Part shown: one piece after another, positions 1-28,693 of the stretch | Layout of the letters: the number at the start of each line of letters is the position of its first letter | Numbering within the stretch: the first letter of the stretch is position 1 | NCBI GenBank assembly: GCA_050873585.1 | Contig: JBNMJA010000006.1 | Location: 1-28,693, forward strand | DNA: 28,693 nt | Source: Bacillota bacterium | Lineage (GTDB): Bacteria > Bacillota > Clostridia > Christensenellales > CAG-917 | Direction of reading: 5' to 3' | Program-made: the position numbers and the translations under genes | The notes under the pieces: model-generated | What the model saw: only the letters and a program-made list of their open reading frames with translations | Databases searched by the model: none | Told to the model about the DNA's origin: nothing

Positions 1-700
1 ATGTGTTGTAGAGGTTGAGATAGTAGCCGAGATTTTGATCGAGCACAGGTCCGTGAAGGGGGCATATTTTTTCAATGTCAAGACCTGCGATTTTTTTGAA
101 GAGGTTTTGCACCTGCACGCCGTATTTGCCGACTATGCCGAAATAATATCTTCTTGCCTCGCAAGCCCAGTCGTCGTCCTCTACGTCAAGCGCGCCGAAT
201 TTTCCGAATGCGTCGGCTGAGAAAAACACTTTGTCGGTCTTGTCGTAAGTCATCACGACTTCGGGCCAGTGAACCATGGGCGCGGTGACGAATAAAAATT
301 CGTGTCTACCTGTATTAAGCGTGCTGCCGTCGCCGACGACGATACGTCTTTGCTCGAAAGAATCGCCGAAATAGTTTTGCATCATTGCAAACGCCTTTTG
401 AGAAGATACGACGGTGGCACTCGGGTATGCCGCCATAAACGCCGCAACGTTTGCGGAGTGGTCGGGCTCCATATGCTGTACTACGAAATAATTGGGCGTT
501 TTGCCCTCAAGCGCTTCGGACAGATTGGCAAGCCACTCTTTGCAAAAGTGTGCGTCAACGCTGTCGAAAACGGTGATTTTGTCGTCGAAAACGACGTAGG
601 AATTGTAGGACATTCCGTTTGGAACGACGTACTGTCCTTCAAACAAATCGACTTTGTGGTCGTTTACGCCGATATATTTTATATCGTTTGTGATTTTCAT
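1..700 (-). CDS. Flavodiiron protein (FprA/flavorubredoxin family), N-terminal metallo-beta-lactamase-like domain; 3' end lies beyond the window
   Basis: Absent from the ORF track because it runs off the edge. The reverse complement from the ATG at 698-700 reads MKITNDIKYIGVNDHKVDLFEGQYVVPNGMSYNSYVV...YFVVQHMEPDHSANV...MVHWPEVVMTYD. It carries the HxExDH di-iron motif typical of flavodiiron proteins. AGGAG lies 6 nt upstream of the ATG. Confidence 0.8.
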   Translation of the reverse strand, partial: MKITNDIKYIGVNDHKVDLFEGQYVVPNGMSYNSYVVFDDKITVFDSVDAHFCKEWLANLSEALEGKTPNYFVVQHMEPDHSANVAAFMAAYPSATVVSSQKAFAMMQNYFGDSFEQRRIVVGDGSTLNTGRHEFLFVTAPMVHWPEVVMTYDKTDKVFFSADAFGKFGALDVEDDDWACEARRYYFGIVGKYGVQVQNLFKKIAGLDIEKICPLHGPVLDQNLGYYLNLYNT

Positions 701-914
701 AAGTTGCTCCTGTATATAAAAATTTGTGATTTCAAAAGATATTGTACCATATAAGTCAAAACATAAACAAGGAAAAATCACAGAGTGCGAATAATGATAA
801 AAAATAATAGTAAATAGTATATTAATAATCAAAATGACTATTTACTTTTGGTGCTATTTCATATAAACTATACAAGTGTACGGTATACCGTGCAAACGAA
901 ACAAGGGGGCAATT

Positions 915-2252
915 ATGAAGAAACTTTTGACTTCTCTCGTCATCGTCGTGCTCGTGGCGCTATGCGCGTTCACTTTTGCGGCTTGCGACGACGACGGCGG
1001 TGAAAAACTCAATATCGTGTTTCTTGGCGACTCTATCGCAGAGGCGTTGATAGGTGCGTCGCCCGTGAGCGAACGCGATAATTACGGCTATTACGCCATC
1101 GTCGGCAGAACCAACGATTTTAACTATTATAACCACTCTATGTCGGGGCATCTCACGTCGGGAAATATGGCGGATAAATCGGGCGAAGGTCTGCTTGAGG
1201 TTGTCTCGAGAAAAGACGAGAATGCGACTCTCATCCGCACGCATATCGTCGAGGCAGACGTGATACATATCTCGGTGCTTGGCAACAACATTTTGCAATA
1301 CAGCCTTGCCTCCCTGATGCTGGAAATGGCGGACAAACTCGCAAATATCGCACCCGGTAGCCCCGAAAGTTGGTATCAGGCGTGCTTCGACCGCGAAACG
1401 GACGAGAATCTGAAAGCAGAACTCAAAGCAAGATACGCGGACGACAAATCGCTCTTCGATTATCTGCACGACGGCGGTACGCTTGAAAACGTGCGTCCTT
1501 CCGTGTGGTCCGAAGACGGTGAGACCATTCACTTCGGCGATCGCAACGAGGGCAAAAATTTGGAAACGGCGGATCCGAAATTCAACTTCCCTCCCACATA
1601 TCAAAATATCGTCGATATCGTCGCTAAACTTCGCGAATTGAACCCCACGGCAAAAATCATATTCCAAAAAGTGTACAACCCCGTCTACGAGGGAACTACC
1701 CTCCTCAAAGAATCGGAATACGCCGCAATCGAGCAACGCATCGAAATGCTCGAACAAACGGGATATAAGTTTAAGGAAACTTCTAAAATTTCAAAAATAA
1801 GAGAACTTGCGGGACACCTTCTCGGCTTCCTCAACGGAATGCTTGACGAATACAATCAAAATCATCCCGAAAACACGGTGCTTACCCTCGATATTTGCAA
1901 GGCTTTTGACGACGTGACCAACACCGACGTCAAAAACGGCGAAGTCGATTTGTCCGCAAACGGTCTTGGCAGATCGCTCATATATCAAGACTTCACGCAC
2001 CCCTCTAACTTCGGACACGCCATAATCGCACAAGAAACGCAGAAAATGCTCGAGGATCTCGGCATCGCAAACGAAAACGCGCTTGCAAACTATAAGGCGA
2101 TAAAGTGCGACCAACTCGACAGAATATACTCGGGCGTTGAAGGATTTGACCTTCAAGCCGCAAAAGACGCGGTGAACAATGCGGAAACTTACTATGCAAC
2201 CACGAGAGCGTATTTTGACAAGACGGACGGATACGTCCCCGTCAACTATTGA
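915..2252 (+). CDS. SGNH/GDSL-family hydrolase lipoprotein
   Basis: Track ORF 876..2252, trimmed to the ATG at 915 (GGGGG RBS upstream). Signal peptide with lipobox (FTFAAC). GDS block (IVFLGDSIAEA) near the N-terminus and a DxxH block (QDFTHPS) near the C-terminus. Confidence 0.75.
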   Translation: MKKLLTSLVIVVLVALCAFTFAACDDDGGEKLNIVFLGDSIAEALIGASPVSERDNYGYYAIVGRTNDFNYYNHSMSGHLTSGNMADKSGEGLLEVVSRKDENATLIRTHIVEADVIHISVLGNNILQYSLASLMLEMADKLANIAPGSPESWYQACFDRETDENLKAELKARYADDKSLFDYLHDGGTLENVRPSVWSEDGETIHFGDRNEGKNLETADPKFNFPPTYQNIVDIVAKLRELNPTAKIIFQKVYNPVYEGTTLLKESEYAAIEQRIEMLEQTGYKFKETSKISKIRELAGHLLGFLNGMLDEYNQNHPENTVLTLDICKAFDDVTNTDVKNGEVDLSANGLGRSLIYQDFTHPSNFGHAIIAQETQKMLEDLGIANENALANYKAIKCDQLDRIYSGVEGFDLQAAKDAVNNAETYYATTRAYFDKTDGYVPVNY

Positions 2253-2268
2253 TGAGGAGGTAAGAAAC

Positions 2269-3063
2269 ATGAAAAAATCCGTTGTTAAAATCTTTGCAAT
2301 CTCCATAGTTTTGGCAATGCTTCTCTCTTGCGTGTTTGCGCTGTGCGCCTGCGACGAAAAAGACGACTCAAAATTTGAAAACGATACCCGTTTTGACGTT
2401 GACTACGACAACCTCAACATTATGGGTATGAATAAATTTCTCGTAAAAGCCATTAAGGGTGCGGCGATCGATGACGAGAACACGTACTTCGAGTTCAAAA
2501 AAGACGGGACGATGCATATGCAGATCCAAACCAAAAAAGGTCTGTTCGGCAGTATTCCGCAATTGCTGAAAACACTCGAATCAGCCAATATAAAAATCGA
2601 TATCGCCTCTGCCCTCGAAACGTTTGACGTCAAAGGAAGCGTGGACAAATACGTCGAGCCTATGTTCCCCGGCTTCACGCAAAAGCTCAAAGAGTACGAC
2701 CTCAAAGGCGCGCTTGGGCTGATTCAACACAGCCTCGGATTCAATATCGACGGACTCGACCTCGAGAACGAGAAAGTCAAAGCCGCAGTCAAATACGTCG
2801 GCGACAATATGGCGCTGCCCGCCGACTTGCTCGAAGCAATCCCGAGCGATACGGTGCTTCGCCTCACTCTCGACACAGAGTATGCTATCCGCAATCTCAC
2901 CGCTTACGACGGAACGCAATTTAGAGCGATTTATCTCGGATACAAGGTGAAAGACAATCCGCAAACCGCTCCGTTCGGCGTGTTTACGCTCACGGAAAAC
3001 GATACGGTGGGGCGTTTGTCGATAGAGTTTATGAACATACACATAGCAATCAAACAGCACTGA
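2269..3063 (+). CDS. Putative lipoprotein of unknown function
   Basis: Track ORF 2179..3063, trimmed to the ATG at 2269 preceded by GAGGAGG. The N-terminus MKKSVVKIFAISIVLAMLLSCVFALCAC is a lipoprotein signal with a lipobox. I recognise no domain. Confidence 0.65.
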   Translation: MKKSVVKIFAISIVLAMLLSCVFALCACDEKDDSKFENDTRFDVDYDNLNIMGMNKFLVKAIKGAAIDDENTYFEFKKDGTMHMQIQTKKGLFGSIPQLLKTLESANIKIDIASALETFDVKGSVDKYVEPMFPGFTQKLKEYDLKGALGLIQHSLGFNIDGLDLENEKVKAAVKYVGDNMALPADLLEAIPSDTVLRLTLDTEYAIRNLTAYDGTQFRAIYLGYKVKDNPQTAPFGVFTLTENDTVGRLSIEFMNIHIAIKQH

Positions 3064-3077
3064 ATCACACCTAACCG

Positions 3078-3116
3078 AAAAAACAGCCTCTCGAAAAACG
3101 AGAGGCTGTTTTTTTG
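3078..3116. terminator. Bidirectional intrinsic terminator
   Basis: Perfect 11-bp stem ACAGCCTCTCG/CGAGAGGCTGT with an AAAAA loop, an A-run upstream and a T7 run downstream. Confidence 0.85.
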
Positions 3117-3140
3117 CATGAGCACAAACGTGTATGTCGG

Positions 3141-3597
3141 GTACTTAAAATGCAACTTCCCCTTTCCTCACGTGTTTGGACTTCGGCGTTTGCGCAGTGC
3201 AATCCGCCTCGTTCGCTTTGGCTACAATTCGTCCACTGGACGGATTGTTTAACGCGTCGCGCCCATATCGCCGTTCCCCCTCTGCACTCTGTTTGAGGGA
3301 ACCCACGGCGACCGCGTAGCGGGGGACAACACTCGGCACTCACATAGAAAAGTACCGTTCACTACTTATGCCACTTCGCCTGCGTGGCGGCTTCGCAACA
3401 GAATGCCACGCATTCTCGTACTGCGCATCAAGTTCGGCGCTCCCTTGGGTCGGCGCCCTGCGCCTCCAATTCCGTCTTCGAATGGCAGATACCGTGTATA
3501 TGTACACCCTGAATGAGTGAACGTTAAGAAGTCCGCTCTGCAAGTTCGCGGTCGGTGGTATTGTTCCGTCTTCAAAAGAATAGATGTGGTCAAAATG
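3141..3597. repeat. Copy 1 of a paralogous non-coding element (candidate structured RNA or extragenic repeat), unclassified
   Basis: Collinear blocks shared with 22999-23395: 3141-3177 vs 22999-23035 (34/37 identical), 3266-3336 vs 23040-23110 (68/71), 3448-3484 vs 23225-23261 (34/37), 3510-3558 vs 23288-23336 (44/49). The centre is diverged. Copy 1 has an 87-nt insertion (3178-3264). No reading frame is conserved between the copies. Confidence 0.7.
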
Positions 3598-3706
3598 TGA
3601 TAAATCGATGCATAACGAGAAAGGCACGGCTTGAACAGAAACCCAACGTACTATTACGTACGTGATTTTGAGGCAAGCCGTGCCTGACACAGTTATTCGC
3701 GATTTA
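3588..3706 (-). repeat. Hairpin module A (conserved flanks, 12-bp outer stem, inner hairpin)
   Basis: Left flank GGTCAAAATGTGATAAATCGATG. Stem AGGCACGGCTTG (3622-3633) pairs with CAAGCCGTGCCT (3674-3685). Inner stem ACGTAC/GTACGT. Right flank GACACAGTTATTCGCGATTTA. On the minus strand the stem is followed by a pyrimidine/T-rich tract, so the strand call is tentative. Confidence 0.6.
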
Positions 3707-3719
3707 TAATTTCTCAACA

Positions 3720-3753
3720 GTCAAAGTGACTGTGTGAGATGAAGAACAAGGAA
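3720..3753 (-). repeat. Partial third copy of the module left flank (no hairpin)
   Basis: GTCAAAGTGACTGTGTGAGATGAAGAACAAGGAA. The last 16 nt (3738-3753) are identical to 3810-3825 in module B. Confidence 0.5.
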
Positions 3754-3790
3754 GATGCGTTTGCTAATGATTCTATATCTTTTTCATTAT

Positions 3791-3908
3791 GGTCAAACAG
3801 TGATAAATCGATGAAGAACAAGGAAACGCCCCTCGGGTGGCAACCCTAATGTACAATGCGTACATGAGTTGACAAACGAGGGGCGTTGACACAGTTATTC
3901 GCGATTTA
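3791..3908 (-). repeat. Hairpin module B, immediately 3' of ppiB; likely the ppiB terminator structure
   Basis: Same flanks as module A (3791-3813 and 3888-3908). The outer stem AACGCCCCTCG (3825-3835) pairs with CGAGGGGCGTT (3877-3887) and differs from A at 6 of 11 positions, all compensated. Inner stem ATGTAC/GTACAT. The right flank ends in the ppiB stop codon. Confidence 0.65.
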
Positions 3909-4418
3909 GCACTGTTTGACAAAATGGATGGTGTGAATGCGCTGCACCTCCACCGGCCTATCCGCCCTATCCGTCGGGGTGGCGGCAATGCGGTCAACCT
4001 CTTCGATGCCTTGAACGACTTTGCCGAAGGCGGCATATTGTCCGTCGAGGAATTTGGCGTCGGCGTGACAGATGAAGAATTGAGAGGACGCGGAATTGTA
4101 GAATTGAGAACGTGCCATGGAAATGACTCCGCGCTCGTGAGAGAGAGGATTGTTGACGCCGTTGACACGGAATTCGCCTTTGACGGTTTCTTTGCTACCG
4201 CCCATTCCCGTGCCTTGAGGGTCGCCGCCCTGAATCATAAAGCCCGAGATTACTCTGTGAAAAATAAGTCCGTCGTAGAAGTGTTGCGACACGAGTTTTT
4301 GAAAATTCTTTACGGTGAGAGGCGCGGCTTTTTCGTCAAGTTCGACGATAATCGAGTTGCCGTCGCACATCTCTATCTTTACGGTATCGGTGATTTCGTT
4401 TGTTTCAATATATGACAT
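3906..4418 (-). CDS. ppiB: Peptidyl-prolyl cis-trans isomerase, cyclophilin type
   Basis: 170-aa ORF with cyclophilin signatures (FHRVISGFMIQGGDP, SMARS...NSASSQFFI). AAGAGG RBS upstream of the ATG. Confidence 0.95.
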   Translation of the reverse strand: MSYIETNEITDTVKIEMCDGNSIIVELDEKAAPLTVKNFQKLVSQHFYDGLIFHRVISGFMIQGGDPQGTGMGGSKETVKGEFRVNGVNNPLSHERGVISMARSQFYNSASSQFFICHADAKFLDGQYAAFGKVVQGIEEVDRIAATPTDRADRPVEVQRIHTIHFVKQC

Positions 4419-4467
4419 AATATACCTCTTTATGTGTTGGTTTTGTGTTGATAAACGGTCGATTCTG

Positions 4468-5670
4468 TCAAAATCGATTTTTTAAGATTGCGGCTGCGAC
4501 TGCCTTTGCGCTTGAGAACGCCCACTGCAAATTGTATCCGCCCGAGTCGCCGTCAACGTCGAGCGCTTCGCCGATTGCATAAGCGTTTTTCACTTTGAGC
4601 GACATAAGGTCGTCGTCGAATTCCCTTACGTTCAAGCCGCCCGACATTGCCTGCGCAAGCGACACGTCGCCGAGTCCTTCGATGGTGAATTTGTAGTTTT
4701 TTATTGCGCTTGCAAGCGCGCCGATTTTGCTTTGAGCCAGGTCGTTTGCATCGCAACCCGCAGCCCAAATTACGCGCTCTTGCACCTTGCTGTGGAACGT
4801 CCCGAGGAGCAGTTCGCCGACCGTGTGGTTGTTGTTGCGCTTGGTCAATATGTCCTCGACTTCCGCTTTGGAATACTCGGGCATAAAGTCGATTGTGAGC
4901 ATATCGCCTATCTTCGCTCTGCCCCTTGCGATTTCACTCGACAAGTTGAAGACCGCTATTCCGCTCACGCCGAAGTCCTTGAAAAGCACCTCGCCCGTTT
5001 CGTATCTATATCCTATGCGCACGCCTGCTTTTACTCGCACGCCTTGCAGACCTTTGAGCGGTTCTTTGTCGGTTTTTATGGGAACGAGCGACGGAGTCAT
5101 CTCTCGCGCGTCGTGGCCGAGCGCGCGATAAAGGGATAGACTGTCTCGCCCGAAAGTCGCGGGAGAGCCCGTGGCAAGCACCACGCTGTCTGCCCTATAC
5201 GAGAACGATTCGTTGGGTTTTTCATCGTTTTTTATCACTCCGCCGACGGTAAATTCGTCGTTGAAATTCTCTACCGTGTTGACGAAATGCGACGTGAATA
5301 CTTGCGTGCGATTGCGTTCGATTGCCTTTCGCAATACGTCCAAAACCGTGGAGGCACACTCGCTGTACGGGTATACGCGCTTGTCAATCACCTTGGTGAT
5401 AAGACCCATTTTTTCAAAAGTGGCTATCGTGTCGTGAGCATCGAATCGGTCAAGAAAACTCTCGACGAAACTCGGCTTGTTGTAATGCACGATGTTCATA
5501 TCGAGATTGGTCAGATTGCACTTGCCGTTGCCCGTGGCTAAAAGTTTTTTGCCGACGCGCTCGTTGCTCTCAAGCACGGCTACGTTCATGCTCGGCGGGA
5601 GTTGGCTCGCCAAAAACAAGCCGCTCGCTCCGCCGCCTATTATTATTACGTCAAATTTTTTGATGTTCAT
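4468..5670 (-). CDS. HI0933/BaiN-family FAD-dependent oxidoreductase (aminoacetone-oxidase-like flavoprotein)
   Basis: 400-aa ORF. N-terminal dinucleotide-binding fold DVIIIGGGASGL, a TGNGKCNLTN block and a C-terminal GGYNLQWA block, all typical of this family. Confidence 0.85.
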   Translation of the reverse strand: MNIKKFDVIIIGGGASGLFLASQLPPSMNVAVLESNERVGKKLLATGNGKCNLTNLDMNIVHYNKPSFVESFLDRFDAHDTIATFEKMGLITKVIDKRVYPYSECASTVLDVLRKAIERNRTQVFTSHFVNTVENFNDEFTVGGVIKNDEKPNESFSYRADSVVLATGSPATFGRDSLSLYRALGHDAREMTPSLVPIKTDKEPLKGLQGVRVKAGVRIGYRYETGEVLFKDFGVSGIAVFNLSSEIARGRAKIGDMLTIDFMPEYSKAEVEDILTKRNNNHTVGELLLGTFHSKVQERVIWAAGCDANDLAQSKIGALASAIKNYKFTIEGLGDVSLAQAMSGGLNVREFDDDLMSLKVKNAYAIGEALDVDGDSGGYNLQWAFSSAKAVAAAILKNRF

Positions 5671-5743
5671 ACGCTTATTTTAGCACACGCGCCGCGTATA
5701 AGCAATCGCAAAAATAATCCGCTTGCGGCGCTCCTTGTAAAAA

Positions 5744-6679
5744 TCAGGAAAAATGCGTTTCGATAATGGAAAAAATATCGTCTACGGTCTTTGCTTTGCC
5801 GATTTCAACCCTTACGGCTTTTGCATCGCGACCGCCCTTTGCGTAATAACAAAGTTGCAACTTCATAACGTTCGCCACCGTGAAATCGCTCATATATTTG
5901 CGAAGCACGGCAATATGCTCGTATATATCCGACTTGACGTCGTGCGTGGCGTCCTTGCCCGTAAGTTCGGCAAAAATCCATGGTCTGCCGAGCGCGCCGC
6001 GACCTATCATATATCCGTCTGCGTGCGTGAGGGTCGCTACCCGATCCAAACTCGCCGCATCGACGATATCGCCGTTGGCTATCACGGGAATATCGAGCGA
6101 TTCCTTGACGGCTTTGGTGATCATATGATCCGCCTTTCCGCTGTAAAACTGCTCGCGATACCTCGGGTGTATGCACACCGCGCTCGCGCCGCCTTTCTGC
6201 GCCGCCAGAGCACATTCGACCGCCAAGGGTTTGCCGCTTTCTACGCCCGCGCGCATCTTTACCGTGACGGGGCGCTTTGCGCCTTCCTTCACCGCTTGCA
6301 CGATTTCGGTTATCAGCGAGGGGTTCTTCATAAGCGCACTGCCGTCGCCGTTGTTGAAAACCTTCTTCACCGGGCAACCCATGTTGATATCTACGATTTC
6401 AAACCGCGCAAGGCGTTCGTCCTTTGCGGCTTTGTACATAAACTCGGGGTCACTGCCGAAAAGTTGGACGGCACACGGCGTGGAATAATCCTCTCTTGCA
6501 AGCAACTCCTCGCTACCTTTGTTGCCGTAGCATAAACCTTTTGCGCTGACGAGTTCGGTGTACGTAAGTCCTGCGCCGTACTTTGCGCACATATGACGAA
6601 ACCCGACTTCCGAAAATCCGGCTATCGGGGCAAAAAATACGTTGTCGTTGAGTTGTACGTCGCCTATTTTGAGTTGCAT
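5744..6679 (-). CDS. dus: tRNA-dihydrouridine synthase
   Basis: 311-aa ORF with APIAGFSEVGFR, VDINMGCPVKKV and VTVKMR motifs of the Dus TIM-barrel family. Confidence 0.9.
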   Translation of the reverse strand: MQLKIGDVQLNDNVFFAPIAGFSEVGFRHMCAKYGAGLTYTELVSAKGLCYGNKGSEELLAREDYSTPCAVQLFGSDPEFMYKAAKDERLARFEIVDINMGCPVKKVFNNGDGSALMKNPSLITEIVQAVKEGAKRPVTVKMRAGVESGKPLAVECALAAQKGGASAVCIHPRYREQFYSGKADHMITKAVKESLDIPVIANGDIVDAASLDRVATLTHADGYMIGRGALGRPWIFAELTGKDATHDVKSDIYEHIAVLRKYMSDFTVANVMKLQLCYYAKGGRDAKAVRVEIGKAKTVDDIFSIIETHFS

Positions 6680-6698
6680 GCGTTTTCAATTGATGCGA

Positions 6699-7751
6699 TT
6701 AGTGATTTTCGGGGTGCTTCTCGCGGTCTTTGACTTTGTTCCAAATCGCGTCGAGTTCGTCAAGAGTGCAATCCGTCATCTCTCTGCCGCTTGATTTGAC
6801 TTCGCTCTCGACAGCGGAGAATCTGCGCATAAATTTTTTGTTCGCCTCGCGCAAAGCAAGTTCGGGTTCAACCTTGTAAAAACGAAGAGCATTGACGACG
6901 GCAAAAAGCAAATCGCCGCCCTCTTCCGTTCTGTGCGCGCTGTCGGCGGCTCTCAATTCCTCGGTTTCTTCGGCTATCTTTTGATACGCGCCCTCTACGT
7001 CGTCCCAGTCAAAGCCGACTTTTTTGGCGTACTTCTGAATCTTCTCGGCAAAAAGCAAGGCAGGAAGATTTTTGGGGACTCTGTCCATCTGGTCGGAAGC
7101 AGAGGCGTAATGCTTTTCTTTCTTCTTTGCCGCCTCCCAGAACACGAGCGCTTCGTCGGCGTTTGAGGCGTGATTGCTTCCGAATATGTGCGTGTGACGG
7201 TCTATGAGTTTTCTGCAAAGTCCCGTGACCATATCCATATAGTTAAATTCGCCGTTTTTTTGCGCGATTTCGGCGTGGAACACCGCTTGCATAAGCACGT
7301 CGCCGCACTCTTCTTTCATCGCCGCAACGTCCTTTTGGTCGATTGCGTCAACGAGTTCGTACGCCTCTTCGATGAGATTGATGCGTATGCTCTCGTGCGT
7401 TTGCGCTCTGTCCCACTCGCAACCGTCGTCGGCACGCAAGCGGTGCATAATCTGCTCTAAATCCGAAAAATCGAAACGCTTGCACTCAACGAGCGAAACG
7501 GCAGGCGCAATTATCGCGTCTTCGTCGCCCTTAAGGTCAGCAATGGTCGAGGGCTTGTCCTCGCCGTCTTTCTCTACAGTGAGTTCGACTTCGCCGTAGA
7601 CCTCGGCAAGTTTTGCCTTGATCGAGTCTACGTTGTCAAAATCGATTCCGTCTATGACGAGCGGAATGCGCTTGTTGAAAAAAACCGTAGACAAAAAATC
7701 TGCGGCTATGTAACGCTGATACGAGCCTTTGAGAACGTCATCGAGTTTCAT
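6699..7751 (-). CDS. mazG: MazG-family nucleoside triphosphate pyrophosphohydrolase with an N-terminal extension (YabN-like)
   Basis: Track ORF 6699..7886, trimmed to the ATG at 7749-7751 (GGGAG RBS). Two MazG repeats (EEAYELVDAI..., EETEELRAA...). Synteny spoVT-yabM-yabN as in Bacillus. Confidence 0.85.
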   Translation of the reverse strand: MKLDDVLKGSYQRYIAADFLSTVFFNKRIPLVIDGIDFDNVDSIKAKLAEVYGEVELTVEKDGEDKPSTIADLKGDEDAIIAPAVSLVECKRFDFSDLEQIMHRLRADDGCEWDRAQTHESIRINLIEEAYELVDAIDQKDVAAMKEECGDVLMQAVFHAEIAQKNGEFNYMDMVTGLCRKLIDRHTHIFGSNHASNADEALVFWEAAKKKEKHYASASDQMDRVPKNLPALLFAEKIQKYAKKVGFDWDDVEGAYQKIAEETEELRAADSAHRTEEGGDLLFAVVNALRFYKVEPELALREANKKFMRRFSAVESEVKSSGREMTDCTLDELDAIWNKVKDREKHPENH

Positions 7752-9399
7752 TGTTGTACTCCCAAAATCTGATTGTCCTGTGAAGCGCCCAAAGAAGTTT
7801 TTTGAGCGGAAGATGCGGAATGTCGTCCTTGCCGATGAGATTGAAAAGGAATGCGAGCCAAACGTACACGAGCAGGCATACTGCAAATCCTACGGCGAGC
7901 GAAGCAATATCGTTTTGAATAAACGAACAGATTGCGATTCCGCACAACGCCATTATAACACCCGAAACGAGATTTAGACCAACGTTTTTTTCAAGTCGCA
8001 GTCCGCAGATTTTGTAGTAGGACAAAAGAGTGCCGAAATAGGACACGACGGGAAGGGATAAAGAAGCGATTGCCGCGCCGTTGATTCCTATATATCTCGT
8101 CAATACGATGCCAAGCACGATTTTGACGATAATCGCACAAACGAGGCTTAAAACCGCGTATTTGGTCTTGTCAAGTGCCTGTAAGAGCGAAACGTAGATT
8201 TGCATCGTTGACAAGAACACGACGTTTGCCGCCGTGATTCGAAGCACGTTGACGGCAACGATTGCGTTGTCGTAAGACAAATCGGGATATAGCGCGCCTA
8301 TTATGTTTTTTGCAAATACGGCAAGGTAAAAAGCAAAGGGTATGCCCAAAAGATAGGCAAGGCGCACGCATAGACTGCTTTTGAGCATAACGCCGTCGAT
8401 ATCTCTCGTTACCCTCGAAGCAGACACCGACGGAACGATTGCAACCGCAAGCGACATTATCGCAACGACGGGCATATTGATAAGCGAATTTACAGGGCCC
8501 GAAATTATGCCGTACTGCGCCGTGGCTACGCTCTTTTCAAGCCCGAAAGCTTTGAGCATATTGACGACGATTACGCTGTCGAAAAAACTCGAAAGCGGCA
8601 TAAGCACGGACACCGCCGCTATGGGAAGAGCAACGTGCAATATTCCTTTTGCCTCGGCTTTGGTGATACGAAATCTTGCTCGTTTTTCGTTGTCGCCCTC
8701 TGCTTGCTCGACTGCAACCCTCGCGATGAGCGCGTTTTCTTTTTTCTGCTTTGCGCTTCGCACGAGATAGGTCAAAAGCATATAAAGCACGGTGGCTATC
8801 TCGCTGACGGTTACGCCCAAAAGCGCGCCGCAGACTGCGTATACCACTCCTCTTTTTGCAAGAGCGTAGGACAGACCGAGTCCGACGGCAAGTTTGACGA
8901 CTTGCTCGACTACGTTTGAAAGCGCGGTCGGGAGCATATACATTTCGCCTTGAAACCAACCTCGAAACCCCGATATCACGCACACGCATACGATTGCGGG
9001 CGCAATTATCAAAAAACCGGGGTACGTGTCGGCGTTGCCTTGCTTCTGCGCCAAAAACTTTGAAAAAACCGCCATAATCGTCGCAAAAATCAGTCCGAGC
9101 AAGAAAAGCGCGAGCATAGAAACCGAAAGATACTTCCTCGTCGGCTCTCCCGTCGCCCTCTTTTCGGCAACAGTACGTGAAAGCGCAGTGGGGATTCCTG
9201 CCGTTGCAAGCACCATAAAAAGCGCGTAGACGGGAAAAACGAGTTGATACATTCCCATACCCTCTGCGCCGAGCACGTTGGTGAGCGGAATTCGATAAAG
9301 CGCGCCGAGCATTTTGGCAACGACGCTTCCTATCAACAGCAGCGCCGCACCGGGCACTATGCGCTTGCTCTTTTGCGATTTTTTCAAACTCGATTTCAT
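7738..9399 (-). CDS. MOP-superfamily flippase-like membrane protein (SpoVB/YabM/MurJ family)
   Basis: Track ORF 7738..9432, trimmed to the ATG at 9397-9399, which overlaps the spoVT stop (ATGA). Polytopic membrane protein with an N-terminus of the type LLLIGSVVAKMLGALYRIPLTNVLGAEGMGMYQ. Its 3' end overlaps the mazG start by 14 nt. Confidence 0.85.
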   Translation of the reverse strand: MKSSLKKSQKSKRIVPGAALLLIGSVVAKMLGALYRIPLTNVLGAEGMGMYQLVFPVYALFMVLATAGIPTALSRTVAEKRATGEPTRKYLSVSMLALFLLGLIFATIMAVFSKFLAQKQGNADTYPGFLIIAPAIVCVCVISGFRGWFQGEMYMLPTALSNVVEQVVKLAVGLGLSYALAKRGVVYAVCGALLGVTVSEIATVLYMLLTYLVRSAKQKKENALIARVAVEQAEGDNEKRARFRITKAEAKGILHVALPIAAVSVLMPLSSFFDSVIVVNMLKAFGLEKSVATAQYGIISGPVNSLINMPVVAIMSLAVAIVPSVSASRVTRDIDGVMLKSSLCVRLAYLLGIPFAFYLAVFAKNIIGALYPDLSYDNAIVAVNVLRITAANVVFLSTMQIYVSLLQALDKTKYAVLSLVCAIIVKIVLGIVLTRYIGINGAAIASLSLPVVSYFGTLLSYYKICGLRLEKNVGLNLVSGVIMALCGIAICSFIQNDIASLAVGFAVCLLVYVWLAFLFNLIGKDDIPHLPLKKLLWALHRTIRFWEYNNETR

Positions 9400-9923
9400 T
9401 CCGTGAAAGTTGCCGAAACAAGTTCGGTGCAAAAGCGAAGATACTTGTCGTCCGAATCGGACGGTTTGCTATCCGAGAGCAAAAGCACCGCGCCGAGAAA
9501 ATCGCCGCTTGCGACGACGGGCTTGACGAGCGCGTAAGCGGACATCAAAACTTCGTTTTCAAAAATCTTCGCCACCTCGTCGCCCTGCAAAGACTCTTCT
9601 TTTCGCTTGCGTAATTCGTTTGAAAAAGAATCGGTGATTCTTTGACTTTGATAAGCCTTTTTGTTTTTGCCTTCCGCAACGACGACCTCGTTTGCGCTCA
9701 CGAGCAAAACGTCCTTGTCCGTTGCTTTGGCAAGAAGTTTTGCAACCGCCTTGCAACAAGACGTCGCGCTTTGAAATCCGCTGTAACGTCTTAGAGTCAA
9801 GCCGTCGTCGCTTGCGCAAATTTCCATTTCGTCCCCCACTTGCAAGCGCATTGTTTTGCGCATTTCTTTGGGGATGACTATACGTCCTAGTTCGTCGATT
9901 CTTCTTACGATTCCAACTGCCAT
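9396..9923 (-). CDS. spoVT: AbrB-family transcriptional regulator SpoVT (SpoVT-AbrB N-domain plus GAF-like C-domain)
   Basis: Track ORF 9396..9953, trimmed to the ATG at 9921-9923 preceded by GGAGG. The N-terminus MAVGIVRRIDELGRIVIPKEMRKTMRL is the looped-hinge-helix AbrB fold. The 175-aa length fits SpoVT rather than AbrB. Confidence 0.85.
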   Translation of the reverse strand: MAVGIVRRIDELGRIVIPKEMRKTMRLQVGDEMEICASDDGLTLRRYSGFQSATSCCKAVAKLLAKATDKDVLLVSANEVVVAEGKNKKAYQSQRITDSFSNELRKRKEESLQGDEVAKIFENEVLMSAYALVKPVVASGDFLGAVLLLSDSKPSDSDDKYLRFCTELVSATFTE

Positions 9924-9998
9924 AAAGCCTCCGTTTATGGTAGTATTTGTCAAAGTCGCGCTTATATTCCGCAGTTTGTAAAAATCAAAATAAATGAC

Positions 9999-10025
9999 AA
10001 AACACGCACTTTATATGCGTGTTTT
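9999..10025. terminator. Intrinsic terminator hairpin (A-run and T-run flanked)
   Basis: AAAACACGCA / TGCGTGTTTT 10-bp stem with a 7-nt loop, downstream of the minus-strand small ORF and upstream of spoVT. Confidence 0.6.
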
Positions 10026-10026
10026 G

Positions 10027-10035
10027 TGTGGATAA
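10027..10035. promoter_or_regulatory. Isolated perfect DnaA box (TGTGGATAA = reverse complement of TTATCCACA)
   Basis: Exact 9-mer match to the canonical DnaA-box consensus. It is solitary, so function is uncertain. Confidence 0.35.
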
Positions 10036-10080
10036 AACTATCGTTTCGCAAATGTCGTTGCGTTTGTATCGACTGAAAAA

Positions 10081-10365
10081 TCAAACGTAGAATTGTTTTG
10101 TCTTTGGTTTTTCAATGACTCTTTCAAGCACGAAGGAAGTGTAATCGACCTCTTCTATGAAGTCGCGCGGAAGGTACTTGACGCGGTTGAATCTTTCAAA
10201 ATGCTTGTAGTGCGTGGGAAGCGTGACGGGGGTTGCCACGTCGAGTTTGTACGAGATTTCCTGTAGCGTTCTTTGGAAATTGGACGGCGTGAGAGTGAGG
10301 TCGCTCTCGTAAATCACGTCGCGCAAAATCTTGTCGCCTTTCATAACTTTTGCCCAAATTTTCAT
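10081..10365 (-). CDS. Hypothetical 94-aa protein
   Basis: Track ORF 10081..10500, trimmed to the ATG at 10363-10365, which overlaps the stop of the upstream gene (TGATG), suggesting translational coupling. I recognise no domain. Confidence 0.5.
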   Translation of the reverse strand: MKIWAKVMKGDKILRDVIYESDLTLTPSNFQRTLQEISYKLDVATPVTLPTHYKHFERFNRVKYLPRDFIEEVDYTSFVLERVIEKPKTKQFYV

Positions 10366-10832
10366 CAGTATTCCTCTACTATTTCTCCGAAATAAAACGT
10401 GTGCAAGTCGCCTTGCGGATACCATTTTTGGACGTCTTTCAAATCCATATCGCCCATGGGAACGACGCCTACGATCTTGCACTCGAAGTATCTTTGGCAA
10501 CCGCCCACGACGAAGCCGTCAACTCTTTTTGCCTTGACCTTTTCAAGAGAACACTCCGCCCACTTGTCGTACTCTCTGCCGCTTTTCGTGCCGCAGAATT
10601 TCACTGCGTCGAGCATCTCGTGCATGGGCGGTACGCTCACGGTGAACGTGCCGCTTTTGTCGATAAATTCCTTGGTGTAGCGGCTATCTCTGACGGGGGC
10701 GACGAAAACTTTTTTGCCCCACATGACGCCTATCATGCCCCAACTTATCACCATAACGTTGTCGCCCGAGCATAAGAACGCGCCCGTGTTGAGAGCCGTG
10801 TCAAGACAAGATAAATTGTCGAATCTGTGCAT
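10365..10832 (-). CDS. Flavin reductase-like FMN-binding protein (flavoredoxin family)
   Basis: Track ORF 10365..11135, trimmed to the ATG at 10830-10832 (AGGAG 6 nt upstream). The sequence (GAFLCSGDNVMVISWGMIGVMWGK..., FTVSVP) resembles split-barrel flavin reductase domain proteins. Confidence 0.75.
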   Translation of the reverse strand: MHRFDNLSCLDTALNTGAFLCSGDNVMVISWGMIGVMWGKKVFVAPVRDSRYTKEFIDKSGTFTVSVPPMHEMLDAVKFCGTKSGREYDKWAECSLEKVKAKRVDGFVVGGCQRYFECKIVGVVPMGDMDLKDVQKWYPQGDLHTFYFGEIVEEY

Positions 10833-10988
10833 AAACTTCTCCTTGCGAAAACTATTATATGCAAAATCGCGATTGCAAGTCAACGCCCGATATTCAAAGC
10901 GTGACCGACTACGGCTCGTTTTGTGAAAAGCAAAAATATCACTCCGCTTTCGTTTGCGTTTTCGCTTTTTGTATGATAACATACTTGC

Positions 10989-11027
10989 GATGGTGTCGGC
11001 AATACCCATCAATAAAAAAAACCGAGG
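10989..11027 (+). promoter_or_regulatory. preQ1-I riboswitch (translational, SD-sequestering pseudoknot)
   Basis: GAUGG-UGUCGGCAAUA-CCAUC hairpin followed by an A-rich tail AAUAAAAAAAACCGAGG. The loop UCGG (10996-10999) can pair with the tail CCGA (11022-11025), overlapping the GAGG SD. This architecture parallels the Thermoanaerobacter preQ1-I aptamer, and it sits directly upstream of queT. Confidence 0.75.
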
Positions 11028-11033
11028 TGTATT

Positions 11034-11588
11034 TTGAAAAAATCTCTTGTTTATACGGCAAGAGCGGCTATTATCGCCGCTTTGTATTTTGCCCTTTCCG
11101 TCGCATTGAGCGCAATATCTTTCGGCCCCGTGCAATTTCGTATATCAGAAATTCTCGTTCTGCTGCCGATTATCTTTCCCGAAGCAATCCCCGGACTTGC
11201 GATAGGTTGTTTTTTCACAAACTTCTTTTTCTCGCCCTTCGGTGTGTTCGATATGGTGCTGGGTACGCTTGCAACGCTCATCGGCGCGGTCGGAACGTAT
11301 CTTTTGCGCCGCCGCCCCCTGCTTGCAACCCTTCCGCCCATAATCGCAAACACTTTGCTCGTGCCGCTGATATTCGTGCTTAACGACGCCTCGTCGATAT
11401 ACTATATCTCTATGTTTGAAATCCTTGCGTCGCAAATCATAACCTGCATCGTTTTGGGTCTGCCCTTTACGTTCGCACTCAAAAAAGCGATGATTGCCGC
11501 ACATATTCCTCTTCCCCACTCCTCAAAGTACGACACTCAACCGTACCGCCGTATATTGCACGGTGACGAAGAGGACGACGAGGATTGA
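11034..11588 (+). CDS. queT: Queuosine precursor transporter QueT (ECF-type S component)
   Basis: 184-aa multi-pass membrane ORF with a TTG start 6 nt after GAGG. QueT-like sequence (FGPVQFRISEILVLLP...). The association with a preQ1 riboswitch is typical. Confidence 0.8.
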   Translation: MKKSLVYTARAAIIAALYFALSVALSAISFGPVQFRISEILVLLPIIFPEAIPGLAIGCFFTNFFFSPFGVFDMVLGTLATLIGAVGTYLLRRRPLLATLPPIIANTLLVPLIFVLNDASSIYYISMFEILASQIITCIVLGLPFTFALKKAMIAAHIPLPHSSKYDTQPYRRILHGDEEDDED

Positions 11589-11649
11589 TTCGTAGTATAG
11601 TTTAAACTTCGTAAAACTATAGTGCAAATATAAAATCCGATTTGACATA

Positions 11650-11687
11650 AAAAAAGAAGCCCCGTATGAGAGGCTTCTTTCTTTTTT
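11650..11687. terminator. Bidirectional intrinsic terminator between queT and the GH13 gene
   Basis: AGAAGCC / GGCTTCT stem, with an A-run upstream and TTTCTTTTTT downstream. Confidence 0.75.
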
Positions 11688-11695
11688 GTAAGTTT

Positions 11696-13393
11696 TTATT
11701 TTGCAAGCGGCGTGTAGAACACTTTGCCTGCGTAGGGTTTGAGGGCGTCTCCGAACGGTTCGTCGTAGACTGAGAGAAGTTCGGTTGCGCCTTGCGGAAT
11801 GAACTTCTTCGCCTTTGCCGCGCTTACCTCTTTCTTGCTGAGGTTGATAACCACGGTGAGTTTGCTCTTGCCGTCCTCGGCTATCTTGTCGTAGACGAAA
11901 AGTTGTCTGTCTTTTGGCAGATACAACTTGAATTGTCCGTAAACCGCCGTGTCCTTGTATTCCTTGCGAAGAGCCATTGCTTTTTGATAGAAATACCACA
12001 CGGAATTTTCGTCCTGCATCGCCTTTTCGACGTTGACTTCGGGATAGTTGGGATTGACGGTGTACCACGGAGTGACGGTGGAGAAGCCTGCGTTTTTGCT
12101 TCCGCTCCATTGCACGGGCGTGCGTGCGCAGTCGCGTGCCGCCGTGTGCGCCACTTTGAGAATATGCTTGTCGCTGAATCCGAATTTCTTCATAAGATCG
12201 CGCACGCAGAACGTCGAAACGTCTTTGAATTGCGACCACGGGTCTGAGCCCTTGGGATATTTGTCGAAATAGAGCGCGGTCATGCCGATTTCTTGTCCCT
12301 GATAGACGAAATGCGTGCCCGAAAGGAAGGTGTACGCCATGCAAAGCGCCTTGCCGCTCTCAACTCTGTACTCCTCGCTGCCGTATCTCGATATGACGCG
12401 GGAGTGGTCGTGGTTTTCAAGATAGTTTGCGTTCCACGCTCTGTGATAGAGTTTGGTCTGCCACTCGTTGAAGGTCTTTTTGAGTTTGGGAAGACTGAAA
12501 GGCGTGCGTACCCACTGGATGATGATGCAATCCGCTTGCATATGTTGGAAAGATATCATCATATCGAGTTCTTTCTTGTTCTCGTTGACGTAGGTGAGCG
12601 CAGTTTTGACGTTCATAAGCGGCGCTTCGCCGACCTGGAACGCATCGTACTGCTCGATGACCTTGCGATATTCCTGCAAATACTCGTGGATATGCGGACC
12701 GTTGTTGTAATGCTCCATACCCCTCGAAGCGGGCATGAGCCAGTTGCCGTTTGGCAAGCCCTCTACCTTGCTTATCTGCGTGATGACGTCCTCGCGGAAT
12801 CCGTCAACGCCCATATCGAGCCAGAATCTCATAACGTCTTTGACCGCTTCTCTGACCTTTGGGTTGTCGTGGTTGAGGTCGGGTTGTTCCTTGGCGTAGA
12901 GGTGGAGATAGAACTCGCCTCGTTGCTCGTTGTACTCCCACGCAGAGCCGGGGAAAGTGGACATCCAGTTGTTGGGGACTTTCTTGCCGTCCTTGCCTTT
13001 GCCCTTGCGCCAGATATAAAAATCGGTGTAAGGCTCAATTCTCGCGCAACTCTTTTTGAACCAATCGTGTTGGTCGGAAGTGTGGTTGATGACCAAATCC
13101 ATAATCACTCGCATACCGAGCGCGTGCGCTTTTTCAAGCACCGCCTTGAAGTCGTCGAGAGTGCCGTATTCGGGGTTGATATTTTTGTAATCGGCAATGT
13201 CGTATCCGTAGTCCGCTTGCGGAGAAACGTACAAAGGAGAGAACCAAATTGCATCGCTTCCAAGACTCTTTATGTATTCGAGTTTTGAAAGAACGCCCTT
13301 CAAATCGCCTATGCCGTCGTCGTTTCCATCGCAAAAAGAGCGGGGCCAAATCTGATAAACGGACATTTCCTTAAACCATTTTCTTTCTTCCAT
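11696..13393 (-). CDS. GH13 alpha-glucosidase (oligo-1,6-glucosidase / glucan 1,6-alpha-glucosidase type)
   Basis: 565-aa ORF. N-terminus WFKEMSVYQIWPRSFCDGNDDGIGDLKGV, plus the GH13 conserved regions DLVINHTS, GVDGFREDV and YLENHDHSR. GGAG RBS. Confidence 0.9.
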   Translation of the reverse strand: MEERKWFKEMSVYQIWPRSFCDGNDDGIGDLKGVLSKLEYIKSLGSDAIWFSPLYVSPQADYGYDIADYKNINPEYGTLDDFKAVLEKAHALGMRVIMDLVINHTSDQHDWFKKSCARIEPYTDFYIWRKGKGKDGKKVPNNWMSTFPGSAWEYNEQRGEFYLHLYAKEQPDLNHDNPKVREAVKDVMRFWLDMGVDGFREDVITQISKVEGLPNGNWLMPASRGMEHYNNGPHIHEYLQEYRKVIEQYDAFQVGEAPLMNVKTALTYVNENKKELDMMISFQHMQADCIIIQWVRTPFSLPKLKKTFNEWQTKLYHRAWNANYLENHDHSRVISRYGSEEYRVESGKALCMAYTFLSGTHFVYQGQEIGMTALYFDKYPKGSDPWSQFKDVSTFCVRDLMKKFGFSDKHILKVAHTAARDCARTPVQWSGSKNAGFSTVTPWYTVNPNYPEVNVEKAMQDENSVWYFYQKAMALRKEYKDTAVYGQFKLYLPKDRQLFVYDKIAEDGKSKLTVVINLSKKEVSAAKAKKFIPQGATELLSVYDEPFGDALKPYAGKVFYTPLAK

Positions 13394-13451
13394 AATTATC
13401 TCCTATTATGCAAAAAAGAGGGTTTACACCTCGTTTTTGCAGTTATAAACG

Positions 13452-16031
13452 TCAGTTTTCGCTGTTTTCGGTTGTTTCGGTCGTTTCTGCGACGGCGGTC
13501 TCTTCGCCCTCGGAAACGACGTTTTCAATCACGTTGCCGTCTTCGTCAAGCGCGACTTCTTCCTCTTCTTCGTGAGGTGTGAGCGCAATCGCCATAACTT
13601 TGAACTTGTCGTCTTTGAGTTTCATGATGCGCACGCCTTGCGTCGCTCTGCCGATCTTGCTGATTTCGTCCGCTTGGACTCTGATGATGACGCCGCTGTC
13701 GGTGATCATCATAACGTCGGTGTCCGCCGGAATGACTTTGAGGCTTACGAGCGTGCCCGTCTTGTCGTTGAACGTGCCTGCTTTGACACCCTTGCCCGCT
13801 CTGTTCTGGATCGGATAGTCGTCGATGCTGCTGCGCTTGCCGTAGCCGTTGGACGTGACCGTGAGGATTTCGTCGCCGGGATGCACCACGTCGAACGCGA
13901 CCAAAGTCGTGTCGCCCGAAATGTTCATCGCCTTAACGCCCATTGCCGTTCTGCCGACCGGACGTACGTCTTGCTCGTTGAAGTGGATGCTCATGCCTTG
14001 GCTGGACGCTACCAAAATCTCGTCTTTGCCCGTGGTGATGACTGCGCCGATAAGTTCGTCGTCATCGTTGAACTTGATAGCAATCTTGCCGTTACGCTTG
14101 ATGGAATCGTACTCTTCGAGCGGAGTCTTTTTGATGAGTCCTTTCTTGGTGGCGAGCATGAGGAATTTGTCCTCTCTCTCCTCGGGCATTTGCAGGAAGG
14201 CCTGTATCTTCTCGCCTTGTTCGAGTTGCAAGAGGTTTACCGCCGCTCTGCCGCGCGCGTTGCGGGTCGCTTCGGGAATCTCGTAGCCCTTGAGCGTGAA
14301 TACCTTGCCCTTGTTGGTGAAGAACATGATGCGCTCGTGCGTGTTGGACGTGAAGATTCTCTCAACGAAGTCTTCGTCCTTCGCCTTGTGAGCCGTGATG
14401 CCCATTCCGCCTCTGTGCTGAGCCTTGTATTCGGCGACCGGCATACGCTTGATATAGCCGCCGTGAGTCATCGAAATGACGACGTCTTCTTTCTCGATGA
14501 GGTCCTCTACGTCGATGTCGCCGTAGTCGTAGGTGAGTTCGCTCATTCTCGGCGTGTTGTACTGCGCCTTGATGTCGGTCATCTCTTTGATGATGATGTT
14601 CTTCACTTCCTCATCACTGGAAAGCACCATGTTGAAATATGCGATTTGTTTGTCGAGATCTTCGAGTTCCGCATTGATCTTTTCGACTTCGAGTCCCGTC
14701 AAGCGTTGCAGACGCATATCAAGGATTGCCGCCGCCTGCTTGTCGCTCAAGCCGTAGTTTTCCATAAGTTTGGAAATGGCGTCTTGTCTGTCGCGAGATT
14801 TCTTCAAAAGTTCGACGATTGCGTCGATATTTTCAAGCGCGATGTGCAAACCGAGCAAAATGTGTTGTCTTTCTTGCGCTTTTTCAAGGTCGAAACGCGT
14901 TCTGCGCACGATTACGTCCTTTTGGTGAGCAACGTAGCATTCCAATATCTCTTTGAGGTTGAGAACGCGAGGTACGCCGTCTACGAGCGCGAGCATGATC
15001 ATGCTGAACGTCGTTTGCATCTGCGTTTGCTTGTAAAGTTGGTTGAGAAGAACTTGCGCGTTGACGTCCTTTTTGAGTTCGATGACTATGCGCATGCCGT
15101 GTCTGTCCGTTTCTTCTCTCAAATCGCTGATGCCTTCAAGACGTTTGTCTTTGACTTGATCGGCTATGTTTTCGATAAGTTTTGCTTTGTTGACCTGATA
15201 GGGTATCTCGGTGACGACGATGCGGCTCTTGCCGTTTGCCATCTCTTCGATTTCCGCCTTCGCGCGAAGCACGCACGCACCTCTGCCCGTGCGATACGCC
15301 TGCTTGATGGAGTGTCTGCCAAGTACGAGCGCTCCCGTGGGGAAATCCGGTGCGGGAATGTATTCCATAAGGTCGTCAACCGTTGCGTCGGGATTTTGCA
15401 AGAGCGCGACGGACGCGTCGATTACCTCGCCGAGATTGTGAGGAGGAATGGACGTTGCCATACCGACTGCGATACCGTCAGAGCCGTTGACGAGCAAGTT
15501 GGGGAATCTCGAAGGCAACACTACGGGTTGTTCGCGAGTGTCGTCGAAGTTGGGATAGAAATCAACCGTCTTTTTGTCGATGTCGCGGATCATTTCGAGC
15601 GCGATCTTGGAAAGACGAGCCTCGGTGTAACGATATGCAGCGGCGGGGTCGCCGTCTATCGAGCCGAAGTTGCCGTGTCCGTCAATGAGCGGACAGCGTA
15701 TGGAGAAGTCCTGCGCAAGACGTACCATTGCGTCGTACACCGAACTGTCGCCGTGGGGGTGATATTTGCCAAGCACTTCACCGACGACCATAGCGCACTT
15801 ACGATAAGGCTTGTCGGGAGTGAGGCCGAGTTCACTCATAGCGTAAAGAATACGTCTGTGAACGGGCTTCAAACCGTCTCTTACGTCGGGGATTGCACGG
15901 GACACGTTGACCGCCATCGCATATGCGATAAATGACTTTTTAAGCTCGCCGTTGATTTCCACGTCTTTGACGGTGGAGTTGGCTATATGTTGAATATATT
16001 CGTTGTTTTTGTCGTCTCTTATGTTCGCCAT
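13452..16031 (-). CDS. gyrA: DNA gyrase subunit A
   Basis: 859-aa ORF with [11 protein letters not shown] (active-site Tyr region), the [22 protein letters not shown] block and an acidic C-terminal tail. GGAGG RBS. Confidence 0.97.
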
Positions 16032-16041
16032 AACTGCCTCC

Positions 16042-17976
<1,935 letters not shown>

Positions 17977-18111
17977 TTAGTAAGTAATATATTATTATTT
18001 CAATAATAATAAGTAAAATTATTATAACAACTTATAAACAAAATATCAAGGGTTTTGGCGAAAGTTTTATTTGCGGTTGCCACCGCGTAATTGCTTGCGT
18101 GAAGAGCGTTT

Positions 18112-18828
18112 TTGCTTTACTATGTGGTTATGAGTATTAAAGAAGCACTGAAAACCCCGTCGAATACCGACGAACTCAAGCAATTGTACAAGGACAACGG
18201 GCTGGTTTACTACACGCCGAAAGAGGAGTTGTTCAACTCCCTCTCGCACGGACTCGGCGCGGCGGCGGCTCTCGTTTTTATGATTTTTATGTTGCAGAAA
18301 GCAAACTCGGCGGCGTCATACGCGACCGCAGTGTTGTCCTGCGCTATGATTGCAATCGAATTCACGGTGTCGGCAATATATCACGGCGTGACGGACATGC
18401 GCAAAAAACTGTTGTGGAGAACGCTCGATTTTCCATCCGTCAACCTCAACGTTATCGCGTGCGCAACCGCAACATGCCTTTTGTACGATAACGTTTACGG
18501 CTACGTTGCGCTCGGACTCTCTTTTGCAATCGCAATCGTCATATTTGCCCTTTGCATATACAAGTTCGGCGTTTTCAGAAAAGTGTCGGTCGCATCGACG
18601 TTCCTAATCGGCGGTCTGATGTTTGCGGCATTCTTCACGGCGTACTTCTCAGAGAAAGGCATATCGCTTGAAACGAGCATGGTTTATCTTGCAGGCCTCG
18701 TGTCCTGCCTCCTCGGCGCAGCGGTGTTCGGCGTGCACAAACGCTACGTACATTGCCTGTTCCACGTGTTCGTACTCGTCGGACCGATATTGTTCCTCGT
18801 GGCAACCTACCTTCAAATCATCGCGTAA
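18112..18828 (+). CDS. Hemolysin III / PAQR family membrane protein
   Basis: 238-aa ORF; the alternative ATG at 18130 would give 232 aa. Seven hydrophobic segments. An N-terminal EELFNSLSHGLG block and a C-terminal HCLFHVFVLVG block are typical of the family. Confidence 0.85.
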   Translation: MLYYVVMSIKEALKTPSNTDELKQLYKDNGLVYYTPKEELFNSLSHGLGAAAALVFMIFMLQKANSAASYATAVLSCAMIAIEFTVSAIYHGVTDMRKKLLWRTLDFPSVNLNVIACATATCLLYDNVYGYVALGLSFAIAIVIFALCIYKFGVFRKVSVASTFLIGGLMFAAFFTAYFSEKGISLETSMVYLAGLVSCLLGAAVFGVHKRYVHCLFHVFVLVGPILFLVATYLQIIA

Positions 18829-18989
18829 AACAAACGCTCCGCCAAAGTGCAATCACGCTAAAACGGGGCGTTTTAATTTTGCCGCATTCGTTAACTTGTA
18901 GACCTTTTTACAGCGCTTTTTTCTAGCATACATTTTTTCAAGCGTCGAAATCGGGTGTGGATATGTTTATATGTGGAATGACGTGAAAC

Positions 18990-19005
18990 GCCACTAAACA
19001 GTGGC
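18990..19005. repeat. CCACT-N4-AGTGG hairpin motif, copy 1 (GCCACTAAACAGTGGC)
   Basis: Inverted repeat GCCACT/AGTGGC with spacer AAAC. It directly follows a parS half site, ACGTGAAAC (18981-18989). Confidence 0.5.
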
Positions 19006-19441
19006 ATATTTGCCAATAATATAACGAGACAACACACGATTGCAACTCTTGAAAACGAAATACGAATATGCCGCGTGCGTATGCGCTACAAGAAGCACGT
19101 GGAAGCAAGAATAATCATCGTGAACTCCGTATCGTAAAGCCTTATTACCTTGACATTTCTATAAATTCAGAAAACAAAACGCTGTTTACAGACAGAATCG
19201 AACATATAAAACGTAATAAAACCAGCCTATTAAGGATGAGAAAGCGAACACCGTTTTATATCAAAACATCAGAGAAAAGCGTTGCAATTTAAAACCATAG
19301 AAATATTGTGAAACAGACAAATTTTTATAGAAAAATTGCGAAACAAATCGAGCGTAAAAATTCAGGTGAAAGCCCGAGATTTTTCCTGTAAAATTTTACA
19401 GGGAGAAAGGACAAAAATTCCGTTTTCTCACACAAAAAACC

Positions 19442-19473
19442 GCCAAAACCCTACTAAATAGTGGGTTTTTGGC
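19442..19473. repeat. CCACT-N4-AGTGG-type motif, copy 2, embedded in a longer hairpin
   Basis: GCCAAAACCC-TACTAAATAGT-GGGTTTTTGGC, with core CTACTAAATAGTGG at 19451-19464. It lies 7 nt upstream of parS at 19480. Confidence 0.5.
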
Positions 19474-19479
19474 AGTTCT

Positions 19480-19495
19480 CGTTTCACGTGAAACC
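19480..19495. other. parS: parS site (cGTTTCACGTGAAACc, 14/16 to TGTTNCACGTGAAACA; perfect 14-bp palindrome)
   Basis: Direct match to the Firmicutes/Bacillus Spo0J-binding consensus. Intergenic location. Confidence 0.8.
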
Positions 19496-19512
19496 GACGA
19501 CGAAAATTTGAT

Positions 19513-19528
19513 TGTTCCACGTGAAACA
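19513..19528. other. parS: parS site (TGTTCCACGTGAAACA, 16/16)
   Basis: Exact match to the canonical B. subtilis parS sequence. Confidence 0.9.
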
Positions 19529-19793
19529 TATGTTTTTAGGATGATTTTCGAACGGCCGAAACCGATTTTGAGTATGTCAAAACCGTATAAGGGCGATTGT
19601 GTTTGTATTGGGGTGTGTTTCATAAATTCAACGCCGTTTTCCCTTCTTTTAATGCCATTGCTTCTCGTGATATATCAGCGGGGTTGCGATAGGCTCATTA
19701 ATACCGCTTGCTTTCGGTGTTTATGACTTTATACAATCCCGTTTGTTGTGACAAATACCGTAAATTGCGATAAAAACGAAACGCGCTACTTCT

Positions 19794-19807
19794 CTACTGT
19801 TTAGTGG
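19794..19807. repeat. CCACT-N4-AGTGG-type motif, copy 3 (inverted orientation)
   Basis: CTACTGTTTAGTGG. The reverse complement of 19792-19809 is AGCCACTAAACAGTAGAG, which shares GCCACTAAACAGT with copy 1. It lies 23 nt upstream of parS at 19831. Confidence 0.5.
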
Positions 19808-19821
19808 CTCTGTAGGCGTAT

Positions 19822-19850
19822 TTTTCTAAACGTTACACGTGAAACAATCG
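19822..19850 (+). repeat. parS: 29-nt direct repeat, left copy, containing parS (cGTTACACGTGAAACA, 19831-19846, 15/16)
   Basis: TTTTCTAAACGTTACACGTGAAACAATCG matches 20681-20709 at 26/29 positions. Confidence 0.85.
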
Positions 19851-19899
19851 TAGTGCTTCGGCGCAAAAAGTAAAATGCGCAATCGGCTTTCTTTCAATA

Positions 19900-19928
19900 T
19901 TGATTTTTGATGCCGCTAATGATACAAT
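19900..19928 (+). promoter_or_regulatory. Putative sigma-A promoter of the orphan ORF
   Basis: TTGATT (19900-19905), a 17-nt spacer, then TGaTACAAT (extended -10, 19920-19928). This implies the first 26 codons of the track ORF are not translated. Confidence 0.45.
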
Positions 19929-19977
19929 TGTGTTATGCGTGATTCTGACACTCGCAATCGCAAGTAGCATTGAAGCG

Positions 19978-20592
19978 ATGAATAAACCATCCGAAAAATA
20001 TCTTATAAAACTGATGACAGATGCAAACGGTCGGTTTGCCGAGTTTGCATGTGATACTCTTGACGTTTCAAGTGTAAATATAACATATATTCGCACAATG
20101 AAACAGAATAATATGGGAATTATGGACGGCGCGCGTTCTCTTGCCGAAATGAAAAGATATAACTTGGAAGAATCTTCACACATAAATCCGACTTGCAAAT
20201 ACTATAATAAATTTTATAAAAAAGACGGCACTGTGAAGAAGATTGAGTGTTTTGTCGGAGGGCATAATGATATAGACGTTGTTTATGTGGCGCATTATGA
20301 AGATAATCATCGCTACCTTTTCCCGTATTTTTCAAACCTGGAAAAAGCAGTAGGAAACTATGTTATTGTAACAAGATACGACGGGGAAAACGTCATGGAA
20401 GAATATATGGTAAACAGCGGGCAAATCGTATATGATAATTATGATTACTCAAATCCGATTGAAATCGGATACTATTGCATAAATTTCGTTCCGAACGGCA
20501 GCGTGCCGATATTGGCAGAATCGGAAGGGGTGTATGACACCAACACTCTGACATACCACTCCATACGCAATTTCGTTTGGTTTGAGAAATAA
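19978..20592 (+). CDS. Orphan hypothetical protein (204 aa from the ATG at 19978; the ORF is open from 19900)
   Basis: Long ORF in a visibly AT-rich segment, Tyr/Asn-rich, with no domain I recognise. It is bracketed by parS-containing direct repeats. Confidence 0.5.
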   Translation: MNKPSEKYLIKLMTDANGRFAEFACDTLDVSSVNITYIRTMKQNNMGIMDGARSLAEMKRYNLEESSHINPTCKYYNKFYKKDGTVKKIECFVGGHNDIDVVYVAHYEDNHRYLFPYFSNLEKAVGNYVIVTRYDGENVMEEYMVNSGQIVYDNYDYSNPIEIGYYCINFVPNGSVPILAESEGVYDTNTLTYHSIRNFVWFEK

Positions 20593-20680
20593 CAACATTT
20601 TTATTATCGTGCCGTTTATCTCGATTCGCGACACATTTATTATTGGATTTCCTTTGATTTGATAGAAATTGCATTTTTGA

Positions 20681-20709
20681 TTTTCTATAGGTTACACGTG
20701 AAACAATTG
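20681..20709 (+). repeat. parS: 29-nt direct repeat, right copy, containing parS (gGTTACACGTGAAACA, 20690-20705, 15/16)
   Basis: TTTTCTATAGGTTACACGTGAAACAATTG matches 19822-19850 at 26/29 positions. Confidence 0.85.
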
Positions 20710-20834
20710 CGATAAAAGCATCGCTTATCTCCACATGGATTTCATATATTATTACGAGTGCCGACTAAGTAATTGGCGCGTTTTGTGAGATAGATTTTAC
20801 CTGCAAATCTAACGTATTATGACTTTATTGAGAA

Positions 20835-21131
20835 TTGAAACGTTTTGGCGTTATAGAATGGCGCCAAAGATTGAAAAACGCATGCGAGGGAGATACCGTA
20901 TATATTTATTTGTCAGCGCCGCAAAGTTATATTGCTTTCAAATGCGTTGTCGAAAAGACGAATATCCGACGTGATAATTGTGAAATCGACGATTCTAACT
21001 ATTTTAGGGACGACACTCTCAAGGCTGTTCCGCTATATATGAGATTGAGACCTATAAAGGAATATGCGCCTGAAGAGATTACGGGAAAAACGATGCGAGA
21101 CGCGGGAATACCGAGAGCCAAAGACAAGTAA
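20835..21131 (+). pseudogene. Small ORF, possibly a frameshifted gene remnant
   Basis: 98-codon ORF that starts at a TTG right after an in-frame stop and has no clear SD. A 51-codon ATG ORF (20819-20974) in another frame overlaps its 5' end. An A5 run at 20874-20878 lies where the frames could join. Confidence 0.3.
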
Positions 21132-21167
21132 ACGACACATTGTCCGAACTTATCGGAAGTTGCAATA

Positions 21168-21201
21168 ATACATATTAGTTTACAAGTAAACTAATATGTA
21201 T
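21168..21201. terminator. AT-rich perfect palindrome (17-bp arms, 2-nt centre) between convergent genes
   Basis: The arm AATACATATTAGTTTAC, then the centre AA, then its exact reverse complement. It could act as a bidirectional terminator, but the stem is AT-rich. Confidence 0.4.
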
Positions 21202-21238
21202 GATTGGGTTTTTCTTCGTTTATTGAAGTTTTATCGCT

Positions 21239-21967
21239 TCAGTGTTGGTTTACGGGCGGAAGAGAGGTTGAGCCGTCTTTGAGTGCCTTGAGTATCTCGG
21301 GCAGTATCTTTTCGTAGCCGGCAACGCCTTTTTCGACGATGGAGAGGAAACTTACGTTTGCGCCATCGTCCGCTTTGTCGCTCACGACTTTCACCGAGAA
21401 AAGCGGCAGATTGTTTCTCTCGCACGCAATCGCGATGCCTGCAAGTTCCATTTCGCAAATATCCGCGCCGAATTCTTTTGCAAGACGATGCTTTTCGTCG
21501 TTGCTCGTGACGAATACGTCGCCGCTTGCAACCGTGACAAGTTTCATTTGCTTGCCGATATTTGCAAGCGCGTTGCTAATGAGCGTTTCGTCGAGATAGA
21601 AATAGTTGTCGCGCATGCCGCTGTACTGACCGACGCTCCTGTCCGTGTCTACGCCCGTGACGTCAAACTGATAGTGTACGACGCGCCTTGGTACGACGAG
21701 TTCGCAAAGATCGAGATTTTTGTTCACCGCGCCGACGAATCCGAAGTTGAGCACCGCCTCTACGTCAAAAAGGTCGACGAGCAGTTGTACCGCAAGCGCC
21801 GCTTTGATTTCGCCTACGCCCGACGTCGCAAGATATATCGTGTCGCCGTCGTATTCGATCTGGCTTATCGCAACGCCCGATATGGTGTTTTGCGCCACGA
21901 CGTTGCCGAGTTTTTTGAAGATGGGAAGAGTCTCTTCCGCCATTGCCGTTATGATTGCAATTCTCAT
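21239..21967 (-). CDS. mtnN: 5'-methylthioadenosine/S-adenosylhomocysteine nucleosidase
   Basis: Track ORF 21239..21979, trimmed to the ATG at 21965-21967 (GGAG RBS). MRIAIITAMAEE at the N-terminus, a catalytic-type block ICEMELAGIA and VVSDKADD, as in Pfs/MtnN. Confidence 0.85.
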   Translation of the reverse strand: MRIAIITAMAEETLPIFKKLGNVVAQNTISGVAISQIEYDGDTIYLATSGVGEIKAALAVQLLVDLFDVEAVLNFGFVGAVNKNLDLCELVVPRRVVHYQFDVTGVDTDRSVGQYSGMRDNYFYLDETLISNALANIGKQMKLVTVASGDVFVTSNDEKHRLAKEFGADICEMELAGIAIACERNNLPLFSVKVVSDKADDGANVSFLSIVEKGVAGYEKILPEILKALKDGSTSLPPVNQH

Positions 21968-22181
21968 ACTGCGCTCCAAAATCTTATTTACTATATTTTA
22001 GCACGTTTTGAAAATAAGTTCAATATTTCAAAAAAGTATTGAGATTTTATCATTCTTTTTAGGTTTCGTTTTCTTAATTCCGCTTCGTTTTTGAATCGAC
22101 GGCATAACGTCGGTTTTGCACGATTTTGAAAACGGCGGGTGTATCGTTGTTTTCCGCGCTTTTGAAAATCACGTCATTTCG

Positions 22182-22210
22182 TTGAAAATCATTCGGAAAA
22201 ATGATATGCT
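22182..22210 (+). promoter_or_regulatory. Putative sigma-A promoter of rsmG
   Basis: TTGAAA (22182-22187), a 17-nt spacer, then TGaTATGCT (22202-22210). An AAAGGAG SD follows before the ATG at 22228. Confidence 0.55.
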
Positions 22211-22227
22211 GATAAAAAGGAGTTTTT

Positions 22228-22917
22228 ATGGACACGGCATACCTCGTAGAATGTGCAAAACAAATCGGCGTCGATCTCTCACCCTCGCAAATTCAAAAAC
22301 TCGAGGGATATTTCGGTATGGTGGTTGAGAGCAACAAGTCTTTCAATCTCACCGCTATCACAGAGGAAAAGGATTTCGTCGTCAAACATATTCAGGATTC
22401 GCTCGCGGGCGTTTCGCTTATCGGCAGCGGTGCAAAACTGCTGGATATAGGCGCGGGCGCCGGGTTCCCGAGTATGCCTATCGCTATCGCAAGAGAGGAC
22501 GTGTCCGTCACCGCTCTCGACTCGACCGCAAAAAAAATGACGTTCCTTGCCTCGTGTGCAAAAAATCTCGGGGTCGAAAATCTCCGCACGATAAGCGCAA
22601 GGGCAGAAGATAAAAAGGATCTGTTCGGCACGTTCGACGTCGTCACGGCAAGAGCGGTGTCGTCACTGCCCGTACTTTTGGAACTCGCTATGCCGTTTTT
22701 GAAGGTCGGAGGCAGATTCGTTGCCTATAAGACGGACGAGAGCGAACTCGAAAACGCTATAAACGCTCAAAAAGTGCTTTGCGCAAAACATACCGACACG
22801 AATAGTCTGACTCTTGCCAACGGCGAAAAGCGAGCGCTTTTGGTTTTTGAAAAAACCGCTCCGACTCCAAAACAGTACCCGAGGCAGTACGGAGTGATAA
22901 AGAAGAAACCGCTTTGA
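22228..22917 (+). CDS. rsmG: 16S rRNA (guanine527-N7)-methyltransferase
   Basis: 229-aa ORF with NLTAI..., HIQDSL and the SAM-binding LDIGAGAGFPSMPIAI motif of GidB/RsmG. Confidence 0.92.
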   Translation: MDTAYLVECAKQIGVDLSPSQIQKLEGYFGMVVESNKSFNLTAITEEKDFVVKHIQDSLAGVSLIGSGAKLLDIGAGAGFPSMPIAIAREDVSVTALDSTAKKMTFLASCAKNLGVENLRTISARAEDKKDLFGTFDVVTARAVSSLPVLLELAMPFLKVGGRFVAYKTDESELENAINAQKVLCAKHTDTNSLTLANGEKRALLVFEKTAPTPKQYPRQYGVIKKKPL

Positions 22918-22998
22918 GAATTAATAATGAACGTCCGTAAACTCTAAATACCTCTTTTCTCACGTGTTTTGTTCTTCCGCTACAAGAGTGAGCGTTTA

Positions 22999-23395
22999 GT
23001 ACCTTAAATGCAACTTTCCCTTTCCTCACGTGTTTTCCCTATCGCCGTTCCCCCTCTACACTACGTTTGAGGGAACCCACGGCGACCGCGTAGCGGGGGA
23101 CAACACTCGGTGCTCGCATAGATAAGTATCGCCCCCTTGTTATATCACTGCGCTTTGTGCGCCAGGCGTGGCCAACAACACGGCGCAGTCGCTTGTACTG
23201 TTCGTCAAGCTCGACGCTCGCTACGGTCGGCGCCCTGCACCTCCAGTTTCGTCTTCGAATGAGGAAATACCGTGTATGAGAACGCCTTGAATGAGTGAAC
23301 GTTAATAAGTCCGCTCTACGAGTTCGCGGACGGCGGTTCCATTCAGTCTGCAAACAAGTAGATTCCGTGTACAAGAGCAGATTTTGTCAAAAAAT
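22999..23395. repeat. Copy 2 of the paralogous non-coding element
   Basis: See copy 1 for the block identities. It lacks the 87-nt insertion and has an extra upstream copy of the CU-rich CACGTG box (22952-22970 as well as 23018-23036). It fills the rsmG-parA spacer. Confidence 0.7.
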
Positions 23396-23401
23396 AATTT
23401 A

Positions 23402-23421
23402 TGTGAAACTTTTTGTGAAAC
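23402..23421 (+). promoter_or_regulatory. Two direct TGTGAAAC repeats (parS half-site-like) abutting the parA -35 element
   Basis: TGTGAAAC at 23402-23409 and 23414-23421, 12-nt periodicity, ending 4 nt before the -35. Confidence 0.4.
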
Positions 23422-23425
23422 GTCG

Positions 23426-23454
23426 TTGAAAATTTCGACACGGTGTGGTATATT
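23426..23454 (+). promoter_or_regulatory. Putative sigma-A promoter of parA-parB (apparently leaderless)
   Basis: TTGAAA (23426-23431), a 17-nt spacer, then TGgTATATT (23446-23454). The ATG at 23461 begins 7 nt after the -10 and has no SD. The spacer contains TTCGACA, the reverse complement of the Spo0A-box TGTCGAA. Confidence 0.55.
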
Positions 23455-23460
23455 GTTTTT

Positions 23461-24216
23461 ATGGCGCAAGTCGTATCCTTTTCTAACCAGAAGGGAGGCG
23501 TGGGCAAGACGACCTCGTGCGTAAATCTCGCTTGCTTCGTTGCCTCGCTCGGATACAAAACTTTGCTCGTTGACTTCGACCCTCAAGCCAACGCGACAAG
23601 CGCCCTCGGAGTGTTCGACAAAAAAATCGAAAATTCGATATACGACGCGCTTTGCAAAAAAGACGCGACGAGGTGCGTGCGACACGGCAAATACGTCGAT
23701 TTTATTCCCTCGTCAAGAGATCTTGCCGGGGCGGAACTCGAACTTGCAAACGAAGAAGACAGGGAATACGTGCTTTTGAGCGCGCTAAAGCCACTGAAAG
23801 ACGAATACGACTTCACGTTTATCGATTGCGCTCCGAGCATCAATCTGACGCTTATCAACGCTCTGTGCGCTTCAAGCGGCGTCATCGTGCCTCTTCAATG
23901 CGAATATTTTGCGCTCGAGGGGCTGAATCAGTTGCTGAACACGGTGAGGCTCGTCAAAACGAACCTGAATCCGAATCTGCGACTCGAGGGGATTCTGCTG
24001 ACTATGTGCGCTCAAACCAAACTGTCGCGCGAAGTCGAAAGCAAAGTGAGAGGCACGTTCAAGGACAAGGTTTTTGAAACGACTATACCTCGCAACGTGC
24101 GGCTTGCAGAAGCACCCGGATTCGGAATGACGATAATGGAATTCGACAAATCCTGCTCGGGCGCAAAAGCATACGAAAAACTTGCAAAAGAATATATATC
24201 AAAATTTAAGGAGTGA
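23461..24216 (+). CDS. parA: Chromosome partitioning ATPase ParA/Soj
   Basis: Track ORF 23443..24216, trimmed to the ATG at 23461. Deviant Walker A NQKGGVGKTT and the typical Soj sequence throughout. Confidence 0.93.
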   Translation: MAQVVSFSNQKGGVGKTTSCVNLACFVASLGYKTLLVDFDPQANATSALGVFDKKIENSIYDALCKKDATRCVRHGKYVDFIPSSRDLAGAELELANEEDREYVLLSALKPLKDEYDFTFIDCAPSINLTLINALCASSGVIVPLQCEYFALEGLNQLLNTVRLVKTNLNPNLRLEGILLTMCAQTKLSREVESKVRGTFKDKVFETTIPRNVRLAEAPGFGMTIMEFDKSCSGAKAYEKLAKEYISKFKE

Positions 24217-24219
24217 ATT

Positions 24220-25119
24220 ATGGCAAACACAAAAGGCGGCCTCGGAACTAAAGGCTTCAATGCACTTTTCAGCGACAATGAAGAAAACGTCAAAGTCGAT
24301 ATTGCCGACGATATTCAGGCTCAGGAAATCGACATTACGCTCATCGACCGCAATCCAAATCAGCCCAGAAAGACCTTTGACGAGGACAGTTTGAGAGAAA
24401 TGTCATCGTCCATTGCGACGTACGGCGTTTTGCAACCTCTTCTGCTCGTGAAAACGGACGGCGGAAGATACCTCATCATCGCAGGTGAGCGTCGTTTCAG
24501 AGCAAGTTTGCTTGCAGGACTCAAAAAAGTGCCTGCGATTATCCGCGAGTTTACTCCGCAACAAATCCAAGAAATCTCGCTTATCGAGAACTTGCACCGC
24601 GAAGACCTCAACGCTATCGAGGCGGCAGAAGGTATGCGCGAACTTATGGACAACCACGGTCTTACGCAAGAGGAAGTGGCAAACCGCATCGGCAAATCTC
24701 GTCCGTACGTCACCAATACTCTTCGACTTTTGCAACTCCCCGAAGAAGTCACCGCTCTGGTAAGAGAAGGCAAACTCTCGCCCGGTCACGCAAGAACCCT
24801 CATCTCAATCGACGACAAGGACTATCTCGTCACGCTTGCAAATCAGGCTTGCGACAACAAACTCTCCGTGCGCGACCTTGAAAACCGCGTACGCTTGTAC
24901 TTCACGAGAAAAGCCATTCCGTCGGGCCCGAGAGATACAAAAGCGTTGCCGCTCGAACTCAAAGAATTCGTGGGCGATATGAAACGCATTTTCGCAACAA
25001 AGGTCAAACTCGTGGGCAACGATCAAAAGGGAAGAATCACCATTGACTATTTCAACAAGGACGACCTTGACAGAATCTATGCGTTGATTCAACTCTTGAA
25101 GTATAACGATAAACTGTGA
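24220..25119 (+). CDS. parB: Chromosome partitioning protein ParB/Spo0J
   Basis: 299-aa ORF with ParB box II GERRFRAS, an HTH region (QEEVANRIGKSRPYVTNTLRLL) and an AAGGAG RBS overlapping the parA end. Confidence 0.93.
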   Translation: MANTKGGLGTKGFNALFSDNEENVKVDIADDIQAQEIDITLIDRNPNQPRKTFDEDSLREMSSSIATYGVLQPLLLVKTDGGRYLIIAGERRFRASLLAGLKKVPAIIREFTPQQIQEISLIENLHREDLNAIEAAEGMRELMDNHGLTQEEVANRIGKSRPYVTNTLRLLQLPEEVTALVREGKLSPGHARTLISIDDKDYLVTLANQACDNKLSVRDLENRVRLYFTRKAIPSGPRDTKALPLELKEFVGDMKRIFATKVKLVGNDQKGRITIDYFNKDDLDRIYALIQLLKYNDKL

Positions 25120-25133
25120 GTTTTAATTAATAC

Positions 25134-25180
25134 TGAATAATGAATAATTAATAATTGTGGGAGGGGCGCTGCCCCTCACC
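25134..25180. repeat. Left arm of an inverted repeat: 24-nt AT-rich segment plus a GC hairpin
   Basis: TGAATAATGAATAATTAATAATTG followed by GAGGGGC-GCT-GCCCCTC. The AT segment matches the reverse complement of 25310-25333 at 22/24 positions. Confidence 0.6.
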
Positions 25181-25208
25181 TCGATTTGATAAATAATAAT
25201 AAGATAAC

Positions 25209-25236
25209 GGAACGCGCACTTTATGTGCGCGTTTTA
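25209..25236 (+). terminator. Intrinsic terminator (likely ends parAB)
   Basis: AACGCGCAC / GTGCGCGTT 9-bp stem with a 5-nt loop, followed by TTTTA. Confidence 0.65.
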
Positions 25237-25286
25237 TAGTTGTTAAGTGTTTGTTTTGTTATTTTCTTAGCAATAGTAGTTGATTA

Positions 25287-25333
25287 GGGGTGTGGGCAAA
25301 GCCCACCCGCAATTATTCATTATTCATTATTAA
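25287..25333. repeat. Right arm of the inverted repeat: GC hairpin plus a 24-nt AT-rich segment overlapping the recF stop
   Basis: GTGGGC-AAA-GCCCAC followed by CAATTATTCATTATTCATTATTAA. The stem sequence differs from the left arm but still pairs. Confidence 0.6.
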
Positions 25334-26415
25334 TTATTAATTACTTTCCCGTCGCTTATGCGGATTTGCTTGGCAGGGTTGGGCAAAGTGTACTCCGTGC
25401 AGGTGAGGATGGTTTGAAAACCTTTGGTCATCTCCAAAAGAAGCGTTTGTCGGGTGTTGTCGAGTTCGGAAAGGACGTCGTCGAGAAGCAATACGGGCGG
25501 CTCGCCTATCTCGTTTTTGTAGATGACCACTTCGCCCAGTTTCATCGCAAGCGCAATGGTGCGCTGTTGTCCTTGGGAGGCGAATTTGCGGCTGTCCTTG
25601 CCGTTTATCTCTATCTTTATGTCGTCGCGGTGAGGTCCGACGGTGGAAAATCCGAGATCCTTGTCCTTTTGTCTTGCGGCAACGATTGCTTCGTACAACT
25701 CTTTTTGCAAGTCCGTTTTCTCGGTTTTCGCTCCGCACTCGTATGAGAGGGTGAGGGCCTCTTTTTCACTGCTGAGCGCACTATGAAATTTGCCTGCGGC
25801 GTCGTTGAGCGTGGCTATGTATTCCATACGCTTTTGTATGATAACCGCGCCTTCCTTTGCAAGCCCGAGATCCCACACGTCGAGCATATCGTCGATATTG
25901 GGGTTGAACTTGTATTCTTTGAGAAGATTGTTCTTTTGTTTGAGAGTTTTGTTGTAGCGTTGAAGCGCAAGGAAATACGCTTTTTGCTGTTGCGAAAGAC
26001 CTACGTCGAGGAATCTTCTTCTTTCGTTGGGGGATTCCTTGACGAGTTTCATCTCGTCGGGAGAGAAAAACACCACTCCGAGCACGCCCAAAAGTTCGCC
26101 TGCGCGATTGACGGGGATTCCGTCCACGGCAACTTTCTTTTTGCCTTGCTCGTCTATCTGCAAACAAATGGAGTGTTTGCGGAATTTCTTTTCGATATTG
26201 AGCTTGATTTGCGCTTTGCTTTGCCCGAGCAAAATCATTTCCTTATCCTTGGTGGTGCGAGGGGAGTGGAAAACCGAGCAAAGATACACGCTTTCGAGCA
26301 TATTCGTTTTGCCGCTGGCGTTTTTTCCGTACAAAACGTTGAGCCCGTCGTCGAACTCGACGAGGGCGTACGGATAATTTCTGAAGTTTTTCAGTTCCAG
26401 CGAAAGAATTTTCAT
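25330..26415 (-). CDS. recF: DNA replication and repair protein RecF
   Basis: 361-aa ORF. N-terminus LELKNFRNY...LYGKNASGKTNMLESV (Walker A), signature SQGQQRT and Walker B LLLDDVLSELD. Confidence 0.93.
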   Translation of the reverse strand: MKILSLELKNFRNYPYALVEFDDGLNVLYGKNASGKTNMLESVYLCSVFHSPRTTKDKEMILLGQSKAQIKLNIEKKFRKHSICLQIDEQGKKKVAVDGIPVNRAGELLGVLGVVFFSPDEMKLVKESPNERRRFLDVGLSQQQKAYFLALQRYNKTLKQKNNLLKEYKFNPNIDDMLDVWDLGLAKEGAVIIQKRMEYIATLNDAAGKFHSALSSEKEALTLSYECGAKTEKTDLQKELYEAIVAARQKDKDLGFSTVGPHRDDIKIEINGKDSRKFASQGQQRTIALAMKLGEVVIYKNEIGEPPVLLLDDVLSELDNTRQTLLLEMTKGFQTILTCTEYTLPNPAKQIRISDGKVINN

Positions 26416-26423
26416 ACACTACA

Positions 26424-26452
26424 AGTATAACCCGAGAGCGGTTTTTTTTCAA
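26424..26452 (-). promoter_or_regulatory. Putative sigma-A promoter of recF (near-leaderless)
   Basis: On the minus strand: TTGAAA (26452-26447), a 17-nt spacer, then TATACT (26429-26424). The ATG at 26415 starts 9 nt after the -10 and has no SD. Confidence 0.45.
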
Positions 26453-26487
26453 CATCTTGTGTTTAAGTTTTCTTTTTTGGATTTCGC

Positions 26488-26515
26488 TTGAAAAATTTGT
26501 CGATTTTGTTATAAT
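26488..26515 (+). promoter_or_regulatory. Putative sigma-A promoter of dnaA (apparently leaderless)
   Basis: TTGAAA (26488-26493), a 16-nt spacer, then TGtTATAAT (26507-26515). The ATG at 26523 starts 8 nt after the -10 and has no SD. Confidence 0.5.
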
Positions 26516-26522
26516 CGTATCT

Positions 26523-27893
26523 ATGATTAATATAGAAGAATTTTGGGATGACGCAAAAAACGACTTGTCGATTTCCATTCAAGCGATAAGTTACGAGGTT
26601 TGGATTGATAAACTCGAACCCGTATGTTTCGTTGACAACGCAATCGTGCTTGCCACAATTTCCGCAAACGCAAAAAAAACCATAGATTCGAGATACCGCG
26701 ACACAATTAAGGACGTGGTGTCTTCGCTCAATCCGCAAATTAAGGACGTCATTATCATCACGCCCGACAAAAAGGCGGAATATTTGAGCAAACAGACGGT
26801 TTTTATCGAAGACCAGGGCTTCGTCACAAACTTCACTCCCGAAGAGAAGGGCAAGAAAAAATGCCCGTTCCAAGAAAAATATACCTTTGAAAACTTCGTC
26901 GAGGGCAAATCGAATTCATACGCGCTTGCCGCTTGCAAGACGATTGCCGAGCATCCCGGCACGAGTTTCAACCCCTTGTTTATCTACTCGGGCGTAGGTC
27001 TTGGAAAAACCCACCTTTTGCACGCAATAGGAAATTATCTTTACAAGTATAAAAAGAGCACAAACGTGCTTTACGTCAGCGCGGAAGCACTCGTGAGCGA
27101 ACTTATCAACGTCATACGCAACAAGTCCAACGAGGAAAACAACAAGTTCAGAGAAAAATATCGCTCTTGCGACGTTCTGATGGTGGACGACGTGCAGTTT
27201 TTGATAGGTAAGGAAGCCACGCAGGAAGCGTTCTTCCACATTTTCAACGACCTTTATCAAGAAAACAAGCAGATTATCCTCACCTCCGACCGCGCGCCAA
27301 AGGATTTGACCACACTCTCTGACAGACTGCGCACTCGCTTCGGTTGCGGTCTTACCGTGGATATTCAAGTGCCCGACACCGAAACGAGAGTGGCTATTCT
27401 CAAAAACAAAGCCGCTCAATCTAAATTCGTACTAAAAGACGACGTTGCAGAGTTTATTGCCGAAATTTCGCCCTCCAACATAAGAGAAATGGAAGGCTTG
27501 CTCAACAGAGTTATCTTCTTCAGTTCGCTCACAAACAGCCCCGTATGCACCGTTGACGTGGCTAAAGAGGCTATAGGCGGTTTCCTCGAAGAGAAAAACG
27601 ACACGATTGACGCAAGCGGAATCATCGACGCCGTGTGCAAATACTTCAAGATCTCTTCGGCTGATATAATTTCAAAAAAGAAAACCAAAAATATCGTCGA
27701 ACCGAGAATGATCGCAATCTATCTCATAACGGAACTTTTGCCCATGCCGCTCGTGCAAATCGGGGAATTGTTCGGGGGAAGAGATCACACCACCGTCATT
27801 CACGCACGTGACAAAATCAGTGAAGAGATAAAATCAAATCCTCGTATCAAAGTCACCGTCGCGGATATAAGAAATATGATTCTCAACAGATAA
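26523..27893 (+). CDS. dnaA: Chromosomal replication initiator protein DnaA
   Basis: Track ORF 26457..27893, trimmed to the ATG at 26523 (MINIEEFWDDAKNDL...). AAA+ Walker A GVGLGKTHLLHAIGN, Walker B LMVDDVQFL, and the domain IV signature GGRDHTTVIHA. Confidence 0.95.
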   Translation: MINIEEFWDDAKNDLSISIQAISYEVWIDKLEPVCFVDNAIVLATISANAKKTIDSRYRDTIKDVVSSLNPQIKDVIIITPDKKAEYLSKQTVFIEDQGFVTNFTPEEKGKKKCPFQEKYTFENFVEGKSNSYALAACKTIAEHPGTSFNPLFIYSGVGLGKTHLLHAIGNYLYKYKKSTNVLYVSAEALVSELINVIRNKSNEENNKFREKYRSCDVLMVDDVQFLIGKEATQEAFFHIFNDLYQENKQIILTSDRAPKDLTTLSDRLRTRFGCGLTVDIQVPDTETRVAILKNKAAQSKFVLKDDVAEFIAEISPSNIREMEGLLNRVIFFSSLTNSPVCTVDVAKEAIGGFLEEKNDTIDASGIIDAVCKYFKISSADIISKKKTKNIVEPRMIAIYLITELLPMPLVQIGELFGGRDHTTVIHARDKISEEIKSNPRIKVTVADIRNMILNR

Positions 27894-27913
27894 CGAAATA
27901 ATAAAAACAATAC

Positions 27914-27941
27914 AAAAAGCGTGCGAAAAGCACGCTTTTTT
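27914..27941. terminator. Bidirectional intrinsic terminator between dnaA and the Sel1-repeat gene
   Basis: AGCGTGC / GCACGCT stem with a GAAAA loop, an A-run upstream and a T6 run downstream. Confidence 0.8.
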
Positions 27942-27952
27942 GGTGATAAAAC

Positions 27953-28693
27953 TCATATCGCTTTATTTTTTTCTTCTTTGTTTCCGTTCATTTTGAGGTA
28001 AAGATTTTTGATTGCGACAAGCCCTGCGCTCTCGCCGTTTTCAACCGCTTTGCCGTACGCTTCGATTGCTTTTTTATAGTCCTTTTTCACGCCGAAACCG
28101 TTTTCGTAGCACAAGCCGAGATTGTAGTACGCAATACCGGAATTCGTACTCTTGACTGCTTCACGGAAGCACTTTACCGCTTCTTTCGGGTTTCTTTCAA
28201 CGCCTTTGCCTTGCAGATAGCAAAGTCCGAGATTTATCACCGCTTCTTCCTCGCCGAGATAATACGCAGACTTGAAATACTCGAACGCTTTTTTGTATGC
28301 GGATTCGGTTTTGACGGTGTAGAGGTTGTAAAGTCCCATTTGCACGCACGCCATAGGATTTTCGCCTTTCGCGCTCTTTTTGAGCCAGAATACTGCTTTG
28401 TCTTTGTCTGCCGTCAAGCCGTAATAGCCGTAAGCATACGACATGCCGAGATTGTATTGGGCGGCGGCGTTGCCGAGTTTTGCGGCTTTTTTGAAGAGTT
28501 TTAGCGCGGTTTTCTCGTCTCGCTCCAAGCCGAGTTCGTCGCCGAGATACGCTTCCGCCATTCGTTCGATTGCGTCCGGAAAGTCCATTTCCATTGCCAT
28601 CTGATAATAGAACAGCGCATTTTTGTAATCGGCTTTTTTGGTTTCGTAAATCGTCGCCATACACCAATAAACGCCGACATAATCCAAATCGCA
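27953..28693 (-). CDS. Sel1-like/TPR repeat protein; 5' end probably beyond the window
   Basis: The ORF is open to the window edge. It has repeated ~36-aa units of the Sel1 type (A..YNLG.CY..G.GV..D..KA..W..KAA). Confidence 0.8.
   Translation of the reverse strand, partial: CDLDYVGVYWCMATIYETKKADYKNALFYYQMAMEMDFPDAIERMAEAYLGDELGLERDEKTALKLFKKAAKLGNAAAQYNLGMSYAYGYYGLTADKDKAVFWLKKSAKGENPMACVQMGLYNLYTVKTESAYKKAFEYFKSAYYLGEEEAVINLGLCYLQGKGVERNPKEAVKCFREAVKSTNSGIAYYNLGLCYENGFGVKKDYKKAIEAYGKAVENGESAGLVAIKNLYLKMNGNKEEKNKAI

Follow-up and report, generated by a model that had tools for sequence, protein, structure and literature searches.

The window analysed here, a 28,693-nt stretch of a contig from a bacterium of the Christensenellales, carries two copies of a non-coding element in its intergenic spacers. 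Copy 1 lies between the ORF at 2179-3063 and ppiB and faces the ppiB 3ʹ end, directly past a terminator at 3078-3116, while copy 2 lies in the spacer between rsmG and parA, upstream of parA and on the same strand. A sequence-only reading of the window had described the two as paralogues sharing four collinear blocks around a loosely alignable centre. We reproduced this with a MAFFT alignment of 3100-3640 against 22960-23440 and with a repeat finder: 34 of 37 positions are identical between 3141-3177 and 22999-23035, 68 of 71 in block 3266-3336 (with substitutions at 3284, 3289 and 3290), 34 of 37 in block 3448-3484 and about 44 of 49 in block ~3508-3556. The centre (3341-3414) proved as loosely alignable as described, with 31 substitutions and a 3-nt indel. 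The alignment also returned the 87-nt insertion of copy 1 (3178-3264), and its hairpin 3227-3234/3238-3245, with a U-G pair at 3229-3243, could be read directly from the sequence.

In other respects the earlier description had to be revised. The pair is real, but the picture of two paralogues was too narrow, as both are local members of a large family; the insertion does fold, but it is not private to copy 1 and recurs as an optional arm in at least 12 copies. The element boundaries had been drawn too tightly, and comparisons with empty-site and other alleles gave larger extents (Table 1). A degenerate third 5ʹ box at 22933-22969, detected by the repeat finder, belongs to copy 2. Two features had been taken as cues to the strand of the element, the TTGACA of the minus strand (23388-23393) and the terminator at 3078-3116; since both are found also in relatives without the element, they are flanking DNA.

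Table 1. Extents and parts of the two element copies, given as positions in the window
Feature	Position	Strand	Remarks
Copy 1, long form with the optional 87-nt arm	3117..3586	.	Left end from the L191 allele; right end where similarity to other copies stops
Copy 1 5ʹ box, CCCCTTTCCTCA-CGTGTTT	3159..3177	+	CU-rich single-stranded box and first half of the P0 5ʹ strand
Optional arm Ins1	3178..3264	+	At the internal loop of P0; two hairpins; stem 3224-3248 covaries among copies
Copy 1 invariant core	3265..3336	+	P1 (3269-3274 / 3305-3310), P2, P3, P0 3ʹ strand
Copy 2	22932..23377	.	Exact extent from the conspecific empty-site allele L189
Copy 2 upstream extension	22933..22998	+	Degenerate 5ʹ-box duplicate (22933-22969) and GTTCTTCCGCTACAAGAGTGAGCG hairpin module
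Conserved AAT of copy 2	23007-23009	+	9-10 nt upstream of the CU box
Copy 2 CU-rich box, CCCTTTCCTCA	23019..23029	+	Unpaired in the consensus fold; most conserved single-stranded stretch
Copy 2 core domain	23030..23106	+	P0 23030-23039 / 23097-23106; P1 23043-23048 / 23079-23084
Copy 2 core helices P2, P3		+	P2 23052-23056 / 23069-23073; P3 23087-23089 / 23093-23095
Copy 2 variable hairpin P5	23156..23187	+	At least 6 family variants, all pairing; register ambiguous
Copy 2 hairpin P6, CGUC-AAGCUC-GACG	23203..23216	+	Third pair U-G in 53/94, U-A in 36/94
Copy 2 hairpin P7, GGCGC-CCU-GCACC, with closing pair 23226-23244	23226..23244	+	Compensatory variants in the family
Copy 2 modular 3ʹ part	23245..23377	+	Two sub-repeats CGTCT.CGAA..CAC.ATTCCGT...ATAAG.ACGC and GTCCGC..GCGGAC hairpin; poor family conservation

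Several other repeats were noticed in the window. Downstream of ppiB stand two tandem ~110-nt units (3587-3700 and 3790-3900), whose sense is that of the minus strand, both composed of GAATAACTGTGTCA, a long hairpin (internal TCAAnnCA…TAGGGTT, with compensatory stem changes) and TTCCTTGTTCTTCATCGATTTA. The unit looks like a terminator-type repeat and has only a chance lsy-6 match in Rfam; it also flanks elements in six of the retrieved loci (L003, L033, L037, L045, L058, L059), and its head motif occurs 68 times in the 1.44 Mb of retrieved loci. The spacer between parB and the following gene contains two AT-rich + GC-hairpin modules in inverted arrangement (25124-25165 and 25302-25343; …AATTATTAATTATTCATTATT beside GGGTGTGGG..CCCACCC), with a plain terminator (AACGCGCAC…GTGCGCGTTTTAT) enclosed by the two. 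A 27-nt direct repeat, TTTTCTAnAnGTTACACGTGAAACAAT, stands at 19822-19848 and 20681-20707, the two occurrences being 93% identical, 859 nt apart and placed on either side of an ORF of ~230 aa; it contains a CACGTG palindrome, as does the 5ʹ box of the element, and its position near gyrB/gyrA and rsmG-parA-parB possibly marks a replication-origin neighbourhood. Finally, a near-perfect 21-nt palindrome with a 2-nt spacer (CAATAATACATATTAGTTTAC/GTAAACTAATATGTATGATTG, 21163-21206) could be an operator-like site or a terminator.

Family size, hosts and genomic context

A 20-mer taken from the identical core was found at 63 loci in species-representative genomes, of which 30 are true homologues in 11 MAGs. 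All true matches lie in MAGs of uncultured gut Clostridia, up to seven in one MAG, and many of them stand at contig ends, which is the signature of a repeat that breaks assemblies. The host records are titled Christensenella sp. UBA6880, UMGS1042, UMGS1170, UMGS1366, HGM11462, Hadza MAGs and others; the nearest relative among the species representatives, UMGS1170 (L032), carries the element in the same rsmG-side position. A degenerate core pattern spanning P2 matched at least 120 metagenome loci, which among the matches listed all come from human-gut samples and include single contigs of 80-330 kb with two to three element copies. With a core profile, 165 instances were recovered from 151 retrieved loci, 108 of them unique and full-length, and these full-length instances fell into 105 clusters at 95% identity. 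Our literature search found no description of such a family, and judging from these matches the window pair belong to a family of dispersed intergenic repeats, hitherto without annotation, whose hosts are uncultured Clostridia of the human gut.

Some element-bearing contigs carry other taxonomic labels: three (L037, L043, L058; CAVBBF010000…) are in a bin labelled Phascolarctobacterium succinatutens, one (L052) is in a bin labelled Anaeroplasmataceae and one (L063) is in Firmicutes bacterium CAG:238. The Phascolarctobacterium and Anaeroplasmataceae labels probably reflect contamination of the bins by host Clostridia, not a wider host range.

A cmscan of the whole window against Rfam 15 gave no match at the gathering thresholds. 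A permissive scan (E≤10) of both copies returned only chance matches (lsy-6, RcsR1 and Antizyme_FSE), far below gathering. RNase P, tmRNA, 6S, HEARO, group I and II introns, self-cleaving ribozymes and riboswitches were all rejected for want of an Rfam 15 match, and a phage, plasmid or viral origin was rejected as no similarity was found in INPHARED, PLSDB or IMG/VR. Integron attC or VCR-type sites were likewise discarded, the copies being dispersed among housekeeping genes rather than arrayed behind promoterless cassette ORFs near an integrase.

Among the 86 copies with a gene called on each side, 51 lie between co-directional genes, 27 between convergent genes and 8 in divergent spacers. The last figure indicates that the elements avoid spacers that contain only promoters; they are found mostly where gene 3ʹ ends face or follow each other. 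On long contigs the copies are scattered 65-100 kb apart among housekeeping genes (EF-G, ABC transporters, rsmG-parA). No recurrent neighbour family emerged, as the ORFs of at least 150 aa within 2.5 kb of the ~165 copies clustered into housekeeping families only, and no transposase, TnpA, TnpB, IscB or RAYT was found within the same distance.

Both window loci differ between close relatives. The rsmG-parA spacer that holds copy 2 is 543 nt long in the window and 169 nt long in a conspecific allele (L189) whose RsmG is 98% identical. The spacer of this allele matches the DNA on both sides of 22932-23377 (95% and 99% identity), and in place of 22932-23377 it carries a 72-nt AT-rich + GC-hairpin, terminator-like module. 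The junctions of copy 2 read …AATTAATAATGAA|element|AGATTTTGTC… and contain no direct repeat. In three further relatives, with RsmG 78-83% identical, the spacers are 99-143 nt long and carry a plain terminator. The AT-rich + GC-hairpin module that takes the place of copy 2 in L189 also ends many elements, and it occurs 52 times in the retrieved loci.

At the copy 1 locus, a conspecific contig (L190) enters the element from the terminator and stops within it. In a second contig, which encodes the same flanking protein (L191), the sequence departs from that of the window exactly past the T-run of the terminator, at 3116|3117, and a relative with a 78% identical ortholog (L192) has an ORF-ppiB spacer of 88 nt. 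In two loci (L193 and L042), an element lies beside the same genes as copy 1 but in a different spacer. Taken at the level of these alleles, each window copy has conspecific or close strains in which the same spacer lacks it. The elements are gained, lost or swapped between strains; such polymorphisms could be deletions or recombinational replacements of alleles rather than transposition. Some copies are retained at the same site in three species (L007, L027, L038). Dispersal over 165 instances and presence or absence among close relatives at both window loci are the features of a mobile repeat, and the strain-variable presence is the behaviour of a structured mobile repeat rather than that of a fixed RNA gene.

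The surroundings of copy 1 have also been rearranged. Compared with its neighbour, the two-gene unit formed by the ORFs at 876-2252 and 2179-3063 has an inverted orientation in UMGS1042 (L042), and its arrangement towards ppiB differs in L193; in both cases an element lies at the boundary of the rearrangement, which suggests that the repeats mediate inversions.

Anatomy, covariation and strand

Read on the + strand, conservation among copies has a sharp onset at an AAT 9-10 nt ahead of the box CC(C/U)UUCCUCA. About 40% of copies, copy 2 among them, reach further upstream and there carry a CUCUACAAGAGUGUAGG hairpin as well as a degenerate second version of the box. The box is followed by a near-invariant core of ~100 nt, GUGUUUYCCC-UAUCGCCG-UUCCCCCUC…GAGGGAA-CCCA-CGGCGAC-CGC-GUA-GCG-GGGRCAACAC, in which P0 closes around P1/P2 and P3, and then by a moderately conserved stretch that yielded no fold, the hairpins P5, P6 and P7, and a 3ʹ part made of one or two sub-repeats of ~50 nt and various hairpin modules. 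P5 was met in at least six sequence versions, every one of them self-complementary. Homology between copies mostly stops 225-275 nt past the box, with a maximum of ~450 nt, so that the units measure 270-450 nt, with a junctioned fold and heterogeneous 3ʹ ends. The 87-nt arm is inserted exactly at the internal mismatch of P0, and a second optional arm follows the core in about 15 copies.

The core is ~100% conserved and the remainder of the element diverges to ~50-70%. This contrast points to selection on the core and not to recent spread, and it equally fits a functional RNA gene. At one orthologous site (L007 versus L038), identity is 94% in the flanking gene and 97% in the box and core but falls to 69% in P5-P7 and 48% in the 3ʹ part; the drop outside the core indicates that segments were exchanged among copies. 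Other repeat modules (H units and AT/GC-hairpin modules) co-occupy the spacers of the elements. From such comparisons, the elements are seen as mosaic, through the optional arms and through a variable hairpin that resembles a cassette.

The folding of single copies was unexceptional on both strands (z-scores of -0.4 to -1.1), and the evidence for structure comes from the comparison of homologues. RNAalifold, applied to 94 non-redundant copies, recovered P0-P3 and P5, and the counts below refer to a structure of 38 pairs in seven helices on this 94-sequence alignment. Pairing was retained in 96.5% of cells, against 90.4±0.2 in shuffled alignments, and 241 cells carried double changes, against 74.8±7.9, with none of the 500 shuffles reaching either value; in slid controls, with partners shifted by 1-3 columns, at most 54 double-change cells were obtained. 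The fold is real and under selection, because its compensatory double changes exceed those of both the shuffled and the slid controls, and the covariation that the sequence-only reading had asked for in homologues is therefore present.

Changes on both sides were seen in 13 of the 38 pairs. Among the clean examples, pair 28-93 of the alignment is CG in 51 and UA in 41 sequences, with two exceptions; pair 35-76 is CG in 83 and UA in 10; pair 36-75 is GC in 66 and AU in 21, with seven double deletions; pair 48-61 is CG in 52 and UA in 33; and pair 79-88 is CG in 87 and UA in 7. Pair 378-389 takes three forms (CG 69, UA 13, GC 6), and pair 374-393 is CG in 52 and GC in 34. The stem of the optional arm covaries as well (CAAUUCGUCC/GGACGGAUUG versus CAACACAUUC/GGAUGUGUUG), and the CU-rich box is the best-conserved unpaired segment. 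The pairing register of P5 is ambiguous, due to its UGUGUG context, and no consensus fold was obtained on either strand for the M3/P4 block or for the block of 3ʹ sub-repeats. A CCCCC/GGGGG pseudoknot and an alternative P0/P2 pairing were considered and discarded, being unsupported by the 28-93 covariation. An all-versus-all search for covarying column pairs was so permissive that nothing useful came of it.

The indicators of the active strand (thermodynamics, G-U versus A-C counts and gene context) disagree, and the covarying changes are silent on this matter, as they lead from one Watson-Crick pair to another. The proposal that G-U pairs favour the + strand is in line with the third pair of P6, since its frequent U-G form (Table 1) would be C-A on the opposite strand, and with P5, which as aligned is rich in U-G pairs, although in an ambiguous register. 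However, in 93 of the 94 sequences the MFE is lower for the minus strand (mean of -93.0 versus -80.5 kcal/mol), which may reflect mere G-richness, and between co-directional genes the minus strand is the sense strand more often than the + strand (35:16). The optional arm favours neither strand, as the U-G pair of the window copy is C-A at the same position in another copy (L081).

Readings of the family

The sequence-only reading had left a choice between a structured RNA family and an extragenic repeat family, and both descriptions hold at once, the first by covariation and the second by multiple copies of strain-variable presence. Many copies, target-site duplications and a lack of covariation had been named there as signs against a structured RNA, and only the many copies were found. 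We consider it rather likely that the element is a non-autonomous, recombining or mobile structured repeat of gene-3ʹ-end zones, which probably acts as RNA when it is co-transcribed. The elements would spread without an enzyme of their own, either as non-autonomous mobile DNA or through recombination between copies. They would be transcribed together with the neighbouring genes, and it is in such transcripts that the fold would matter. By analogy with REP/BIME and BOX elements, the folded RNA in a 3ʹ-UTR or intercistronic zone probably serves in protein binding or in the protection or processing of the transcript; alternatively, the fold could be a hairpin-rich recognition site of a mobilising enzyme. 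The core is invariant while the rest diverges, which speaks for a function of the fold itself, most likely as co-transcribed RNA or as the recognition structure of an enzyme.

Structured extragenic repeats of this kind are known from other bacteria. BOX elements of Streptococcus pneumoniae are modular intergenic repeats (boxA-boxB(n)-boxC), present in the order of a hundred copies and lacking an enzyme of their own. The family described here resembles them in being dispersed, non-coding, near genes and in about a hundred copies, with sub-repeats that vary in number and a fold predicted to be stable; it differs in belonging to another phylogenetic group, in showing no sequence similarity and in having, at one end, a single near-invariant core of ~100 nt with several helices instead of inverted boxA and boxC termini. 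REPs are palindromes of ~35 nt linked to RAYT transposases. Like REP/BIME, the element is extragenic and prefers gene 3ʹ ends and convergent spacers, with several repeat modules forming a mosaic in one spacer and with hairpins able to act as RNA stabilisers or terminator-like structures. However, its unit of 270-450 nt with a complex junctioned fold is not a ~35-nt palindrome, and no RAYT was seen in the retrieved DNA, so membership of the REP/BIME class itself was rejected. In the Bacillus cereus group, some of the repeats bcr1-bcr18 show compensatory changes, and for these the suspicion is that they are ncRNAs and not MITEs. The bcr repeats are likewise chromosomal repeats of 100-400 nt in Firmicutes, but of unrelated sequence and in other hosts, and the family described here has an unusually invariant core and cassette-like variable hairpins.

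A second reading, which we regard as possible but put forward only tentatively, is a new class of multicopy structured ncRNA in Christensenellales-like gut Clostridia, with ~20-40 copies per genome, in which the core (P0-P3) and the CU-rich tail are functional and P5 provides the specificity of each copy. These parts would then form, for example, a scaffold for protein binding, a regulator of the anti-Shine-Dalgarno type or a ribozyme that processes itself, and the gain, loss and mosaicism seen at the DNA level would be secondary.

More doubtful is a family of trans-acting sRNA genes of ~270-450 nt, transcribed independently from the + strand. The single-stranded CU box UUUCCCCUUUCCUCA would pair with purine-rich, Shine-Dalgarno-like targets, similarly to the C-rich motifs of RsaE/RoxS and to the multicopy LhrC, with the core as scaffold and the variable hairpin as the source of paralogue specificity. 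The covariation-supported structure, the high conservation of the unpaired box, the U-G pairs of P6 and a core conservation far above the expectation for recent spread are all consistent with this, and so is the sharp onset of conservation at the AAT, where a -10 element would lie. However, an AAT-anchored search for a sigma-70 promoter revealed no -35 signal on the + strand (mean of 2.55 versus 2.50 in the control) and no TG extension, and most of the -10-like hexamers had no A at position 2. Terminator-like sites downstream were not enriched on either strand (20 of 91, versus 17 in the opposite-strand control). A discrete transcript with its own promoter and a consistent terminator thus found no support; the 3ʹ ends are heterogeneous, the copies are dispensable among conspecific strains and the minus strand is the more stable on folding.

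A transposon origin was considered in two forms. A classical MITE was rejected, since neither terminal inverted repeats nor a target-site duplication are present at the exactly defined ends of copy 2, and its left-end arm pairs only internally, over 13 nt at 85%, with a site that lies 45 nt short of the right end. The absence of both features would fit a non-autonomous derivative of an IS200/IS605-type single-stranded DNA transposon (PATE-like) or its omega-RNA region, mobilised by a transposase encoded elsewhere in the genome and recognised through hairpins on one DNA strand. IscB/TnpB omega-RNAs (HEARO) and IS200/IS605 PATEs are comparable, as structured non-coding parts of mobile DNA that are several hundred nt long, have no TIR or TSD and can occur as orphan copies. 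The hairpin-rich make-up with compensatory changes, the sharp left boundary, with a short conserved AAT lying just within or just beyond it, the strain-level gain and loss of multiple copies and the G-T-tolerant pairs on both strands are also in line with such an origin. Nevertheless, we find it unlikely: neither TnpA, TnpB, IscB nor any other recurrent neighbour accompanies the ~165 copies, Rfam gave no match to HEARO or IS605-related RNAs even at E≤10, and the right-hand ends vary from copy to copy. To their left, the two window copies have different sequences (…AATAATGAA| and …TTTTTTT|), with no common target motif seen; as for the AAT, a candidate for such a motif, homology often extends upstream of it, and the two exactly defined left flanks are different.

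A cis-regulatory leader (a riboswitch or attenuator) of the downstream gene, such as parA/soj for copy 2, is very improbable: copy 2 does precede parA on the same strand, and the sequence around P0/P2 and that of the P5 region can also pair in other ways, but a co-oriented downstream gene follows only 29 of 99 copies, the neighbours are unrelated housekeeping genes, copy 1 faces the ppiB 3ʹ end, and relatives keep rsmG-parA with an element-less spacer of 99-169 nt and the same parA-proximal sequence, so that these empty-site alleles effectively refute the idea that copy 2 regulates parA in cis. An origin from a decayed protein-coding gene, or a family of genes for small proteins, can practically be dismissed, for although Arg-rich minus-strand ORFs of 111-125 aa run through both copies, the earlier verdict that such ORFs are junk holds: every frame on both strands has 1-11 stops among 18 full-length homologues, none being open, the substitution phases between the copies are flat with no codon periodicity, indels and optional arms disrupt every frame, and the variation in the helices is compensatory.

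The favoured reading, a structured repeat of gene-3ʹ-end zones, has consequences for the host bacteria, which are common in the human gut and are known almost solely from metagenome-assembled genomes. A repeat of such size and copy number breaks their assemblies, as the many matches at contig ends illustrate, and it creates strain-level structural variation beside core genes, for example at rsmG-parA. The family is also a clade-specific sequence marker. Although the element shares no sequence with BOX, REP/BIME or bcr, by analogy it would fit among the structured extragenic repeats in the way it works. Clean covariation together with near-invariance in more than 100 diverged copies from several species is not what a selfish repeat usually shows, and it makes the core a good candidate for a new RNA motif model (Rfam).
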